DNA of 64,000 nt from the IMG/VR virus record IMGVR_UViG_3300032074_000002, positions 7,526 to 71,525 of that record. The stretch is one strand, 5' to 3'. Origin of the DNA: a virus. Lineage: Duplodnaviria > Caudoviricetes. The translations under genes and the position numbers were made by a program. Shown here in pieces: positions 1-64,000 of this stretch. The number at the start of each line of letters is the position of its first letter. Within the stretch, counting starts at the first letter, position 1. The notes below the pieces were generated by a model. That model made no database searches. It saw only the letters and a list, made by a program, of their open reading frames with translations, and was not told the origin of the DNA.

Positions 1-234
1 AGGACTGAGCAATAAACCCCGGGGGACTCGATTGGGTGGGACCAAGCTGACAGACCCCCGGCAGTCGGTTCCGACCTGATCTCGAAGCCGTGGAAAGCCT
101 AGAGGCCAGTTATCAGTTCCGGCGCCCCGCTCGCCCCCTGTGCCAGCAACTCTCAGTAGGGAAGCCTGAGATGGTGCAGGGGGCGACGGTTCTATGATAG
201 GTAGCGGTACATTCATCGCAGCATCGGAGACATC

Positions 235-552
235 ATGGCACTTGACCACAAACCTGACTGCGGCTGCGGGCATCCGTTCGCAGAACACGACGAGATCAGC
301 ACGCCGAGCCTCGCTAACCCCGACCTAGCACAGTACGTCTGTATGCACATGGATCGGTCACATTCAGCTGTCGGAGGTATTCTCGCCAGTATCTGCGGCT
401 GCAGCAACTACAAGCCCGCCATGACCGACGAGCAGCGTTTCAAGAACTGTGTCGTCGAGGCCATGGTCGGTCACCTGCCCAGCCGTATGCTCATGGACGG
501 ATCGACCCTCGATGCAATCGCTGACTATGCCTGGGAGAAGTACAACAAGTGA
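235..552 (+). CDS. Hypothetical protein, Cys/His-rich N-terminus
   Basis: ORF with GGAG upstream, TATGAT at 193-198; GTGA overlap with next ORF. Confidence 0.7.
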   Translation: MALDHKPDCGCGHPFAEHDEISTPSLANPDLAQYVCMHMDRSHSAVGGILASICGCSNYKPAMTDEQRFKNCVVEAMVGHLPSRMLMDGSTLDAIADYAWEKYNK

Positions 553-1256
553 CCATCATTGACCGCCAGCTCGTTGGCGAGCGTCCAGACAACGGCGCAG
601 GCTTCGTGTTCCCATACCGAGTGACCTGCGACTTCGAGAACGAGGGCTGGGGCTGTAGCTTCGACGAGGTGTTCTACACCCTCAGCTCCGCTACCTGGGC
701 GGAAGGGCACCACGAGCACTTCAAGACCTACCAGCAGCGGAGGTACAACTTCTTGAGCATCGCAGAGCAGTACTGGATCGAGCTGGATTCAGTTATCGAC
801 AAGCTCAAGGAGCCCATTCAGGGTGATCCGTCTGATGTCACCTGGGAGCAGCGAGAGGAGGCCCTTGTTCTCAAGGGTCGCGCCTCTGGCCTGGCGTTCG
901 CAATCATGCGAGCCTGTACACCGTACTACGACACCGAGAAAGATGTCAGCATCGAGGCTAACCGTCGCTGGAAGATGCGCAACGGCCAACTAGACTGGGC
1001 ACCGACGCTGGGCTTCAAGTACTCACCGCCTCCGGCTGGGCGACGCGAGCAGCCACTGGCTCTGCCTGACGAGCCGGTCAGGGTTCAGACCCGCAAGCGC
1101 ACACAGACTGCCGGTGAGGCCGCCGCCGCAAAGTTGTCTCCAGCCACCCGCGATGCAATCAAGAAGGGTATCGCGTCAGGAATGTTCCAGCCTGCCGACC
1201 TGGCAAAGGTCTACAACACGACGGTAGAGGTTGTGTCTGTTATTGCCCAGCAATGA
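549..1256 (+). CDS. Hypothetical protein, possible C-terminal HTH
   Basis: 235 aa, coupled to upstream ORF; C-terminal ...PADLAKVYNTTVEVVSVI resembles an HTH. Confidence 0.7.
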   Translation: MTIIDRQLVGERPDNGAGFVFPYRVTCDFENEGWGCSFDEVFYTLSSATWAEGHHEHFKTYQQRRYNFLSIAEQYWIELDSVIDKLKEPIQGDPSDVTWEQREEALVLKGRASGLAFAIMRACTPYYDTEKDVSIEANRRWKMRNGQLDWAPTLGFKYSPPPAGRREQPLALPDEPVRVQTRKRTQTAGEAAAAKLSPATRDAIKKGIASGMFQPADLAKVYNTTVEVVSVIAQQ

Positions 1257-1257
1257 T

Positions 1258-1286
1258 TTGACATGGGCTAGGGGTTACGTTATGGT
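1258..1286 (+). promoter_or_regulatory. SigA-type promoter TTGACA-N17-TATGGT
   Basis: TTGACA 1258-1263, TATGGT 1281-1286, intergenic, upstream of 1316. Confidence 0.7.
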
Positions 1287-1315
1287 ATCGGTACGCAACG
1301 GATTGGGGGACCGGC

Positions 1316-1729
1316 ATGGCGCATAAGGCGAGTGTAGACTCGTGTATGTTCTGTGGCGAAGAGCCCTGTGACATGCACAAGCCTACCGAAAAGCCTGCGC
1401 GCACCCCCCGGAAGCGCTCCACAAAGACGCCCCCCATGGCCGTGGTGGAAGCCCCTATCGTTGCCCCTGTACCGGATGACCCCCCAATGCCAGCCGCCCC
1501 GCCTAGAGCGGCGCTCCACGCGGCGATGCGGGCACGGGTGAAGGCCCCCACGGGCCAACCCACACCCGACCTTGCAGCCCCGGACCCCGTGACGGACGAT
1601 GCGATCAGAGCACTGGCGCCTATTCTTCATCCAGATGAGAAACGTAACCGGCGAGCGGTACTAGAGCAGCCGAGAACCGTACAGATCCGGGCTAAGGTCT
1701 GGAGAGAACGACACAGGGGGATAGCATGA
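1316..1729 (+). CDS. Hypothetical protein (N-terminal CxxC..C..H, Pro-rich)
   Basis: ORF after promoter; ATGA overlap with next gene. Confidence 0.7.
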   Translation: MAHKASVDSCMFCGEEPCDMHKPTEKPARTPRKRSTKTPPMAVVEAPIVAPVPDDPPMPAAPPRAALHAAMRARVKAPTGQPTPDLAAPDPVTDDAIRALAPILHPDEKRNRRAVLEQPRTVQIRAKVWRERHRGIA

Positions 1730-1992
1730 CAACTCGCGGCACACCGACACCGCCGAACGCTCACCATGCCAGCAACTCCCAGAGGCACCTGAGTCAGGAT
1801 GACGTCGAGGGCTGGCTGGATGCTGCCAGCAAGCGCAATCCGCCCCGTCCTCGTGATCGGAGATCTCTCCGCGAGTACTTGGAGGCGCGCAACCATAGAC
1901 GCTGGCGCATCTTGCAGCGACAACTGCGCTGGGCCGAGAAGGAGTTGCTCAAGCTCGGGATGAACCCCGAAGACACTCGTTGGATCATCTGA
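1726..1992 (+). CDS. Hypothetical basic protein
   Basis: Coupled to genes on both sides. Confidence 0.7.
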   Translation: MTTRGTPTPPNAHHASNSQRHLSQDDVEGWLDAASKRNPPRPRDRRSLREYLEARNHRRWRILQRQLRWAEKELLKLGMNPEDTRWII

Positions 1993-2717
1993 TGCCCTTC
2001 GTCTCGGCAGTTGTCACGCCGCCCAGCTACTCAGACTGGCAGTTATCAGCTGGTCCGTACTGTAACGACCATAGGTCAATGTACTGTGAGCACGCACTTG
2101 ACTACATCAGCCAGCGGACTGACGCATCGTTCGTGCGATGGGCTCTCACTGGCGAGGGCCCTTACGACGGGTGGAATCACATCTCGCCCGTCGATATGCA
2201 CATGGTCGTGCCAGTCTTTCCTGAGTACTGCGTGTGGGAGCAACTGTACTACGAAGTCAAAAACGTAGAGCCGCTGGGCCCGCTGGCCGAGTTGTCGCCT
2301 GACTACAAGAAGCGTGACGACCTGCAGGGCGTGCGCAGACTGCTTCCTGGTGAGTCGGCTGGCGATCTGGCGATGACGCTTCGTCAGCAGTTTGAAGATG
2401 ACTGTGAGTTCTATCGGGACCGGTACATCAACGGCTGGAAGACTCGCTGCACGTCGTCGTCTCATGGTGTCAAGTACAACAATGTTGCGATGAGTCTCCT
2501 GCAGCCCCACGTTATCCAGGGCGCAATCGACGACAACCGCGACCGAGTGCTGGTCTACAGTAATCTTTACTGTTACCTGCGACATCAGCGCTGCCTGTTC
2601 TGCTACGTCAACGAGAACTTCCGGGACGCCGTGCGGGTGAACCCGGAACTGGCCGGGTTTCTTCAGCCTGAAGGATCGGCCGAGAACACTGGCTCCTGGG
2701 AGGATCTGATTCCGTGA
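1992..2717 (+). CDS. Hypothetical protein
   Basis: TGATG overlap places the start at 1992; globular composition. Confidence 0.75.
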   Translation: MPFVSAVVTPPSYSDWQLSAGPYCNDHRSMYCEHALDYISQRTDASFVRWALTGEGPYDGWNHISPVDMHMVVPVFPEYCVWEQLYYEVKNVEPLGPLAELSPDYKKRDDLQGVRRLLPGESAGDLAMTLRQQFEDDCEFYRDRYINGWKTRCTSSSHGVKYNNVAMSLLQPHVIQGAIDDNRDRVLVYSNLYCYLRHQRCLFCYVNENFRDAVRVNPELAGFLQPEGSAENTGSWEDLIP

Positions 2718-2956
2718 CCGATACAAGATACACAAAGCAGTACGTCTGCACAAAGTGTAAAAGAGATGTTCTGGACCGTGATCGACTCACGGTCAAGAAA
2801 GCATCCTTTCACAACATGGGATCAAAGGCTCGGACGATCCGTAGCAGGGTCGTCCACTGGTTGTGTCCCGACTGCCTGAAGGCCGATCCCGACTGGAATC
2901 GTCAGGCGTACAGTGACCCGACCGAGACTGACACCGCTACAGTGGGCACGAGCTGA
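2714..2956 (+). CDS. Small Zn-ribbon protein (CTKC...CPDC)
   Basis: Two CxxC pairs; coupled at both ends. Confidence 0.75.
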   Translation: MTDTRYTKQYVCTKCKRDVLDRDRLTVKKASFHNMGSKARTIRSRVVHWLCPDCLKADPDWNRQAYSDPTETDTATVGTS

Positions 2957-3537
2957 TGCCGCGTCCTGGGCGTAACGGCGTGACCCCCAAGCGACTCGTC
3001 AGCACACGGTCGCCGCGAGGTCACATCGATCCGAACCTGGAAGCATTCGGCCAGATCGGGCCGAATCACTACCAGTTGTACCTGTACGACGAGTCCTTTA
3101 CAGAGGAGGGTATCGAGGGGCCACAGCCTATCTCGGAGGAGAGTGGTCCGAACATCCGGCTCGTAGTTGTTCGCAAGCTGCAACTCGAGCTTACCAACAT
3201 GACGCACGAGGAGCTGAAGGCTCTCAGAGCGTTCGTCAATCGGGCTATCGACATAGCCGAGCCCGTCGTCCTAGCAAGGGACAAGGAGGCACAAGATGCC
3301 TACGAATCAGGTCTTGACACTCTCGCAAGACTCCATCGAGCAGTACCGAACGTGGTTGTTCGACAGAGGGCGGAGCGCGCACACGGCGAAGTCCTACGCC
3401 TCGGACCTCAAGCAGTTGCTGATCTGGGCCTCGACGGACTCGATCGCCTTATCGGAGGCCGAGGACCTGGGAGCAAAGTGGCTGACCGCGAACAACAAGA
3501 CCCTCGGAGCGAAGACGACGGGTCGCAGACTGACTAG
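2956..3537 (+). CDS. Hypothetical protein overlapping the recombinase 5' end
   Basis: TGATG coupling at the start; overlaps 3296 ORF by 242 nt. Confidence 0.6.
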   Translation: MPRPGRNGVTPKRLVSTRSPRGHIDPNLEAFGQIGPNHYQLYLYDESFTEEGIEGPQPISEESGPNIRLVVVRKLQLELTNMTHEELKALRAFVNRAIDIAEPVVLARDKEAQDAYESGLDTLARLHRAVPNVVVRQRAERAHGEVLRLGPQAVADLGLDGLDRLIGGRGPGSKVADREQQDPRSEDDGSQTD

Positions 3538-4129
3538 CCTGCGAGGTTTCGTTCGGTGGGCGGGCGGCGGTGCGATTCTGCTCGACTACACGCCCCCAAC
3601 GCCTCTCAAGCCCCTGCCACACCCTCTGGCCGAGGGCATGGCTGGCGTTCACAGGATGATTGATCACGCCGACTCCGAGCAGATGAAGGTCTGCGTGGCG
3701 TTGTGCGGCCTGGCTGGACTCCGCATCAGTGAAGCACTGGAACTGCCTCCCGGTGACATTGACTTCGCTGGCAAACAGATCAAGGTCAACGGCAAGGGCA
3801 ACAAGTGGCGCATGGTGCCCATGAACTCGAAGCTCGCTGACATCCTCATCGGCCCGACTATCAAGGCCCTAATGGAGGGGCGTCCGACCCTCCTTGACAT
3901 GGCCGACCGTCTCGCCAGGCGTTCGATCACCCGCCTGGGCAAGCGATGTGGAATCAAGCAGCCGGTGGCCTCTCATCAGTTGCGCGCGACGTTCGCAACG
4001 CACCTCCATGCGAATGGCACTCCCCTGCGAGTGGTTCAGGAGATCCTCGGTCACAGCAACAGCAAGACGACCGAGGTCTACACGGGGGTCAACCAGAAGC
4101 AGATGTACGACGCAGTGGAGAAGATCTAA
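3296..4129 (+). CDS. Tyrosine recombinase, XerC/D-like (277 aa)
   Basis: GLRISE (R), KGNK (K), HQLRATFATH (HxxR), ILGHS (H), TTEVY (Y); N-terminal core-binding domain; AAGGAGG at 3283-3289. Confidence 0.92.
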   Translation: MPTNQVLTLSQDSIEQYRTWLFDRGRSAHTAKSYASDLKQLLIWASTDSIALSEAEDLGAKWLTANNKTLGAKTTGRRLTSLRGFVRWAGGGAILLDYTPPTPLKPLPHPLAEGMAGVHRMIDHADSEQMKVCVALCGLAGLRISEALELPPGDIDFAGKQIKVNGKGNKWRMVPMNSKLADILIGPTIKALMEGRPTLLDMADRLARRSITRLGKRCGIKQPVASHQLRATFATHLHANGTPLRVVQEILGHSNSKTTEVYTGVNQKQMYDAVEKI

Positions 4130-4133
4130 GAAC

Positions 4134-4373
4134 ATGTCCGACTCTTCCCGCCCGAGTTCAAGCACCGCTCCACAGATCCACTACATTGCCACAGTCAAGA
4201 TCGAGAAGGTCGTCAACCTGCCCCGTATCCCCGGGCGGTATCCTGACAACCCTCCCGTGCAAGAGGCGTCCCGAGTAGTAGTCGAACTCGGGAACACGAC
4301 CGTCAGGGCGAGTGACATAGACTCGCTTCGTGCGAAGGTGAACGGCCTCGCCGCCCTGATCGACGACGACTGA
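4134..4373 (+). CDS. Hypothetical protein
   Basis: ATG 4 nt after recombinase stop, in frame with track ORF 3894..4373. Confidence 0.65.
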   Translation: MSDSSRPSSSTAPQIHYIATVKIEKVVNLPRIPGRYPDNPPVQEASRVVVELGNTTVRASDIDSLRAKVNGLAALIDDD

Positions 4374-4534
4374 TGGATCAGGCAGCTTTGCGTCGAGAGT
4401 TCGACGCTGACCGAGGCTGGTGTCTGTACTGCCAAAAGCAGTACGTCCTAGTCCGTGCCTGGATGACGCATATTCTCGAGGAACACGCCGGTACCCATCG
4501 GGCAGTCGGCCTCGAGAAGGCTATTGGCAAGTAG
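4373..4534 (+). CDS. 53-aa C2H2 zinc-finger protein (not in ORF track)
   Basis: MDQAALRREFDADRGWCLYCQKQYVLVRAWMTHILEEHAGTHRAVGLEKAIGK; TGATG coupling. Confidence 0.65.
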   Translation: MDQAALRREFDADRGWCLYCQKQYVLVRAWMTHILEEHAGTHRAVGLEKAIGK

Positions 4535-4642
4535 CCCAGCACACCTTATCGCAGGGACCTGCCAGGACCCCTCTGTCTCAATAACGGCGAGGGTCTTGAC
4601 ACTGTGTTGTAGCATACAGACTTGATTGGGGGTAAGTACATC

Positions 4643-5281
4643 ATGGCAGCTACCACGAAGTACCTGACCGGCTTCTGCTCGATCGGTCAGCACGAGGGTA
4701 CTAGACCTCGCGGCTACAATGACAAGCCACTGAAGACCTGCTATTTCTGGCAGGAATGCAGTTGCGACTGTCACATCCAGATCACCAAGATGTTCGAGAT
4801 GACTGGCCAGGAGCGCATTCCGGTCGATAACCCCGAGTACATCGTGCCGAAGCGTACGTTCTGGATACCCTCAGATGACCCTGACTATGGCATCAGTGCG
4901 CTGGCCGCACCCGAGATCACGCCGGAAGGCGTTAGTGCTACGGTCATCGCCAAGGAGGTTTCGGTCACGCCCACGGGTCGGACTTCTCGTGGCGGCCTGG
5001 AGTCCTGGGTCCAGCGCGAGTGCCTCGCGTGGTTGGTGGACCGTGATCCTGAGTACGGTTTGCCTGTGCGGATCATCAGTGAGGAGATCGGCCGCGTCGA
5101 AGCGATCAACCCTCCCAGCCAGGGTGCGATCGCAGCCGTCTTCGACAGGTGGGTCAAGTACGGTTATGCCCTGTTTGCTGACAAGCCGCGCAGGTTTACG
5201 GGCTTGACTTCGCAAGGGCAAGAGAAGGGCCTTGACTGGTGTCGAGCCAACTTCAAGGCCAAGCAGAAGAAGAATGCCTGA
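4643..5281 (+). CDS. Hypothetical protein: N-terminal Cys/His cluster, C-terminal winged-HTH-like domain
   Basis: CSIGQH..C...CSCDCH; C-terminal PSQGAIAAVFDRW motif. Confidence 0.75.
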   Translation: MAATTKYLTGFCSIGQHEGTRPRGYNDKPLKTCYFWQECSCDCHIQITKMFEMTGQERIPVDNPEYIVPKRTFWIPSDDPDYGISALAAPEITPEGVSATVIAKEVSVTPTGRTSRGGLESWVQRECLAWLVDRDPEYGLPVRIISEEIGRVEAINPPSQGAIAAVFDRWVKYGYALFADKPRRFTGLTSQGQEKGLDWCRANFKAKQKKNA

Positions 5282-5546
5282 CGACCGGACAAGGTTGGGC
5301 TTGCCAGCGAGGCCCTTCCTGTACACTCTCGACCAGATCGCTACGATCCTCAACATCACCGAGGCGAGCCTCAAGAGTATGGGTTACCTCTACTTCGAGG
5401 GTCGCACCCCAGGCAGCTGTCATCCAGACGAGGTGCGGGCAGTGAACGTCTCCCGGGGGATCACCGACAAGCCTGAGTGGCGAGTCGAGGAGCGAGAGCT
5501 GATTCGCTGGATGAAGCGAAGGGGGTTTCGGTATGTTGACCGATGA
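5274..5546 (+). CDS. Excisionase/MerR-like HTH DNA-binding protein
   Basis: LYTLDQIATILNITEASL...WRVEERELIRWM pattern. Confidence 0.7.
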   Translation: MPDDRTRLGLPARPFLYTLDQIATILNITEASLKSMGYLYFEGRTPGSCHPDEVRAVNVSRGITDKPEWRVEERELIRWMKRRGFRYVDR

Positions 5547-5715
5547 GGAGAAGGCGCAGTGCGCCTGTCACGGGATGCGACACTATCACACTCGGCGTGG
5601 CGAGCCTGCCTGCGAGCTGGTGAAACTACACGAGCGACGGCGCGAACGGACCCGCGGAAGGTGCTGGACGACGGGCAGTCCGATTCAGATTCCTGACACG
5701 GACTACATTCTTTAG
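5533..5715 (+). CDS. Small hypothetical protein
   Basis: 60-aa ORF overlapping the end of the previous gene; Cys/His cluster. Confidence 0.4.
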   Translation: MLTDEEKAQCACHGMRHYHTRRGEPACELVKLHERRRERTRGRCWTTGSPIQIPDTDYIL

Positions 5716-5761
5716 AGGCAAGATGTTGGATAGTCAACTTCGTGTCGGTGGTGCTACCTAT

Positions 5762-5791
5762 TTGCATTATCTACGCGGGATCGGATATGGT
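5762..5791 (+). promoter_or_regulatory. Promoter TTGCAT-N18-TATGGT, probably leaderless
   Basis: -10 ends 6 nt before GTG 5798, which has no SD. Confidence 0.55.
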
Positions 5792-5797
5792 GGGTAG

Positions 5798-6271
5798 GTG
5801 CCAGGGGGACGCGGACTCAAGTACGCGGAGGAGACTCTCCGAGTACACGCCGTTTACCACGAAGCGCAGCAGTTGGCTAACGAGATCACACTGGAGCGCG
5901 GCAAGCTCACGAAGGTTCGTCACCAGAAGGTGATTGCCGAGGAGGCGTACACCGACGCTGAGCTGGTGTTCGTCGCGGACATGCGGGCCGACAACCCAGA
6001 CCTGTCTCAGACCGCCTTCGACAAGTTCATCAGGGGTAAGATCCACCAGAACCCAAACCTCAGGAAGCTGCGGGGTGAACTGGCGAACCTGGCTCACCGG
6101 ATGGACGAGATCGAGGTTGACATCCGACACCTCCAGAACAAACTGGAGATAGCAACAGCCCGCATGGGAGAGCTCGGGGGGTATCTTCACTACCTAGCTG
6201 AACTGAAGCGAGCCGAGACGGCAGTAGTGGGTCAGCGTATCGACGACTGGCCGCCCGACTCGGCTGTATGA
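5798..6271 (+). CDS. Helical coiled-coil protein (possibly a UvsY-like recombination mediator)
   Basis: 157 aa with heptad pattern, directly upstream of SSB-like gene; function weakly supported. Confidence 0.7.
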   Translation: MPGGRGLKYAEETLRVHAVYHEAQQLANEITLERGKLTKVRHQKVIAEEAYTDAELVFVADMRADNPDLSQTAFDKFIRGKIHQNPNLRKLRGELANLAHRMDEIEVDIRHLQNKLEIATARMGELGGYLHYLAELKRAETAVVGQRIDDWPPDSAV

Positions 6272-6318
6272 TCGCAACACAAACATCTGCCAAACATCTG
6301 CACTAGGAGACAGCGCAC

Positions 6319-7350
6319 ATGACTCTTGCAACCACAGGCGGCGGCGCGCTCGCCGGATACGTCGATCCCGACCTCGAGGACTCGGGACTGGAAGACCTCG
6401 ACTCTGAGGACATCAGGGTTCCTCGACTCAAGATCGTCGGCAAGCGTGCCACGTTTCAGGACACCCTGACCAAGCAGGAGTTCGAGGCGATCAACGCGAT
6501 CATTCTCGGCATGACCAAGCAGCGCATCATGTGGCGCAAGGAGGTCGACGAGAACGAGCAGCCGCTGTGCAAGTCCCCTGACTTCGCCACCGGCTTCCCG
6601 AACGTCCAGGCTCGCGAGCCCGAGAAGCTCTTTCCGTGGGTCGGATCTGGCTTCGACTCGACCACGTACAACCATTACTCGGACGACCCAGCGCACAACG
6701 GTCACGTCGCTCTTCCGTGTGCGAACTGCAAGTTCAAGGACTGGCAGGGTAAGAACCCGCCGCCGTGTGCCGAGTCGTTCTCCTACGCGATCCTCTACGG
6801 GGCGCTCGGCGAGGAGCCGACGATGCCTGCGATCCTGACTCTGCAGCGATCGGCGATCAGTGCGGCGAAGACGTACAACGCCTTCTTTGCCGCACAGAAG
6901 GTGCCTTTCTTCACGGTCTACACCGAGATGAGCCTCGTTGCCAAGTCGCGGGGTTCGGTGGACTACGCGACTCCGGTCCTCAAGCGCGGTGGCGGCACCA
7001 ATCAGAACGAGTGGGGCTTCTATGCCCAGCAGGCTCGTGCGATCCGCGAGCTGCTGCGCCAGCCTCCCCGCCCGATGGAGGGGTGGACCCCTCTCGAGTC
7101 GTCCGCGAACGTGAACGCGGCCCCTGCTGCACCGGCTCCGGCACCGGCACCCGCCGCGCCTGCAGCACCCGCTCCTGCGCCCGCACCGGCCCCGGCTCCC
7201 GCGCCGACCCCGACGCCTCCTGCGCCACCCGTCGCACCCCCGGCACCGCCTGCACCGGCAGCCGCTCCTCCCGCCCCGCCTGCACCGGCACCGCAGGCTG
7301 CACCCGCTGCGCCCGCCGCTGCGGCCGACGACGACGACCTGCCGTTCTGA
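6319..7350 (+). CDS. Phage single-stranded DNA-binding protein-like
   Basis: DIRVPRLKIV N-terminal motif, long Pro/Ala linker, acidic DDDDLPF C-terminus; high GC3; AGGAG RBS. Confidence 0.75.
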   Translation: MTLATTGGGALAGYVDPDLEDSGLEDLDSEDIRVPRLKIVGKRATFQDTLTKQEFEAINAIILGMTKQRIMWRKEVDENEQPLCKSPDFATGFPNVQAREPEKLFPWVGSGFDSTTYNHYSDDPAHNGHVALPCANCKFKDWQGKNPPPCAESFSYAILYGALGEEPTMPAILTLQRSAISAAKTYNAFFAAQKVPFFTVYTEMSLVAKSRGSVDYATPVLKRGGGTNQNEWGFYAQQARAIRELLRQPPRPMEGWTPLESSANVNAAPAAPAPAPAPAAPAAPAPAPAPAPAPAPTPTPPAPPVAPPAPPAPAAAPPAPPAPAPQAAPAAPAAAADDDDLPF

Positions 7351-7371
7351 CACAGTAGTCGTCAACTAGCG

Positions 7372-7417
7372 GGGGCGGGCAGCCCCTGGCGAACACAGTC
7401 GGGCTGCCCGCCCCTTT
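7372..7417 (+). terminator. 14-bp stem-loop after the SSB-like gene
   Basis: GGGGCGGGCAGCCC / GGGCTGCCCGCCCC followed by TTT. Confidence 0.6.
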
Positions 7418-7439
7418 GCCATGAGAGGAGAAAGTCGCC

Positions 7440-7808
7440 ATGGAAAACCCCGACCCCTTCATCTTCGGTAGTCCCGAAGAGGTGAAGGAGGCTCTCGTGC
7501 GACGTGTCGAGGAGCAGCGTCTGATCGCCGAAGAACATACCCGCAGCATGGATGAGTTCGTCGAGGGCCTGCCCGAAGAGCACCTGAAGCTCTTGCAGGT
7601 CATCATCCGGCAATGCGCACAGAACCCGGACTTTGGCCAGTACCTCAACGGCTGGGTCAGCCACATGCTCAAGGCGAAGTTCAGCATCTGCCAGTTCTGC
7701 GGCGGCAAGCACGAGACGCCTGAGGACTGGATCAAGGCGCACGCCGACAACCTCCCCGGGGTTTCTGGCCCCGCTCCTTGGATGAAGGGTCACCCCGATG
7801 AGTACTGA
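7440..7808 (+). CDS. Hypothetical protein (CQFC..H)
   Basis: GAGGAG RBS; coupled to next gene. Confidence 0.75.
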   Translation: MENPDPFIFGSPEEVKEALVRRVEEQRLIAEEHTRSMDEFVEGLPEEHLKLLQVIIRQCAQNPDFGQYLNGWVSHMLKAKFSICQFCGGKHETPEDWIKAHADNLPGVSGPAPWMKGHPDEY

Positions 7809-8175
7809 GTACCTGAGCCCTGTGATCAGCCTTCCGATGGATGACGAGGACAAGGCCAACTGCAAGAAGCGCGTCGAGCGTCTGCGGCACACCAACAGTG
7901 TGCTGCTCAACGAGTTGGCCAACCGTGGCGGAGCAGTCGACTTCCAGGTCGGCATGATCCACACCATGTTCGAGGGACTGGTCGAGATCGGTGCGCTCCG
8001 CGAAGACCAGTGGCTGGCGATCCAGCTGATCTGGGAGGAGCGCTTCAACGGCCAGCTCACCCACATGAAGGGTCAGTTAGAGGAGGCGATCCGCACGGCT
8101 CGCAACCAGGCACGGCTCATTACTCCGCCGGGCAGCAAGAACGGTCACCAGCAACTCATCATCCCGGGAAGCTGA
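7798..8175 (+). CDS. Hypothetical helical protein
   Basis: Overlap coupling; good codon bias. Confidence 0.75.
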   Translation: MSTEYLSPVISLPMDDEDKANCKKRVERLRHTNSVLLNELANRGGAVDFQVGMIHTMFEGLVEIGALREDQWLAIQLIWEERFNGQLTHMKGQLEEAIRTARNQARLITPPGSKNGHQQLIIPGS

Positions 8176-8200
8176 GATCGGGTAGCGGTATCATCATGCA

Positions 8201-8211
8201 TGTGGTATGAT
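8201..8211 (+). promoter_or_regulatory. Extended -10 promoter TGTG-G-TATGAT
   Basis: Intergenic, upstream of ATG 8240. Confidence 0.55.
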
Positions 8212-8239
8212 GGTGGTACCAACACAAGGGGGATCGACA

Positions 8240-8695
8240 ATGGCACGTAAGGCGCAACATGACCAGCGAGAGTTCGGGTTGATCTATCGCTGTGAGATGT
8301 GCCAGATCGGCGTGTGCAGCAGGTGCCTCGACGCCATGCGTCGGAGCATCGGCAAGGCTGATTCCCTGTGCAACTGTCGGCGAGACGAGCACGACCAGGA
8401 GGTCGAAATGGGAGCAGTCGTTATGATCGAGGAGCGCACCAGTTCAGAAGATGTCCTGCCGACTTATCGGTACCGGGCGGCCGACTTCACCGTCGTCTGG
8501 CAGACCTCGGTTCCAAAGGACGACGAGGCAGCGATCGCGTACTTCCATGCAGTTGTTCGGTTTGGGCCGGACTACAAGCCGGTCTACTGCGAGCGCATCG
8601 ACCGCCCCGAGGGCGAGGGCGAGAAGTACACCATGCTCAAGGAGGTCTTTGACCCCTTGAGCATGGAGACAAAGCCCTTCAAGGTGGAGTTCTGA
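8240..8695 (+). CDS. Hypothetical protein with Cys-rich N-terminus
   Basis: CEMC..VCSRC...CNC; AAGGGGG RBS. Confidence 0.7.
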   Translation: MARKAQHDQREFGLIYRCEMCQIGVCSRCLDAMRRSIGKADSLCNCRRDEHDQEVEMGAVVMIEERTSSEDVLPTYRYRAADFTVVWQTSVPKDDEAAIAYFHAVVRFGPDYKPVYCERIDRPEGEGEKYTMLKEVFDPLSMETKPFKVEF

Positions 8696-9013
8696 GTGAC
8701 GACGAACATACCGCCCGAGGAGTGGCATAGCGAGGGCATCCAGCGCGTCGAAGCTGATCGCGTAGAACGAACGCGAGCACAGTTCGACCGTGACATCGAG
8801 TATCACACCAAGGCTGGGTCTCACCTGTGGATCGCAACTGTCGTCTACAGGCTGAGTCAGCAGGGTGCCGAGAGCATCGCCAAGCGCGAGGAGAGTTTCG
8901 AGCCTCGCATGGACATGGAGAACCTCTACACCGTAGAGTTCGGCTGCTACATCTGCGAGCAGCCGCTGCTCCGTACCAACGTGAATAAGCGCTGCTCGGG
9001 TGATCCGAGATGA
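8696..9013 (+). CDS. Hypothetical protein (CYIC...C)
   Basis: GTG directly after previous stop. Confidence 0.7.
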   Translation: MTTNIPPEEWHSEGIQRVEADRVERTRAQFDRDIEYHTKAGSHLWIATVVYRLSQQGAESIAKREESFEPRMDMENLYTVEFGCYICEQPLLRTNVNKRCSGDPR

Positions 9014-9186
9014 GTAAGTGGAAGTATCTCGTCCGCGGCTACTACGCTGACGACGTGAAGCTGCCAAAGAAGCCGGGCGACCTGGCAATCGAGATCGGCT
9101 GCGCTAATGAGGCCGCCCGCGACCTGGAGATCCAGGTTCTGGAGCGGCGAAGCGATATCGGCACGGTCGAATGGGGGCTGACATGA
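9010..9186 (+). CDS. 58-aa hypothetical protein (not in track)
   Basis: MSKWKYLVRGYYADDVKL...; ATGA overlaps at both ends. Confidence 0.65.
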   Translation: MSKWKYLVRGYYADDVKLPKKPGDLAIEIGCANEAARDLEIQVLERRSDIGTVEWGLT

Positions 9187-10640
9187 CCTACGCCAAGACG
9201 CTGGAGGGGGGTCGTGGCTCCCTCGCTCCGTGGATCAAAGATGACATTAAGTTCTACCCCCACCAGATCGAGGGAATCAGAACACTGGCGCGGTGGCGGA
9301 GCTTCATCCTGGCCGACGACATGGGCCTGGGCAAGTCGCTCCAGAGCCTCGTGGTATTCGGCATGGACGTGTATCGCGGCTGGGCCAAGACCTGTGTCAT
9401 CGTCGCACCGGTGTCGCTGAAGGCGAACTGGGGCGAAGAGATCGAGCACTTCACCGGCTTCGACTATATGATCTTGGACGGCACCCCCACCAAGCGCCGC
9501 GAGCAGCTGGAGCAGTTCGCTGCCATGGATGGACCTCGAATCCTGATCTGTAACTACGAGCAGGTCGGCGGTCACCTAAGCCAGCTAAACGCCATGAACT
9601 TCGACGTTGCGATCTTCGACGAGGCTCACTACCTTAAGAACCCGAAGTCGCAGCGAACAAAGGCGTGTCAGCAGCTGTGGTCGCGCCGATCCTTCCTGCT
9701 CACGGGCACGCCGGTCCTCAATAAGGCCGACGAGCTATGGAGCCTGCTGCATCGGATCGACCCTGACACCTATCCGAACTACTGGAGCTTCGTCAACCGC
9801 TACTGCGTCTTTGGCGGGTACAAGGACAAGCAGATCATTGGAGTCAAGAACGAGCCCGAGTTGACCGACCGCGTGCAGCGGGTCATGCTGCGTCGGCTCA
9901 AGAAAGATGTTCTCGATCTGCCCGACGTACAGATCATCAAGCGCTATGTGGAACTCACTCCGCAGCAGCGAAAGATCTACGATCAGGTGGCGCTGGAGCT
10001 AGTCCTGGAGCGAGTAGATTCAGATACTCCCGACGACATCGAGAATGCGCTGACAAAGTTCCTGCGACTCAAGCAGATCTGCGGAACGACGTTCCCGTTC
10101 ACAGGCGAAGACCACTCGGCAAAGCTCGATGCTGCGATCGACGATGACATCGTGATTCTGTCGGGCGGTCACAAGATCGTAGTGTTCACTCAGTTCCGTG
10201 ATGTACAGGACTGTTACGGACGGCGGTTACAAAAGGCCGCACCAGGGATTCCTTACTTCACCCTATCAGGTGATGTTAAGGCGCAAGACCGTCAGGGGAT
10301 TGTCAACCAGTGGAAGAACGTCAGCGGAGCGGCTGTTATCTGCTGTATGCTACAGGTCGCTGGTGTTGGTCTGAATCTGACTGCCGCACGTCATGGGAGT
10401 TTTCTGGACGAGTTGTTCGTGCCTGGCCTGAATCAGCAGGCGATCGACCGGCTCAATCGTATCGGTGCTTCCACTACGCAGGCTATCCAGATCCGCAAGT
10501 ACATCGCACGGAATACGATCGACAGTCGTATCCAAGCGATCTTGAGCAGCAAGACAAAGCTTACCAAGACCCTGATCGAGACTGACCCGGCATGGAAAGC
10601 TAAGGTGCTCCGTGCCCTCAAGGAAGAGTTTGTAGCATGA
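9183..10640 (+). CDS. SNF2-family SF2 helicase/ATPase
   Basis: LADDMGLGKS, DEAH, LTGTP, GVGLNLT, QAIDRLNRIG. Confidence 0.93.
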   Translation: MTYAKTLEGGRGSLAPWIKDDIKFYPHQIEGIRTLARWRSFILADDMGLGKSLQSLVVFGMDVYRGWAKTCVIVAPVSLKANWGEEIEHFTGFDYMILDGTPTKRREQLEQFAAMDGPRILICNYEQVGGHLSQLNAMNFDVAIFDEAHYLKNPKSQRTKACQQLWSRRSFLLTGTPVLNKADELWSLLHRIDPDTYPNYWSFVNRYCVFGGYKDKQIIGVKNEPELTDRVQRVMLRRLKKDVLDLPDVQIIKRYVELTPQQRKIYDQVALELVLERVDSDTPDDIENALTKFLRLKQICGTTFPFTGEDHSAKLDAAIDDDIVILSGGHKIVVFTQFRDVQDCYGRRLQKAAPGIPYFTLSGDVKAQDRQGIVNQWKNVSGAAVICCMLQVAGVGLNLTAARHGSFLDELFVPGLNQQAIDRLNRIGASTTQAIQIRKYIARNTIDSRIQAILSSKTKLTKTLIETDPAWKAKVLRALKEEFVA

Positions 10641-10855
10641 TGACGCAAGGCGTCGAAGACCCGCTCTGGCCGATCAAACGCGTGGCGGCGTACTTCGCAG
10701 TACAGGAGTCCACCGTACTTCGATGGATACAGGAGGAGAAGCAGTCCCCAGGGACAGGGATGAAGGCCGAGAAAATCAACAACCGCTGGCGTGTATCTCA
10801 GTCTGAGGTTTACGCCTACCGTGACCGCAAGTACGCCGAAGGAGCAAAGGCATGA
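10637..10855 (+). CDS. Excisionase-like HTH DNA-binding protein
   Basis: VAAYFAVQESTVLRWI...KINNRWRVSQSEV. Confidence 0.85.
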   Translation: MMTQGVEDPLWPIKRVAAYFAVQESTVLRWIQEEKQSPGTGMKAEKINNRWRVSQSEVYAYRDRKYAEGAKA

Positions 10856-11418
10856 ACACTCTCAACCCCGACACTCACCTGCTGCTGTGTGACCTGGAGA
10901 CGACAGGCCTCGACCCACGCGACGACTTGATCCTCGAGGTCGGCTTCGTCATCACGACGCTCGACTTCAAGATGGTCGCCATGTTCACAGAGGTGGTTGA
11001 CCCCGGCCATCAGATCTGGTGGGGGGGGCTCGATACCTGGGTCCAGCAGACACACAAGAACAGCGGCCTGCGTGACGCGATCGACAATGGCAAGGGTCGT
11101 GACGTAGGCGACGTTGAAGCTGACCTGTGCGAATGGTACGAGGAATGGTTCGGCGAGGCGAAGGTGCCGCTCGTTGGCAGCTCGGTCCACTTCGACCGTG
11201 GCTTCCTGGTTGAGCACATGCCGGAGTTCGCGGAGCAGGTTCACTATCGGAACATCGACTTCAGCTCCGTCAAGGAGCTGTGTCGTCGGTATAACCCCGA
11301 GGTTTACGCGAAGCTGCCTCGCAAGAAAGAACTGCACCGGGCGATCCCCGACCTGGAGGACACGGTGGGTGAGGCGCGCTTCTACGTGGACAACTTCCTG
11401 CACGCGACGCGGGGCTGA
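10852..11418 (+). CDS. orn: Oligoribonuclease-like DEDDh 3'-5' exonuclease
   Basis: DLETTGLDP, GSSVHFDRGFL, HYRNIDFSSVKEL, HRAIPD. Confidence 0.9.
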   Translation: MNTLNPDTHLLLCDLETTGLDPRDDLILEVGFVITTLDFKMVAMFTEVVDPGHQIWWGGLDTWVQQTHKNSGLRDAIDNGKGRDVGDVEADLCEWYEEWFGEAKVPLVGSSVHFDRGFLVEHMPEFAEQVHYRNIDFSSVKELCRRYNPEVYAKLPRKKELHRAIPDLEDTVGEARFYVDNFLHATRG

Positions 11419-11427
11419 GCGCTGAGC

Positions 11428-11706
11428 ATGGCGCGACAACATCCTGGCGACTGGGCGCGTGACAATCCGCACGCAACCGCAAGTGCCATGGGCAAGTACA
11501 TCAAGGATTCCAGTAAGATCAACTCGGGATCGGTGACGGTGAGATCGCTCGAAGAGTTAGAACAGTTGCAGCTCAACGCCATGGCACCGTTTAAGTCCAG
11601 TGATGGATCGTGCGTCGTCTGCGGCGGTGACGTGCGCCTGATGACCTACAAGGGTACTGCGATCTGTTCACAGAAGTGCGAGAAGCTCTTCAAGGGGGAG
11701 AAGTAA
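11428..11706 (+). CDS. Hypothetical protein with TRASH-like CxxC...CSxxC
   Basis: CVVC...ICSQKC. Confidence 0.7.
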   Translation: MARQHPGDWARDNPHATASAMGKYIKDSSKINSGSVTVRSLEELEQLQLNAMAPFKSSDGSCVVCGGDVRLMTYKGTAICSQKCEKLFKGEK

Positions 11707-11961
11707 TTGGCAACTGTGATCCACAATCCGATCGAACTTCCCGACCCGCCCGAGGGTGAGGGGTCCTGGAAGTATGCGCTTATCGGAGAGACTCTTGCCG
11801 AGAGTCCCGAGGGTAAGGAGCTGATCGAGCGCATGGAGTCTCAGGACATCATCGTCGAAGTTCTCATCGACGGCGGCAACGTGCTGCACACGATGGTCCA
11901 GGTACCCCGTGAGGTTCAGCTGCGGGCGTTCCACCCGGACGAGAGGATTCGCAAGCCGTGA
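11707..11961 (+). CDS. Hypothetical protein
   Basis: TTG start directly after previous stop, GGGGAG RBS; GTGA overlap with next gene. Confidence 0.65.
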   Translation: MATVIHNPIELPDPPEGEGSWKYALIGETLAESPEGKELIERMESQDIIVEVLIDGGNVLHTMVQVPREVQLRAFHPDERIRKP

Positions 11962-13124
11962 CGAAGGCAGTCTTTGAGACGGCCGGACTTCAGGACGTGC
12001 TCAAGAAGGTGAAGAGCATCGCTCCGAGTCGGGGGCAGGCTTTCGACAAGGCTGCCGGAATCGTCATCAGGCTCGACCCGGCCATGGCTGGGTATGCGAT
12101 CATCGAGGCGACTAACCTGGATCTGTACTACAGGGAGTGGCTTCCGCTCATCGAGTCTGACGCTACCCGAGATGTTGCCTGGCGGGTGGCGGCGAAGATC
12201 GCTGACGTGATCGCAACGCTACCGATCGGGTCGGGTAAGACTGTTACGCTCGACGATGCCGTTAAGGAGGGCGGTCGCACACTGACCGTCAAGTCTGGTC
12301 GAATGAAGAACAACTGGCAGTTATTGCCGATCGAGTACTATCCCGAGTGGGAGACCTTCGATCCTGAGGACCTAACGCCGATCGACAATTTCGGTAGCAG
12401 AATCTCGATGGTCGAGTGGGCGACAGATTCCAACGAAGCTGCCGTTCCTCAGAACGGAGTTAACTTCGACGGCGAGTGGGCGACGGCGACCGATACCTAC
12501 AAGCTCGCTCGCGTACCACTGAAGATCGGCGCGGGATGGGCGACGGATCGCACTGTAACCGTCCCCTGTAAGTTGCTCGCGTCCCTCGTAAAGCAAACCG
12601 GCACGGTGTCGGTGGGGGCGACGGACAACCAGTTGCTCGTCATGCCGGACCCGTCCGTTCAGATCCGAACGACGCTTTACGGGGTGGCGTACCCGACTGC
12701 TGGTGTCGAGCGCATCGTCGCAAACGAGTACGACGGATACTTTGAAGCTCCCAAGGGAGCCTTCCTCGACCTGTTCACCAGGGCGATGGTCGTGCTCGGT
12801 GCTGACCGATTCCCGATGATTGACCTGTTCATCGGGAAGGGCGCTGTAGCTGTATACGCTCTGGACGAAGAGGAGGGCGACCTGGGTGACGTTCTCGACC
12901 TGCCAGGGTTTGCCGCGCACGACAGGATCAACTACCTCTTCACGCCAAAGTTTCTGATGGAAGCCATTGACAAGTGTCCGGGTGATCGGGTACAAGTCCG
13001 GTATGACACCAGCAATCCGCTTCGGATCATGAGAATCTCTGACGGCGGAAGCTACAACTGCTGGGTGGTGCCCAGGCGCAACCGACCAAAGCCTGCCGAC
13101 GCAGAGTCAACAAAGGAGTCCTGA
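11958..13124 (+). CDS. dnaN: DNA polymerase III beta sliding clamp homologue
   Basis: 388 aa; ATNLD, ATDTYKLA, YP...ERIV and FTPKFLMEAI match DnaN repeat motifs. Confidence 0.8.
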   Translation: MTKAVFETAGLQDVLKKVKSIAPSRGQAFDKAAGIVIRLDPAMAGYAIIEATNLDLYYREWLPLIESDATRDVAWRVAAKIADVIATLPIGSGKTVTLDDAVKEGGRTLTVKSGRMKNNWQLLPIEYYPEWETFDPEDLTPIDNFGSRISMVEWATDSNEAAVPQNGVNFDGEWATATDTYKLARVPLKIGAGWATDRTVTVPCKLLASLVKQTGTVSVGATDNQLLVMPDPSVQIRTTLYGVAYPTAGVERIVANEYDGYFEAPKGAFLDLFTRAMVVLGADRFPMIDLFIGKGAVAVYALDEEEGDLGDVLDLPGFAAHDRINYLFTPKFLMEAIDKCPGDRVQVRYDTSNPLRIMRISDGGSYNCWVVPRRNRPKPADAESTKES

Positions 13125-13504
13125 TGCCCGTACTTGACCCGACGGTTGTCCCATCTGTTCACGATCACTGGTGGTACCTTTCGGGGCCGATCAGTGGGGA
13201 CATTGAGGGCAACCTTCTCAAGTTCAAGGAAGCTGCCGAGGAACTGCGCAAGCGCAGCTACAAACTGATCTCGCCAACCGAGGTCTGCGACATCGTGTCG
13301 AACCCCGCCTTGGCGGATATGTCCTGGGACTGGTTCATGCGCCGGGACATCGAGGCGATGCTAGGTGACCACGTAGGCGGGATCATTCTGCTCCCCGGCT
13401 GGGAAGCCTCACGCGGCGCCCGGACGGAACTATACCTCGCGAGGGCACTCGACTACAACATTGTCGAGTACAAGCAGTGCCTCTTGCGGGGCGTCAATGC
13501 CTAA
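13124..13504 (+). CDS. DUF4406 / nucleoside deoxyribosyltransferase-like protein
   Basis: YLSGPISG...MRRDIEAML...LPGWEASRGARTELYLA. Confidence 0.82.
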   Translation: MPVLDPTVVPSVHDHWWYLSGPISGDIEGNLLKFKEAAEELRKRSYKLISPTEVCDIVSNPALADMSWDWFMRRDIEAMLGDHVGGIILLPGWEASRGARTELYLARALDYNIVEYKQCLLRGVNA

Positions 13505-13829
13505 ACACAGAGACGGAGAGACAGTCAGAATGCTGCGCATCCCACCGGCCGACAGGGCCGACAGTATCGCAACCAGCGAGATTCCCCGACAGGAGGAGAA
13601 GGTGCGCGAGGATCACTGGGGTGAGGCTACAGGGCGAGTTCCCCGCAACGACACAGAGTTCGTCGAGACTCACGAAGAGACCCGCCCGCCGTGGATGACC
13701 CCCGAGGAGATCAAGGAGCGTAACATCGCCTTTATGACAGCGGCTGTGTTGTGGTTCCTGCTCACCTGTGGGGCCGCAATCGTCGCCGTGTTCGTTCTCA
13801 AGCTGATCGGTCATCTGATCGGTGTCTGA
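13497..13829 (+). CDS. Single-pass membrane protein
   Basis: C-terminal hydrophobic helix; overlap coupling. Confidence 0.7.
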   Translation: MPKHRDGETVRMLRIPPADRADSIATSEIPRQEEKVREDHWGEATGRVPRNDTEFVETHEETRPPWMTPEEIKERNIAFMTAAVLWFLLTCGAAIVAVFVLKLIGHLIGV

Positions 13830-14337
13830 GAACGAACGCTGGTACGTCCTGCACATCAACCCAGAACCGTGGGCTGTTGGTCCCCTCGATCTTCTCCGTC
13901 GAGGGGGCAAGCTCGCCCCGACCATGGGCCGCAACCAGCAGGTTCACATGTACCAGCAAGCAGTCGCCGGGGAGCTTGCCGTCAAGTACGGTGCGCTCCC
14001 CGGCGCACCGCTGGCTCCGTGTTACGAGTTGGACTTCTGGTTCTGGCGGAATACCGAGCGAGGCAACTATGCCGACGCTACGAACCTTCAGAAGGCGACT
14101 GAGGATGCCCTCCAGGGTATCCTCATCGACAATGACCGAGATGTCGTCCGGGCGCAGTCCTGGGTAGCCGCACAGGGGCCTGCGGTAGCCGGTGCTGTAG
14201 CGTTCCGGGTCCGATGGGGTGTCGCCCGATCAGGCAGGGATGTATGTATGGGCCTGGCCGACGAGATTCTCGATCAGGTGGCAAGTAATCCGACGGTGAC
14301 TCAGGTGAGTGATAACTCATGGCCCCCAAGGACTTAG
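13822..14337 (+). CDS. rusA: RusA-like Holliday junction resolvase
   Basis: DATNLQKATEDALQGILIDNDRDV fits the RusA DxxNxxKxxxDAL motif. Confidence 0.85.
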   Translation: MSENERWYVLHINPEPWAVGPLDLLRRGGKLAPTMGRNQQVHMYQQAVAGELAVKYGALPGAPLAPCYELDFWFWRNTERGNYADATNLQKATEDALQGILIDNDRDVVRAQSWVAAQGPAVAGAVAFRVRWGVARSGRDVCMGLADEILDQVASNPTVTQVSDNSWPPRT

Positions 14338-14528
14338 TAATCTTGATAAAGCACTACTACAAGATCAGCACAATCGTAGCAGTCGCAGTAATAACACTTG
14401 TTGTCTTTCGCCAGGTAACGGGGCCGCCCTGGCTGGGATTAGCAGCTTTGTGCGTCCTAGCCGTGTGGGCTGTCTGGGCAGGACTGTTCATACATCGCGT
14501 CCGACAGGAGCACAGACAGTGGCGATGA
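14319..14528 (+). CDS. Small two-TM membrane protein
   Basis: Two hydrophobic stretches; overlap coupling. Confidence 0.65.
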   Translation: MAPKDLVILIKHYYKISTIVAVAVITLVVFRQVTGPPWLGLAALCVLAVWAVWAGLFIHRVRQEHRQWR

Positions 14529-14965
14529 TCGAAGTCAAGCTGACAGTGTACGGCGAAGAGTACGCGATAGTGCGTATTGACGACATGCTTGACAGTCGTA
14601 GCACTGATCTGGCAAACTACTCCATCACGGCCGCGCTGCACGGACTCATCGAAGACAGTCTCTGGCGTCGGGCGTTGCCTGGCATCGAGAAGTACAAGGT
14701 CAACCCGTTGGGCCTCCTGAAGGCCGCGCTAGATCGACTGCCTGAGGAGGCGTTCAGTGGCGAAGCTTTTCCATCAAATCTGGCACGGCGACAGCAGGGA
14801 GCTGTGCAAGAAGTTCAAGCCGGGCCGGGTCAACTGCATCATCACGGACCCTCCGTTCGGGGTGGACAATCAGTCGAACATGGCGGTGACCAAGGAGGGC
14901 AAGGAGTACGCTCGGAAGATTGCGGGCGACGCGAGCCCAGAAGAGGCTTTGACGCTTTTTTCTGA
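14525..14965 (+). CDS. Hypothetical protein; 3' end overlaps the methyltransferase
   Basis: ATGA coupling at 14525; MIEVKLTVYGEE...LLKAALDRL. Confidence 0.6.
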   Translation: MIEVKLTVYGEEYAIVRIDDMLDSRSTDLANYSITAALHGLIEDSLWRRALPGIEKYKVNPLGLLKAALDRLPEEAFSGEAFPSNLARRQQGAVQEVQAGPGQLHHHGPSVRGGQSVEHGGDQGGQGVRSEDCGRREPRRGFDAFF

Positions 14966-15488
14966 GGTCATGGAGGCGCTGCTTCCGGCTACGGCTGACA
15001 ACTGTGACCTCTACATCGTCACCGCTCATCAGGTGCTGGAGCGGTGGCTGGATATGGCGAAGTCCAACGCGATGCTTCGTCATGGCTTCAAGTACAAGGC
15101 AATCCTGGTATGGGAGAAGGACGGCCCAGGCATGGGCGACCTTAACTCTTGGGGTCAGGGGCATGAGTTCATCCTATACCTCAAGAAGGGTAACCGTGTC
15201 AACTCGGACAAGAGGCGCTCGGGTGTCATTCATGTGCCACAGTTGCGGCCGAATCAGCTCATCCATCCCCACGAGAAGCCGACGGCGCTGTTGGAGATGT
15301 TTCTTCGTCAGTCCACTGATCCTGGCGACTTCGTTGTTGATCCCTTTGGAGGATCGGGCAGCCTGGTACGAGCAGCTCGCAACTGCCAACGCAGCGCGGT
15401 GGCTATCGAGTACGACGAGAAGAACTACAAGCTTGCTCTTGACAAGCTTGAGGGCGGCGAAGGGATGGACCTCTTCGGCGCTGCGTAG
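14757..15488 (+). CDS. N6A/N4C DNA methyltransferase (beta class)
   Basis: TDPPFG (motif IV) before HPHEKP and VDPFGGSGS (motif I); GAGGAGG RBS. Confidence 0.92.
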   Translation: MAKLFHQIWHGDSRELCKKFKPGRVNCIITDPPFGVDNQSNMAVTKEGKEYARKIAGDASPEEALTLFSEVMEALLPATADNCDLYIVTAHQVLERWLDMAKSNAMLRHGFKYKAILVWEKDGPGMGDLNSWGQGHEFILYLKKGNRVNSDKRRSGVIHVPQLRPNQLIHPHEKPTALLEMFLRQSTDPGDFVVDPFGGSGSLVRAARNCQRSAVAIEYDEKNYKLALDKLEGGEGMDLFGAA

Positions 15489-15501
15489 AGCGTAAGAACT
15501 T

Positions 15502-15540
15502 AGGCCCCCGTGGCTTTACACTGTAAAGTCACGGGGGCCT
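15502..15540 (+). terminator. 39-bp near-perfect inverted repeat (terminator or DNA dyad site)
   Basis: AGGCCCCCGTGGCTTTACA-C-TGTAAAGTCACGGGGGCCT. Confidence 0.6.
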
Positions 15541-15649
15541 TGCTCTGTGTAGGCCGATAGCGTATCGGCGCGTCGTCTACCATAGAGCCCCGGCCATGTG
15601 CCATTATTGCTCTAACGCCAATCCTGCACGCCCGACAATGGGGGAAAAG

Positions 15650-16042
15650 ATGCACACAGACGAAGATGGAGTGCGCGACATCGGGTCGCCCTTCAAGGTG
15701 TTCAGTCCTTTGGACATGAGCAGCCTGTATGACGTAGACTTCGCACCACAGCCGGTCAGTGTCCGCGACGTTCACCCGTCCGAGCTGGCGGCCAACCCAA
15801 AAGACGAGGAGTCCTCGTCTGCACAGGAGTCTGTCGAGGACTCTACGACGCCGGAGAAGTCGAACTCACCAGATCCCCTGGAGAACCCTGCGCCTGTGGA
15901 GAGGGAGCCAGTACCGACGGGCCTGGAGGATCTAGTTTCATCGAACGAAACGAGTCCTGGCGACGAGACGCCGCCTGCCGCGACGCCCCCATTACCCCCG
16001 GGCAAGACCCCTTCTTCCCGGAGCGCGGTCAAGTCAAACTAG
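15650..16042 (+). CDS. Acidic, disordered hypothetical protein (0-frame partner of WhiB)
   Basis: GGGGA RBS before ATG 15650 (alternative starts 15596, 15638); GAG-rich codons. Confidence 0.6.
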   Translation: MHTDEDGVRDIGSPFKVFSPLDMSSLYDVDFAPQPVSVRDVHPSELAANPKDEESSSAQESVEDSTTPEKSNSPDPLENPAPVEREPVPTGLEDLVSSNETSPGDETPPAATPPLPPGKTPSSRSAVKSN

Positions 16043-16170
16043 CCAACGAGGCTAAGATGAAGTACTGCTTCCCGTGTCCGGTGCGTCGCCAATGTGACGA
16101 GTACCGCCAGGAGACAGACAGTAGATACGGAATCTGGGGGGGTAACCAGTACAATGACTCTGGAGAGTAA
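15796..16170 (+). CDS. whiB: WhiB-family Fe-S transcription factor domain with no canonical start upstream of the domain
   Basis: WRRDAAC-x29-CFPC-PVRRQ-C...YGIWGG; frame open 15733-16170; only ATG (16057) lies inside the domain; missed by track. Confidence 0.85.
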   Translation, partial: PKRRGVLVCTGVCRGLYDAGEVELTRSPGEPCACGEGASTDGPGGSSFIERNESWRRDAACRDAPITPGQDPFFPERGQVKLANEAKMKYCFPCPVRRQCDEYRQETDSRYGIWGGNQYNDSGE

Positions 16171-16173
16171 CCG

Positions 16174-16296
16174 ATGAGCCCGCTTGTAGCGCTCATCATG
16201 CTGACCGTAGTCGAGGCAGCAGCAGTCGCAGTGTGGGCACGGTGTACCCTACGGAGGGTACTTGGCTTTGGCCCTGGACGGAGCTGGTTCGCATGA
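16174..16296 (+). CDS. 40-aa membrane peptide (not in track)
   Basis: GGAG RBS, hydrophobic N-terminus, ATGA overlap with nuclease. Confidence 0.55.
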   Translation: MSPLVALIMLTVVEAAAVAVWARCTLRRVLGFGPGRSWFA

Positions 16297-17480
16297 TTCC
16301 CACCAGCCTGAGCGCCACGGCACTGGACACGGCTACCAAGTGCCTTGCCCGCTACGCCGCCGAGAACATTAACAAGAATCGCACCGGCGGCTCCATGCCA
16401 GCCATGCTGGGCACGTCCTGCCATAATGCCCTAGAGCAGTACGTCAAGGACTGCTACATGGGCGAGGTGCGGACGACGCCTTCGCTGAACCTGCTGCTTG
16501 ACTACTACAAGATGCACTTCATGGTCGAGTTCGACACTGCCGACCCGCTGGGCGATCCTGCCTACGAGGACGGTGTGCAGATGCTGACCAACTGGTACGA
16601 GCGAAGTAACTTCGACGGCTTCGAAGTTGTCTCGGTCGAGGAGAAGACGCCGTACCAGCTCAACGTTCAGGACTCGGCTGGGACGAACTACACCATCCCC
16701 TTTAACTACATCTTCGACCGCCTGGACCGCCTGGACGAGACGACATACAGGGTCGTGGATTACAAGACCTGGCGCGGGCTCCTCCAGCCGGATGATCTGT
16801 TTGGCAAGATTCAGGCTCGCGTGTACGGTCTGATGTGTCAAATCCAGTATCCGCACGCCGAAAAGATCTGGGTCCAGTTCGATCAGCTCCGCGGTGATAC
16901 CGTAGGAGTTGTGTTCACCAAGGCTGACAATGCGAACACCTGGCGCTACATCAAGAAGTGGGCCAGGAAGATCTTGGATACCAAGATCGAGGATGCCGTC
17001 GAGACGATCAACCCTGATTGCAAGTGGTGCATCCGAAAGACGACCTGTACTACACTCAAGAAGAACATCGCGGCGGGCGGGATCGCTGGCCTGCCTGTGA
17101 TCGAGATGATCGACAGACGCGCCATGATCGACCAGCAGATGGAGGCGCTTAAGTGGGCCGCCGCCGAGCTGGAAGAGGCTCTGCTTAAGGCCGCCCAGAA
17201 CGAGGATGTTGAGCATCTGGAGAGCTATAATCACCGAGTCTACTGGACTCGCTCTTCACGGCGTCAGATCGAACGCATGGACATCCTCGAGAAGATCATC
17301 GGTCCACAGCTGATGGAGCGTGTAGGCAAGACCAGTGTCTCCATGACGACGCTCGACAAGCTTCTCAAGGGCAAGGAGTTGACCGCCGAACAGAAGTCTC
17401 AGATCAAAGGACTCGTTACCAATAAGTATGGCGAGCCGTCTCTCAAGACAAAGCCGCTCAGTAAGATTGACGAGAAATGA
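16293..17480 (+). CDS. PD-(D/E)XK RecB/Cas4-like exonuclease
   Basis: IFDRLD...VVDYKT...QARVY; N-terminal Cys plus CKWCIRKTTC cluster; helical C-terminus. Confidence 0.88.
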   Translation: MIPTSLSATALDTATKCLARYAAENINKNRTGGSMPAMLGTSCHNALEQYVKDCYMGEVRTTPSLNLLLDYYKMHFMVEFDTADPLGDPAYEDGVQMLTNWYERSNFDGFEVVSVEEKTPYQLNVQDSAGTNYTIPFNYIFDRLDRLDETTYRVVDYKTWRGLLQPDDLFGKIQARVYGLMCQIQYPHAEKIWVQFDQLRGDTVGVVFTKADNANTWRYIKKWARKILDTKIEDAVETINPDCKWCIRKTTCTTLKKNIAAGGIAGLPVIEMIDRRAMIDQQMEALKWAAAELEEALLKAAQNEDVEHLESYNHRVYWTRSSRRQIERMDILEKIIGPQLMERVGKTSVSMTTLDKLLKGKELTAEQKSQIKGLVTNKYGEPSLKTKPLSKIDEK

Positions 17481-17487
17481 GAGGTAC

Positions 17488-17670
17488 ATGCAACCCATGA
17501 CCGAGACCATTGTTCTGTACTGCCACAACGACGGCTGTGGTGTGCGCTCGCAGCGTTATGAAGCTGCATTCCCGCCTAGCCGCTGCCCAGAGTGCGGCAG
17601 CAAGTTCGAGGCTGAGCCGCAGCGTCGGGAGACGCACACTCGCGGCCCTCGGAGCTACAACACGTACTGA
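17488..17670 (+). CDS. Small Zn-ribbon protein
   Basis: CHNDGC...CPEC; GAGG RBS. Confidence 0.65.
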   Translation: MQPMTETIVLYCHNDGCGVRSQRYEAAFPPSRCPECGSKFEAEPQRRETHTRGPRSYNTY

Positions 17671-18345
17671 CTAGATCTGCACGCACACGCCAGTCAGTGG
17701 AACACAGAGCTGAGGCGATGTGGGAGGGGGCGGCGTCGGCGTTCCACCCCCGGCAGGCACCGTATGTGAGGTGCTCGCCGGGGGTGTCGTCGTCTGTGGC
17801 GCCGCCGTCCGCGTGGGCGTCCTCGTGGGGGCTGGGACCTTAGTCCCGGTTGGCCGATTCCCGGCCGTCAGTGACGGCGTGGCGGGCGCTGTGGGCGCTT
17901 GACTACCGGGTGTAGGGTCGGAAGTAAAGAAACCCGCTGGCGGCCCTATCGGCACCGAGCTGGGACTGGAGGATGATCCACTAGTCCTCGGTATAGGCCC
18001 ATTTGGACAATGAAGCCTCTTGGCGATCTTCTGTAGCTGCCCGCCTGGATCGGCCTGCAGCTCGCCAATCAGCTGACACACAGCCTGCGTCTGCTCGTGA
18101 CGCTCCCGGTCGGCGAACTGGCCGCGCTGGTTGAGGTAATCCGAGAACTCACGCTGATAGCCAAACAGGACCATGATGAGTCCCAGCATCAGGATCTGCA
18201 AGACGAACAATGCGATCAACGACCACGGGGAGTGCATGTGTCGAATAAAGTCCCAGTTCTTGGCTGGAGTCTCAAACTGGCCAGGCGGCTTGATCGCGTG
18301 GCGGCGCTTCCGGCGGGTCAAGGCGGAGCGCAGGCTTAGTCTCAT
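17671..18345 (-). CDS. Membrane-anchored protein with Pro/Thr-rich ectodomain
   Basis: One TM helix, coiled segment with two Cys, P/T/S linker, C-terminal LCVPLTGVCVQI. Confidence 0.7.
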   Translation of the reverse strand: MRLSLRSALTRRKRRHAIKPPGQFETPAKNWDFIRHMHSPWSLIALFVLQILMLGLIMVLFGYQREFSDYLNQRGQFADRERHEQTQAVCQLIGELQADPGGQLQKIAKRLHCPNGPIPRTSGSSSSPSSVPIGPPAGFFTSDPTPGSQAPTAPATPSLTAGNRPTGTKVPAPTRTPTRTAAPQTTTPPASTSHTVPAGGGTPTPPPPTSPQLCVPLTGVCVQI

Positions 18346-18701
18346 TAGATTCCTAACTGCCCCTTAATGTTGGCGATGTCCTCTCGGATCTTACTAATTG
18401 CCTCATCGCTCTGTGTAATGTGACCCTGAAGCTGTCTATCAACAATATCTAGAGCTGACTTGTTAGATACGGTACGATCTCGTACCGTACACCAGTCTGT
18501 TTCAGATAGCGTAAAGGGGCGGCTCCCCTGACTTTCGGGAGCCGCCTCTCTCGAGGAGCTTCTCTTGGTGCGCTGAAGTATTGCGACGACGACGCCAGTA
18601 ATCCCGGCAATCAGTGCGCTGGCGACAACTCCAAAGAACTCGTAGGGAACCTGTGGTGGGGCGTCAGACGCGGCTTCCGCCAGACTCGAGATGATCCACA
18701 C
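18345..18701 (-). CDS. Membrane protein, 1 TM plus coiled coil (holin-accessory-like)
   Basis: FFGVVASALIAGITGVVVAIL; 1-nt overlap with downstream gene. Confidence 0.7.
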   Translation of the reverse strand: MWIISSLAEAASDAPPQVPYEFFGVVASALIAGITGVVVAILQRTKRSSSREAAPESQGSRPFTLSETDWCTVRDRTVSNKSALDIVDRQLQGHITQSDEAISKIREDIANIKGQLGI

Positions 18702-19203
18702 CCAGCGACCTTTCCCCCTGCAGCTCTTCGATCGGTACTTCCCGACTGTACCAGTAGCTGTCCAGCGGCACCAGGAGCCGGGTCAGCAGCCACTGGATCA
18801 CGAGGACTGCTACAGCACTGAGCGCGATGATGTTGGTAGGGAGTCCAACGATCAACGGGTAGGTAAGACCTGACAGCCAGCACGCCCACAGCGGGATCAC
18901 CAGCTGCCATGCCCACCTGCGGGAGCTGACGCTTGGTCGGGCTACCGCTCTGGCGCAGAGGATTCCGGCCATGAAGAACACGATGCTCCAGCATCCCTTG
19001 ATGATGAAGCTAATGTGGGGATGGTTGGCGAGGATCAGCAGCGCGGTTCCGTTGCCAGCCAGCAGACGCGGCGGGGCGGCCACCAGCGCGGCAGTCACAA
19101 TGAACTGCAACAGCGCGACGACGCCTAGTTCTACCTCACCTGGCGCCACTGGCCGGAGCTTTACCGACTGACTTCCTCGCTGAACGACGATGTGCGAAGT
19201 CAT
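18664..19203 (-). CDS. Four-TM membrane protein
   Basis: Four hydrophobic helices; GGGAG RBS. Confidence 0.75.
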   Translation of the reverse strand: MTSHIVVQRGSQSVKLRPVAPGEVELGVVALLQFIVTAALVAAPPRLLAGNGTALLILANHPHISFIIKGCWSIVFFMAGILCARAVARPSVSSRRWAWQLVIPLWACWLSGLTYPLIVGLPTNIIALSAVAVLVIQWLLTRLLVPLDSYWYSREVPIEELQGERSLGVDHLESGGSRV

Positions 19204-19277
19204 GTAGCAAGCTCCCCGAGTAGCTAACAGGTCGCACTCTACCCTACACGGTAGGCGCTACCAATCCGTTATCCTCG

Positions 19278-20303
19278 TTACGGGTGCAGGAATACGGCAT
19301 ACAGAAAAGACGAGTCGAGCGCAGCTATCTCTGTTGCACCAGTATCGTGAGTGCACGTCAACTGAAGATAATCGTTTGCATTCAGGACGAGAGGCACCGC
19401 ACCAGCGTTTATGTGTGTCGTGTGCGCCGATGAAGTGTTTGGCGTTACCCAGCCCTGTGGACCAGTATTAACCGGAGCACCATTCACATTCAGGTTGATA
19501 TACTTCTCCGTGCCATTACCAATTGTGCCCGAGTTTTTGAGCGATAGCTTTGCTCCAACGAGATAAGCCCCCGGTGTGACGCAAGTGATCTTGCCGGTAG
19601 CCGTTGTTGCAAACGCTGTACTGGCGATTTCCGTTGCATTGAAGTTGACAATTGTCTGAAAACCACCACCCGACGGCATACTCTGCGTAGCGGCAGCTGC
19701 TCCAGTGATCTTGATGGTGCGGGCGCGGTCAACGTAGTCCTTGCGGGTCAGAGCCGAGCTGCCCGTTCCTTGAACCTGACCCGCCACCGGGTTGTGAATA
19801 ATAAAGCTCTGCAGTACTCCATTATTGAGCGCCATGATCTCGTTGTTGTCCATACGGGTATTAAAGCCATTATCTGGCCCAATCTGAAACGGGTGACCCG
19901 TTGAGCCCGTCGGACTCGTCGGGTACTGACCGACGTCACCTGCATCACTGGTGGATGGGAGGCGGAATCGTCCGGGGACAGTCATGTCCCCGTTTATGTC
20001 GCCATACCAGACAGCTCCACCGATGACATCAGTGATGAACTTGTCTGTACCGATGCCTTCGATACGAACACGCTGACCGACAGCACTCGGCTGGATCGAG
20101 CCCATGTTGACGATCACCTGGCCAGTCTCGCCATTGTAGGTGATCGTACACTTGTAGTTCGGCCTGTCGATCGAGACAACAGTACCATAGCGATACTTCG
20201 GACGCTGTTGCTCGATTGCTTCTTTGACGAGACTATTTACGATGTCTCGCATCGCCAGCGAGAACGACAGGTCGTCCATTCCCGCCATGTCACATACCCA
20301 CAA
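19278..20303 (-). CDS. Minor tail protein (spike/fibre-like)
   Basis: N-terminal OB-like segment, C-terminal beta-rich C1q-like domain; follows hub gene. Confidence 0.75.
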   Translation of the reverse strand: MWVCDMAGMDDLSFSLAMRDIVNSLVKEAIEQQRPKYRYGTVVSIDRPNYKCTITYNGETGQVIVNMGSIQPSAVGQRVRIEGIGTDKFITDVIGGAVWYGDINGDMTVPGRFRLPSTSDAGDVGQYPTSPTGSTGHPFQIGPDNGFNTRMDNNEIMALNNGVLQSFIIHNPVAGQVQGTGSSALTRKDYVDRARTIKITGAAAATQSMPSGGGFQTIVNFNATEIASTAFATTATGKITCVTPGAYLVGAKLSLKNSGTIGNGTEKYINLNVNGAPVNTGPQGWVTPNTSSAHTTHINAGAVPLVLNANDYLQLTCTHDTGATEIAALDSSFLYAVFLHP

Positions 20304-22044
20304 TCAGCACGCGCTTACCGATACCTGACATTGCCGCCAGTCCAAGCGGCAAGGTGAACGACGATAGCAAGAATGTATTAGGGTCGCCAGGAGCAGGGTT
20401 CGGGTCAATCCAGCCGAGGATGTCCCCTGCCTCCAGCCATGGCATGATGAGCGTATCGAAGTCCAACTCGAAGGACTCCAATGACTGGATTGACAGATAT
20501 GTATTTGCCAGGTCATCGGCCTGCTGCTGAGTAGTAATCAGCGGCGATGAGTACTCCCAGTATCTGTCACCGATCTCATCGACATTAGTGGGCGAGTTTG
20601 GATCGGTGTTGATCGCCTCTGAGTACACGGGCAGAACGTTTGCGTCCGACGATTCTCCAGTGACCAGAATATGGTTGAAGAGGTTAGCGTCCGACGTGGA
20701 CTTCGTATAGGTAGCGATCTGACCTTGCTTACCAGTCTCGATCCAGATGATTGGTGCACTGGTGGTCGGATCCAGAAAGGGTCGGATGACGAGATACCCA
20801 GCCGGGTCAAAGAAGATCTCGTAGTTGTACGCCGTGGCGATCTGCTTCATGGCATCCCACCGCGAGGTGTTGCGATCAAAGGTGAACGTGTCACCTATAA
20901 CGACACCAGTCTTTGGTAGAGCCATTTTGTTGATGCCAGCGTTTGCAGCAAGTACGCCAATCAAACCTTCGAGCGATTGCCCAGCCACGAACATCGTCGC
21001 CTGAGCAAACTTCGACTGAATGCACTTCTTTGTGTAGTCCCGTCCGGTGATCTTAACTTCGTGAGGAAAGTTCGCCTGCGAGATACGGTCGATCATAAAC
21101 TCGCCGATCTGAGTTTCCCAGACCGTGATAGGCTGGACGGTGTTGAGCCAGCTCAGAGCCCCGCGCAGAAAGTTGTAGAAGTCCGTTTCCATGTACTGCG
21201 TACTCTTGAGCGGGTAGTGAACCGCCATAGCCTTGCCGAAGGTGGACGAAGAGAACGAACTGATCGCAAATGATGTTAGTCCAGTGTCAGAGTAACCAAC
21301 GCCAAAGAGACTGGTATCGCCTGCTGCAGTGATTGCAATAGGCGCGTTATATGCAGTCGAGATTGCATCGGCCGTCGGGTCGAATGCTCGCCAGCCGAGA
21401 GTTCTGATGTCTGAGACATTTGCAGGCGTGATAATGGTGCCTGCAGTCGTAGCAACCTTAGACGCTTTTGTCCATCCCGTCGTGCCGAAAGCTGCATCGT
21501 AGAGTCGCTGTGCAGAGTCTCTGAAGACGAACACTGACTTACCGTTACGCAGAGCACTGACCATTAGGGCACTTTGATCGTTAGATCCACCGAGGCCGAC
21601 AATGATGTCGTAAGGTGCAATATCCAGTGCATAATCAGAAGCGATAACGTTAGTCTGCACATCACCGTAACCGAGACTAGCAACAGCCTCGCGAAACGCA
21701 GCGGCGTGCGAATCTGTCGTCGAATCAGCGATAATCAGGATCTTTGGCAGGCGCTGCTTGGAGTTGACAGCGACACCACGGTAGACCTTGAGGATCTTGT
21801 CGTACCAGAACTCGCCCGGAGCGTGGATCAGCACATCGTCAGCATTGTCGAGCGTCAGGTCCAGTGCCCTGCGCTCGTCTCGGTCGTAGTCTACCGTGAC
21901 CGACCCATCCTTGAGTCGACCTACCGTGTCTTTCGCCCAGCGAGTAACACCATCAGCCTCGTAGATCTCGACACGGCGAACATGACGGGTGGTCGGGCCG
22001 AGAAACTGGTCGATCGCCTCCTGGGGAGGTGTAGTGACTGGCAC
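20290..22044 (-). CDS. Minor tail / baseplate hub protein with inserted domain
   Basis: VTVDYDRDERRALDLTL...NHILVTGE...LEAGDIL pattern of actinophage hub proteins. Confidence 0.8.
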   Translation of the reverse strand: MPVTTPPQEAIDQFLGPTTRHVRRVEIYEADGVTRWAKDTVGRLKDGSVTVDYDRDERRALDLTLDNADDVLIHAPGEFWYDKILKVYRGVAVNSKQRLPKILIIADSTTDSHAAAFREAVASLGYGDVQTNVIASDYALDIAPYDIIVGLGGSNDQSALMVSALRNGKSVFVFRDSAQRLYDAAFGTTGWTKASKVATTAGTIITPANVSDIRTLGWRAFDPTADAISTAYNAPIAITAAGDTSLFGVGYSDTGLTSFAISSFSSSTFGKAMAVHYPLKSTQYMETDFYNFLRGALSWLNTVQPITVWETQIGEFMIDRISQANFPHEVKITGRDYTKKCIQSKFAQATMFVAGQSLEGLIGVLAANAGINKMALPKTGVVIGDTFTFDRNTSRWDAMKQIATAYNYEIFFDPAGYLVIRPFLDPTTSAPIIWIETGKQGQIATYTKSTSDANLFNHILVTGESSDANVLPVYSEAINTDPNSPTNVDEIGDRYWEYSSPLITTQQQADDLANTYLSIQSLESFELDFDTLIMPWLEAGDILGWIDPNPAPGDPNTFLLSSFTLPLGLAAMSGIGKRVLIVGM

Positions 22045-22045
22045 G

Positions 22046-24631
22046 TCAGCGAACCTCCTCGTAAGGGATCGTCATGTCGCCCATCTCGGCTGTCCCGACA
22101 CCAGACTTGGGCGACCAGCCGAGATTACCAAGACTGATCTGAAACAGCCTGCCAAACGGCGTTCGCAGCCAGTAGGTTTCCTGTGCTCGGAACAAATCCT
22201 CCATTGCCTGGCGAAACGTACTGGGACGCTCGACCTTACGAACCTCGCACTTGAGCGAGCCAGCGTACCCCAAGTCGTCGCCGTAGTCAGTGTGCCGACC
22301 CCGGCCGATGATCGTGTACGTAGCGGACTCTTGCTCGTAAGTCGAGTCGTCGCCTGTCACGTTCGGTAGTTTAACGCTCAGGTCAGTATCCACTGGATTG
22401 ATGATCCAGTAACTAACGAGGTCAACGTCCACGCGCCGATCCTCAGTCAGTTCTTGATCGGTGTCGTCGCGGTAGTAGCCCACTGTTGACTCTAACAGTG
22501 CGCCAGATCGAGTGGCAACCTGGGTCACCGAGTAGATATACTCGTGGCCAGCCACTAACATGTAGTCCTTATACTGTCTTGTGTTCACGTCGCTGATCTG
22601 AGTCAGTAGATCCCAGGTACCCGATACGTCAGTCAGGTCCATGCGATAGACCTTCCACGCCGCAAAGGCGTCATCTGGCAAAGCCTGCGTAAGGTCGATC
22701 AGTACGTACCCGAGTTCTTCGGCGCCAGAGGCGTCGATGTCATACTGAATCGAGCTAGGTGCGACGTAGCTCGTACTGAACGCAAAAGTCGCCGTACCAC
22801 TCAGGCCAGTACTGTCGGTGACAGTGACGGTCCATGAGTAATTGTGCTGGTTACCAAGAACGACGGCGGAGGGTGTCGCGGTGAAAACTGCGCCAGTTAC
22901 CGTCGTGGTCCATGCAACTTCGGCGGTACTGGTATCCGTAACGGTGACTACGGCCTTCGCTTGTGTTCCACCCGACGGAGTGGTGACCCCCCAACTAAAG
23001 GTGGGCGCACCATTGGTCACCGTCCCACCATTGGGCGGTGTCTGTAGCGTGACGACCGGGACATCTGCGAGCGTAAAGATCGAGTAGGACGTATACGCGC
23101 TGGCGGTGTCGCCCTTGTCCCAGACTCGTACCTTCCAGCGTAGCTGCTGGTTCTTAAGGCTTACGTCGATTGGAACTTGAATACTCTTGACGGCGCTGGT
23201 AACCTTGCCGGAGTCGTAGATCGACGTACCGTTGAGGTTGTCTTCGATGACGACCTGATATGCAGTCTGCGCATCGAGAGAGCCAGCCGAGTCCCCGAAG
23301 CTCCAGGTAAAGGTGATGTTGGGTGTGTACTGCCACGTCTTGCCCGTGGACGGGGTAACGATCGTAGCAGATGGAGTGTGAGATTCCGTCCAGCTGACAG
23401 TCGTAGACCACGGAGTAACATATCCCGTGGTATTGTTCTTAACCTGAGCCCGAGCATACCAAGTACCAACCTTGAGATACTTGGTAGTGTCTTGGAGAGT
23501 GTACTGATTATTCGAGGATGCTGCACTCGGGTTGAGTGTAAGCGTTGTAATACCAGAAGCGAATGTACTGCTCTGACTCAGCTGTGCGGTGATCGTCCGA
23601 TCAGAGGCGATACCCTGGGCGGTAACAATAACCTTGGCTACTGCGTCAGTATATTTCGAGCCTGCGGCTGGCGTAATGATGCTAGGCGTCCCCGCCAACA
23701 TCGTAAAGTTGATCGAGCCTGTCCATGGCGAGTCGCCGACACCATTGCTCGCTCGAACTCTGGCGTAGTACTTGACGCCAGGAGTGAGGCCAGTAAGGTT
23801 TGCGGGTGAGCCGTCATAAGTGATAGTCTGAAGATTTGACGTAAAGCTAGAGTTAGTCGCAAGCTGTAAGTCGTAGCCGTTGATAGCAGAGCCACCGTCA
23901 GTGCCAGGCGCACTCCAGCTAACCGTTGCTGTTGTCTGATTGACAGCACTCGAGGCTAGTCCAGTTGGGACGCCCGGAGCTGTAGCACCAGTCGTAAAGC
24001 TACTCGTGTAGGCCCAGGCCGAGTCTCCTACACTGTTGGTTTCCTTGGCGCGAAACTGATAGGTGGTTGCTGGTGTTAGTCCAGTAGCGGTATGAGAACC
24101 AGACCCGTGCCAACCGACACCTGGGCTTGTCCAGTTTGACCCCGGTCCAGAAATCTGTGAGTAATAGTCGATGATCGACGAGCCGTTAGAAGAGCCAGCC
24201 GTAACAGTGACAGTAGCACTCGTGCTAGTGACGCTAGAAGCCTTGACGGTAGGAGCACCGGGAACACTCGCTGGCCTCTTGGGGAGCGACCAGTAGTAAT
24301 CGACGTAGGGTGTACCGCCGAGATACTGACCAGAAATCGCGCCGTAAAAGTGGTAGGTAGGACCACCACCATAGCTCAGGCCCTGACTAAGAATTGTCGT
24401 GCGTCCGACATACTGGCTTACGACGCCGCTACCGACATTGAAGGTGAAGTTAAAGGTAGCAGATCGCGAGCCCGAAATAGTCAGTGTCTGGTTGTCGTTG
24501 AAGCCCCAGTTGTTTGACTCGACATACCAGTCAGCATAGACGTTAACCTGAGTAGTACCTGAACTGATTGCATCTGTGAAGACGTTGACGCCAACCAGTT
24601 CATGCTGCTGCTCGCCACCCCATACGGTCAT
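22046..24631 (-). CDS. Minor tail protein with fibronectin type III repeats (distal-tail-like)
   Basis: FN3 motifs (LTPATTYQFRAK, VSWSAP...INGYDLQ, LTPGVKYYARVRASN); follows tape measure. Confidence 0.85.
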   Translation of the reverse strand: MTVWGGEQQHELVGVNVFTDAISSGTTQVNVYADWYVESNNWGFNDNQTLTISGSRSATFNFTFNVGSGVVSQYVGRTTILSQGLSYGGGPTYHFYGAISGQYLGGTPYVDYYWSLPKRPASVPGAPTVKASSVTSTSATVTVTAGSSNGSSIIDYYSQISGPGSNWTSPGVGWHGSGSHTATGLTPATTYQFRAKETNSVGDSAWAYTSSFTTGATAPGVPTGLASSAVNQTTATVSWSAPGTDGGSAINGYDLQLATNSSFTSNLQTITYDGSPANLTGLTPGVKYYARVRASNGVGDSPWTGSINFTMLAGTPSIITPAAGSKYTDAVAKVIVTAQGIASDRTITAQLSQSSTFASGITTLTLNPSAASSNNQYTLQDTTKYLKVGTWYARAQVKNNTTGYVTPWSTTVSWTESHTPSATIVTPSTGKTWQYTPNITFTWSFGDSAGSLDAQTAYQVVIEDNLNGTSIYDSGKVTSAVKSIQVPIDVSLKNQQLRWKVRVWDKGDTASAYTSYSIFTLADVPVVTLQTPPNGGTVTNGAPTFSWGVTTPSGGTQAKAVVTVTDTSTAEVAWTTTVTGAVFTATPSAVVLGNQHNYSWTVTVTDSTGLSGTATFAFSTSYVAPSSIQYDIDASGAEELGYVLIDLTQALPDDAFAAWKVYRMDLTDVSGTWDLLTQISDVNTRQYKDYMLVAGHEYIYSVTQVATRSGALLESTVGYYRDDTDQELTEDRRVDVDLVSYWIINPVDTDLSVKLPNVTGDDSTYEQESATYTIIGRGRHTDYGDDLGYAGSLKCEVRKVERPSTFRQAMEDLFRAQETYWLRTPFGRLFQISLGNLGWSPKSGVGTAEMGDMTIPYEEVR

Positions 24632-27600
24632 CGCCTACTGCCTCCAGCCATGTCCCGCAGGTTCGTCAGGAACGTTTCTGCGTCGCGTCCGTTGTTAATA
24701 CTCGGGAACAAAAGATCACCAGTGATGTTGATAGTCACCGTGTCGCCGTTGTAGTTGTAGACTACCGGCTGGGAAGCCTGAACGCTACCATTGAGCCTCG
24801 CGTCCAACTTCACGAGGTCGATGTGATCCAGAACGTTGACCAGCTTCTCGAACGATGCAGTCTGTGCGGTAGTCAGAACCCTCTCGGCTCCACCGCTCAT
24901 GTTGATCCCGACGGTGCCACTCGGCCACAGCCCGCCCTGGTCGTACCAGTGGTTGGCCGCCCAGAATCGTTGAGCGCCGATGGGGTCACCATAGCGCCCG
25001 TGGATGTATCGCAGACCGTACTGCGCCTGGAGAACCGGGTCAGAAGTTTTATGCCCGCCGACGCCAGCCCAGGTGCTGTTGAGGAACTGGAACAGACCAT
25101 AGGCGGTACTGGTCGGGTTCTGGGCGTAGGGGTTGAAGCCAGACTCGTGACTGATGATCCAGGCTAGGGCGTTCCACTCGGCGCCACTTCCCCACCCGTA
25201 CTGGTTGGCTACCATCCGAACAGCCGCAGCCGCACCAGCCTTGGCCAGTGAGCCGGTAACTCCCTGACTCAGGTCAGGCAGGTTGACGTTCGCAAGTGCA
25301 TTGGCGTTATCAGCTGCACGCTTCGCAATCTCTGCCTTGTAATCAGCGTAACCACCGCCGCCGGGAGCTACCCAGCCGGTCGCAGCGTGCTTAATCCAAT
25401 TCCAGATGTTGTTAGCACCGTCACGAGCCATATCACCCAGAGAGGCGTCAATGCCAGTGTTACCGTGATTACTTGTGTACTTCCGCTCCTTGGAGACGTA
25501 ATCCGTAATCAGGTTGATGATCCCACCGGCAGGCGACATCGAGGTAAGGAATCTGGCGATGGGGTTTGTGTTAATCCAGTCAAGCGTACGACTACCAAGA
25601 CCAACAATGCCACCCGCTGCGTGGCTCTGTATTCCGCCACCCACGGATGCTAGCAGGAACTGCAGCACGGCGTTGGGACCGCCACTCCGGGCCGCAGCGT
25701 TGGCAGCGTGGACCCAATCGGGTCCGAGCGCCTTCGTGAACTCGGGGCGCAGGATCGCCTCGCCGCCGGACAGCTCTAGGAGTCCGCCGGTGGGAGAAAC
25801 GAACTTGTGAACGTCACGACCGGGCGTATATCCAGGCATGACGCCACCTGCGGCGAAACCCAGCTTGAAGGGCGCGAGATCCTTGCCGCCCCAGATGTTG
25901 TTAATCCAGTTCCACAGATTACGCAGGCCATTGTTCCATACGAAGTCCACGACCCACTGGACGGGCTTGCCAAGTGCCGACTTCAGCCCATCCCAGATCT
26001 TTCCGATGCCGTCAACTGCAGTCTTAAAGCCGTCATGGACGGCACTAATGACGTCACTGAACGTCTTGAAGACCGGGTGCAGCAGATGGTCCCACACCCA
26101 CTTGAAGCCAGCTGCCAGGCCGTTCCAAACGGAACCAATCGCGTCGAAGATCGGCTTCAGAATAGTCTTGTACAGCCAGTTAGCAACATCCTTAATTGCA
26201 TTCCAGACGGGATGCAGGACGTTGTCCCATGCCCACTTGATATCGTTAAGAAGTGACTGCCAGAGCGATCCGATGTAAGTGAAAACAGGCTTAAGAATAT
26301 TGGTCCAGAGCCAGTTTGCCGCTCCAGCAACTGCATTCCAGACTGGCTTAAGAACATGCTCCCAAAACCACTTGAAAGCACTTGTTAGCGCATTCCACCC
26401 ATCCTCGATCCATCCGAGGACGGGCTTGATCGCAACCTTCCAGAGCCAACTGAAAAGATCACCAATCCAGCCGAGGACGGTCTTGATGGGCGCCCACAGG
26501 AGGCCGAGCGCTAGCTTAACAACGGCGACAATCTGACCCCAGATAGCACCAAGAACTTCCTTGATGCCCTTCCACATCTTACCCCAGTTACCCGTGAACA
26601 AGCCGATGAAGATGTCCAGAATGCCGAGGATAAACTGCACAAAGTTATGGAACGAAGTCTTGATGAAGTCAAGCACAGGCTTGATGATATTTACAAGAAG
26701 GTCGAATGCAGCCTTGATTGCAACAACGAACACACCAGCGAAGAACTCAATAACCGGCTTGATGATCTTAATGATGTTGCGGATTGCATCAAGGAAAGGT
26801 CCGATGCGCTCCTTGAGTCCACTGAACAGGTCGCCCAGGGAAGACCAGATACTCTTAAAGAAGTCACCAAGCTGGCCTAGGATGTTCTTGACATCCGGGC
26901 CAATGAGACTCCATAGGAACTTACCAATGTCCCAGATCGTGCTCCACCAGCTGGTGAGAACACTCCACGCCTTGCTGAGAATTCCCTCGAAGTCGATACC
27001 GCCGAAGATCTTACTGAGTGTACCGCCAAGGTCTACACCATCGAACAGGTGCGTGAACGGCTTGCCAAGCTTCTTGAGGAACGGCCAGGCAGTTCCGTCC
27101 CACCACTTGACAAAGCCCTTCCACATGTCCTTGAAGGGCCCGAACATGTCGAAGCCCCCGAAGGCTCCTCCCATCTTCTTTTGAAGGTCCTTCGTCCAAG
27201 CGTCGATCTGTGCGGACTGATCGCCGGGGCCACCCTCGCGCCCGACCATGCCCGTGCCGCCGACGTCTGCAAAGTTACCACCTGCAGCGTCTTGGAAGTT
27301 CTGCATGGTCGGGGACAGCTTCGGTGCCTTGGCTTGCTTGAGACCAGCGGCAGCTGCGTTGACGTCGGACATGGCCTGATTCATGTCCTGAATCGCCTGA
27401 GTTACCGCATCATAAGAGTTCTTAAGGTCACTCAGCTTCTGGTTAGAAGCGTCATAACTGACCTGGACGGCATCAACCTTCTTCTGGGCAGCATCCACGA
27501 CGGCCTGCTGCCTAGCGACAGCATCGTTGGCCGCGTTGTACTTATCGGTTAGGTCGCTGATACCCTGCTTGTCCTGGAGCACTCCGGCCAAGATCTGGTC

Positions 27601-30600
27601 GAATGGCAACTCCTTCATGGAGTTTGCCGCCTGATCAATCTGTCGAGTCAGACCGTCGAACTGTAAACTCTTCTGCAGGTCGAGGATGTCGGCCTGCTTC
27701 TGCAGGGCATCCATCTGCTTTTGCAGGGCACCGACAGAGTCACTAGACGATCCGAGCGCGCCCCGCTGCGCCTTGAGTGCCTTGATCTGGTCATCATACT
27801 TGCCAAGGATCTCGCTACCAGCTCCCATTGAGCGGGCATTGTTTCGGTTACCCATGACAGTTTCGATCTGCCCCTGCAGAGCTGCCGCCTCGTCGGCGAT
27901 GGACGAGAAGGCTCCCTTGCCGGTCTGCTGCAGCTGGTCCATCTGCAACTGAAGTCGCTTCTGTGCCATTTGATTGGCAAAGATCGCATCATCGAACGCT
28001 TGCATCCCCTTGATGGGGGTATTGGTCAGCGTGCTCAGGTGATCCTTAAGGGCAGTAATTTGATTCTGATACCCCTGGGCAACATTCTGCAAGTCACTCA
28101 GTTTGTTCTTCTGAGCATCGAGCGTCTTGTTCGCAGCATCCAGCGAGCGCTGCCAACCATCCACGACGCCCTGCTGCGCCTTGATAGCATTGTCGTACTG
28201 ATCCTGAATGTTCTTAAGATTAGACAGCTGAGCAGCCAGGTTAATGTAACTGGAAATTAGTGCGGAGCTCGCGCCCGCCTTACTGAGGTCTGCGACCTCG
28301 TTCGCCGTCTTGATCGAGTCATAACCCTTGGCGAGGTCGAGTGCAGCATTCTTGAACTGCTTGATCGAGGCGTAAGCCTGGTCGATCGGACCCTTAATTG
28401 AGGTCAACCGCCCGAACTGAGCAGTAACGACGTTCATACCGTTTGTGACGTTCTCGACCAGTGAGGGCGAGTGATGCGCAAACGGGTTAAGGTAGCTGAA
28501 CCAGTGGTAAACTGCGAGGGCTGCAGACCTGACCATGTTGACCACGGCCACGATCGCGTTCTGCACACCCTTGGGCAGCATGTCGAACGCCTGAACGATA
28601 GCGCCCGCCATGTTCTGGAAGAACCTGACGATGTTGTCCCAGATGCCCTTGAGCTTGTCGCGGAAGATGAACAGCAGGGCGACGACAGCCAGGGCCGCGA
28701 GAACCCACGGGTTCGTAAACGCCTTCATGAGCATCGGCCCACCGGCCGAGAACAGTCGGACGAGCAGTCCCCAGCCGCCCTTGGCGATCCCGACCATTCC
28801 AGACCATGTGAACTTCCAGAGGCCCTGGAGACCCATGGACACGGCAGCCCAGACCGTCTCCAGAACTCGTCCACCGGCTACTGTCGCCATGGTGAGGAGG
28901 CGCATCCCGACAACCTGGATTGCGACCAGTGCCGCCTGGAGTCCGCGCCAGATAGCACCGACGACAGAGGCGGTAGCGAGCAGGATACCTTCAAAGGCTG
29001 CCATGCCAGCTGCAGCGGCACCCCGCAGCAGTGCGCCGCCCGCCACCTGAATGGTAACAAGTAGAGCCTGCAAGGCGCGCCAGATCCCGGCGATGCCAGC
29101 ACCAGCCTCGGCGGTGATGACCTCGAGGGCGACCATCGCTGCGCGCCAGACGATTCCGAGTGCGCGGGCTCCCATCACCATGACGTTCTCGATCATCGTC
29201 ATGATGAAGGCCCAAGCGCGAGCCAGACCCGAACCAATCTCGACAGTAATGACTTCGAGCGTCGTACCGATGATAGTCCAGATCGCAGCGAGCGTCGGAC
29301 CGAAGACTGCAGTTAGCCGTCCGATGCCCTGTAGCAACAGCAACCAGAGCTTGCCAATCTTAGATGTTGCAATAATATCAGCTAGGCCAACAAAGAGTAC
29401 GGAAAAAGCTCCGTAAATGAGCGATGTAACGCTAGTCAAGCCGACAAGTAAACTGGTGCGAACCGCTGCGATCATCCCGCCCATGGCGAGAACGGCGATA
29501 CGACTGACATACCCCCAGGCCGCTGCGAACGGGCTCAGCATGACAGCGCTGACTCGAATAAAGGCTGCAGTCAGCAGTGACAGCCCACCAATAACTGCGT
29601 CAAAAGTGAACGCAGCAATGGCAGATACCACATCCCACAGTAGAGTAGCTACTGAGATGAGCGGCTTAGTCAAAAAGATAAGGGCAGGGCCAACATAGCC
29701 CAGCAGAACCTTCAGTGCGCCCATGTAGCGAACGATGGGTCCAACGGCCGCCAATAGCAGCGCGAAGACAATAATATCTTTCTGGATATTAGGCGACAGA
29801 TTATTAAAGCTCTTGGCGATGCTTGTAATCGCCATGCCCAGGCCAGTGATCGCCGGCAGCAGTGGCTGGATTGCGTCAGCCAGAGTGTTCTCCAGCATGA
29901 CCTTCATCTTAGCAAACTTGTTTGGCGAAGAGTCTAGAACAGTGTTAAGTTCCTGCTGGTAGATCTTCATGACCTTGGTACGGGCGGCTTGCGCGTCCAT
30001 ACCGTCACCAACAGCCTGCAGTGCCTTGTAGTAGTAGCTGCTGTGGTTGGCCAGTGCAGCCATGAGGACATCGAACTTGTTAAGCTGCAGTCGTGAGGCA
30101 ATCGCCGACGAGACAACCTGCTTCTGTGCGTCGCTCAGATTCTCGAAGTGCTTACTCAGAATGAGCAGCCGACCGCTAGCATCGGTGGACTTCCAACTCA
30201 CGTCAGCCATGTTGATACCCATGGCGTGCAGAAGGTCCTGAGCATCCTTGGTCGGAGCCAGGAGGCGCGAGATGATCGTCTTGAGCGCGTTACCCGCCGT
30301 GCTAGCTGAACCCGCCGCAGGCACGAGCGCAGCCGTCATGGCAGCCAGGTGAGCCACGTCGACACCCGCCGCTCTAGCCACGCCGGAGGATCGGGCCATG
30401 GACTGGATGAGATCGCCCATGGTCGTGCCGGTCTGGTTCTCGATCGCGTTGAGCTGCGCAATCGTGTATTGCAGCTGATCGGCAGACTGACCGTACTGCG
30501 CCTGGATTGCAATGAGTGCCTTTGTTGCATCGGCGGCACTGAGGTTACCCAGGACCATTGCGTCCATGGTGATCTTGGTCTGCTTGGCCAGTGCTAGACC

Positions 30601-31050
30601 AGAACTACCAGCCGAGGCCCACGCGGCGCCGATGTTGATAACGTCAGATCGGGCGACACCGTAGATCTCTGAAAGCGCCTCGAAAGAGCGACCGAGAGCA
30701 TCAGTCTCAGACTTGATCTGCTTCATCGGCATGGTGCCGTCGCCGTAGACCTTGACAAGTTCTGTCATAGCCTTGGCGTTATCGTTTGCAAACTTCACGC
30801 CAGCAGCTGTTGCAGCTATAATAGGCAGAGTGAAGTTGTAAGTCATCTGACGGCCGGCCCACTGCATCTGCGAACCGGACTTGATAAGACTGCGACTCAA
30901 TCCATCGAGTCCAGCAGCCGCACCAGCGGTGCGAGAAGCTCCTGCGGCCTGTGCCGCGGAAAGCTTGGAGATGTCGCCCTGAACCTGCTGAATCGCCTGT
31001 CTGGCCTGATTGGCCATGACCTGAATGCGGATCTGCATTACGCCGTTCAA
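24628..31050 (-). CDS. Tape measure protein with C-terminal lytic transglycosylase domain
   Basis: 2140 aa, helical, Trp-periodic repeats; IISHESGFNPYAQNPTSTAYGLFQFL...GLRYIHGRYG. Confidence 0.95.
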   Translation of the reverse strand: MNGVMQIRIQVMANQARQAIQQVQGDISKLSAAQAAGASRTAGAAAGLDGLSRSLIKSGSQMQWAGRQMTYNFTLPIIAATAAGVKFANDNAKAMTELVKVYGDGTMPMKQIKSETDALGRSFEALSEIYGVARSDVINIGAAWASAGSSGLALAKQTKITMDAMVLGNLSAADATKALIAIQAQYGQSADQLQYTIAQLNAIENQTGTTMGDLIQSMARSSGVARAAGVDVAHLAAMTAALVPAAGSASTAGNALKTIISRLLAPTKDAQDLLHAMGINMADVSWKSTDASGRLLILSKHFENLSDAQKQVVSSAIASRLQLNKFDVLMAALANHSSYYYKALQAVGDGMDAQAARTKVMKIYQQELNTVLDSSPNKFAKMKVMLENTLADAIQPLLPAITGLGMAITSIAKSFNNLSPNIQKDIIVFALLLAAVGPIVRYMGALKVLLGYVGPALIFLTKPLISVATLLWDVVSAIAAFTFDAVIGGLSLLTAAFIRVSAVMLSPFAAAWGYVSRIAVLAMGGMIAAVRTSLLVGLTSVTSLIYGAFSVLFVGLADIIATSKIGKLWLLLLQGIGRLTAVFGPTLAAIWTIIGTTLEVITVEIGSGLARAWAFIMTMIENVMVMGARALGIVWRAAMVALEVITAEAGAGIAGIWRALQALLVTIQVAGGALLRGAAAAGMAAFEGILLATASVVGAIWRGLQAALVAIQVVGMRLLTMATVAGGRVLETVWAAVSMGLQGLWKFTWSGMVGIAKGGWGLLVRLFSAGGPMLMKAFTNPWVLAALAVVALLFIFRDKLKGIWDNIVRFFQNMAGAIVQAFDMLPKGVQNAIVAVVNMVRSAALAVYHWFSYLNPFAHHSPSLVENVTNGMNVVTAQFGRLTSIKGPIDQAYASIKQFKNAALDLAKGYDSIKTANEVADLSKAGASSALISSYINLAAQLSNLKNIQDQYDNAIKAQQGVVDGWQRSLDAANKTLDAQKNKLSDLQNVAQGYQNQITALKDHLSTLTNTPIKGMQAFDDAIFANQMAQKRLQLQMDQLQQTGKGAFSSIADEAAALQGQIETVMGNRNNARSMGAGSEILGKYDDQIKALKAQRGALGSSSDSVGALQKQMDALQKQADILDLQKSLQFDGLTRQIDQAANSMKELPFDQILAGVLQDKQGISDLTDKYNAANDAVARQQAVVDAAQKKVDAVQVSYDASNQKLSDLKNSYDAVTQAIQDMNQAMSDVNAAAAGLKQAKAPKLSPTMQNFQDAAGGNFADVGGTGMVGREGGPGDQSAQIDAWTKDLQKKMGGAFGGFDMFGPFKDMWKGFVKWWDGTAWPFLKKLGKPFTHLFDGVDLGGTLSKIFGGIDFEGILSKAWSVLTSWWSTIWDIGKFLWSLIGPDVKNILGQLGDFFKSIWSSLGDLFSGLKERIGPFLDAIRNIIKIIKPVIEFFAGVFVVAIKAAFDLLVNIIKPVLDFIKTSFHNFVQFILGILDIFIGLFTGNWGKMWKGIKEVLGAIWGQIVAVVKLALGLLWAPIKTVLGWIGDLFSWLWKVAIKPVLGWIEDGWNALTSAFKWFWEHVLKPVWNAVAGAANWLWTNILKPVFTYIGSLWQSLLNDIKWAWDNVLHPVWNAIKDVANWLYKTILKPIFDAIGSVWNGLAAGFKWVWDHLLHPVFKTFSDVISAVHDGFKTAVDGIGKIWDGLKSALGKPVQWVVDFVWNNGLRNLWNWINNIWGGKDLAPFKLGFAAGGVMPGYTPGRDVHKFVSPTGGLLELSGGEAILRPEFTKALGPDWVHAANAAARSGGPNAVLQFLLASVGGGIQSHAAGGIVGLGSRTLDWINTNPIARFLTSMSPAGGIINLITDYVSKERKYTSNHGNTGIDASLGDMARDGANNIWNWIKHAATGWVAPGGGGYADYKAEIAKRAADNANALANVNLPDLSQGVTGSLAKAGAAAAVRMVANQYGWGSGAEWNALAWIISHESGFNPYAQNPTSTAYGLFQFLNSTWAGVGGHKTSDPVLQAQYGLRYIHGRYGDPIGAQRFWAANHWYDQGGLWPSGTVGINMSGGAERVLTTAQTASFEKLVNVLDHIDLVKLDARLNGSVQASQPVVYNYNGDTVTINITGDLLFPSINNGRDAETFLTNLRDMAGGSRR

Positions 31051-31170
31051 GGCGTGGGCTCCCCTCGAACCTTAAGGCTCAATCTTGGACCTCAGGTGTC
31101 CGACGGTTGCTCGTCGCATAGTACGGGCGGGCGCGGTCGCTTCGCAACGACCACGCCCGCCCAGCCTCTG

Positions 31171-31470
31171 CTACCGGCCTCTTCGACCGCCTGCTACGCC
31201 ACTGTTTCGGCGCTTCGTCTCCTGCTCTCTGGCCTTCGCTTCTCTCTCACGCTGGGCATTGCGCTCGTTGAAGATGTAGCGAATCTCCTCGATGAACTGA
31301 GGATGCTGGTCGTGAATCCCCCCAGCCATTGGGAGGTGCGCCCACCGCATATTATCCAGCAGATTGAAGTATCTGATAGATGTCGGAGGATTCTCTACCG
31401 GCTCGCCCTCAACGAACTGCTTGACCTTACGCCTGAAAGGCGGCGTCCTTCTCGTTGCGCTTGACGACAT
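31171..31470 (-). CDS. Tail assembly chaperone, downstream frame (GT-like)
   Basis: Lies between TAC and tape measure; overlaps TAC by 44 nt; no SD before its ATG. Confidence 0.75.
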   Translation of the reverse strand: MSSSATRRTPPFRRKVKQFVEGEPVENPPTSIRYFNLLDNMRWAHLPMAGGIHDQHPQFIEEIRYIFNERNAQREREAKAREQETKRRNSGVAGGRRGR

Positions 31471-31981
31471 CAGCGCGCAGGTCGTGGAGACGCTGGATCT
31501 CCTCGTCGATCTGCTCGACCGTCATGTCGGCCTGCAGCCACGGGTTCGCCTTGCGGATCGCGTCCTCCAGCTCCTCCACGATCTTCGGATTCGCCTTGTC
31601 GAGCCACCTGTGCAGCTCATCACCGGGGGTGCCGTTGTTGGAAAACGGCGCGGGCTCCCAGCCCTGACCGTCCTTGCGTCGCCGCATGAGCGACCAGCCG
31701 GTGACTGAGGACTCGATCAGCGCCTGGCGCTCACCCGCCGGGTCAGCCTTGATCCGCATGTCCTGCGAATTGCGGTTGACGTGGATGTCGCGGTTCGTCT
31801 TCTGCTGGAACTTGCTCTTCTGACCCTCGTTCATCACCTGGAAGAAGATCTGCTGCTTGCCGTCGGGCAGCGTGTAGACCTGCATCTGCTCGAAGCCGAA
31901 GTAGTCCTCGAACTGCTCGTCAGAGCTGGGCAGGACGGGCGCGTCGCCAGCAGGAGCGGGGATGGTACCGGGGAGAGTCAC
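31427..31981 (-). CDS. Tail assembly chaperone (G-like)
   Basis: Follows tail tube gene; GTG with AAAGG RBS. Confidence 0.8.
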   Translation of the reverse strand: MTLPGTIPAPAGDAPVLPSSDEQFEDYFGFEQMQVYTLPDGKQQIFFQVMNEGQKSKFQQKTNRDIHVNRNSQDMRIKADPAGERQALIESSVTGWSLMRRRKDGQGWEPAPFSNNGTPGDELHRWLDKANPKIVEELEDAIRKANPWLQADMTVEQIDEEIQRLHDLRADVVKRNEKDAAFQA

Positions 31982-32083
31982 AGTCGGTGACCTTTCTGGT
32001 CGATAGTGTATCCGTGTGCGGACGCACTGAAGGGGCGGCACCCAGGTTACGGGTGCCGCCCCTCCTTGTCCAGCGTGCGGGTG

Positions 32084-33094
32084 TTACGCGATGGTTCCGC
32101 TCCCGCTGACGACAGTTACCGTGGCGATCGGCGTCGCCGGGTCCGGGCGCAGCGCCTGGCCGGTGAGGTCCGAGTCGATGATCGTCGAACCGCTCGCCCC
32201 GTAGGCGTAGGGGTTGATCGTGAACTCGGGCAGCTCGATCTTCAGACTGCCGGTCGTCGTGCCGGTGACCATCTCGTAGGTGTTCATGGTGATGACCAGG
32301 GGAGCCTTGGTCGTCAGGCCACCGGGAGAGGTCGCTGAGCTGACACCATACACCGCCTGGCGCCACATCGCGCTGTCCTGCTCACGGATCGTGAATCCGG
32401 CCATGACTTCACGACCGGTCGGAGTGAGGTCACCGATGAAGAACGACCCGAGGCGGTAGTCATCCGAGGCGAAGTTGTTGTTCAGGTCGAACGAGAACTT
32501 CTTCGCCCCGACGTTCACGCCGTTGTACGTCAGCGTGATGTTGGTGCCCACGAGCATCGGGCCGTCGTCCCACTGCGGCGAGGCCGTGCGCACCTGACCA
32601 GCGACCTGATTCTTGGCGATCAGACCCACGGTGCCCTGCAGGTAGCCGGAAGCCTCCGCCTCTAGGTGCAGGGTGTTCATCACGACATCGGTGTAGTGGT
32701 ACACCTCGAGGCCAGAACCGATCGCCTCCTCCAGGGAGAAGAACGGCAGCTGTGCGGCGTCGGAAGGCGTGAAGGTGTGGGTATTCGCCCCCGCGACGGG
32801 CATGTCCACCTGGCTGTCCACGATGCCCAGCGCGCCCTTGAGGAGGACCGCGAGGGACTCCAGGCGCGCATAGAAGTTGTAGTCGCCCGACCACGAGACG
32901 CCACCGAGGTAGGCGTCCGCGATGTCCCGACCGCCGCCGATCTCGGGGTCGGGGATCATCAGCGTGCGGGACGGAGCCAGAGCGCCGTCCCGCAGCTTCA
33001 TGGCGACACCGGCAGTGCCAGTGTCGGCGTTGTACGTGCCGTTGACGGTCTGCGAACGGAAGATCGCCTGACCCGCCTGGGACGAGAACCCCAT
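32084..33094 (-). CDS. Major tail tube protein
   Basis: 336 aa, beta-rich, high GC3; position between terminator and TAC. Confidence 0.88.
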   Translation of the reverse strand: MGFSSQAGQAIFRSQTVNGTYNADTGTAGVAMKLRDGALAPSRTLMIPDPEIGGGRDIADAYLGGVSWSGDYNFYARLESLAVLLKGALGIVDSQVDMPVAGANTHTFTPSDAAQLPFFSLEEAIGSGLEVYHYTDVVMNTLHLEAEASGYLQGTVGLIAKNQVAGQVRTASPQWDDGPMLVGTNITLTYNGVNVGAKKFSFDLNNNFASDDYRLGSFFIGDLTPTGREVMAGFTIREQDSAMWRQAVYGVSSATSPGGLTTKAPLVITMNTYEMVTGTTTGSLKIELPEFTINPYAYGASGSTIIDSDLTGQALRPDPATPIATVTVVSGSGTIA

Positions 33095-33135
33095 GTCTTA
33101 CTGCTCCTTCGTGTGTCGGTTGTCCTCGGCCTGGC

Positions 33136-33489
33136 TCAGGCTTCGGCGTCGTCGTCGGCGGCAGCCGCGTTCTTCTCGTCGGCCTTGGCCTGGACGGTCT
33201 GCTGCTTGGCCTCGACCTTCTGCGCGGCGACGGCGGCCTGCATGGCCTCCTTCGCGTTGTTCAGCGGAGCGGCACCAGCACGGCGCTGGTGCTCCGTCGC
33301 GGCCTTCGTCCGAGCGATCTCGAGCTTGAGCGCCTCGGCCTCGGCGTCCAGGCGAGCCTTCTGGACGGCATTCGCGCCGTCGTAGAGGGCAGCCTGACGC
33401 TCCGCCTCGGCAGCCGCCAGCTCCGCACGGAGCCGCTCGACCTCGTTCTGCGACGCCTGCACGTCCTCGGTGCTGACACTACGAGCCAC
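33136..33489 (-). CDS. Ala-rich coiled-coil hypothetical protein
   Basis: High GC3; within the structural operon. Confidence 0.7.
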   Translation of the reverse strand: MARSVSTEDVQASQNEVERLRAELAAAEAERQAALYDGANAVQKARLDAEAEALKLEIARTKAATEHQRRAGAAPLNNAKEAMQAAVAAQKVEAKQQTVQAKADEKNAAAADDDAEA

Positions 33490-33979
33490 TGGTGTTCTCC
33501 GTCTCTAGTAGGACCCTGATCGTGCTGAGGTAGATGAACTGCCCTGAGACCTCGTTGCTGAGATACTGCTGAGCAGGGATACTCCATCGCAAGGTCCGTT
33601 CGGTCACACCATAGAGGGATGACGTTAGTGACCGCAAGGAGTCCCGGAGCGGTTGATCTGTGAGGATGATGCTCCGAACCATCTTGGACAACTTCGATGC
33701 GACGCGGGTACCGCGCACCTCTTCAGTGTCCTTGACCAGCGCCTGGACGAGAATATCGTAACGCTGGATCGTGGGCTCGTTGGCCGTCAGTCCACCTAGC
33801 TCGTAGGACTGCGGATCGGGCGACCAAGTACTGGCCATGACGCCGATACACTGAACTGGGTCGGTCGTATACAGCTTCCGCTGAAAGACCTTCACGTCAG
33901 GGTCTATAAGTCCAAGCCGGGTAGCAATGAGATCCACAGCGTTGTACGGCCAGAGCGGATCACCGTCATTGGTAATCAT
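33479..33979 (-). CDS. Tail terminator/completion protein
   Basis: Size and synteny; ATGA overlap. Confidence 0.7.
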   Translation of the reverse strand: MITNDGDPLWPYNAVDLIATRLGLIDPDVKVFQRKLYTTDPVQCIGVMASTWSPDPQSYELGGLTANEPTIQRYDILVQALVKDTEEVRGTRVASKLSKMVRSIILTDQPLRDSLRSLTSSLYGVTERTLRWSIPAQQYLSNEVSGQFIYLSTIRVLLETENTSGS

Positions 33980-34542
33980 GAGAAGAAGTTCACCTCGGCT
34001 CCACCCGTGGCAACGTGCTTAGCAAGGTACATACTCATTGCCACCATGAGTCGAGCCAGATCCTGCTCGCCCACGCCGAGCACAGGACGAGGCGGTACAG
34101 CGCTTCCCTGGGGAGTGAATCCACCCTGCTGAGCGATGCGAACCTTGCTCTGCATCTCAGAGTTGCCAGTGTTGCCTGGTGACCACATTGTCGCACCGAG
34201 ACTGTGAACTGCGATGCGAGGCGGGTCGTCAACGATGTGGCGCTTCATTGCGCCAGTTCTCACGTTGATCGGATGCGCTCGCCCGCCACGGATCGCCACG
34301 GTAGCGTCAGCGAGCGGAGCCCACGGTCCCGTCGTGGCGTCCCCTTCGGATGCGAACCGGGCTTCTTCGGTTTGCCGGAGGATTGGGTCGGCGTAGTCCT
34401 GAAGATAGTCGTAGCCGAGGTTCTCGTCCTCGAAAGCTGTGTAAAGGCTACGCAGTATGTTGTCAACCTGACGCGAGTCACCGAGGATCTCGATGTCCAC
34501 GTAGGGACCAGGCAGCGTTTCCTTCCAGGCATCACCAGCCAC
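33976..34542 (-). CDS. Virion morphogenesis / neck protein (Mu gpG-like)
   Basis: RFASEG...PWAPLA..T...RTG...PPRPVLG. Confidence 0.8.
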   Translation of the reverse strand: MAGDAWKETLPGPYVDIEILGDSRQVDNILRSLYTAFEDENLGYDYLQDYADPILRQTEEARFASEGDATTGPWAPLADATVAIRGGRAHPINVRTGAMKRHIVDDPPRIAVHSLGATMWSPGNTGNSEMQSKVRIAQQGGFTPQGSAVPPRPVLGVGEQDLARLMVAMSMYLAKHVATGGAEVNFFS

Positions 34543-35065
34543 GGACCCACTCCGCCTCGCGTTCCCCGATGTTCTTGGGGAAGTTCGGGTCGAAGATCAT
34601 GCCCTTCTTCTGGCCGGGCCAGAAACCGGTGAAGGCGTCGTAGAAGGCATCCACGTTGGACTGCTCTTCGGCATTATTGATCGCCGGGTTCTTTCGCTGG
34701 GCGCCAGGGTTCGGCAGCCGCACTGCGTCAAGTTCGTTCGCTCCAGCCGCAAGGGCAGCGAGCGCACCCTGCGCCTCCTTGATGAGGCTCCAGCCGTAGG
34801 CGTGAACAGTGCCTTGCTCGCCAGCGGACGCCACCGCCATGATGTAGCGTCCACTGGCGAGAAAGCGGTTGATCCGAGCGAGGATCAGTTCGACCGGACG
34901 AGGCAGGGCTCCACCGGCAGCCGACTTGGTGATCGGCGTCTCGTAGACGAAGCCCAAGGTGGCGTCGATCTCGTCGGCGGCATCCTCGAAGTACTTGTCG
35001 AGGTCAGTGGGATCGACCACCGGAACCCCGCCAAGCAGAGCCGAGTCGCTCGTCGCGTATGCCAC
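34532..35065 (-). CDS. Head-tail adaptor (Mu gp36/DUF1320-like)
   Basis: DAADEIDATLG..YETPI...AWSLIKEAQGALAALAAG-type pattern. Confidence 0.75.
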   Translation of the reverse strand: MAYATSDSALLGGVPVVDPTDLDKYFEDAADEIDATLGFVYETPITKSAAGGALPRPVELILARINRFLASGRYIMAVASAGEQGTVHAYGWSLIKEAQGALAALAAGANELDAVRLPNPGAQRKNPAINNAEEQSNVDAFYDAFTGFWPGQKKGMIFDPNFPKNIGEREAEWVRGW

Positions 35066-35081
35066 CTTGAGCTTCCTCTAC

Positions 35082-35597
35082 TTACTCGTTGTCGTCGTCG
35101 TCGTCGTCGCTGCTGCTGGCCGCGCTGTGGGAGCCGCGCTTGCGAGTGCTGGCCGGGACCGGCGGCAGCTGTGGGGTGTCGCCCGACTCGGTGTTCTCGT
35201 CGGAGTCCTCGACGGCCGAGTCCTCGGCGGGAACGGACGCCGTGCCAGCCTCGCGCGGACCAGCGGTTCCGAGCGAGGTGGACGGGTGCGGGGTGTGACT
35301 CGGGTGCTGGAGGACGAGAACGCGCTCACTGGCCTCCTGCTCCGCGTCAACGGTCGGACCTTCCTCAGCCTGAAAGGGCTGACGAAAGACACCCGAGTAC
35401 GTCCGATACTCCGGCGAGACGCCGACGAAGCCCGACGTGTCCTGGTCCTCGACGGCGTAGGGAGCAGGTGCGTCCTTCTCCTTCACGTCCTCCGGAACCT
35501 CGGCCTCGTTGCCGTCGGCGTTGGCCTCAGCCAGCGAGTCGAGGTACAGCTCGTGACGGGAAGGCACCCGCTCCGGAGCCTGATTCTCTTCGGCCAT
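35082..35597 (-). CDS. Very acidic hypothetical protein after the capsid gene
   Basis: GAGGA RBS; D/E-rich; poly-D C-terminus. Confidence 0.75.
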   Translation of the reverse strand: MAEENQAPERVPSRHELYLDSLAEANADGNEAEVPEDVKEKDAPAPYAVEDQDTSGFVGVSPEYRTYSGVFRQPFQAEEGPTVDAEQEASERVLVLQHPSHTPHPSTSLGTAGPREAGTASVPAEDSAVEDSDENTESGDTPQLPPVPASTRKRGSHSAASSSDDDDDDNE

Positions 35598-35687
35598 GGT
35601 TTCCTCTCTCAGGTGGACCTTCCTGTGGTCAGTCGGACGGCCCGGTCGTACCCTCCCCGACAGAGGTTCGACCGGGCCGTCCTCAGA

Positions 35688-36923
35688 TCACAGGACGGTG
35701 AGCGTGTACGTGTGATCCATGTACGGGAAGACCGGGAAAGCCTTGACACCAGAACCGCGGACGGTCTGCCACGGGTCCTTCGTCTCGACCTCCCACTCGT
35801 AGTACCCGGACTGCCAGTTGCCCTCGGGGTGCGGCGAGGTGAGGGTCTTAGCGAAGCCGATCTGCGTCTCGTCCACGACACCGAGCGTCGCACCCGAGGG
35901 CTGCGGCGCGGTGATGCCGAGATCCGCGTCGGTCGGAACGAAGAAGATCTTGTTGTCCGACGTGAAGCGGTTGTTCTGCATCGTCTGGCTTCCGACGGCG
36001 CGCGTCCGGTAGATCGAGTCGTACTCGATGAACTTGACGCCCGTCACGTCTTCCACGATCTGCTGTGCCCGCTGTGGACCCCAGCCCGGGAGCAGGTAGT
36101 TCGGGTCGATCGGGGTGGAAGGCGTGCCTGCCGTGACGCCAGCCATGGTCGTGAAGTGGCTGGACTTCCACAGCGTCATCAGGACTCGACGGCTGGTGAT
36201 CGCACGACTGAACCGGAAGCCGTAGGTGTCGTACATCCACTGGTTCAGTGCGATGATGTCGCCGATGGGGTCGTGAGTCGTCCCGTTGTACAGACCAGAG
36301 GCCGGAGCCTGCTCGTGCTGGTTGGCGGGGCGACCGAAGTCCACGGTGAACTTGATCTTGCCGTCATTGTAGACGATCTTACCCGTCTCGATCGCCGTCA
36401 TGATCAGCCACTCCATTCGGTTGTCGAGCATGGTGCGACGCCTCGCGTCGTCACGCACGACCTTGGACTGGAGGTCAGCAGCCGGGGACCAGTCGTCGTT
36501 GATGTAGCCCGACAAGCCCGACAGCTGCAGCGTCTGACCCTGGAGGGCCTGACGGATGATCAGGTCGTCCCGGTATCGGGTCACGTCGGACGCGGAGTAC
36601 TCGTCCTTCAGAGCCCAGTCGATCACCGAGGCGCGACCCGTGCCGCTGACCAGCACGTCCTTCTGACTCAGCTCCGACTCCGCGTCTTCCGCGCGGGCCG
36701 GGGCCAGACCCATAGACAGGCCGTCCTTGATGTAGTCGAACAGCACGTCGTCGCTGGCGACGGACAGGAACGGCGCGATCTGGGTCAGACCGATGTGCCC
36801 TTCCGGGTACGGCCGCTCCCGGATGACGCCGAGGGCGACCTCCTTGCGGATCAGGCGGTCGAGAGGGAGCTGGCTCGTGGCGAAGTTGCTCCGCTGGCCA
36901 CCACCCGCGAGGGGCATCGACAT
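35688..36923 (-). CDS. Major capsid protein (lambda gpE-like family)
   Basis: 411 aa, highest GC3; follows protease and decoration genes. Confidence 0.88.
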   Translation of the reverse strand: MSMPLAGGGQRSNFATSQLPLDRLIRKEVALGVIRERPYPEGHIGLTQIAPFLSVASDDVLFDYIKDGLSMGLAPARAEDAESELSQKDVLVSGTGRASVIDWALKDEYSASDVTRYRDDLIIRQALQGQTLQLSGLSGYINDDWSPAADLQSKVVRDDARRRTMLDNRMEWLIMTAIETGKIVYNDGKIKFTVDFGRPANQHEQAPASGLYNGTTHDPIGDIIALNQWMYDTYGFRFSRAITSRRVLMTLWKSSHFTTMAGVTAGTPSTPIDPNYLLPGWGPQRAQQIVEDVTGVKFIEYDSIYRTRAVGSQTMQNNRFTSDNKIFFVPTDADLGITAPQPSGATLGVVDETQIGFAKTLTSPHPEGNWQSGYYEWEVETKDPWQTVRGSGVKAFPVFPYMDHTYTLTVL

Positions 36924-36966
36924 TCTCTTGTCTCCTTCGTTCAGTCAGTCGATGAGGGGGTTGGCC

Positions 36967-37428
36967 TCAGCGGAACCGGATGTCGAGGTTCTTCTTGGCG
37001 ACCATAGCCGCCGCCGTGGCGTCGGACAGGGCCGCGAAGGTGCCGTCAGCCTGCTGCTCCAGGCACCAGCCCTGGACGACAGCCGCCTCGTAGACGACGC
37101 CGACCTCCACGTCGCGCTCGATGGTCTGCCACGGGAGGAAGGTGCGGTTGATGCCGACGATGTTCGCCGGGTCAGACCGACCATCCGTGACGCCCACGGT
37201 GTCGAGCGAGTACGGGCCAACCTTGCCAGCGTCAGCGCCGGACATGATCTTGGCGAGGACCGTGCCAGGCTGCACGATCTTCTGGTCGGGCCAGCCGTCG
37301 ATGGTCTGGACCGGGATCGTCGCGGCCGCGAGGGTGGCGCTGTCCACCTTGAGGTCGCGCGTGGACCGAAGAAACTGGTTCTTGCCGAAGGGGGTGTAGA
37401 AGCCGCCACCCTTGGTGAAACTCGCCAT
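36967..37428 (-). CDS. Head decoration protein (gpD-like)
   Basis: 153 aa between scaffold and capsid; PGTVLAK...GKVGPY motif. Confidence 0.8.
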   Translation of the reverse strand: MASFTKGGGFYTPFGKNQFLRSTRDLKVDSATLAAATIPVQTIDGWPDQKIVQPGTVLAKIMSGADAGKVGPYSLDTVGVTDGRSDPANIVGINRTFLPWQTIERDVEVGVVYEAAVVQGWCLEQQADGTFAALSDATAAAMVAKKNLDIRFR

Positions 37429-37469
37429 GTCTCTGTCTCTCTCTCCTTGTTCCTACCGAGGGCGGTGGA

Positions 37470-38711
37470 TCAGGCGGCCGGGCGGGAAGCCTTGAGCGCC
37501 TGCAGCTTCGCGTAGCTCTGGGTCTTCTCGATCTGCTGCTGCGACATCCCGCTGGTGCGGAAGGCCGCAACCGTCTCCTCCAGAACGGCCAGCTGGTCGT
37601 CCTGGGGGTTCGTGGTGTGCCGGTCGCCGTCGCTGCCAGCCGGAGTCTGCGCCGAGTGGTTACTGGAGCCCTGCGCGTGGTTACCGAGCTGGGGCAGGGC
37701 GGGCGCGTCAGTCCACTGCTCCTTGTAGGCGGTGAACTGCTCGTCCGACAGGGCCAGGCAGAACGCCTCGGCCTTGTCCTTGTTCGAGGCGAACATCTTC
37801 TTGCTCTCGACGAGGCTGGAGACGAACGCGAGTCGCGCCCCCTTGGTCGTCTCGCTGCGGAACTCCTCCAGGGCGGTGATGTGCGCCTGGACCGCCGCGA
37901 AGTCGGACACCTGGCGACCGTTCACTGTGAAGTTGAAGGTCGGGGCCGGACCCGTGGTCGGAGCCGCGTGGTCGGTGGTCTGACCGCCCGGCTGACCCTG
38001 ACCCTGCGGCGTGACAGCCGGAGGAGCCGGGGGCAGCGGCGGGGTGGCCGGGTTCTGGGGGGCGCTGTCGGGCACTGCATTCTCCTCGCTCATAATGCTG
38101 AACTTGCTGCCGACCCCGTTGGCCGACGCGAACGTCTTGAGTCCCTCGACTGCCGGGAAGTCCACATAGGCGACGCCCTGATAGACCGGCCAGTACTCAG
38201 CCTCACTGTTGGAGGTCCAGCTACCGACCTCTGACGACAGGCTCTTCCACAGGCCGTTGTCGATCTTGTCCTGGGCGGTGGGGTCGAGGATCTGAAAGTC
38301 CGCCAGCAGGTACGTGTACCGCTGACCGTCCACGGGGTTGACCCGTTCCTCGGTCGAGAGGCCCGTGTGCCAGCCGATCAGGCTGTCCATGATGTCCGAG
38401 CCACTGGCGAAGAAGCCACTGTGACCCTTGCGAACTGGAGCGCCAGGCATGATGCCAGACTTGATCAGATGATTAAAGTTATCAACCATCTGCTGCATGT
38501 GCATATCTTCCCAGCTGTGCTGGATGCCCATGCTGTCACGGAAGGTGCCTGATCGGAAGACTGGGACGCCTTCGAGGTTCAAGACGGTTGTGCCGTCCGC
38601 GTTCGTCGAACGGTACTTGCGGACTGCCCCCGCTACCGAGAAGGAGGTGAACAGCGCGACGTTGCGTCGCGCTTCGGGGGCCAGGGTTGCGGTACTCATG
38701 TCGGGCGTCAC
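37470..38711 (-). CDS. Capsid maturation protease plus scaffold (Mu gp32-like)
   Basis: FRSGTF...VDNF...GWHTGL...KSLSSEV...VAYVDFPAVEGL; P/A linker; helical C-terminus. Confidence 0.85.
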   Translation of the reverse strand: MTPDMSTATLAPEARRNVALFTSFSVAGAVRKYRSTNADGTTVLNLEGVPVFRSGTFRDSMGIQHSWEDMHMQQMVDNFNHLIKSGIMPGAPVRKGHSGFFASGSDIMDSLIGWHTGLSTEERVNPVDGQRYTYLLADFQILDPTAQDKIDNGLWKSLSSEVGSWTSNSEAEYWPVYQGVAYVDFPAVEGLKTFASANGVGSKFSIMSEENAVPDSAPQNPATPPLPPAPPAVTPQGQGQPGGQTTDHAAPTTGPAPTFNFTVNGRQVSDFAAVQAHITALEEFRSETTKGARLAFVSSLVESKKMFASNKDKAEAFCLALSDEQFTAYKEQWTDAPALPQLGNHAQGSSNHSAQTPAGSDGDRHTTNPQDDQLAVLEETVAAFRTSGMSQQQIEKTQSYAKLQALKASRPAA

Positions 38712-38712
38712 C

Positions 38713-39039
38713 TTAGCCTTCGGATTGGGTGGTTGGCAACGATGCCCGCGTGCCGTTTTCGCGCGCCAGCACCTTCGGTTCTTCTATCGGCGTCAGAGCG
38801 GCATTGGTTCTGTTTACGATGACGACTTCCTGCCAGCGCAAGCACTCTCGACACAGGAGCGCCACGGTCCCACCGTAGAAGATTGTCTCACCAAAGATGC
38901 GGTTCTGCTTATAGACTCTTTGGTGAATGTACAGCCGACCCTTCTCGTCTACGCCGTAGACAGCCAAGAGTGGCTTGCGAGCACAGAAGCATCTCAGTTC
39001 GTGCTTCGTCTTCTCGCGGCGCGGTCGTTGACTAGGCAA
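38713..39039 (-). CDS. Small Zn-finger protein (Mu Com-like pattern); start uncertain
   Basis: ELRCFCARKPLLAV...VALLCRECLR. Confidence 0.6.
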   Translation of the reverse strand: MPSQRPRREKTKHELRCFCARKPLLAVYGVDEKGRLYIHQRVYKQNRIFGETIFYGGTVALLCRECLRWQEVVIVNRTNAALTPIEEPKVLARENGTRASLPTTQSEG

Positions 39040-40693
39040 CAGTCTCAGCAACCTTGGCGAAGGTGTCACAGAACTGCTTGGACGACTCCCACTTGACCTC
39101 CGCCACGTCGCTCAGGAAGGCGGTCATCTTGGAGTAGTAGGCATCAGCCTTCAGCTGGCCAACCTCGTTTACCATGGCTCGCCGGTAACCGAGGTCAATC
39201 TTGGACGGATCAAACTCACCACGCTTGAATGCAGCCGTCACCTGCTGACCGACGCGGTTGACGATAGCCGTAGCCGTAGAGGACGTGCCGTCACCCGCGC
39301 CGTCGGGCTGCTGGTTGTCCAGCGGGTTCGCGCCCGCCGGGTCCTGGCCAGCGTTCGGGTCCGTGCCCGGATCGGTGCCGGGAGTCTCCTTGAGCTGACG
39401 GATCTCGGTCAGCGTGAGCCCAGCGATGTCGCCGAGCTGATCGAGGTCAACCTTAGCCTTGCCGCTACTGATCAAGGCCTGAACGATCGTATTGATCAGA
39501 TCGCTGGACTCGTTACCCATCTTACGGAACTTAATGCGAGCCCTGGGAGCCTTGGGTGAGAAGTTGTAGTCCACCATCCGACTGAGCACGAAGTTGTCGA
39601 TGTACTGCTTTCGGTCGCCGTTCAGGCTGTTGAGCATCCACAGGTAGACCTGCATGTGCCCCTGGCCGAGGTTGTAGCTACCAACATCGGCAGTACGGAG
39701 CAGCAGGATTGGCGTGAACAGACCGATCGACATTTCTTCATCGAGTCGCGTCATGTAACGCTCGAAGTCAGCACCACGCATCTGCGACTCGAGATATTCG
39801 ATCTCGTAGTCATATGCCTTGCCAGATCCGCGCATCCCCTCGTCCTGGGGGTTGCGGTCGTTGGGCAGAACAACCGTGCTGCGGCTACGGATGTTCATAA
39901 GCATCTGCAGCATGTAGTCGCGCGAGTTCTGTGTCGTGCCGTCAGCCAGCAGGATGTCCTCGTCCATGGGAGCGCGACCGATTGGAGTCGGCTCGCCAAA
40001 GCGCTCGTAGTACCTGTTAGCGAACAGGTGCAACAGCATGGAGAAGAACCAGGATGTAAAGGCAGGCTTGAGCAGCTTAGTTCCGTAGTAGTCGCCGTGC
40101 GTCATCAGCATCGGGTACCACAGAGTCGCCTCGGCGGGCACTGGCCACGGTGAGCCGAACTGCTTGAGGCCGTCGTACACCTTGATCTTCGGAGGAACCT
40201 TACCTCCGGGCGGTGCGTAACCGTCAACGTACTTCCAGTTGACGAAGCACTCTTCCGGGATCAGGTCCTTGACCTTCGTAAGCTGAACACTCTTGCCCTG
40301 AATGTCATTGTCCCACTGGAGAACGTTCGGCGCAAAGCCTGCCCAGTGAGCTGTGTTCATGGATCGAGCCAGCGGCGTCCACATCTCGGCGAGGTTCTCC
40401 TCGCAGTGAGCGGCGATTTTCTTGTCGTCGCACTCGATGTGCCATTCGGCCTGGTGGAGCAGGAAGCCCAGCACCGCGAGCGAGGCGTGGATCTGGTAGT
40501 GGCTCGTCATCTTTCGGTAGTCCGAAAGCGTGAGGTTGTTCAGGTCAAAGCCGATGGTCCCACCGCCGGGCAGCTGCAGGAAGGTCAGGTCACGGCCCGC
40601 CCAGTTGCCGAACGCCTCGCCCAGCTTTGGCGGCGCGGCCTTGCGGTACTGCTGTGAACTGATCGGCCGACCGTACTGGTCGAGAAGGGACAC
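39032..40693 (-). CDS. Portal protein (DUF935 / Mu gp29-like)
   Basis: GTG 40693 with GAGG RBS; YGTKLLKPAFTSWFF...YERFGEP..IGR; follows TerL. Confidence 0.9.
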   Translation of the reverse strand: MSLLDQYGRPISSQQYRKAAPPKLGEAFGNWAGRDLTFLQLPGGGTIGFDLNNLTLSDYRKMTSHYQIHASLAVLGFLLHQAEWHIECDDKKIAAHCEENLAEMWTPLARSMNTAHWAGFAPNVLQWDNDIQGKSVQLTKVKDLIPEECFVNWKYVDGYAPPGGKVPPKIKVYDGLKQFGSPWPVPAEATLWYPMLMTHGDYYGTKLLKPAFTSWFFSMLLHLFANRYYERFGEPTPIGRAPMDEDILLADGTTQNSRDYMLQMLMNIRSRSTVVLPNDRNPQDEGMRGSGKAYDYEIEYLESQMRGADFERYMTRLDEEMSIGLFTPILLLRTADVGSYNLGQGHMQVYLWMLNSLNGDRKQYIDNFVLSRMVDYNFSPKAPRARIKFRKMGNESSDLINTIVQALISSGKAKVDLDQLGDIAGLTLTEIRQLKETPGTDPGTDPNAGQDPAGANPLDNQQPDGAGDGTSSTATAIVNRVGQQVTAAFKRGEFDPSKIDLGYRRAMVNEVGQLKADAYYSKMTAFLSDVAEVKWESSKQFCDTFAKVAETVA

Positions 40694-40695
40694 TT

Positions 40696-42594
40696 CTACC
40701 TCGTTTCGCGGGGCTGCAATCTCCCTGGGAGACTCAATCCACCGAGCATGGAACCTGAGGGGGGAAAGCTTGGAAGAGCCGTACCGCCGTAGGGACCTGC
40801 GTGGAAAGGCAAACCTGGGATTTCGAAGCCTGTCGGTTCCTGCACCTTTGGGCGAGGCATGTCCCACTCGGGGTCCTGCGACGACCGGGGTGAGCGTAGC
40901 CCACGGCGGAAGGATCGGTCGCCCATGAGTGTCGTCACAACCCCGGCCATGGCGTCGGCCAGATCCTTGGACCCCTTGGTTGGGTGGTCGATCTTCTTGC
41001 CGGTATCCTCTAGCTGTGTCAGCTCTCGGATTGCGACCTGTTCTTCGTCTGCGTCCCCGATGTTTCGGTAAGTGGTGTAGGGCGGGAACTCGAGTCTCTC
41101 GTCGATGATCGCATCACGAAGGTCCTCGTATGGAAGCGTCGATCGGTCAACGCTGAGATTATCAGCGAAGAAGCGCTTCTTGCGAAGTTGCTGAATCGAG
41201 TCTGTGCTCTGGAATCCGTCATAAGTCACCCTGATAACCTTAAACTTGCGCTCATCCCGAAGGTCGTAGATTACCCTTCGGATGTCTGAGAGCTGGATCT
41301 CATATCCGGGCCGCGCCTTAACTCGATAGAGCATGTCGATGACGATGTAAGGCTTGTCCTCGCCGTCGATCTCAACGATGCCTTCGACATGACCCATCGC
41401 AAAGCCGAGCGCATCCCCATCAGGACTGGTAGCGAGGTCAATGTGGACACATCGCTTGCGGGGGTCATTGTCGGCACGGAACCAGCTTGCAATCTGGGGG
41501 CGGGTGACGGACTTGTCTATAGGCGAGTCTGACCCGTGTCGTTCGATCCACCGAGCACGGCAGCTCTCAATCTTTTCCACTGATCCGATGAAGGGGTCGC
41601 CAATCGCAGGTGGAATGCCAGCGAGATCACGTAGGGCCTTGATGGGGTCATTGATGAAACTCTGGCGATAAACAGATGGCACTTCAAAAACGTGCTCGAC
41701 ACTATTCGCAATGAGATCTCGACCCACTTCGTCTGGGACGATTTCCCTCCGCCGCGAGTCATAGAAAAACGAATCACGAGTACCATCCGATTTCAAGTAG
41801 CGCGGGTAAGACCAACCGCGCGACTCCCAGATGGTCATGCGAGTCGTGTGCGCCTTCGGGTCTTTACTGAATGAGTCGAAGGTCCGGGCAGCGAAGCCCT
41901 CGGCCTTCTTCATCTGGCCAATGACGACGATCAGTCCCCGGTCATCGTACCTGGATTCGATACGAGCGTTAATCGTGTCGTAGCCGATCTGAGCGTAGTC
42001 CTTATCTTTGGTTACCTTGTGCGAGTCTGCCTCGTCGATAATTCCGCCGAGGATGTTGTAACCTTCGAAGGTCGTCTCGGCACTGTCGCCAGGGAGGATC
42101 CAGATTTCCTTGGGAAACCGGATGGACTTGGTAAACTTCGGATCGTATGGGTAGTTGTTAACGAACCAGTCCGAGTGTTCGATCCTGGCCTTGACATCAT
42201 CGAAGATGACCTGACGAGCCTGATCTTCCGACGTGCTCATCATCATAAAGGCGATACGCGAGCCAGGCAGCAGTCCCCAGAACTTCTGAGGATCTTTGAG
42301 ACACAGAACCCAATGACACATGTACGGCAGGATAATGCTGGCAATCGTAGTCTTGCCAATACCGATTGCGCCTGTAATCATTGCGCGCAGGACAAGCGCG
42401 ATGTTAGTGCTATTAACATCGTCGCCGAAGATTTCCAGCAGTGCATCCTTGATTCCGGGCCGCACCATGTCTGCGATATCGAGATAGCCCTCGCCGATGA
42501 ACTCCATGATCGTTGCTGGACGCTCTTCGAACTCAGGATTCTGAATCAGCCAGCGCGCCTCGCGGTCTGCCTTGGCAAAGTCAAAGCTGGTCAT
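40696..42594 (-). CDS. terL: Terminase large subunit
   Basis: GAIGIGKT (Walker A), GGIIDEAD (Walker B), HIDLA, DGFQS, IDHPTKGSKDLADA nuclease motifs. Confidence 0.95.
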   Translation of the reverse strand: MTSFDFAKADREARWLIQNPEFEERPATIMEFIGEGYLDIADMVRPGIKDALLEIFGDDVNSTNIALVLRAMITGAIGIGKTTIASIILPYMCHWVLCLKDPQKFWGLLPGSRIAFMMMSTSEDQARQVIFDDVKARIEHSDWFVNNYPYDPKFTKSIRFPKEIWILPGDSAETTFEGYNILGGIIDEADSHKVTKDKDYAQIGYDTINARIESRYDDRGLIVVIGQMKKAEGFAARTFDSFSKDPKAHTTRMTIWESRGWSYPRYLKSDGTRDSFFYDSRRREIVPDEVGRDLIANSVEHVFEVPSVYRQSFINDPIKALRDLAGIPPAIGDPFIGSVEKIESCRARWIERHGSDSPIDKSVTRPQIASWFRADNDPRKRCVHIDLATSPDGDALGFAMGHVEGIVEIDGEDKPYIVIDMLYRVKARPGYEIQLSDIRRVIYDLRDERKFKVIRVTYDGFQSTDSIQQLRKKRFFADNLSVDRSTLPYEDLRDAIIDERLEFPPYTTYRNIGDADEEQVAIRELTQLEDTGKKIDHPTKGSKDLADAMAGVVTTLMGDRSFRRGLRSPRSSQDPEWDMPRPKVQEPTGFEIPGLPFHAGPYGGTALPSFPPSGSMLGGLSLPGRLQPRETR

Positions 42595-42770
42595 TGAGGA
42601 TCACGCGGCCTTGGGATCGTTGGAATACTGCGCACGCCGGCGCGGCATTCTTGGGAGCAGTAAAGCTTCTTGGTCTTTGTACTGTACCACTTGAAGTGGC
42701 TAGAGTGCTGCAAGATTCGGCAGGCGGGGCAGGCGCGGGATGTAGTTACTGCACTGCCTACCGACTGCAT
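42591..42770 (-). CDS. 59-aa TRASH-like Zn-finger protein (not in track)
   Basis: CPAC...YCSQEC; AAGGAG RBS; ATGA overlap with terL. Confidence 0.65.
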   Translation of the reverse strand: MQSVGSAVTTSRACPACRILQHSSHFKWYSTKTKKLYCSQECRAGVRSIPTIPRPRDPQ

Positions 42771-42772
42771 GA

Positions 42773-43120
42773 CTACTCCTTGACGGTGCCCGAGGTTGGA
42801 CTACCTGCCTTCTCCCAGCCGATTCGAGCATAGTCACGCACGACAGGACTAAAGTGCTGCGCCAATGTCCACGGGACTGTTCCCTTGTTGAGAATCAGTT
42901 GCCGCATGAACTCGTGAATCTCATAATGCCCGTTACAACAGACACTGATCTTATTGTCGTCCGTATCGGGGCCGCCCATGCCTCTCGGCCAGATGTGATG
43001 CTTCTCGATGGGCACCCAGGAGTGGTGAGTGTGGACAGCGCAGGTGTAGCCCATGGGCATTCTCGGGCTAACAGCGTGGCTGTGGCCAGCGTCCTGCAGG
43101 GTGGGCTCACTCATGCTCAT
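42773..43120 (-). CDS. HNH endonuclease (packaging-associated)
   Basis: HHIWPRGMGGPDTDDNKISVCCNGHYEIH. Confidence 0.88.
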   Translation of the reverse strand: MSMSEPTLQDAGHSHAVSPRMPMGYTCAVHTHHSWVPIEKHHIWPRGMGGPDTDDNKISVCCNGHYEIHEFMRQLILNKGTVPWTLAQHFSPVVRDYARIGWEKAGSPTSGTVKE

Positions 43121-44517
43121 GCGACCGTCCCTTCAATTGCAGCAGGCTGCGCGACAGACTCCATCGGGCCGTACATGCGCTCCATCATAGTTCTGACCAT
43201 AGTAGGCGTGATGTCCTTGCGCTCAATGCCGGTAGACTCAATCGCCTTGATGACCTCAGACATGATCGCCTGAGGAGTTGCCCGCTCAGAGCCGACCGAT
43301 ACGGAGTTGCCAGCAACGTTGACGTTTACCTTCGGGCCAGCTCTGAGTGCGGGGTCGATGAGCTTCGCGTAGGTGACGCCATTCTTGAATAGTGCGCTGA
43401 GCATATTGGTCGTGTCGGGACTCATCTCCCCGAACTCGTCCTCGTCCTCGATCGCACGCTCTGCCCGTTCGGCCTGCTTGGCGAGAATCGAACTCAAGCC
43501 GTCGATCACTACACCAGAGTCTCGTGTCTGGAACATGCTTGCGAGAGATCTGTTGTCGCGTCCCACCGTACACACCGATCCTTCGCGGTACTGCTTACAC
43601 GTATCCGTCAATGAGCAGCTGTCACAGCGTATCTTATCAGTGGGCAACACCGGAAGCATCGTAGTGAACGGACTCTTCGTTGTAGCGGGCGAAAAGTCTG
43701 CATCCGAGCTGTCGGTGTCGATCTCCGACGGGTCGATGTTTGGATTGCGACGAAATCTGCGGTTCATACCCTCGGTAAAGTTATCCGCAGCCCACAGTGC
43801 AGACTTGATCATATAGATGCAGCGATTCCGCGGAACCGACAGGTCCGAAGGCTTAAACCCGAGGAGGCTGATCCACTGCGGCAGTAGCATCGCCGCTTCA
43901 TACTTGATCTCCTTGCCGGGTGGCAAGACGATCTTACCCTTCTGGGCATAGCTTCTGGGCTCGTAGTCAACCGACTTGAACCCCATGCCGAACAGTGCAC
44001 TCCAGCCGTAGAGGCCGTGAATGTGGATCGTACAATCAGGGTAGTCAAGCTGAACATCGCGCACAGTCTTAATCATCGCCCGACCGCGGCCCGTAACCAA
44101 GTCAGGAAAGTCAGTCACAACAACGATGTGATCCTGGCCAAACACCGGGCGCTCACGCCCGGGGACACTGGAGTCCTTGCAGGCGTCCTCATTCTCGCCA
44201 GAGGGATTGGCGGCAAGTTCTTCAAGGACGCTAATGGCTCGCTCGTTGAGCATCGACACGACGGGGTAAACGGCAGTGGGAGTATCCTCGGTGCAGCCCG
44301 ACTGATACTCAGCACAGCCCTGCTCCTCGTTGCCCACGTCCCATACCTTGTATGGGTGGCCAGCGAAGTACAGCTCTGCGTGCTTGAGTGGATCGAGCCG
44401 CTTCTTGAAAAGGTATCCACGATCCCACACAACCTGTCGATGGCCAGCCTCAACTAGCTCCTTGACATAGTTGTCGGGATTTCTAAAGAACACTTCAGTA
44501 CGCTGCCGCTTTGACAC
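43117..44517 (-). CDS. Putative TGT/DpdA-like domain fused to a Cys4 and TerS-like C-terminal region
   Basis: GTG 44517 with GGAGG; WDRGY and IHIHGLYG...FKSVD motifs; CDSC-x5-C-x8-C; VNVNV tail; sits at the TerS position. Confidence 0.55.
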   Translation of the reverse strand: MSKRQRTEVFFRNPDNYVKELVEAGHRQVVWDRGYLFKKRLDPLKHAELYFAGHPYKVWDVGNEEQGCAEYQSGCTEDTPTAVYPVVSMLNERAISVLEELAANPSGENEDACKDSSVPGRERPVFGQDHIVVVTDFPDLVTGRGRAMIKTVRDVQLDYPDCTIHIHGLYGWSALFGMGFKSVDYEPRSYAQKGKIVLPPGKEIKYEAAMLLPQWISLLGFKPSDLSVPRNRCIYMIKSALWAADNFTEGMNRRFRRNPNIDPSEIDTDSSDADFSPATTKSPFTTMLPVLPTDKIRCDSCSLTDTCKQYREGSVCTVGRDNRSLASMFQTRDSGVVIDGLSSILAKQAERAERAIEDEDEFGEMSPDTTNMLSALFKNGVTYAKLIDPALRAGPKVNVNVAGNSVSVGSERATPQAIMSEVIKAIESTGIERKDITPTMVRTMMERMYGPMESVAQPAAIEGTVA

Positions 44518-44746
44518 TATCTCACCTCCCGCGAGTGATCGAACCCTAGCACGGGTGGGACGCCTGATACCACGGGCGCACAGTGAATAGACGCGAGGGT
44601 GAGAGCGCGATAGCGTATCGGCGCGGTTCCTTGCAACCCCTATGCAGGGGGGATACGGTAGTCGGGCGGTCACGTTCCTCCGATAGTGCGGATAGGACGC
44701 CTCGGAAGGGTGACTGGCAAGTGAACATAGGATAGGGGGACCGCTT

Positions 44747-45568
44747 GTGTCAACTTCTGTACTGGTCAATCTTATGGCCAAGCACTTCATCGCACGACCT
44801 GACGTGAAGGCAGTTCAGCACGCTGACGGCTCTTATGCCCCGACCCGTGGCGCGGGGTGGAAGCGAGCAGACATCGAAGCACACCTCGCGGGGGAGGCAA
44901 CGTATGGACACTATCTGCTCAACACAGACGACACCACCAAGCTCATCTGCTTCGACGTGGATCTACGCCACACACGGAAAGAAAATGGTGCTGATGTGCC
45001 TGACGGCTGGCTGCCCAGTGCTGGCCTGGACGGAATCGAACCTTATGACGGGTTTACCAGTGCCAACCCTCGCGCCGTGTGGGCGGATCGTAGAGATGTT
45101 CGTCGCAACTACCTAAAGTACTCGATGCGGCTGATCGCGCATGTGTTCGCGGAGCGCATCCAAGCAGAACTGGACGTGCCTGTAGCCTGTACCTATTCGG
45201 GCAGCAAGGGTATCCATGTGTATGGGCTCACTGGTAAGATCAGCGCCAGCGATGCTCGTGACGGTGCCATGATTGTCATTGACTCGATTGGTCAGTTCGA
45301 GATCGAGCGCGGCGATTCACTCTTCAAGTACTCGGGCAACGATACGGAAAATCCGTTCGTCAACTTCTCGATCGAGGTCTACCCCAAACAGTCCAGCTTG
45401 GCTGGCAAGGACTTGGGAAACCTGCTTCGGCTCCCCCTGGGCAGGAACAACAAGAGCAAGGACCCGACGTTCTTCATAGACATGACCGCACCATTGGCCG
45501 AGATGAGGCCGATGGACCCGGAGTGGGCTCTCACTACTGCTTCTCCGTGGAAGCAGCCGGGCGAGTGA
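44747..45568 (+). CDS. Archaeo-eukaryotic primase (AEP, TOTE-type) domain
   Basis: CFDVD, YSGSKGIHVY, EVYPKQ...GNLLRLPLG. Confidence 0.85.
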   Translation: MSTSVLVNLMAKHFIARPDVKAVQHADGSYAPTRGAGWKRADIEAHLAGEATYGHYLLNTDDTTKLICFDVDLRHTRKENGADVPDGWLPSAGLDGIEPYDGFTSANPRAVWADRRDVRRNYLKYSMRLIAHVFAERIQAELDVPVACTYSGSKGIHVYGLTGKISASDARDGAMIVIDSIGQFEIERGDSLFKYSGNDTENPFVNFSIEVYPKQSSLAGKDLGNLLRLPLGRNNKSKDPTFFIDMTAPLAEMRPMDPEWALTTASPWKQPGE

Positions 45569-45744
45569 GCGGACAGTACCTCAAGCGCAAGCACTTCTGT
45601 TGCCCCCCGCCCGTGCGCGGACATGGCGATCTGTGGCAGTGTGAATGCGACAAGATCTATCGCTCTAGTTCGCCAGGTAATCCGAATTATGACAGATGGA
45701 TGCGCGTCTACTGGCTAGGACGCCTGTTGCGGGGGATCAAGTGA
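45565..45744 (+). CDS. Small Cys-rich protein
   Basis: HFCCP...WQCECDK; GTGA overlaps at both ends. Confidence 0.65.
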   Translation: MSGQYLKRKHFCCPPPVRGHGDLWQCECDKIYRSSSPGNPNYDRWMRVYWLGRLLRGIK

Positions 45745-47759
45745 CCGAGGAGACTACCCTTCAGCGGAAGGTCCGCGAAAGACGCGAACGGTTAGCAGCC
45801 GAAGCGGCGACAGCTTCAGGCTCAACCACCGCTCGAGGGATGGATGTCAACCCCGAGTTTTCTGATCTGGTCCCCGACGCCGACTCGGCATACGAGCGGT
45901 CTGATGCCGACCTGACGATCGACAGACTGATCGAGAACCTGGATGTTGTCGATGCGTACCGTCGGTGGATTCCGCACAAGACGATCCCGCCATTTAGTGC
46001 CGCCAAGCGCGAAGGCATCATGGTTCGCTGCCCTCGCCCGGATCACACTGACAATAACCCTTCTGCGTGGATCAACCGCGACAAGGGTACATGGTACTGT
46101 GGTGGCTGCGGTGAGGGCGGAGATGCGCTCGATCTGGCCAGTTTCTACCACGGGATCGGCGACTACAAGCACGGAAAATCTTTCGGACAACTTCGTGAAC
46201 GAGTCGCAGCCGATCTTGGCTATCGCATCATCACGGCACCTGGCGTCAAGAACCCGCCAGTCGTGGCGGTTGCTCCACCCCCCGCTGCACCGGAGCCCGT
46301 GGCCGAGGCGCCCGCTCCCCCAGCCCCTCCCCTGCCGCCCGCCCCAACACCTGTCCCGGTGGCGGTGGATGTAGATACTCGCCCTTATCCAGAGCCAGAC
46401 TCAACAACATGGGGTCATGTCAATCCAGAGGCTGAGCCTCTCGCAACAGTCACGAGCATCTATGGCGATGATGTCGAGAATGATGATATCATCCTGCCGA
46501 CGATTGACTGGCGGCCGCTCGTCACACCAGGAACTTTTCTCGATAAGTACATGCAACAAACGATCATCGACGACGTTCCCGAGGAATACAACTTCTGGAA
46601 CGGCCTCGCTGCGATCAGTATGGCAATCGGGCGTGATGTCGCCCTGGCCGACCGTAAGCCGGTGCTGGGCAATCTGTTCATGTGCATCGTCGGCAAGTCA
46701 GGTGCAGGGAAATCCCGAGCGATCAGTCATCTCACCGATCTGACTGGCATGGCACTACCCTATGATCCATCTGATCCGATGGACCGAGGCGTCAAGACGA
46801 TTTCGACGCCCGGGTCTGGTGAACACCTGATTCACCAGTTCTCCAAGCCGATTTATGACACCTCGGGTGCAAAGCCTGTTATCATCGGTTATGCGCCAGT
46901 ACGTGGCATTGTGGACTTTGACGAATTGTCTGCACTCGTGTCGCGCACCAATCGTCAGGGCAGTACACTCAAGACGAATCTCATGCAGTTCTTCGATGGT
47001 CGCAAGGAGGTTACCAGCGGCTCAATGGCTCATGGCGACCTGCGAGCAAGTATGCCATACGCATGTGTTGCTGCCGGTGTTCAGCCCAAGGCGCTACCCG
47101 ATCTAGTTAGTGACAGCGATGCTGTAAGTGGATTCTTGAACCGCTGGCTGTTTGTGACTGGTACACCAAAGAAGCGCATGGCAATCGGTGGAGTCGTCGT
47201 AGACATCCGTCCGTGTGCGCCTCCGCTTCAGGAGATTCACGAGTGGGCGAACGGACACGGCATGATGCTGTGGTCGGACGAGGCTGCCGAAGAATTCACG
47301 CGCCTGTTCGACGAGCGCATCGACCCACTACAGCAGAGTGATGACACGGACCTGTTCACTCGCATTGACCTGCTCTGCAAGAAACTGTGCCTACTACTCT
47401 CGGCCAATGAGATGCTCGACGAAGTATCTCGCACTATTGTTCTCAAGGTCGAGGCAATCTTCGACTATCTCGTAGCGATCTGGAACGTCCAAGCAAAGAG
47501 CCTTGGAAACACAGACGAGAAGCTGTGCGAGGAGCGGATCATCGACCTGCTCAAGCGGAAGGGTCCAGAACAGAAAGACGGCTCGCTGCAGATCGGTTAC
47601 ATCGTCTCGATCGTCGGCAAAAAGTATTCACGCAAGATGATCGAGGAGTGTCTGCGTCGGCTGACTAATCTTCATGTCATCGACTCCTACGTTCCCCCCG
47701 CTCCCAAGATTGGCCGCCCCCCGAAGCCCCGCTATCGCCTGGTGAGTGAAAATGACTGA
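45741..47759 (+). CDS. CHC2-like Zn finger plus P-loop helicase (DUF3987-like) replication protein
   Basis: CPRPDH..PSAWIN...WYCGGCGEGGD; GKSGAGKS; DFDEL; NRWLFV. Confidence 0.85.
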   Translation: MTEETTLQRKVRERRERLAAEAATASGSTTARGMDVNPEFSDLVPDADSAYERSDADLTIDRLIENLDVVDAYRRWIPHKTIPPFSAAKREGIMVRCPRPDHTDNNPSAWINRDKGTWYCGGCGEGGDALDLASFYHGIGDYKHGKSFGQLRERVAADLGYRIITAPGVKNPPVVAVAPPPAAPEPVAEAPAPPAPPLPPAPTPVPVAVDVDTRPYPEPDSTTWGHVNPEAEPLATVTSIYGDDVENDDIILPTIDWRPLVTPGTFLDKYMQQTIIDDVPEEYNFWNGLAAISMAIGRDVALADRKPVLGNLFMCIVGKSGAGKSRAISHLTDLTGMALPYDPSDPMDRGVKTISTPGSGEHLIHQFSKPIYDTSGAKPVIIGYAPVRGIVDFDELSALVSRTNRQGSTLKTNLMQFFDGRKEVTSGSMAHGDLRASMPYACVAAGVQPKALPDLVSDSDAVSGFLNRWLFVTGTPKKRMAIGGVVVDIRPCAPPLQEIHEWANGHGMMLWSDEAAEEFTRLFDERIDPLQQSDDTDLFTRIDLLCKKLCLLLSANEMLDEVSRTIVLKVEAIFDYLVAIWNVQAKSLGNTDEKLCEERIIDLLKRKGPEQKDGSLQIGYIVSIVGKKYSRKMIEECLRRLTNLHVIDSYVPPAPKIGRPPKPRYRLVSEND

Positions 47760-48045
47760 CATGGACCGACTTGAGCGAGACACCGCCGACGAACTAGCTG
47801 ACGAAGAGTTCAGTACCCGCAAGCACTACTCGCGGTCTACCTACAAGGACGGGTGCCACGGGCCGCTGTGCCTGAAGGCCGAACGTGACAAGGCAGCTCG
47901 GCGTTACCGGGCCAGAAAACCCGATAAGGACACCAAAGAACGTACTGCTTGGCAGATCGCCCGGGATAGCTACCTGGAACATGTGATCCAGCAGTACGGC
48001 CTGCGCTCTGAAGCGCAGGCCCGTACAATGGCAGAAGCTGTCTAG
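47746..48045 (+). CDS. Hypothetical protein (H...Y..GC...C motif)
   Basis: Overlaps helicase end. Confidence 0.7.
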   Translation: MKMTDMDRLERDTADELADEEFSTRKHYSRSTYKDGCHGPLCLKAERDKAARRYRARKPDKDTKERTAWQIARDSYLEHVIQQYGLRSEAQARTMAEAV

Positions 48046-48069
48046 TAAGCCCCATGGGGGTCTAGCCAG

Positions 48070-48225
48070 TCATCTACGAACAGCTGCCACCAAGTTCTCA
48101 GTCTGCTGAACACTGGCCTTCCTCCTCTCCATAACCTCGGCCTGTCGGATTGACCGTCCTATGATGACGGCGACCGGCAGGCCGAGCGCTACCCAGATCG
48201 CTGCACCGATGATGAACCAATACAT
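48070..48225 (-). CDS. 51-aa membrane peptide (not in track)
   Basis: MYWFIIGAAIWVALGLPVAVIIGRSIR...; ATG directly after previous stop. Confidence 0.65.
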   Translation of the reverse strand: MYWFIIGAAIWVALGLPVAVIIGRSIRQAEVMERRKASVQQTENLVAAVRR

Positions 48226-48486
48226 TCAGTCCTCCACTGCTGCGGGATGAGCCGATGCGCCCTCGTGTAGCCAGGGCGTGACGACTAGGAAGTTGCCTTC
48301 GATTGTGTACTCACGGGCCAACTTGCCATGGCAAATCGCACATGACCCGCTAACCAGAAGTTGTTCTGCGCCTGGCATGTCTCGCTTGGAGAGTGCCCAG
48401 CGGTGGCGACGAGTCGCTTCAAGTTCTTCGGCGCTCGGTGCTTGCCTCTGCTCCGGAAGTGTGATGGTTTCTGCTGCGGTTTGCAC
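48226..48486 (-). CDS. Hypothetical protein (CAIC...H)
   Basis: GAGGAGG RBS before GTG. Confidence 0.7.
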   Translation of the reverse strand: MQTAAETITLPEQRQAPSAEELEATRRHRWALSKRDMPGAEQLLVSGSCAICHGKLAREYTIEGNFLVVTPWLHEGASAHPAAVED

Positions 48487-48634
48487 ACTGCCTCCTCGTT
48501 ATGAGGCGGGAGGTGGACTCGCCCGTCCGATAGTTCACACCGTTTGCTGTAACTCTTAAACCGGGTGTTCCACCAACACCCGCAGGGGTAAAGCAGGTGC
48601 CCATCGACCCATGGGGGGCGCGGACGCCGCTGCC

Positions 48635-48946
48635 CTAGCATCGCTCGCGGGGCTCCTGTCGGGAACCCCCAATCGGCCAGGATTCTCCCGACGCGGATCG
48701 GTGGTCGCCCCTGTGGTGGTAGATCTCGAGGCACGGATCGAGCTGAGTGGGATCGCCACATGCGACACCGGCACACCAGATGCAGACCAGACTCGTGTGA
48801 CACTTGCCGTGCCAGTTGTACGTGTACAGCCGCAGGTCGTGACGAGCGCCGGGCACGTCCACGCAGGCGATGACCTCTAGCTCGCCAGCGTGACGAAGCT
48901 TCTCGTGGAAAATGCCGTTCTGCTTGGTCATCTCATCAGGAGTCAT
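48635..48946 (-). CDS. Cys/His-rich hypothetical protein
   Basis: MTPDEMTKQNG...CIWC; overlaps upstream gene end. Confidence 0.65.
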   Translation of the reverse strand: MTPDEMTKQNGIFHEKLRHAGELEVIACVDVPGARHDLRLYTYNWHGKCHTSLVCIWCAGVACGDPTQLDPCLEIYHHRGDHRSASGESWPIGGSRQEPRERC

Positions 48947-49217
48947 CACTACCGAACACCCTTCCCGCTTTACAGCTCTTGCAGGTGACAGCTTCACGAA
49001 ACCCCATGTAAGAGTACACGCCATTCTTGGAGGGCTTGCAGCGCAATCGCCACTCGCTCACCGTCTGGCCATTCACATCTCTGAGATGCTCCACGAGAAC
49101 GTGCATCAGGTGACTACCGTTGTAGGTGTGCGAATCAACTCCCGCAACCTTGCCAACCGGTAGCTTGACCTTTACTTTAGTCCGCAAATAGCTATTGCGG
49201 CTGTCAATCCCAGGCAT
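48936..49217 (-). CDS. Hypothetical protein (C...CKSC)
   Basis: TGATG coupling with upstream ORF. Confidence 0.65.
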   Translation of the reverse strand: MPGIDSRNSYLRTKVKVKLPVGKVAGVDSHTYNGSHLMHVLVEHLRDVNGQTVSEWRLRCKPSKNGVYSYMGFREAVTCKSCKAGRVFGSDDS

Positions 49218-49369
49218 CAGTCAGATTCCAACGAACGAAGATTTGACCGAACCAGCTTGTGAAGATCTTCTTCGTCAAAAGGCAATGCCAACTGGCCCTC
49301 GACAGGCCATACACTGGCTTGCTGTGTAACGATCTTGACAACACAGGGATTACAGTGATCGCTGTCCAT
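49217..49369 (-). CDS. 50-aa peptide containing QLALPF (not in track)
   Basis: MDSDHCNPCVVKIVTQQASVWPVEGQLALPFDEEDLHKLVRSNLRSLESD; GGGGGA RBS. Confidence 0.55.
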   Translation of the reverse strand: MDSDHCNPCVVKIVTQQASVWPVEGQLALPFDEEDLHKLVRSNLRSLESD

Positions 49370-49470
49370 AACTTCCCCCGAGGGTCCGATAGTTCTATGT
49401 GATGCGCTCTACCATAGTCTACTGCAAAATCCCCGGAAGAGCGCTGAAAACACTATCTGGAAAGGAACTA

Positions 49471-49647
49471 TTACTGAGATTCCTGTGCTGCCCGAACTTT
49501 CTGTTCTTCCCTCACCAGATAGTCGCGGTACGGTGTCTGGTCGATGAACTTCGGATCTGTAGGTCGGTACACCGGCAGACCCTGCCGCAGGCGCTTCTCA
49601 TCTGCAGCAGAGTCTACTGGCAGGCCGGCGTGGCCCATGATGTCCAT
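49471..49647 (-). CDS. 58-aa hypothetical protein (not in track)
   Basis: ATG directly after holin stop. Confidence 0.55.
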   Translation of the reverse strand: MDIMGHAGLPVDSAADEKRLRQGLPVYRPTDPKFIDQTPYRDYLVREEQKVRAAQESQ

Positions 49648-50064
49648 TTAGCGCCACTCGTGCCCAGGGTTCGTAGCGGGTGCTGACAAGCTGTTCTTGT
49701 CGGCAGCTCGCCGGAGCAACTTGGCGCGGAGCTTCTGATCTACGATCTCTTCGATGAGCTGCTCCATAGCCGGGTCGATCCCCAACTTGGGTGCCTCATT
49801 ACGGATCGCATACACCAGTACAGCCCCAACGAAGCCTGATCCAATCCCGTCCCAGAGACTCGCCCACGTCAGAGTATGCCAGTCGAACGACACAATCGCA
49901 GGGGCAAGCCCCGCGAGAGCCCCGGAGGCCACAAAAGCGATCACTGCTTTACGGGCGCGGGCAATCCACGCACGAACGCCGGTAGAGGGATCGTTGGGAG
50001 CGGCGTGGTCGGCCACTCCGTCGCGCTGCTTCGCCCGTTCCAGGCGGCTGATGTGCTGAGTCAT
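49648..50064 (-). CDS. Holin-like two-TM protein
   Basis: RKAVIAF...two TM helices; downstream of endolysin. Confidence 0.75.
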   Translation of the reverse strand: MTQHISRLERAKQRDGVADHAAPNDPSTGVRAWIARARKAVIAFVASGALAGLAPAIVSFDWHTLTWASLWDGIGSGFVGAVLVYAIRNEAPKLGIDPAMEQLIEEIVDQKLRAKLLRRAADKNSLSAPATNPGHEWR

Positions 50065-50066
50065 GT

Positions 50067-50600
50067 TCAGTCTCTCCCTGGGACATGGCAGATCATGCCA
50101 ATGTAAGCAAGGTCCCCTGGTGTGACCTTGCCAGCTGGACGACCATCCTCGAAGATGTGGAGTCCCTGGTTAAGGTAAATCGCATCCACAGCCTGAGAGC
50201 AGATCAACGCCTTGCTTCTCGCAACTGCACTGCCCAAGGGCGTACAGTTCCAGTGAACAAGGTCGAGTGCGATGTACGGATACGTCAGCCAGCCGTAGGA
50301 GACGCCCTTGCGACTGCGAGCATCCTCCACGATGCCCTTGCGGACAGCTGGGTCCATGTTGTTCTGAGACCACGCGATCGGCCCCTTTCGTGCGTACAGT
50401 TCTTCGAGAGTGCGGATCTTCGCTCCGCCCGGTTCCGCCTCGAAGATCTGACCGTTGTCGAGCATGATCCCGGCATGACAGTATCGAGACCAGTCACCGA
50501 CTAGCGCTTGTCCGACCCGAATCCCCAGCCCGGTGACACCTCCGACTTGTGCGACGAAGAAATCACCGGGCAGGGGGACCGGGACCGCAAGGTCCGTCAT
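50067..50600 (-). CDS. Permuted papain-like NlpC/P60 hydrolase (YiiX/YebB-like)
   Basis: PGD...HAGI...EA...GVSY...LICSQAV...VTPGDL, with His before Cys. Confidence 0.85.
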   Translation of the reverse strand: MTDLAVPVPLPGDFFVAQVGGVTGLGIRVGQALVGDWSRYCHAGIMLDNGQIFEAEPGGAKIRTLEELYARKGPIAWSQNNMDPAVRKGIVEDARSRKGVSYGWLTYPYIALDLVHWNCTPLGSAVARSKALICSQAVDAIYLNQGLHIFEDGRPAGKVTPGDLAYIGMICHVPGRD

Positions 50601-50615
50601 GGGTTCAGAACCATG

Positions 50616-51515
50616 TTACGGCCGCGCGAGGCGGTCGTAGTCGTCAGCCCAGATCTGCTCCGGGTAAGGCTGGCCGGAGTAGAACCTGTTGTGCCAGATC
50701 CGCGCAGCCTGCGTGCTGTACGGAGCCTGGAACTTTCCATCAGCCCAGCCGGAGTTCTGCCAGGAGCTAGCGGGAACCGACGTGCAGTCGTGGTAAATGA
50801 GCCACTGCTGCACGTTACGGACGAACGGCTGCTCCGAGGGGTAGAAGCCGCCATGCGAGGCGGCAGGACCCTTGATGTCTCCGACGTACCCACCCTTGCC
50901 GAACGGCCACACCAGGCGCGGGGGAGTTGCAGGGGAAGGTGGTGGCACAGGAGACGGGCCAGGCTGCGGCACGGGCTGGGCGCCACTGAGCAGCTCCATG
51001 AACTTGTCCCACGGGAAGTTCGGTCCTGGGTCCCAGTGAGTTGACTGGTGCCAAGCCTGTGAGACATCGACATGCCCACAGATACCGTGCTTTCCGGCCA
51101 GGAGGTCCGCGACCGACAGCTTGACCTTCGGGATCTTGTATCGGTCACAGAGGTCATTGGCACGCGCCGCAGCCTTCTCGACGGCAGGCCAGACCCGATC
51201 GTCGAGCCACTGCTCGCGAGTGAAGGTCGGCTCGCTGGCGATCTCGATGCCCAGCGAGTGCTCGTTGGGCGGCGCGTGCCAGGCGATGGTGTCCTCGGGG
51301 ACGCAGTGCTCCTCGTTGGCGTCGTCCACGACGTAGTGGGCAGAGCCACCAGTCGAGGGGCGCGCGAAGTACTCCGCGACCGAGTGAGCCATGCCCGACG
51401 CACTGGCTCCAGGGAAGCCTCCACCGACAGTCGAGTGGATGACCACTCGAGTCGGAACGAGGTTACCCTGTCCCGAGTCGTTGGCGGCTCGGACGGTGAT
51501 CTTCGGTTCACTCAT
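50616..51515 (-). CDS. Endolysin: N-acetylmuramoyl-L-alanine amidase (Amidase_2), Pro linker, putative cell-wall-binding domain
   Basis: VIHST, SAHYVVD, AWHA, SLGIE, GHVD, HWDPGPNFPW. Confidence 0.93.
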   Translation of the reverse strand: MSEPKITVRAANDSGQGNLVPTRVVIHSTVGGGFPGASASGMAHSVAEYFARPSTGGSAHYVVDDANEEHCVPEDTIAWHAPPNEHSLGIEIASEPTFTREQWLDDRVWPAVEKAAARANDLCDRYKIPKVKLSVADLLAGKHGICGHVDVSQAWHQSTHWDPGPNFPWDKFMELLSGAQPVPQPGPSPVPPPSPATPPRLVWPFGKGGYVGDIKGPAASHGGFYPSEQPFVRNVQQWLIYHDCTSVPASSWQNSGWADGKFQAPYSTQAARIWHNRFYSGQPYPEQIWADDYDRLARP

Positions 51516-51527
51516 GTTCTCTCCTTT

Positions 51528-52718
51528 TCAGGCCTGGTTCTTGCGCCAGGCCAGATACGCCTCACAGAAGGCATCCAGCTGGGAGTACGGGAACGGGTTA
51601 TTCTCCACGGGAGGCTCGGGCGTCGGCTCGGGGGTAGGAGTCGGAGTCGGCGTCACGGGGGGCTCTGGTGTGGGGTCAGGCTCAGGGGTGGGCTGAGGGG
51701 TCGGCTGGGGCACCGGCTGCTGCGCCTCCTTGAGCTTAGCCAGCATCAGCGCCCCATCAGGCACGCCAAAGCCGGTCACCTTGTCGCGGCCCGGACCTGC
51801 ACGGAAGGCCCCGTTGCTGCCTGCCGTCACGTCGAAGCAGACACCCGGATTTGCCAGGATGGTCTTCTGGAAGTCGAACGGGCCGACTAGGCTGCTCAGA
51901 TTTACACTGAGTGCGGCCATGAGTGGCGCCACGGCAGATGTCCCGCCGATGACGACCTGCTGGCCGTCCACGGTGATCTCGTAGCCGGTCACCGGGTCGG
52001 CATTGCCCGCGATGTCAGGCACCGCGCGACCGGGGAAGACCACGCTGTCTCCGCCGCCCGTAGCCGAGGTGCGCGAGTTGTCGTTCCAGGTGACCTCGCT
52101 GGTCCTTTGGCCCGCCGGGTTGACCTGCAGCCTGGTGCCACCGCAGGCGACGACGTTGGGGCTGCTGGCCGGAAAGTCCACATGGTTGCCGGTCTCGCCG
52201 TCACCAGACCCCTGGTCACCTGAGGCGCAGAACACGTTGATGCCCGCGAGCTTGCACAGGCTAAACAGCGTGTCGTACTGCTTGCAGGTGTTGGTGTCCC
52301 AGGAGTCTTCCGGGCCACCCCACGAGCAGCTGATAGCGTCGCCGCTCTTGAGGTTCTTGAAGCACCAATCGAAGGCGTCATAGAAGCCCTGGTCGGTGTT
52401 GGGACCGAACACGACGACGACGTGCGCCCTGGGAGCCGCCTCGAGGACGACCTCCACGTCGAGCATGACCTCGCCGTCAGCCCCATTGGGGCCGTCGCTG
52501 ACAGGCTTGATCCCGTCCGTGGTGGCGATAGTGACACGGCTGGCGTCACTGACCTTGAGGTCAGCCTTGTTGACCGCGCCTCCCAGCTCGACGATAGCCA
52601 CAGTGCGGGGCTCTGCACTGGGCTCGGGGAAGTTGTACGCAGATGCAACTTGAGCGGCCGTCAGTGACCGCGTGGCTCCGCGCGGTTTGACGATGTTAAT
52701 GCCTCGCTGTGCAGACAA
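51528..52718 (-). CDS. S53 sedolisin/kumamolisin-family serine-carboxyl peptidase, no prodomain or signal peptide
   Basis: AIVELGG, GEVMLDVE, ISCSWG, ASGDQG, FPASSPNVVACGGT, GGTSAVAP, DVTAGSN...DKVTGFG. Confidence 0.92.
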   Translation of the reverse strand: MSAQRGINIVKPRGATRSLTAAQVASAYNFPEPSAEPRTVAIVELGGAVNKADLKVSDASRVTIATTDGIKPVSDGPNGADGEVMLDVEVVLEAAPRAHVVVVFGPNTDQGFYDAFDWCFKNLKSGDAISCSWGGPEDSWDTNTCKQYDTLFSLCKLAGINVFCASGDQGSGDGETGNHVDFPASSPNVVACGGTRLQVNPAGQRTSEVTWNDNSRTSATGGGDSVVFPGRAVPDIAGNADPVTGYEITVDGQQVVIGGTSAVAPLMAALSVNLSSLVGPFDFQKTILANPGVCFDVTAGSNGAFRAGPGRDKVTGFGVPDGALMLAKLKEAQQPVPQPTPQPTPEPDPTPEPPVTPTPTPTPEPTPEPPVENNPFPYSQLDAFCEAYLAWRKNQA

Positions 52719-52772
52719 GGGGTGGTCCTTTTCTGTGAGATGTCTGTGCAGTCTGACAGGATAGGCTCGCTG

Positions 52773-53198
52773 TCAAGGGCTAGCGGGTGGTGTGGGCGGC
52801 GTGGGCGGGATGATCGCGCCTGTCAGCGTCGCATGGTCGGTGAGCCCAGACATGACCATCCCGAAAGCGTTGAGCATCCTCAGGATGATCTGAGTACGCT
52901 CAGTATCAGTAAGCAAGTTCCAGCCTGCAGTCACGGCTGCGATATCAGCCTGCAGTTGTGCCTGAAGGTTCGCGGCCTGAGAGAAGATCCCCTCAATACC
53001 CTGCTGGGCTTGGGTAAGAACTGGAGGCAGAACAACAGCAGCCTCGTGCCAGGCAGAGTCGACAGTTAGCTCCTCGGGAGTGGCGGGTCTCCGCTCGATC
53101 TCGGCACCGTCTTTCCAGTGGACCCAATCGGTGCCGTTGTCGTCTACTCCCCACCATTCAGTGACCGTGCCGTCGTCTGCGGTGATCTGAGTCTTCAT
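52773..53198 (-). CDS. Fibre-associated or chaperone-like hypothetical protein
   Basis: Follows fibre genes; AAGGA RBS; helical C-terminus. Confidence 0.65.
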   Translation of the reverse strand: MKTQITADDGTVTEWWGVDDNGTDWVHWKDGAEIERRPATPEELTVDSAWHEAAVVLPPVLTQAQQGIEGIFSQAANLQAQLQADIAAVTAGWNLLTDTERTQIILRMLNAFGMVMSGLTDHATLTGAIIPPTPPTPPASP

Positions 53199-53206
53199 AT
53201 CTGTCC

Positions 53207-53986
53207 TTACGGGAAGATCTGAGTTGAGCCGACGTACATCTTACTGACAGGATTGGCCCCTACGTAAGCCTTCGCCAGGGTGACAGCTCCGACCTTGGCA
53301 TTGTTGAGTGTACTAGCCGCAGCGTTACTCGGGATAGCGATAGTGTAACCAACACCAGTTGCTGCAGCAGAACTTGCGCCAGTTTCGCCGCCGTATGTAC
53401 CAGCTGCGCCAACAATCTTGAACTGATACTCGATCGACATGAACGGCGAGGCATCCCCAGCGACTACCCTGCCACCTTGGGTGTACCCCGCCAGGAGGCC
53501 GACGTCTGGCACTGACGATGCCGAGCGGTAAGCAAAAGCCACTGCCACTAGTGCTCCAGCTGGTACGTTGGCAATCGACGGCACGGGCTCGTTAGTATTA
53601 CTGGCCGTGTCGATGTTGGTGGCAGTTAGTACACCTGTGCCTGTTACTCCAGAGTATACTTCCATCTCGGCTAGACACTGAGAGGCCACATTGAAGTTGA
53701 TTGTCACCGATCCGGCAGAGATATCACTGGCATCCAGCTGCTTATAAAACAGCCACGCTACGCTGTTGCCACCGTTGACATCACCGACTGAATTCGGGCA
53801 AGTCCACCCTGTCGGTACGCTTACGAGACCAGTTGTAGGCTTGAGTGATTGGGCAACCAGTACAGCCTCATTGCCAGCCTGCGCTCCCGCAGGAATCGGC
53901 ACGGTAAGACTGCTAGCAGTAGCTGTGCCACTGCCGGAGGTGACACTCGAGGATCCGACGTATGTGGGCATCGACTCAGCCGACAA
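53207..53986 (-). CDS. Minor structural protein, beta-sandwich-like
   Basis: S/T/G/A-rich; VPIPAG..AG...LV..PTGW pattern. Confidence 0.7.
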   Translation of the reverse strand: MSAESMPTYVGSSSVTSGSGTATASSLTVPIPAGAQAGNEAVLVAQSLKPTTGLVSVPTGWTCPNSVGDVNGGNSVAWLFYKQLDASDISAGSVTINFNVASQCLAEMEVYSGVTGTGVLTATNIDTASNTNEPVPSIANVPAGALVAVAFAYRSASSVPDVGLLAGYTQGGRVVAGDASPFMSIEYQFKIVGAAGTYGGETGASSAAATGVGYTIAIPSNAAASTLNNAKVGAVTLAKAYVGANPVSKMYVGSTQIFP

Positions 53987-54743
53987 TCAAGTACAGCGTG
54001 TTAACATCCGGCGTTGCCAGCGCCGTGAAGTTAGCCTGGGTGATCTGAACGACGTTGGTGATTCCAGTACCAGTCACCATGCCGGGGTGTGTGTGATTGC
54101 CAGCGGCAGCTTGCTGTGAACCAGTGCCCAGGGTTCTAATAGATGCGGTACCTGCGGCCTGATCAGCAGTAACTCTGGCGTCGTTACCCTGGACTGCAGT
54201 GCCAGCCGCTGCGCCGTACTGGACACTCAGCGTCCGGTCGGCCGAGAGATCCCCACCTCCTGACAGGCCAGTACCTGTAGAAATCTGCCGGGCTGGCAGT
54301 ACAGCTGGCGTGGAAACCGTCAAGAGGTTGCCAGCGTCGTCGTAGGTAAGTGTGATACCAGTGCCAGCGACCAACAACGCCGCCACAGTATCCTGTACAG
54401 ACTCGGATAGGTCTGCAATATCTGCCGATACCGGCTTCCAGTCGCCAGCCTTGGCAGTGCCAGCGGTAGCACCCAGCACCAGACTACTGGTGCCTGCGCC
54501 AATGTCTCCGCGGGCTGTGGCTGCGTCCGGTGCAGTCAGAACTGATCGACCCACCGCCGAACTGTCAGTAATGCTTGCAGCGGTGATTGTGCCCCCGCCG
54601 GAGGAGGGGGTGACCCATACGGTGTCATAGTCGGAACTACTAGACTTGGCCAACACTTGACCAGTTGTGCCGCCAGCTTTAAGCGCCACTAGCGGCAGCA
54701 AGAGCTGGTCAATCTTTTCCTTAGTGTACGTCAGAAAACTCAT
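53976..54743 (-). CDS. Tail fibre-like minor protein
   Basis: GGTTGQVLAKSS, AVGRSVLTAPDAATAR, ITQANFTALATPDVNTLYLI repeats typical of actinophage fibres. Confidence 0.75.
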   Translation of the reverse strand: MSFLTYTKEKIDQLLLPLVALKAGGTTGQVLAKSSSSDYDTVWVTPSSGGGTITAASITDSSAVGRSVLTAPDAATARGDIGAGTSSLVLGATAGTAKAGDWKPVSADIADLSESVQDTVAALLVAGTGITLTYDDAGNLLTVSTPAVLPARQISTGTGLSGGGDLSADRTLSVQYGAAAGTAVQGNDARVTADQAAGTASIRTLGTGSQQAAAGNHTHPGMVTGTGITNVVQITQANFTALATPDVNTLYLIVG

Positions 54744-54813
54744 TTAGTTTCCCTCGCTAACTAGTTGGAATATCGGGGTGAGTGACACACAGCGGCCCTT
54801 TAGTGGCAGCAGG

Positions 54814-57165
54814 TCAGGCGAAGCCGAGGGCCTGGAACTTGGCGTAGACCTGATTGGCCACGATCGTGTAGCCGGGCGCGAGCAGGTGGACGCCGTCGTA
54901 GCGCAGCGACGTGGGGACGGTGTCGTTGGCGATGTCGGCGGTGTCCTGCGTGGTCGGGGTGATCCCGGCGTCGGCGAGGCCGTGGTCGATCAGGTACCGG
55001 CGGACGTCGAAGAACCGGTCGCCGTAGATCGCGGCGAGCTGCTGGTTCAGAAAGACGATCTGGTTGTAGCCGACGCCGCCCAGGTACTCGGTGGTGAAAC
55101 CGCCGTTGTGGACGCCGATGATCACGTACTTGCCGGTGGTGCAGACGGCGACCATCGCGGCGATGTCGGCCAGCACCGTCGTCGGGTCGGCGTAGTTGTT
55201 GTGCCCGGCCCAGATCAGGAAGCTGGAGCCGGGCAGCGCCCCGCCCAGGTCGAAGGTGACCGGCACCGACCCGGCGGCGGGGACCGCGCTCCCGGCCTCG
55301 TGGCGGGTGAAGGTGCCGCCGACGTGGAACGTGCCATGCACTCCATTCAGCGAGCCGGAGAGGTCACCGCCCTGCGCCGACGGGACGCCCGTGGACGTGG
55401 TGACCGACACGACCCCGGAGGCGGGGATCGACCCGCCGGTCACGGTCGCCGTGGCGGCCACCGCACCGGCCCGGTTGGCGATCTGGGTGGAAATCTCGCC
55501 GCCGACGCCGAGGTTGCGGATCGTCTTGCCGATCAGCCCGCCGAGCACGCCCGGGTAGTTGGTGCCGCTACCGCCGGTGCCCGCGGTCAGCGAGTCGCCG
55601 AGCGCCGCCCACTGGCCGGTGTCGGTGATCGACGCGAAAGTCGTGGTCACGACGACGATGCCGGTGCCGCCGTCGCCACCCTTGCCGGAGTTGTTCCCGT
55701 TGAGCGCCGCGCCACCTCCTCCACCACCGCCGCCGGGCTTGCCGCCCTGGGCGCCGGCCTGCGCCGCGCCGGTGATCGACGCCGCACCGCCGCCACCGCC
55801 CGGGGCGGGCAGGGTGACCGACGGGGCATCGAACGTCGAGGGGGCCGCGCCGCCCACGATCCCGGCCTGCCCGGCCTGGTTCGAGGTGAACCCGGTAGCG
55901 CCCGCTCCGCCGCCGTTGGAGGCCGCGTCGGCGGAGGTGATGCCACCACCGGCGGCGCCGCCGGTGCCCATGTACTGCCCGTTGGTCTGCGACCCGGTGC
56001 CGGACGAGCCGCCGCCCGCGCCGCCGGTGGTGGAGGCCGCGCCGCCGCCGAGGGACTGGCCGATGCCGCCGACGAAGTTGTTGCCCGCGCCGCCCGCACC
56101 TGCGGCGTTCGTGCCGCCCGCCCCTGCTGCGCCACCGGCGACCGTCCGCACGTACAGGCCGAAGGAGGAGGTCCCGCCCGCCGCACCGGCGTTACCGTTG
56201 GTGTCGTTCGCGGTCACCGCCGCACCCCCGGCGCCACCGGCGCCGACGGTCACGGCCACCGTGTCCGTCAGGTCCGAGCCACGCAGCACGACGCGCGACA
56301 TGGCGCCGGACGCGCCGCCGCCGCCGCCGCAGCGCACCGTCCCGGCGGCGCCGCGACGACCGGAGCCGCCACCGCCACCGCCGGAGATGGCCACCACCTC
56401 GACCGACACCGCGCCCGCGGGCCGGGTCCAGGTGCCGGAGGTGGTGAACACCTGAATGTCGGCCGGTCGGGGGTAGTGAGCGTCATAGGCCGCCCCTAGT
56501 GTCACTCGGGCGGTACTACTACCATCCTGCAAATCCCCCACTGTGACGACATCACCAGTTGCGATACCGTCAGTGAAAGTCGCTGTTCCGTCGCCGTTGT
56601 CGGTGATCTGAGTCGTCGGCGTCCAGCCCATGTCGTAATCAGCTGCAGTCAGCTTGACAGCGACTTCACCAGGATTACCCCCAGCAGGCATCCCAATCCC
56701 AGGAGGACCAGGATCACCAGGCGGCCCAGGTAGTCCTCGCTGGATGATAATTCCGGGGCTAACCGCGACCGGCGTCAGTTCGGCCAAGTCGTAAATGAGC
56801 CCCGATTCACCCGAGAAGTCAAAGCTAGCCTTGGTGTACTTGCCGACCTTGAAGACGGCCTGCCACGTCCAAGCTTGGGTCGTGAGCCCCGAAGAGTTTG
56901 GGCAAATCAGCGTAACCCAGGAGTCACCCTGAGCGTTTCGCAGGATCCCATCGGCTTCGACAGTTGCGGTAACACTGTCCAAGAAGAGGCTAGCGTTGCC
57001 GTCAGTCGACAGAAGAGTGTTCTCAGTTACTCGGGGCGTAAAGGTAACAGTCCCGCCCACAGGGAGAATGTCCGGCAGATCGTCGATGTCGTCGGTCGCA
57101 TCTGCGACGCCCTGAAGAGTCTTCCACGTCACCCTGAAGGTGTCGAGCCCCTGGGGCAGTGCCAT
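54814..57165 (-). CDS. Tail fibre/receptor-binding protein: baseplate-anchoring N-terminus, collagen triplets, Gly-rich domain, C-terminal SGNH/GDSL hydrolase
   Basis: GLPGPPGDPGPPG; poly-G/A segment; ALGDSLT, NLGVGGE, AGHNN, DGVHL. Confidence 0.85.
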   Translation of the reverse strand: MALPQGLDTFRVTWKTLQGVADATDDIDDLPDILPVGGTVTFTPRVTENTLLSTDGNASLFLDSVTATVEADGILRNAQGDSWVTLICPNSSGLTTQAWTWQAVFKVGKYTKASFDFSGESGLIYDLAELTPVAVSPGIIIQRGLPGPPGDPGPPGIGMPAGGNPGEVAVKLTAADYDMGWTPTTQITDNGDGTATFTDGIATGDVVTVGDLQDGSSTARVTLGAAYDAHYPRPADIQVFTTSGTWTRPAGAVSVEVVAISGGGGGGSGRRGAAGTVRCGGGGGASGAMSRVVLRGSDLTDTVAVTVGAGGAGGAAVTANDTNGNAGAAGGTSSFGLYVRTVAGGAAGAGGTNAAGAGGAGNNFVGGIGQSLGGGAASTTGGAGGGSSGTGSQTNGQYMGTGGAAGGGITSADAASNGGGAGATGFTSNQAGQAGIVGGAAPSTFDAPSVTLPAPGGGGGAASITGAAQAGAQGGKPGGGGGGGGAALNGNNSGKGGDGGTGIVVVTTTFASITDTGQWAALGDSLTAGTGGSGTNYPGVLGGLIGKTIRNLGVGGEISTQIANRAGAVAATATVTGGSIPASGVVSVTTSTGVPSAQGGDLSGSLNGVHGTFHVGGTFTRHEAGSAVPAAGSVPVTFDLGGALPGSSFLIWAGHNNYADPTTVLADIAAMVAVCTTGKYVIIGVHNGGFTTEYLGGVGYNQIVFLNQQLAAIYGDRFFDVRRYLIDHGLADAGITPTTQDTADIANDTVPTSLRYDGVHLLAPGYTIVANQVYAKFQALGFA

Positions 57166-57312
57166 AACTTTGGGTCCAATCTGACTCGCGTGCGCGTGCG
57201 CTCAGGTTACTCGACCCGTCCAGCATTGGCATATGGCACAGATTAACAGCCCCAACCTGGCAATCAGCTGTGGGTGATACAGGTGAGAATCCATTTCATG
57301 ATCCACATGATC

Positions 57313-57880
57313 TTGGTCGAAGAATTGGTCAAAGAATTATGACATTGGTCGAAAAATTATTGGGGTTTCTAAACTACGTTCCTTTCAGGCTGTCCTCATC
57401 CGGCCAAAACCAGTCCTCAGGGGGTAACTTTTTGGATGATCTACAAGGGATACAGTCTGTCGGCACGCCTTGTGGTGGTTTCACCACGACTTACCTGCAT
57501 CGTCAGTGCCACTGGTACCGGGAACCGGCTATCAAGATCAAATAGTTTCTCGACCAGCCGGTCGAGAAACTCCCGATTTGGTCGAGAAACTACGGGGGCC
57601 GGTCGGGGAACGTTTCGCAACCTAGTTTCGCAACCATTTCTCGACCTCCTAAAAGCGCAGGTCAACACGGCGATTCGGGGGTTTTTTGATTGTTCGACCG
57701 AGCGTCGCTTACACACACACACACACGGGGTCGCTCACACACATCCGGGGCGTTCTTACACGGGGTCCGGCCGTTGGGGGGGATGCCGGTCGAACTAGTC
57801 TGTTTAGTCGAACAATTCGCTGACCTGCGGTTATGTTAAACGATCATGGTCGATAAACCCGTCCATCAGGTCAAAGAATA
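57313..57880. repeat. Iteron-like GGTCRA[A/G]AA repeat cluster (~13 copies, both orientations)
   Basis: TTGGTCGAAGAATT 57313, TTGGTCAAAGAATT 57325, TTGGTCGAAAAATT 57345, TAGTTTCTCGACCA 57543, GGTCGAGAAACT 57560, TTGGTCGAGAAACTA 57578, TTTCTCGACC 57637 and others. Confidence 0.75.
57711..57726. repeat. (AC)8 microsatellite
   Basis: Direct reading; followed by ACACGGGG-type repeats. Confidence 0.9.
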
Positions 57881-57901
57881 GTGAAAGAATCCTCACGTAG
57901 G

Positions 57902-57950
57902 TAAATAAATTAAAAAAATCACTCTATATATATATATAAGAGAGCTTATA
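57902..57950. other. AT-rich tract with a (TA)n run, candidate unwinding element
   Basis: TAAATAAATTAAAAAAATCACTCTATATATATATATAAGAGAG in a GC-rich genome. Confidence 0.6.
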
Positions 57951-58194
57951 CTCAAGCTCTCTGAGAGTCTGCGAGTGTTCTTGTACAGAGTCTCTCTAGT
58001 TCTTGGGAGACTAGACTCTATGACAGGGGGCTATGGATGGGGAAGATAGCTTTGCTGACCCTAGAAGGAATAAAGGGCGACAAAAAGTTTTGTGTGCGTC
58101 GCTTGTGGTCAAAGGGCGCGCGGCGTACCGGGGGTCTGGATTTTCTGACCCGGGGGCATACGCCCCGGGGGTATGCCGTTTGCATGGGGCATGC

Positions 58195-58975
58195 AAGAAC
58201 ATTCGTTCTACATGCAATTGTGTGGCGCATGCATGTCGGCCGCTATCGCACCGTTAGAACGTTTGTTCTAACGCCCGATAGGGCACGCTATCGGCACGAC
58301 ACGGCCCATTAGAACGTTTGTTCTAACGGGCATAGCTATGCGCCATGCCGCATCGCCATGCGCGGGTACCGGGCCGTTAGAACACGCGTTCTAACGGTGT
58401 ATGGTGCACCCAATTGCACGCCGCATGCATCCCGCTAGGTGTCCCATAGAACGGCCGTTCTAACGTAGGTCTACCTAGATACATGGGCCGCGCCATGACA
58501 TGTCGCCACAACCGCGCACACGCCCCGCATGGGGCATTCCTAGCTAGGTCGCACTACCCCGTTAGAACGATCGTTCTAACGCAACGTAACCGAACAAGTC
58601 ACAATCAGTAGGGGCCACAATGTCATGGCACAAATCCACAACCGACACGGGTCACGTTTGGCACGTTCTAACGGGTGCGACACGCCAATTAGACGGTACG
58701 TTCTACCCATGGCAAACGGGACGACGGAAACGGGACACACCGCACGCGGTGTAGAACGAATCGTCTAACGTGTGCTATGATCTACCCATGGACGCGCCGC
58801 ACGACTAGCGCGGGCCATACGATGTTCTAACACCTACACATGGGGTACGTTTGCGCGCCGCTAGTTCGGCACGTAGAACGCGCGTTCTAATAGCTAGCGC
58901 CATATATCAACACGCGGCGCATAGGTCCGGGCGGATACAATGCCGGACGGCAATCCATTAGAACAACCGTTCTAA
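58195..58975. repeat. Array of TAGAAC-N4-GTTCTA palindromes (7 perfect, 3 near-perfect, 2 half sites)
   Basis: Starts at 58195, 58255, 58310, 58378, 58447, 58563, (58655), 58690, 58752, (58814), 58874, 58959. Confidence 0.92.
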
Positions 58976-58985
58976 ACACGCCGGG

Positions 58986-59015
58986 TTGACACGCAAACGG
59001 ACCACATGATAGGGT
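58986..59015 (+). promoter_or_regulatory. Promoter TTGACA-N18-TAGGGT just after the last palindrome
   Basis: Direct reading. Confidence 0.55.
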
Positions 59016-59304
59016 GGTAACACACCGAAAGAACGGATCGGACGACGTAGCGGGTAGTCTATCTACCGGGCCGCGCGAGTCCTAGTGATGACATAACGGG
59101 CCATACCCATGGCCGGGCCGTGTGGTCCGTCACTAAAAGTCCGGTAGGATTCTATCGCGCCTAACATGGCCGGAATGGGCGACACTACGGGGTGGAGTCG
59201 GGGATACACGTAAGTCCCGATGCATACCCGCACGGACCCAGACCATGCTAGACTCGGTAGTGCCCGACCGGGCAATCACCCCACGAATGGGAGGCATGTA
59301 AGTC

Positions 59305-59511
59305 ATGGGCGACCTAGTTGACATCACGTCCGTTAGTCCGGGCACGATGATTCACTACGAGTACGATGCGGGTGCGGGTAAAGTCACCATAGTCGGCATC
59401 GTCGGCCCATTCATGGGCATGGCAGAATTGGGTAACCAGGGCGTCAAGATCCACACCGGATCAGGGCCGCGCTACGTGTCCCGACTCGCCCGTGTCACCG
59501 TCCTAGACTAG
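59305..59511 (+). CDS. Small early protein
   Basis: Preceded by leader module and GGGAGG. Confidence 0.7.
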   Translation: MGDLVDITSVSPGTMIHYEYDAGAGKVTIVGIVGPFMGMAELGNQGVKIHTGSGPRYVSRLARVTVLD

Positions 59512-59552
59512 TCCCCCAAGATCTAGTCGGCCCGATTGCATCGCGCCTAGAC

Positions 59553-59581
59553 TTGCCACAAGTCACGGCATAGGCTAGACT
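59553..59581 (+). promoter_or_regulatory. Promoter TTGCCA-N17-TAGACT
   Basis: Direct reading; followed by a 5' hairpin leader. Confidence 0.65.
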
Positions 59582-59627
59582 CGGTGTTGTCCGACCGACG
59601 GACATTACCCCACAATTGGGAGGAAAG

Positions 59628-60224
59628 GTGTCATACCAGCGCGCCCCGCGAAAGCCGGTAGTCACGGCTCGTGAGGGTATCAAGGTCCGCGTCATGGCCG
59701 ACATGATCCCGCTGACCGCCGAAGAGCACGGGCAGAAGTCCGCCCACGGATTCCGGCCGGTCACAATCACCGACCGGGACGGATTCCAGCGAGTCAGGGC
59801 TGGTTGGGAACTGACCGACCGCAAGACTCACGGGATCAACGTGAGCGCGCCCACCGAGGGCGCGGCCCTCCAAGAAGTCATGGAGCGAGTCACGGGCGGC
59901 TGGGTCAACTACGAGGGCCACAAAGTCCGCACCGTCTCGATGGGCGACCTCCCCCTGGGTGGACTGCCTCGACCGAAGCCCGACGATCACCCGTCGGCCA
60001 AGGAGGAGCGTAAGCTCCGTGCGGCGGCGCGGTCGGCCAGTCGCGCCGACAAGCGGGAGGACCAGTCCCAGAGGACGGGCATGAGTGACGCCTACCTCCG
60101 GGCCGTGATCCAGGCCCAGACGGGCCGAGTCTACGCCGGGCCGATCGACCGCAAGATGCGCGCCATGATCCTCGACGTGATCTCTAACCAGGAGTCCGTG
60201 CGCCGCTACACCGAGGGTAAGTGA
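59628..60224 (+). CDS. Basic early protein; start uncertain
   Basis: High GC3; GGGAGG before GTG. Confidence 0.75.
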   Translation: MSYQRAPRKPVVTAREGIKVRVMADMIPLTAEEHGQKSAHGFRPVTITDRDGFQRVRAGWELTDRKTHGINVSAPTEGAALQEVMERVTGGWVNYEGHKVRTVSMGDLPLGGLPRPKPDDHPSAKEERKLRAAARSASRADKREDQSQRTGMSDAYLRAVIQAQTGRVYAGPIDRKMRAMILDVISNQESVRRYTEGK

Positions 60225-60230
60225 GGGCAA

Positions 60231-60329
60231 GTGAGCCCCACGACTCGCCCCTGCCACCGTCACCACAAGATCATGGTCGCCTGTCCCGACTGCATGGCCG
60301 GGCTGCGCGCCAAGCTGCACCAGAAGTAG
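60231..60329 (+). CDS. 32-aa Cys/His peptide (not in track)
   Basis: SPTTRPCHRHHKIMVACPDCMAGLRAKLHQK; GAGG RBS. Confidence 0.5.
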   Translation: MSPTTRPCHRHHKIMVACPDCMAGLRAKLHQK

Positions 60330-60346
60330 TAGTAGTTCCGGCTGCA

Positions 60347-60375
60347 TTGCATCAGGCTAGACTGTGTGCTAGTCT
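60347..60375 (+). promoter_or_regulatory. Promoter TTGCAT-N17-TAGTCT with TGn extension
   Basis: Direct reading. Confidence 0.65.
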
Positions 60376-60425
60376 GGTGTTGTGCCCAGCCGGGGCACAT
60401 TACCCCAGATTACAGGGAGAGCACT

Positions 60426-60644
60426 GTGAGCGAGACTATGACCGTCACTCTGACCCGACAGCAGGCCCGGACCCTCAAGGTCGCCCTGATCTTGGCCGAG
60501 TCGGACCACACCCTCGCGGCCACGAGCCTGCCCTACGACGACCCGCAGCGCGAGGCGCACTGGGCAATCCGAGCCGACCTCCTCGAGATCTCGCGCAACC
60601 TCACCGAAGCAATGTACCCGCGCCAGATCACCGTCCCGGTCTGA
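60426..60644 (+). CDS. Small early protein
   Basis: GGGAGAGCACT-GTG leader; high GC3. Confidence 0.75.
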   Translation: MSETMTVTLTRQQARTLKVALILAESDHTLAATSLPYDDPQREAHWAIRADLLEISRNLTEAMYPRQITVPV

Positions 60645-60747
60645 CACATTCCGGCCGCCTTGTCTTTCACCTAGATTGTGCTAGAGTCTAGGTGAAGGGC
60701 TGGCCGACCGGCCAGTTCCACAATCACCCCGAACCTGGGAGAGCACT

Positions 60748-60870
60748 GTGAAGATCATCGTCAGCGAGTCCGGCGAGCAGTTCGTCGTCCCCCGCCGGAC
60801 CAAGAAGGACCGCCAGATCGAGCGGCGGCGCGCCACCCGCGAGTGGCAGCGCGAGCAGCTGTCCCTGTGA
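60748..60870 (+). CDS. 40-aa basic peptide ending in QLSL (not in track)
   Basis: Same GGGAGAGCACT-GTG leader; KIIVSESGEQFVVPRRTKKDRQIERRRATREWQREQLSL. Confidence 0.7.
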   Translation: MKIIVSESGEQFVVPRRTKKDRQIERRRATREWQREQLSL

Positions 60871-60995
60871 GCGCAGTCATCCTCCTCATGGTGGGATGGG
60901 TAGCCTTGAAGGCTGCCAACGAGCTATGGCTCGTGTGCGAGACGGTGGCACGGTGGCGACGTCACCGACTCCCCCTGTGCTCGCCGGACGAGTGA
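60867..60995 (+). CDS. 42-aa membrane peptide (not in track)
   Basis: GTGA overlap; hydrophobic N-terminus. Confidence 0.5.
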   Translation: MSAVILLMVGWVALKAANELWLVCETVARWRRHRLPLCSPDE

Positions 60996-61008
60996 GCCTG
61001 ATCACAGG

Positions 61009-61037
61009 TTGACAATGTAGGCTAGTAGAGCTACATT
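61009..61037 (+). promoter_or_regulatory. Promoter TTGACA-N17-TACATT containing the inverted repeat AATGTAG/CTACATT
   Basis: Direct reading. Confidence 0.7.
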
Positions 61038-61169
61038 CATCGCTGACACCATGGCTCCACCCGGTCCCCCATCGTGCGGAGCCATGGTGTCCCAGCCACA
61101 GCTAGGCCGCTGGCGCGTCCTTTAGGCCCGCTGGGCACATGACCCGTACCTCCGGAGAATCGAGCGCAC

Positions 61170-61514
61170 ATGCCCGAGCTACACCAGGGTGGGGTGGACT
61201 CGTACCCCGACCAATACCTGCCGTGTCGCGTGTATGGGCACGCCTGGGACCAGTCCACAGAGGACTGGCGCCCCACGAAGCAGGGTGGTAAGATCGTCGA
61301 GTGGGAGTGCTGGGTAGACTGCCTGCGTCAGTGTGGCGCCCACAAGATCTTCTACTATGACTCAAAGATCTACCGTACCCGTGCACCCAAGCTAGACTAC
61401 ACTGACGCGCCTGGGTATCTCACCGAGAAGGGCGAGAAGTTCTCAAAGCAGGAAGCGACTGCCGAAAGATTCCGCCGAAGGACTGGACGTGCCCACCTTC
61501 GCAGAGTACACTGA
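61170..61514 (+). CDS. Hypothetical Zn-binding protein (CRVYGH...CLRQC)
   Basis: GGAG RBS. Confidence 0.75.
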   Translation: MPELHQGGVDSYPDQYLPCRVYGHAWDQSTEDWRPTKQGGKIVEWECWVDCLRQCGAHKIFYYDSKIYRTRAPKLDYTDAPGYLTEKGEKFSKQEATAERFRRRTGRAHLRRVH

Positions 61515-61524
61515 AGGAGAGCAC

Positions 61525-61791
61525 ATGGAAGAACCGACAGTTCAGATCCCCATGCCCGGCATGTTATCTGAGCGGAGCTGGTCCCAGGCCGAACTGAACC
61601 TGACCGTGCGCTGCCTCCTGGAGTGGGAACAGATCGCCTGGCCACAAGCTACGGTGTTCGATGCCTACAAGGAGCTGGGCAACATGATCGAGCAGGGTGG
61701 CATCAGAGTCCTCGAGTCCGTGCGTGACACGATGCTCTGGGAGACACTGCCAGCTCTGCGGGCGACCGGCGACGGTGTGCCCGCGCCGTGA
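61525..61791 (+). CDS. Hypothetical protein
   Basis: AAGGAGAGCAC-ATG. Confidence 0.7.
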   Translation: MEEPTVQIPMPGMLSERSWSQAELNLTVRCLLEWEQIAWPQATVFDAYKELGNMIEQGGIRVLESVRDTMLWETLPALRATGDGVPAP

Positions 61792-62022
61792 TTCCACCCG
61801 TTAGGGGGTGCGAGCCCCTTGCGGAGCGATGAAACTACCGCTACAGTGATCCGTAGCGGCTAGACACCCCGTCTGACCCACCGACAGGACTGTCCCTGTG
61901 GGCGGGTCGGGCAGGATGCCTAGTCGGCTCCTACCCGTAAGATCTCGTGAAGTCCGAAAGTGTCCTGATAGACGTCCAGCAGCGACGGTGAAGGCACTGA
62001 GGGTGAATCGGGGGATACGGTG

Positions 62023-62051
62023 TTGCAGACCAGTTCACGACATGCTAGTCT
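62023..62051 (+). promoter_or_regulatory. Promoter TTGCAG-N17-TAGTCT with TGn extension
   Basis: Direct reading. Confidence 0.65.
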
Positions 62052-62119
62052 GGACACCGAACACGGAGGCAACACACACCGGCTGGCACACAGCCAATCC
62101 CCGACCGAAGGAGAGCACC

Positions 62120-63109
62120 ATGGCACGTAATAGGCAGAGCACCGACGTTCTCGATCGCGAGGACGAGAACACCGTCACCACCGAGGCCCCGGCCGAGAAC
62201 ACCGTCACCACCGAGGCCCCGGCCGAGGGTGAGGCCCCGGCTGAGGAGGAGGGTGAGCGCGACAGCTCGGGCGACACCGAGCACACGGACGGCGAGGTCC
62301 AGGTGAGCCTGGAGCCCTTCGAGCAGGCCGCGCAGGCTGCCGTCGCCCAGCGGGACACCAATACGGGCGAGCTGCCCGATGGTGCCCTGGAGCCTGTCCT
62401 CGAGCAGTACCGGGCGCTGGGTTCCACCAAGGACCGCAACCGGGCGAAGAACTACCTCAAGGACCAGATGAAGGTCGCCATGGAGGCGCTCGACCTGAGC
62501 CTGGCCCGGTCGTTCTACACCCTGTCCGAGTCCATGACCACCTCGGTGGCCAGCAAGGTGGGTACCGAGCGCAAGCCCGCTGACCCGCTGGCTGTCTGGC
62601 GTCACAACCTGCTCACCAGCCTGATCGCCTACGGCGAGCTAGCCGGGTCGGGCAAGCCCGAGGACGCCAGCGTCGAGGAGGTGCAGCAGATCGCCTCCGC
62701 GACGGAGACGATCGAGGAGATCAACTCCTACCGCACCTGGCTCGACGACGAGAACGAGGACAAGGGCGAGGCTCCGAAGGTTCGCCCGGAGGTTGTCCAC
62801 GCCTTCCGCATCGTCCGAGGCAACAAGCGTCGGGGAGTCGGCACGGGTGGCGGCGACCGCTCGCCGCACGACGGCCCGCGTCGTGACCTCGGCAAGCACA
62901 TCGCCGAGGCGTTCGCCAGTGTGGACTCGGGCACGTTCCTGAGCGTGGCCGACATCCGCAAGTTCTCCTCCGAGGAGTACGGCGACGAGCAGCCGTCGGC
63001 CGGTGCGATCTCGGCCCGCCTGTTCCCGGCCAAGGGTTCCTGCACCATCGAGGGAATCACGCCCGGAACCGGCGGCGAGAAGGGCACCAAGGGCGCCTAT
63101 AAGGACTGA
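62120..63109 (+). CDS. Acidic 329-aa early protein with C-terminal winged-HTH-like domain
   Basis: AAGGAGAGCACC-ATG; very high GC3; PSAGAISARLF motif. Confidence 0.85.
   Translation: MARNRQSTDVLDREDENTVTTEAPAENTVTTEAPAEGEAPAEEEGERDSSGDTEHTDGEVQVSLEPFEQAAQAAVAQRDTNTGELPDGALEPVLEQYRALGSTKDRNRAKNYLKDQMKVAMEALDLSLARSFYTLSESMTTSVASKVGTERKPADPLAVWRHNLLTSLIAYGELAGSGKPEDASVEEVQQIASATETIEEINSYRTWLDDENEDKGEAPKVRPEVVHAFRIVRGNKRRGVGTGGGDRSPHDGPRRDLGKHIAEAFASVDSGTFLSVADIRKFSSEEYGDEQPSAGAISARLFPAKGSCTIEGITPGTGGEKGTKGAYKD
62165..62224 (+). repeat. Perfect 30-bp tandem duplication (ENTVTTEAPA x2)
   Basis: GAGAACACCGTCACCACCGAGGCCCCGGCC twice. Confidence 0.95.
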
Positions 63110-63131
63110 TCAGTCCTAGCACCCCAGGTCA

Positions 63132-63270
63132 GCACGGGGCTGGACAACCAGCCCCGTGCCACCCTGTCGGGGCACAGTCTCATCCCCCGGACTGTGTCCC
63201 GTCAAGGTGGTTGGCCCACCTGCACCAGCAACGCAACCCCTGCCGCCTTCGGGCGTCGGGGGTTGCGTTG
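63132..63270 (+). other. Three tandem intergenic stem-loops (terminator or structured RNA)
   Basis: 12-bp stems at 63132-63159, 63168-63201 and 63229-63270, the last capped by C(UUCG)G. Confidence 0.7.
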
Positions 63271-63302
63271 TACCCTGTCCACTGTCCGAGACGAGGCCCG
63301 TT

Positions 63303-63533
63303 ATGGGAGTCATCAAGTTACTGCTCAAGCTCATCCTGTTCATCATGTGGCTGGCGTTGTCGCTGGCCTGGATGATCTTCTTCGGTGCGTTCGGCGTAGC
63401 CTGTTTCGCCAGCGTGTTCTTCGTGCCGGTAGGAGTGGCTAGCTTCGGCCTGGCCATGATGCCCCTGTTCAGTGCCCTGGCCTTCATGGGTTGGCACAAG
63501 CCTACCCAGCAGGTCATCATCGTCCAGCGGTAG
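63303..63533 (+). CDS. Small multi-pass membrane protein
   Basis: Almost entirely hydrophobic, 76 aa. Confidence 0.7.
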   Translation: MGVIKLLLKLILFIMWLALSLAWMIFFGAFGVACFASVFFVPVGVASFGLAMMPLFSALAFMGWHKPTQQVIIVQR

Positions 63534-63647
63534 GGATCGCAACAGTTCTTCTGTTGCGCGGTGTGCCGTTTATGCGGTATGCTAGTGGTACGTGGATCGC
63601 TGGCTATCGGCACACCGAGCACTGATCACCCCACCTGGGAGGTAGTA

Positions 63648-63875
63648 ATGCCACTGTACGAGTACCGTTGGCGTGAGACGCGAGAGCTGGTCACGCGCAT
63701 CTCAGTCCCAAACGACGACCTGGCTCTCGTAGCTGCGCAGACGGACGAGTTCAAGCGTCTCGCGCTGGCCGATGAGGCGCCCATCATCGCACCCGAAGTT
63801 GCACAGATCGAGGTGCTACTCGTGGGTCGAGTCGTCTCCGTCGCGGACGGGACAACCGAGGTGCGGCCCCTGTGA
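63648..63875 (+). CDS. Hypothetical early protein
   Basis: ATCACCCCACCTGGGAGG leader; promoter TTGCGC-N18-TATGCT at 63554-63583. Confidence 0.7.
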   Translation: MPLYEYRWRETRELVTRISVPNDDLALVAAQTDEFKRLALADEAPIIAPEVAQIEVLLVGRVVSVADGTTEVRPL

Positions 63876-64000
63876 CCACACCGACTAAGGTCCCGCTCAT
63901 GATGTTGGAGCTGATCCCTGACGGCTACTATGCCGTCAGGCCCGACATCGAGACGCCGCTGACCTTTGTGAGGATCAGTCGGCCTGGCCGCGGCAAGTGG
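63872..64000 (+). CDS. Hypothetical protein, truncated by window end
   Basis: GTGA overlap; open to the last base. Confidence 0.6.
   Translation, partial: MTTPTKVPLMMLELIPDGYYAVRPDIETPLTFVRISRPGRGKW

Follow-up and report, generated by a model that had tools for sequence, protein, structure and literature searches.

An uncultured soil actinophage carries a module of host-type promoter, 5′ hairpin, and C-run in front of six neighboring early genes

The early-gene array and its promoters

The DNA analyzed here, a stretch of 64,000 nucleotides that we call the window, belongs to an uncultured soil actinophage (IMG/VR record of 71.5 kb, 93% complete) whose distant relatives are the Gordonia CS, Tsukamurella TIN, and Rhodococcus ReqiDocB7 phages. 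An earlier note on this DNA had reported six early-gene leaders, and all of them were found at their coordinates, on the + strand and inside 4.4 kb (Table 1). The leader module of host-type promoter, hairpin, and C-run is genuine in front of these six neighboring early genes; its anatomy and clustering are directly observed, and the earlier interpretation of it is partly supported. The early proteins behind the array are small and have no assigned function, and each promoter precedes one or two genes. Most units have no terminator between them.

A TAG-type −10 had been assigned to all leaders. Five of the six have one; Leader 6 carries TATGCT, with TATGAT in the same position of its L018 ortholog. 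The TG-N extension, which had been called frequent, is present in four of the six, and a −35-like TTGNNN lies 16 to 18 bp from the −10 in five. The units look like SigA-type promoters; the transcription start positions and the early timing of the genes are inferred. The pattern GCTAG(A/T)(C/G)T is matched 10 times on the + strand of the genome (71.5 kb), and 7 of the matches fall inside 2.8 kb of the array. Tandem strong host-type promoters serving many small early genes near a genome end are known from T7 (A1 to A3) and from the SPO1 host-takeover module. The window array resembles these in placing several strong host-type promoters in tandem for many small early genes beside a genome end; the T7 and SPO1 leaders are not known to have in common a hairpin between C-run and Shine-Dalgarno (SD) sequence.

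An additional promoter at 61009–37 had been overlooked in the earlier note. Its unit is without the ATYACCCC box described below.

Table 1. Coordinates of the leader units and their parts in the window
Feature	Position	Strand	Description
Leader 1	59246..59307	+	Whole unit; start ATG 59305; gene 59305–59511, 68 aa
Leader 1 promoter	59246–54	+	Extended −10 TGC-TAGACT, hexamer from 59249
Leader 1 stem-loop	59261–74	+	TGCCC-GACC-GGGCA
Leader 1 box and SD	59274–82; 59289–94	+	Box AATCACCCC; SD GGGAGG
Leader 2	59553..59630	+	Whole unit; start GTG 59628; gene 59628–60224, 198 aa
Leader 2 promoter	59553–81	+	TTGCCA-17-TAGACT, −10 from 59576
Leader 2 stem-loop	59588–604	+	TGTCCG-ACCGA-CGGACA
Leader 2 box and SD	59603–11; 59618–23	+	Box CATTACCCC; SD GGGAGG
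Leader 3	60347..60428	+	Whole unit; start GTG 60426; gene 60426–60644, 72 aa
Leader 3 promoter	60347–75	+	TTGCAT-17-TAGTCT, −10 from 60370; second TAGACT in spacer, 60358
Leader 3 stem-loop	60381–99	+	TGTGCCC-AGCCG-GGGCACA
Leader 3 box and SD	60398–406; 60415–24	+	Box CATTACCCC; SD GGGAG + AGCAC
Leader 4	60660..60750	+	Whole unit; start GTG 60748; gene 60748–60870, 40 aa
Leader 4 promoter	60660–87	+	TTGTCT-16-TAGAGT, −10 from 60682
Leader 4 stem-loop	60700–15	+	CTGGCC-GACC-GGCCAG; extended helix from about 60692
Leader 4 box and SD	60722–30; 60737–46	+	Box AATCACCCC; SD GGGAG + AGCAC
Seventh promoter unit	61009..61172	+	TTGACA-17-TACATT 61009–37; ATG 61170, gene 61170–61514
Seventh promoter hairpin	61045–61091	+	Long 5′ hairpin, 14-bp lower stem, conserved apical part
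Gene after seventh-promoter gene	61525–61791	+	GGAGAGCAC precedes start
Leader 5	62023..62122	+	Whole unit; start ATG 62120; gene 62120–63109, phrog_6708
Leader 5 promoter	62023–51	+	TTGCAG-17-TAGTCT, TG extension; −10 from 62046
Leader 5 stem-loop	62081–95	+	GGCTG-GCACA-CAGCC
Leader 5 box and SD	62096–102; 62110–18	+	Box AATCCCC; SD GGAG + AGCAC
Leader 6	63554..63650	+	Whole unit; start ATG 63648; gene 63648–63875, 75 aa
Leader 6 promoter	63554–83	+	TTGCGC-18-TATGCT, −10 from 63578
Leader 6 stem-loop	63607–18	+	Weak 4-bp TCGG-CACA-CCGA
Leader 6 box and SD	63624–32; 63637–42	+	Box GATCACCCC; SD GGGAGG

5′ stem-loops

The stems had been said to vary in sequence while pairing is kept, and they do: Leaders 1 and 2 differ by a C-G to U-A exchange, and Leaders 3 and 4 have different stems. 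Stem length is 4 to 7 bp in the leaders and 14 bp at the seventh promoter, where the hairpin is very stable (z = −7.0; −6.9 for the L018 ortholog) and is related to its ortholog by compensatory G-C/C-G swaps. Comparison of each −10-to-box segment with dinucleotide shuffles gave p values of 0.01 to 0.06 for Leaders 1 to 5 and 0.62 for Leader 6, and the hairpins are jointly nonrandom (Fisher combined p = 3e-4 by stem length and 5e-4 by minimum free energy [MFE]). Folding z scores of whole leaders are weak singly (−0.8 to −1.6; +0.7 for Leader 6). Leader 6, with a stem of only 4 bp and that p value, counts against a common cassette.

Stem-loops at the 5′ terminus are known to stabilize mRNAs, as in leaders of the Escherichia coli ompA type; in such leaders the hairpin lies about 0 to 4 nt from the 5′ end of the transcript as mapped. 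In Leaders 1 to 3 and at the seventh promoter the hairpin begins 5 to 7 nt past the −10, which would locate it at the expected 5′ end, the geometry of a stabilizer. This geometry, taken relative to predicted 5′ ends, fits the earlier proposal of 5′-end protection. The window stems have no sequence relationship to the ompA type, and share with it conserved pairing and variable sequence (joint p about 4e-4).

A C-run next to the Shine-Dalgarno sequence

The box (A/C)AT(C/T)ACCCC (AATCCCC in Leader 5) lies 4 to 8 nt upstream of GGGAG(G) or GGAG. For ACCCC-N4-8-GGGAG the window has 6 matches (1.12 ± 1.18 expected); none of 100 shuffles reaches 6, and five of the six matches fall in the leader array. 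ATYACCCC itself has 8 forward matches and 1 reverse (reversed-pattern control, 1 and 0). The box precedes six early genes only, all on the + strand with upstream gaps of >50 nt. Because no units other than these six immediate-early ones have the element, it is not phage-wide, contrary to the earlier inference. A covariance model of the leaders, of the kind that the earlier note had suggested, retrieved zero additional copies in the 64-kb window. The repeated sequence noticed before several starts was confirmed: GGAGAGCAC has 4 copies in the genome, only before starts 60426, 60748, 61525, and 62120.

Could the leaders act as DNA? The inverted repeats overlap the predicted +1, a classic operator position, and would then be operators, with ATYACCCC a transcription factor site for the early promoters; an operator region lies directly upstream of the array, and the relative L019 has an SOS-box-like palindrome, TAGAAC-N4-GTTCTA, exactly between −10 and CACCCC. 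However, the half-sites vary while pairing stays, the opposite of what one dimeric repressor needs, and the box is strictly one-stranded, at a fixed 4 to 8 nt from the SD versus 24 to 51 nt from the −10. Relatives also have the equivalent element at genes with no nearby promoter. We therefore consider action at the DNA level improbable.

At the RNA level, the C-run had been proposed to pair with the SD and to sequester it. The pairing is predicted in five of six leaders, in which the MFE fold joins the C-run to the first three G residues, but sequestration would be weak: the isolated hairpin has −4.1 to −4.8 kcal/mol, and −2.0 in Leader 5. In the leaders other than Leader 3 (start 60426), the SD is predicted to be unpaired with a probability of 0.21 to 0.50, compared to a median of 0.43 in 65 other genes of the genome (p = 0.22). 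Predicted SD accessibility is thus no lower than in other genes, and the consequences for translation, if there are any, may be slight. Thermometers and riboregulators that sequester the SD (ROSE, fourU) have it substantially paired in the resting fold; of the six leaders, five pair three SD G residues in the MFE fold, at only −4 to −5 kcal/mol. Nothing was found in favor of the suggested thermometer, antisense RNA, or dedicated protein: an Rfam scan of 57000–64000 returned no family at threshold, and searches of the record (71.5 kb, 93% complete) for RegA (PF01818) and RegB (PF10715) gave no hit at E ≤ 1.

C-run and G-run are both invariant, and covariation therefore cannot demonstrate their pairing within the window lineage. 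Flanking Y:G and U:R pairs hold in 7 to 8 of 8 window-lineage cases and do not hold in the GA-CCCC lineages. The A before the C-run is nearly invariant and unpaired; pairing gives no explanation for it, which points to sequence-specific recognition beyond a purely structural model.

An equivalent hairpin in related phages

Related phages keep an equivalent hairpin at the ribosome site, which strengthens the idea of an SD-pairing hairpin. Uncultured relatives have A-CCCC-N3-8-GGGAG(G)-ATG in front of many early genes. CCCC lies ≤14 nt upstream of the SD at 17/41 (L049) and 19/42 (L029) candidate starts versus 0 to 1 in a control stretch; about 55 C-run/SD instances are listed among the relatives, and counts over whole records fall on one strand and in the early arm only, with reversed-pattern controls of 0. 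The cultured relatives Monty, Woes, TIN3, GTE7, and Katyusha carry N4-A-CC-GNRA-GG-N4′, in which the outer pairs covary: among instances picked by the inner motif alone, 52/72 outer cells are paired, a figure attained in none of 20,000 shuffles (mean, 34.8). Energies of the mini-hairpin are narrow (−4 to −6.6 kcal/mol across eight lineages), and in 37 instances the 40 nt preceding the element fold into more structure than shuffled sequence does (mean z = −0.75, p = 2e-4).

We defined the family element as an unpaired A and a C-run (2 to 5 C), a loop of 4 to 8 nt, the initial G-run of the SD, and a start codon 4 to 11 nt farther on, confined to the early arm and to one strand. Both the window leaders and the relatives (CS/TIN/GTE7-like phages) carry the element so defined, and Leader 5 is orthologous to a leader kept across the whole phage group. 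The window module represents, locally, a ribosome-site hairpin common to the whole group, of which we found no description in the literature searched. Five actinobacterial genomes, which may not include the host, have 9 to 35 matches per 4 to 6.5 Mb, near controls; these low counts indicate that the element is not a general actinobacterial signal.

One potential explanation for the likeness of the leaders is shared descent only, by which one promoter-leader unit was duplicated or recombined and the C-run is functionless. Leaders 1 to 3 align nearly end to end, Leaders 3 and 4 have GGGAGAGCACTGTG in common, and the group holds other near-identical promoter-leader repeats (e.g., four copies in ReqiDocB7). 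The C-run/SD layout recurs, however, where the shared early protein is 37 to 40% identical and leaders are otherwise unalignable, and the stems changed by compensation rather than free drift, which makes descent alone very improbable. For the shuffling of cassettes that had been envisaged, only one anecdotal case was found, in which the window and L018 differ by a swapped gene adjoining a box-bearing leader.

We give equally little credence to an RNA-processing signal, in which a host endoribonuclease would cut read-through transcripts just 5′ of the C-run so that each mRNA would start with the SD hairpin as its protective 5′ end. The lack of terminators between most units makes overlapping transcripts likely, the purine before the C-run is invariant, and mycobacterial RNase E favors cleavage before cytidines. 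Each unit already has its own promoter, however, and the RNase E motif probably fits the C-run poorly.

Finally, the A-CCCC/SD hairpin (A-CC-GNRA-GG in relatives) could serve as a class tag for some trans-acting factor of the phage or the host, such as an RNA-binding repressor or endoribonuclease that shuts off or spares immediate-early mRNAs at a set time, like T4 RegA or RegB. The T4 literature offers a precedent (PMC3014915, PMC1702504), in which early mRNAs are controlled by the RegA repressor, by the RegB nuclease at GGAG, and by SD-masking hairpins, e.g., in gene e (PMC3014915). The resemblance to T4 is that early mRNAs bear a class mark at their ribosome-binding site, with GGAG in a defined context; the T4 masking hairpins are much stronger, and the window hairpins contain no alternative promoter. 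All records examined have the element in the early-gene arm only, the conservation of the element exceeds the needs of pairing (unpaired A, flanks such as ATCA, GA, and TA by lineage, AGCAC spacer), and the hairpin is too weak for an off-state by itself. On the other hand, the record has no RegA or RegB homologue, the early proteins have no recognizable RNA-binding domain, and the flanks differ by lineage, so any reader would need to covary. We regard such a tag as rather unlikely.

Comparison with start-associated sequences

The module belongs to a kind already known from other actinophages, the start-associated sequences (SAS) of Cluster K, with their extended form (ESAS), and of Microbacterium Cluster EF. 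Cluster K SAS are short asymmetric ribosome-binding-site motifs at 11 to 19 nonstructural genes of mycobacteriophages (Pope et al. 2011, PMC3203893); they occur in one orientation, 3 to 7 bp before the start, prefer genes with large upstream gaps, often come with an inverted repeat upstream, have no counterpart in host genomes, and are suspected of a role in translation initiation. The window box is alike in position, single orientation, frequent linkage to an inverted repeat, and association with nonstructural genes that have upstream gaps; it occurs in another phage group and another host. By the SAS definition (13-bp GGGATAGGAGCCC with up to 2 deviations, 3 to 7 bp upstream of start codons), the leaders stand apart: the consensus has 19 matches at ≤3 mismatches versus 20.8 expected, none at the six starts. 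The SD of SAS has a G-run and a C-run on its flanks, whereas in the window leaders the C-run stands ahead of the SD and is predicted to pair with it. ESAS are 17-bp imperfect inverted repeats with sequence-conserved arms and no RNA pairing, unlike the window stems, which vary with pairing kept.

Among Microbacterium phages, Cluster EF has the SAS-like GGGAAAGGACCCC, Clusters EC and EI an 18-bp motif, and Cluster EG 18-bp inverted repeats (Jacobs-Sera et al. 2020, PMC7302621). These lie in intergenic positions 14 to 30 bp before nonstructural starts, in one direction, in lytic actinophages. The EC motif starts with the same TAGACT-type hexamer as the window −10, but sequence and layout differ from the window leaders in all four clusters, and PMC7302621 describes neither a combination of promoter, 5′ hairpin, and anti-SD nor a covarying SD hairpin.

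A proposed constitutive leader cassette

The explanation that we favor, at about even confidence, is a constitutive, self-contained leader cassette that combines a 5′ stabilizer with a metastable ribosome-site hairpin and is not a switch. Seven putative immediate-early promoters of the host SigA type stand in tandem within 4.4 kb, directly downstream of a 2-kb noncoding region that is the presumed operator, and six of the seven have the common cis-acting cassette. Its GC-rich stem-loop, at or ≤~2 nt from the predicted transcript 5′ end, most likely shields the mRNA from 5′-end-dependent RNases. The A-CCCC run, 4 to 8 nt before GGGAG(G), is predicted to form a hairpin of low stability (about −4 to −5 kcal/mol) covering the 5′ half of the SD. 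This second part is the lineage version of the early-gene ribosome-site hairpin of Gordonia CS, Tsukamurella TIN, and GTE7-like phages. The metastable hairpin would keep the G-rich SD from mispairing more strongly with the C-rich arms of the 5′ stem-loop and would give a uniform, moderate initiation rate to whatever gene follows.

The early arm and its six leaders

The 71,525-bp IMG/VR record, of which the window forms bases 7526 to 71525, has an estimated completeness of 93%, and its large terminase shares 50 to 54% identity with the enzymes of ReqiDocB7, a Rhodococcus phage, and of Gordonia phages including Jumbo and GMA3. Nucleotide similarity in the region studied here is limited to a weak match (∼70%) within a single gene, shared with Gordonia CS phages (Monty, Hotorobo, and Woes) and Tsukamurella TIN phages; a megablast search of 50,697 phage records returned no hit for this region or for the relatives' loci L029 and L054. 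The structural genes lie on the minus strand, between 17.7 and 57.2 kb, and ∼2 kb of noncoding DNA separates them from small plus-strand genes that run from ∼59.25 kb through to the contig end. Because Monty has an equal layout (a genome-end noncoding stretch, small genes, then an AAA-ATPase gene), we treat these small genes as probably immediate-early, a timing suggested by position and promoter type. No recognizable function was found for six to eight early proteins. Upstream of the array lies a further near-consensus promoter; the region that it would transcribe contains no open reading frame above 33 amino acids and could represent a long leader or small RNA.

Positions of the leader units and of other features of the early region
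Feature	Position	Strand	Remark
Stretch with near-consensus promoter TTGACA-17-TAGGGT	58987-59245		∼290 nt 5' of first early ATG
L1 start codon	59305	+	−10 TAGACT
L2 start codon	59628	+	−10 TAGACT
L3 start codon	60426	+	−10 TAGTCT
L4 start codon	60748	+	−10 TAGAGT
Promoter 7, TTGACA-17-TACATT	61009-61037	+	unit absent from the earlier note
Promoter 7 long hairpin	61045-61091	+	7 nt after −10; z = −7.0
Conserved P0003 leader	62023-62122		
L5 start codon	62120	+	−10 TAGTCT
P0003 gene	62120-63109		phrog_6708
Tandem duplication inside P0003 gene	62166-62225		30 nt
Three GC-rich inverted repeats in succession	63130-63270		3' of P0003 stop codon
L6 start codon	63648	+	−10 TATGCT at 63578

An earlier note had described six leaders here, each with a promoter, a stem-loop, and a C-run able to pair with the Shine-Dalgarno (SD) sequence, and all six were found in place. 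A TG-N extension is present in four of them and a TTGNNN −35 element at 16 to 18 bp in five. The TAG-type −10 ascribed to all six holds for L1 to L5 and not for L6, whose −10 has the ortholog TATGAT in the closest relative. The C-run box reads (A/C)AT(C/T)ACCCC, or AATCCCC in leader 5, and the SD is GGGAG(G) or GGAG. A generic scan with the Escherichia coli consensus recovered two of the seven early promoters, with a total count no better than in shuffles.

Is this arrangement more than chance? Of the 10 plus-strand occurrences of GCTAG(A/T)(C/G)T in the genome, 7 fall inside 2.8 kb of the early region, and ATYACCCC was matched 8 times in the forward direction and once in the reverse one (reversed-pattern controls, 1 and 0). 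ACCCC-N4-8-GGGAG matches the window six times versus 1.1 expected, a count reached by none of 100 shuffles, and five of the six matches are leaders. The observation that GGAGAGCAC precedes four starts was borne out: its four copies in 71.5 kb each lie directly 5' of an early-region start codon. The proposal of a phage-wide element was not, since a covariance model built from the leaders found no further copy in the 64-kb window and inspection of all other plus-strand gene starts revealed no box. Thus, the element belongs to the early promoter array and not to the whole phage. That it recurs in leaders that are otherwise unalignable argues against mere paralogy of the units, which we regard as a poor explanation.

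Hairpins at the predicted transcript start

Compared with dinucleotide shuffles, the best perfect stems are individually modest (P = 0.01 to 0.06 for L1 to L5 and 0.62 for L6); jointly, the leader hairpins gave Fisher P values of 3e-4 for stem length and 5e-4 for minimum free energy. Folding z-scores of whole leaders were weak. Ordinary terminators were ruled out because no T-run follows any leader stem and each stem is located 3' of its own promoter. The inverted repeats could alternatively be operators acting at the DNA level; however, their half-sites vary between copies, and the distance of the box is fixed to the SD and not to the promoter, which makes operators improbable.

The hairpins of L1, L2, L3, and promoter 7 begin 5 to 7 nt past the last −10 base, that is, at the expected transcription start, and the extended helix of L4 begins 4 nt past it. 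Judged from this spacing, transcripts would open with at most ∼2 unpaired bases followed by a GC-rich stem of 5 to 14 bp. In ompA-type leaders, such a 5'-terminal stem protects the mRNA from 5'-end-dependent decay.

The promoter 7 unit (61009 to 61172) has no ATYACCCC box. Its hairpin has an ortholog in L018, a locus of a close relative, with z = −6.9; G-C/C-G compensatory swaps keep the helix, and the apical part is invariant between the window and L018.

Predicted masking of the SD

The predicted masking of the SD is weak. Isolated window hairpins of the C-run with the SD have predicted energies of −4.1 to −4.8 kcal/mol (−2.0 for L5), and those of relatives have −4.0 to −6.6. The predicted unpaired probability of the SD was 0.21 to 0.50, with a mean of 0.37 (partition function, −45 to +20; five leaders, L1, L2, and L4 to L6), which was not significantly lower than that of 65 other genes (median, 0.43; one-sided Mann-Whitney P = 0.22). 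Both the C-run and the G-run are invariant in the window lineage, so their pairing is not provable by covariation in the window. Flanking pairs (Y:G and U:R) are present in seven to eight of eight cases in the window lineage and absent from the GA-CCCC lineages. An extended anti-SD helix that takes in the full six-base SD, with an A.A mismatch, was also considered; it fits the window lineage and not the others, and we do not claim it as general. The A preceding the C-run is nearly invariant everywhere and never paired.

The SD sequestration suggested earlier therefore stands as a predicted hairpin and not as a convincing off-switch, given the weak energies, the unremarkable SD accessibility, and the nearly invariant unpaired A. 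The A-C-run/SD element is either structural and metastable or a site for recognition. We place no weight on a possible resemblance between GATCACCCC, a box found in close relatives, and the 3' end of 16S rRNA.

The element in uncultured relatives

Homologues of the early protein P0003 reach down to 31% identity, and an alignment of the closest ones (A1) led to 31 metagenome loci and 6 IMG/VR loci; single-protein IMG/VR scans with P0003 and with P0001 found nothing. The closest relatives known as proteins alone (P0010 to P0013) are 68 to 76% identical. The closest loci, L018 (74%) and L019 (62%), on which the orthologous comparison of L1 to L4 was based, have a GATCACCCC or GTCACCCC box followed by GGGAG and ATG, as in the window. 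At 37 to 40% identity, L029, L049, L052, and L054 carry A-CCCC-N3-8-GGGAG(G)-N4-9-ATG before many early genes, and ∼55 credible A-CCCC/SD instances were listed in these more distant uncultured phages. In L049, 17 of 41 candidate starts have CCCC within 14 nt 5' of the SD, and in L029, 19 of 42 do; a control window placed 30 nt farther 5' gave 0 to 1. Across whole records, A-CCCC/SD matches cluster in the early arm on one strand (reversed-pattern controls, zero). The 40 nt 5' of the elements fold better than shuffles (n = 37; mean z = −0.75; P = 2e-4), and the order of −10, hairpin, A-CCCC, and SD was seen in many relatives' units. Five actinobacterial genomes, which may not include the true host, gave 9 to 35 matches per 4 to 6.5 Mb, near the controls; the element is thus not a general actinobacterial signal.

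A search of IMG/VR for the exact composite of −10, box, and GGGAG returned eight loci, all chance or unrelated (one at 49% GC, the others in different contexts). GCTAGACT −10 motifs and SOS-box-like palindromes (TAGAAC-N4-GTTCTA) occur in alternation in L019 (1900 to 2830), and one palindrome sits exactly between the −10 and a CACCCC box, the slot of the window's variable hairpin. The cultured relative ReqiDocB7 (L053) has a different repeated early leader, with four near-identical cassettes, TTGACA...GCTAGACT...CCACCGAGAGTGAGGCTAGA-ATG, at 5065, 6568, 7041, and 7495. The inverted repeats 3' of the P0003 gene look like a cassette swap point because in L018 a different gene, with a box-type leader, lies downstream of the same repeats.

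The P0003 leader is conserved group-wide (L023 to L034 and L050 to L052). Its order is GGCTTGAC-17-TAnnnT, then a hairpin whose stem covaries and whose loop, CAAUCC(C), is conserved, and last GCCGACCCGACA-nn-GGAGG; single-sequence folds recovered the CAAUCC-loop hairpin, and RNAalifold on a MAFFT alignment did not. This leader may serve autoregulation or some other specific purpose. The protein itself ("MARR...") has 75 C-terminal residues that resemble winged helix-turn-helix regulators (FUR, IclR, and WYL neighbors; TM, ∼0.5), a lead only, and this domain is also found in Micromonospora, Blastococcus, and Rhodococcus genomes; a profile search against PDB sequences found nothing. P0003 may be an early DNA-binding regulator, possibly a reader of the upstream candidate operator array.

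A covarying form in cultured phages

The CCCC form is absent from Monty, Woes, TIN3, GTE7, and Katyusha (L017 and L055 to L058), which instead carry A-CC-GNRA-GG near start codons, likewise in the early arm. In context, it forms a hairpin, N4-A-CC-GNRA-GG-N4', with the SD within the 3' arm, and many early genes have their ribosome-binding site inside it. The unpaired A beside the C-run is common to both forms. The outer stems are CAAC/GUUG, CACU/AGUG, CUAC/GUAG, CGAU/AUCG, and CAGC/GUUG, with several pair types per position. Instances were picked by the inner motif alone, so outer pairing could not bias the choice. The 18 distinct instances provide 72 outer cells, of which 52 were paired; shuffles averaged 34.8, and none of 20,000 reached 52. 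The outer pairing is real covariation, with the main reservation that some instances are orthologous between related phages. We found no description of the element in the Gordonia phage survey or the other papers searched, and the public annotations shown for the five records have no such hairpin feature.

Interpretation and significance

We consider the chances about even that the leaders are a constitutive cis-acting cassette of a promoter, a 5' stabilizing hairpin, and a weak SD hairpin. A SigA-type promoter would begin the transcript, the 5'-terminal hairpin would protect it, and the weak local SD hairpin would standardize initiation, possibly by preventing pairs between the G-rich SD and the C-rich arms of the hairpin upstream.

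The foremost rival, possible though doubtful, is a class tag read by a trans factor, which would recognize the unpaired A plus the hairpin and so time translation or decay of early messages. Slightly more doubtful still is the full claim that the A-C-run/SD hairpin defines the immediate-early mRNA class in a large group of Gordonia-, Tsukamurella-, and Rhodococcus-type phages, read by a putative phage or host factor. Rfam families, the Cluster K SAS consensus, and RegA/RegB homologues were sought, and none was present. The covarying form occurs in cultured phages such as Monty, Woes, and TIN3, which makes the class tag directly testable; if true, the tag would amount to an actinophage equivalent of T4 RegA/RegB made from unrelated parts. 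DNA-level operators come next, and an RNase processing site ranks last, level with paralogy and hardly probable.

Start-associated motifs of this kind are already known. In Cluster K mycobacteriophages, SAS/ESAS are located at nonstructural genes' ribosome-binding sites (PMC3203893), and among Microbacterium phages, Cluster EF has the SAS-like GGGAAAGGACCCC and Clusters EC, EI, and EG have other start-proximal repeats (PMC7302621). The window leaders are a variant within this kind because they match in position, orientation, and gene class but differ in sequence, matching no SAS in the sequence test, and in two features: the C-run lies 5' of the SD and pairs with it, and the inverted repeats upstream show the behavior of RNA stems. 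Whereas the Cluster K ESAS has no RNA-structure signal, the leaders vary their stems with pairing kept, and those of the cultured relatives covary.

Actinophages carry many repeats adjacent to start codons (SAS/ESAS, EC, EF, and EG), which have been awaiting a function since 2011. To these, our analysis adds a covarying, experimentally testable form in cultured phages, with Monty, Woes, TIN3, and GTE7 as tractable models. Should the cassette prove to drive expression independently of context, Gordonia, Rhodococcus, and Mycobacterium genetics would gain a ready promoter and ribosome-binding-site part. The design of promoter, 5' hairpin, and C-run/SD hairpin is conserved across phages with only 37 to 40% identity in their common early protein.
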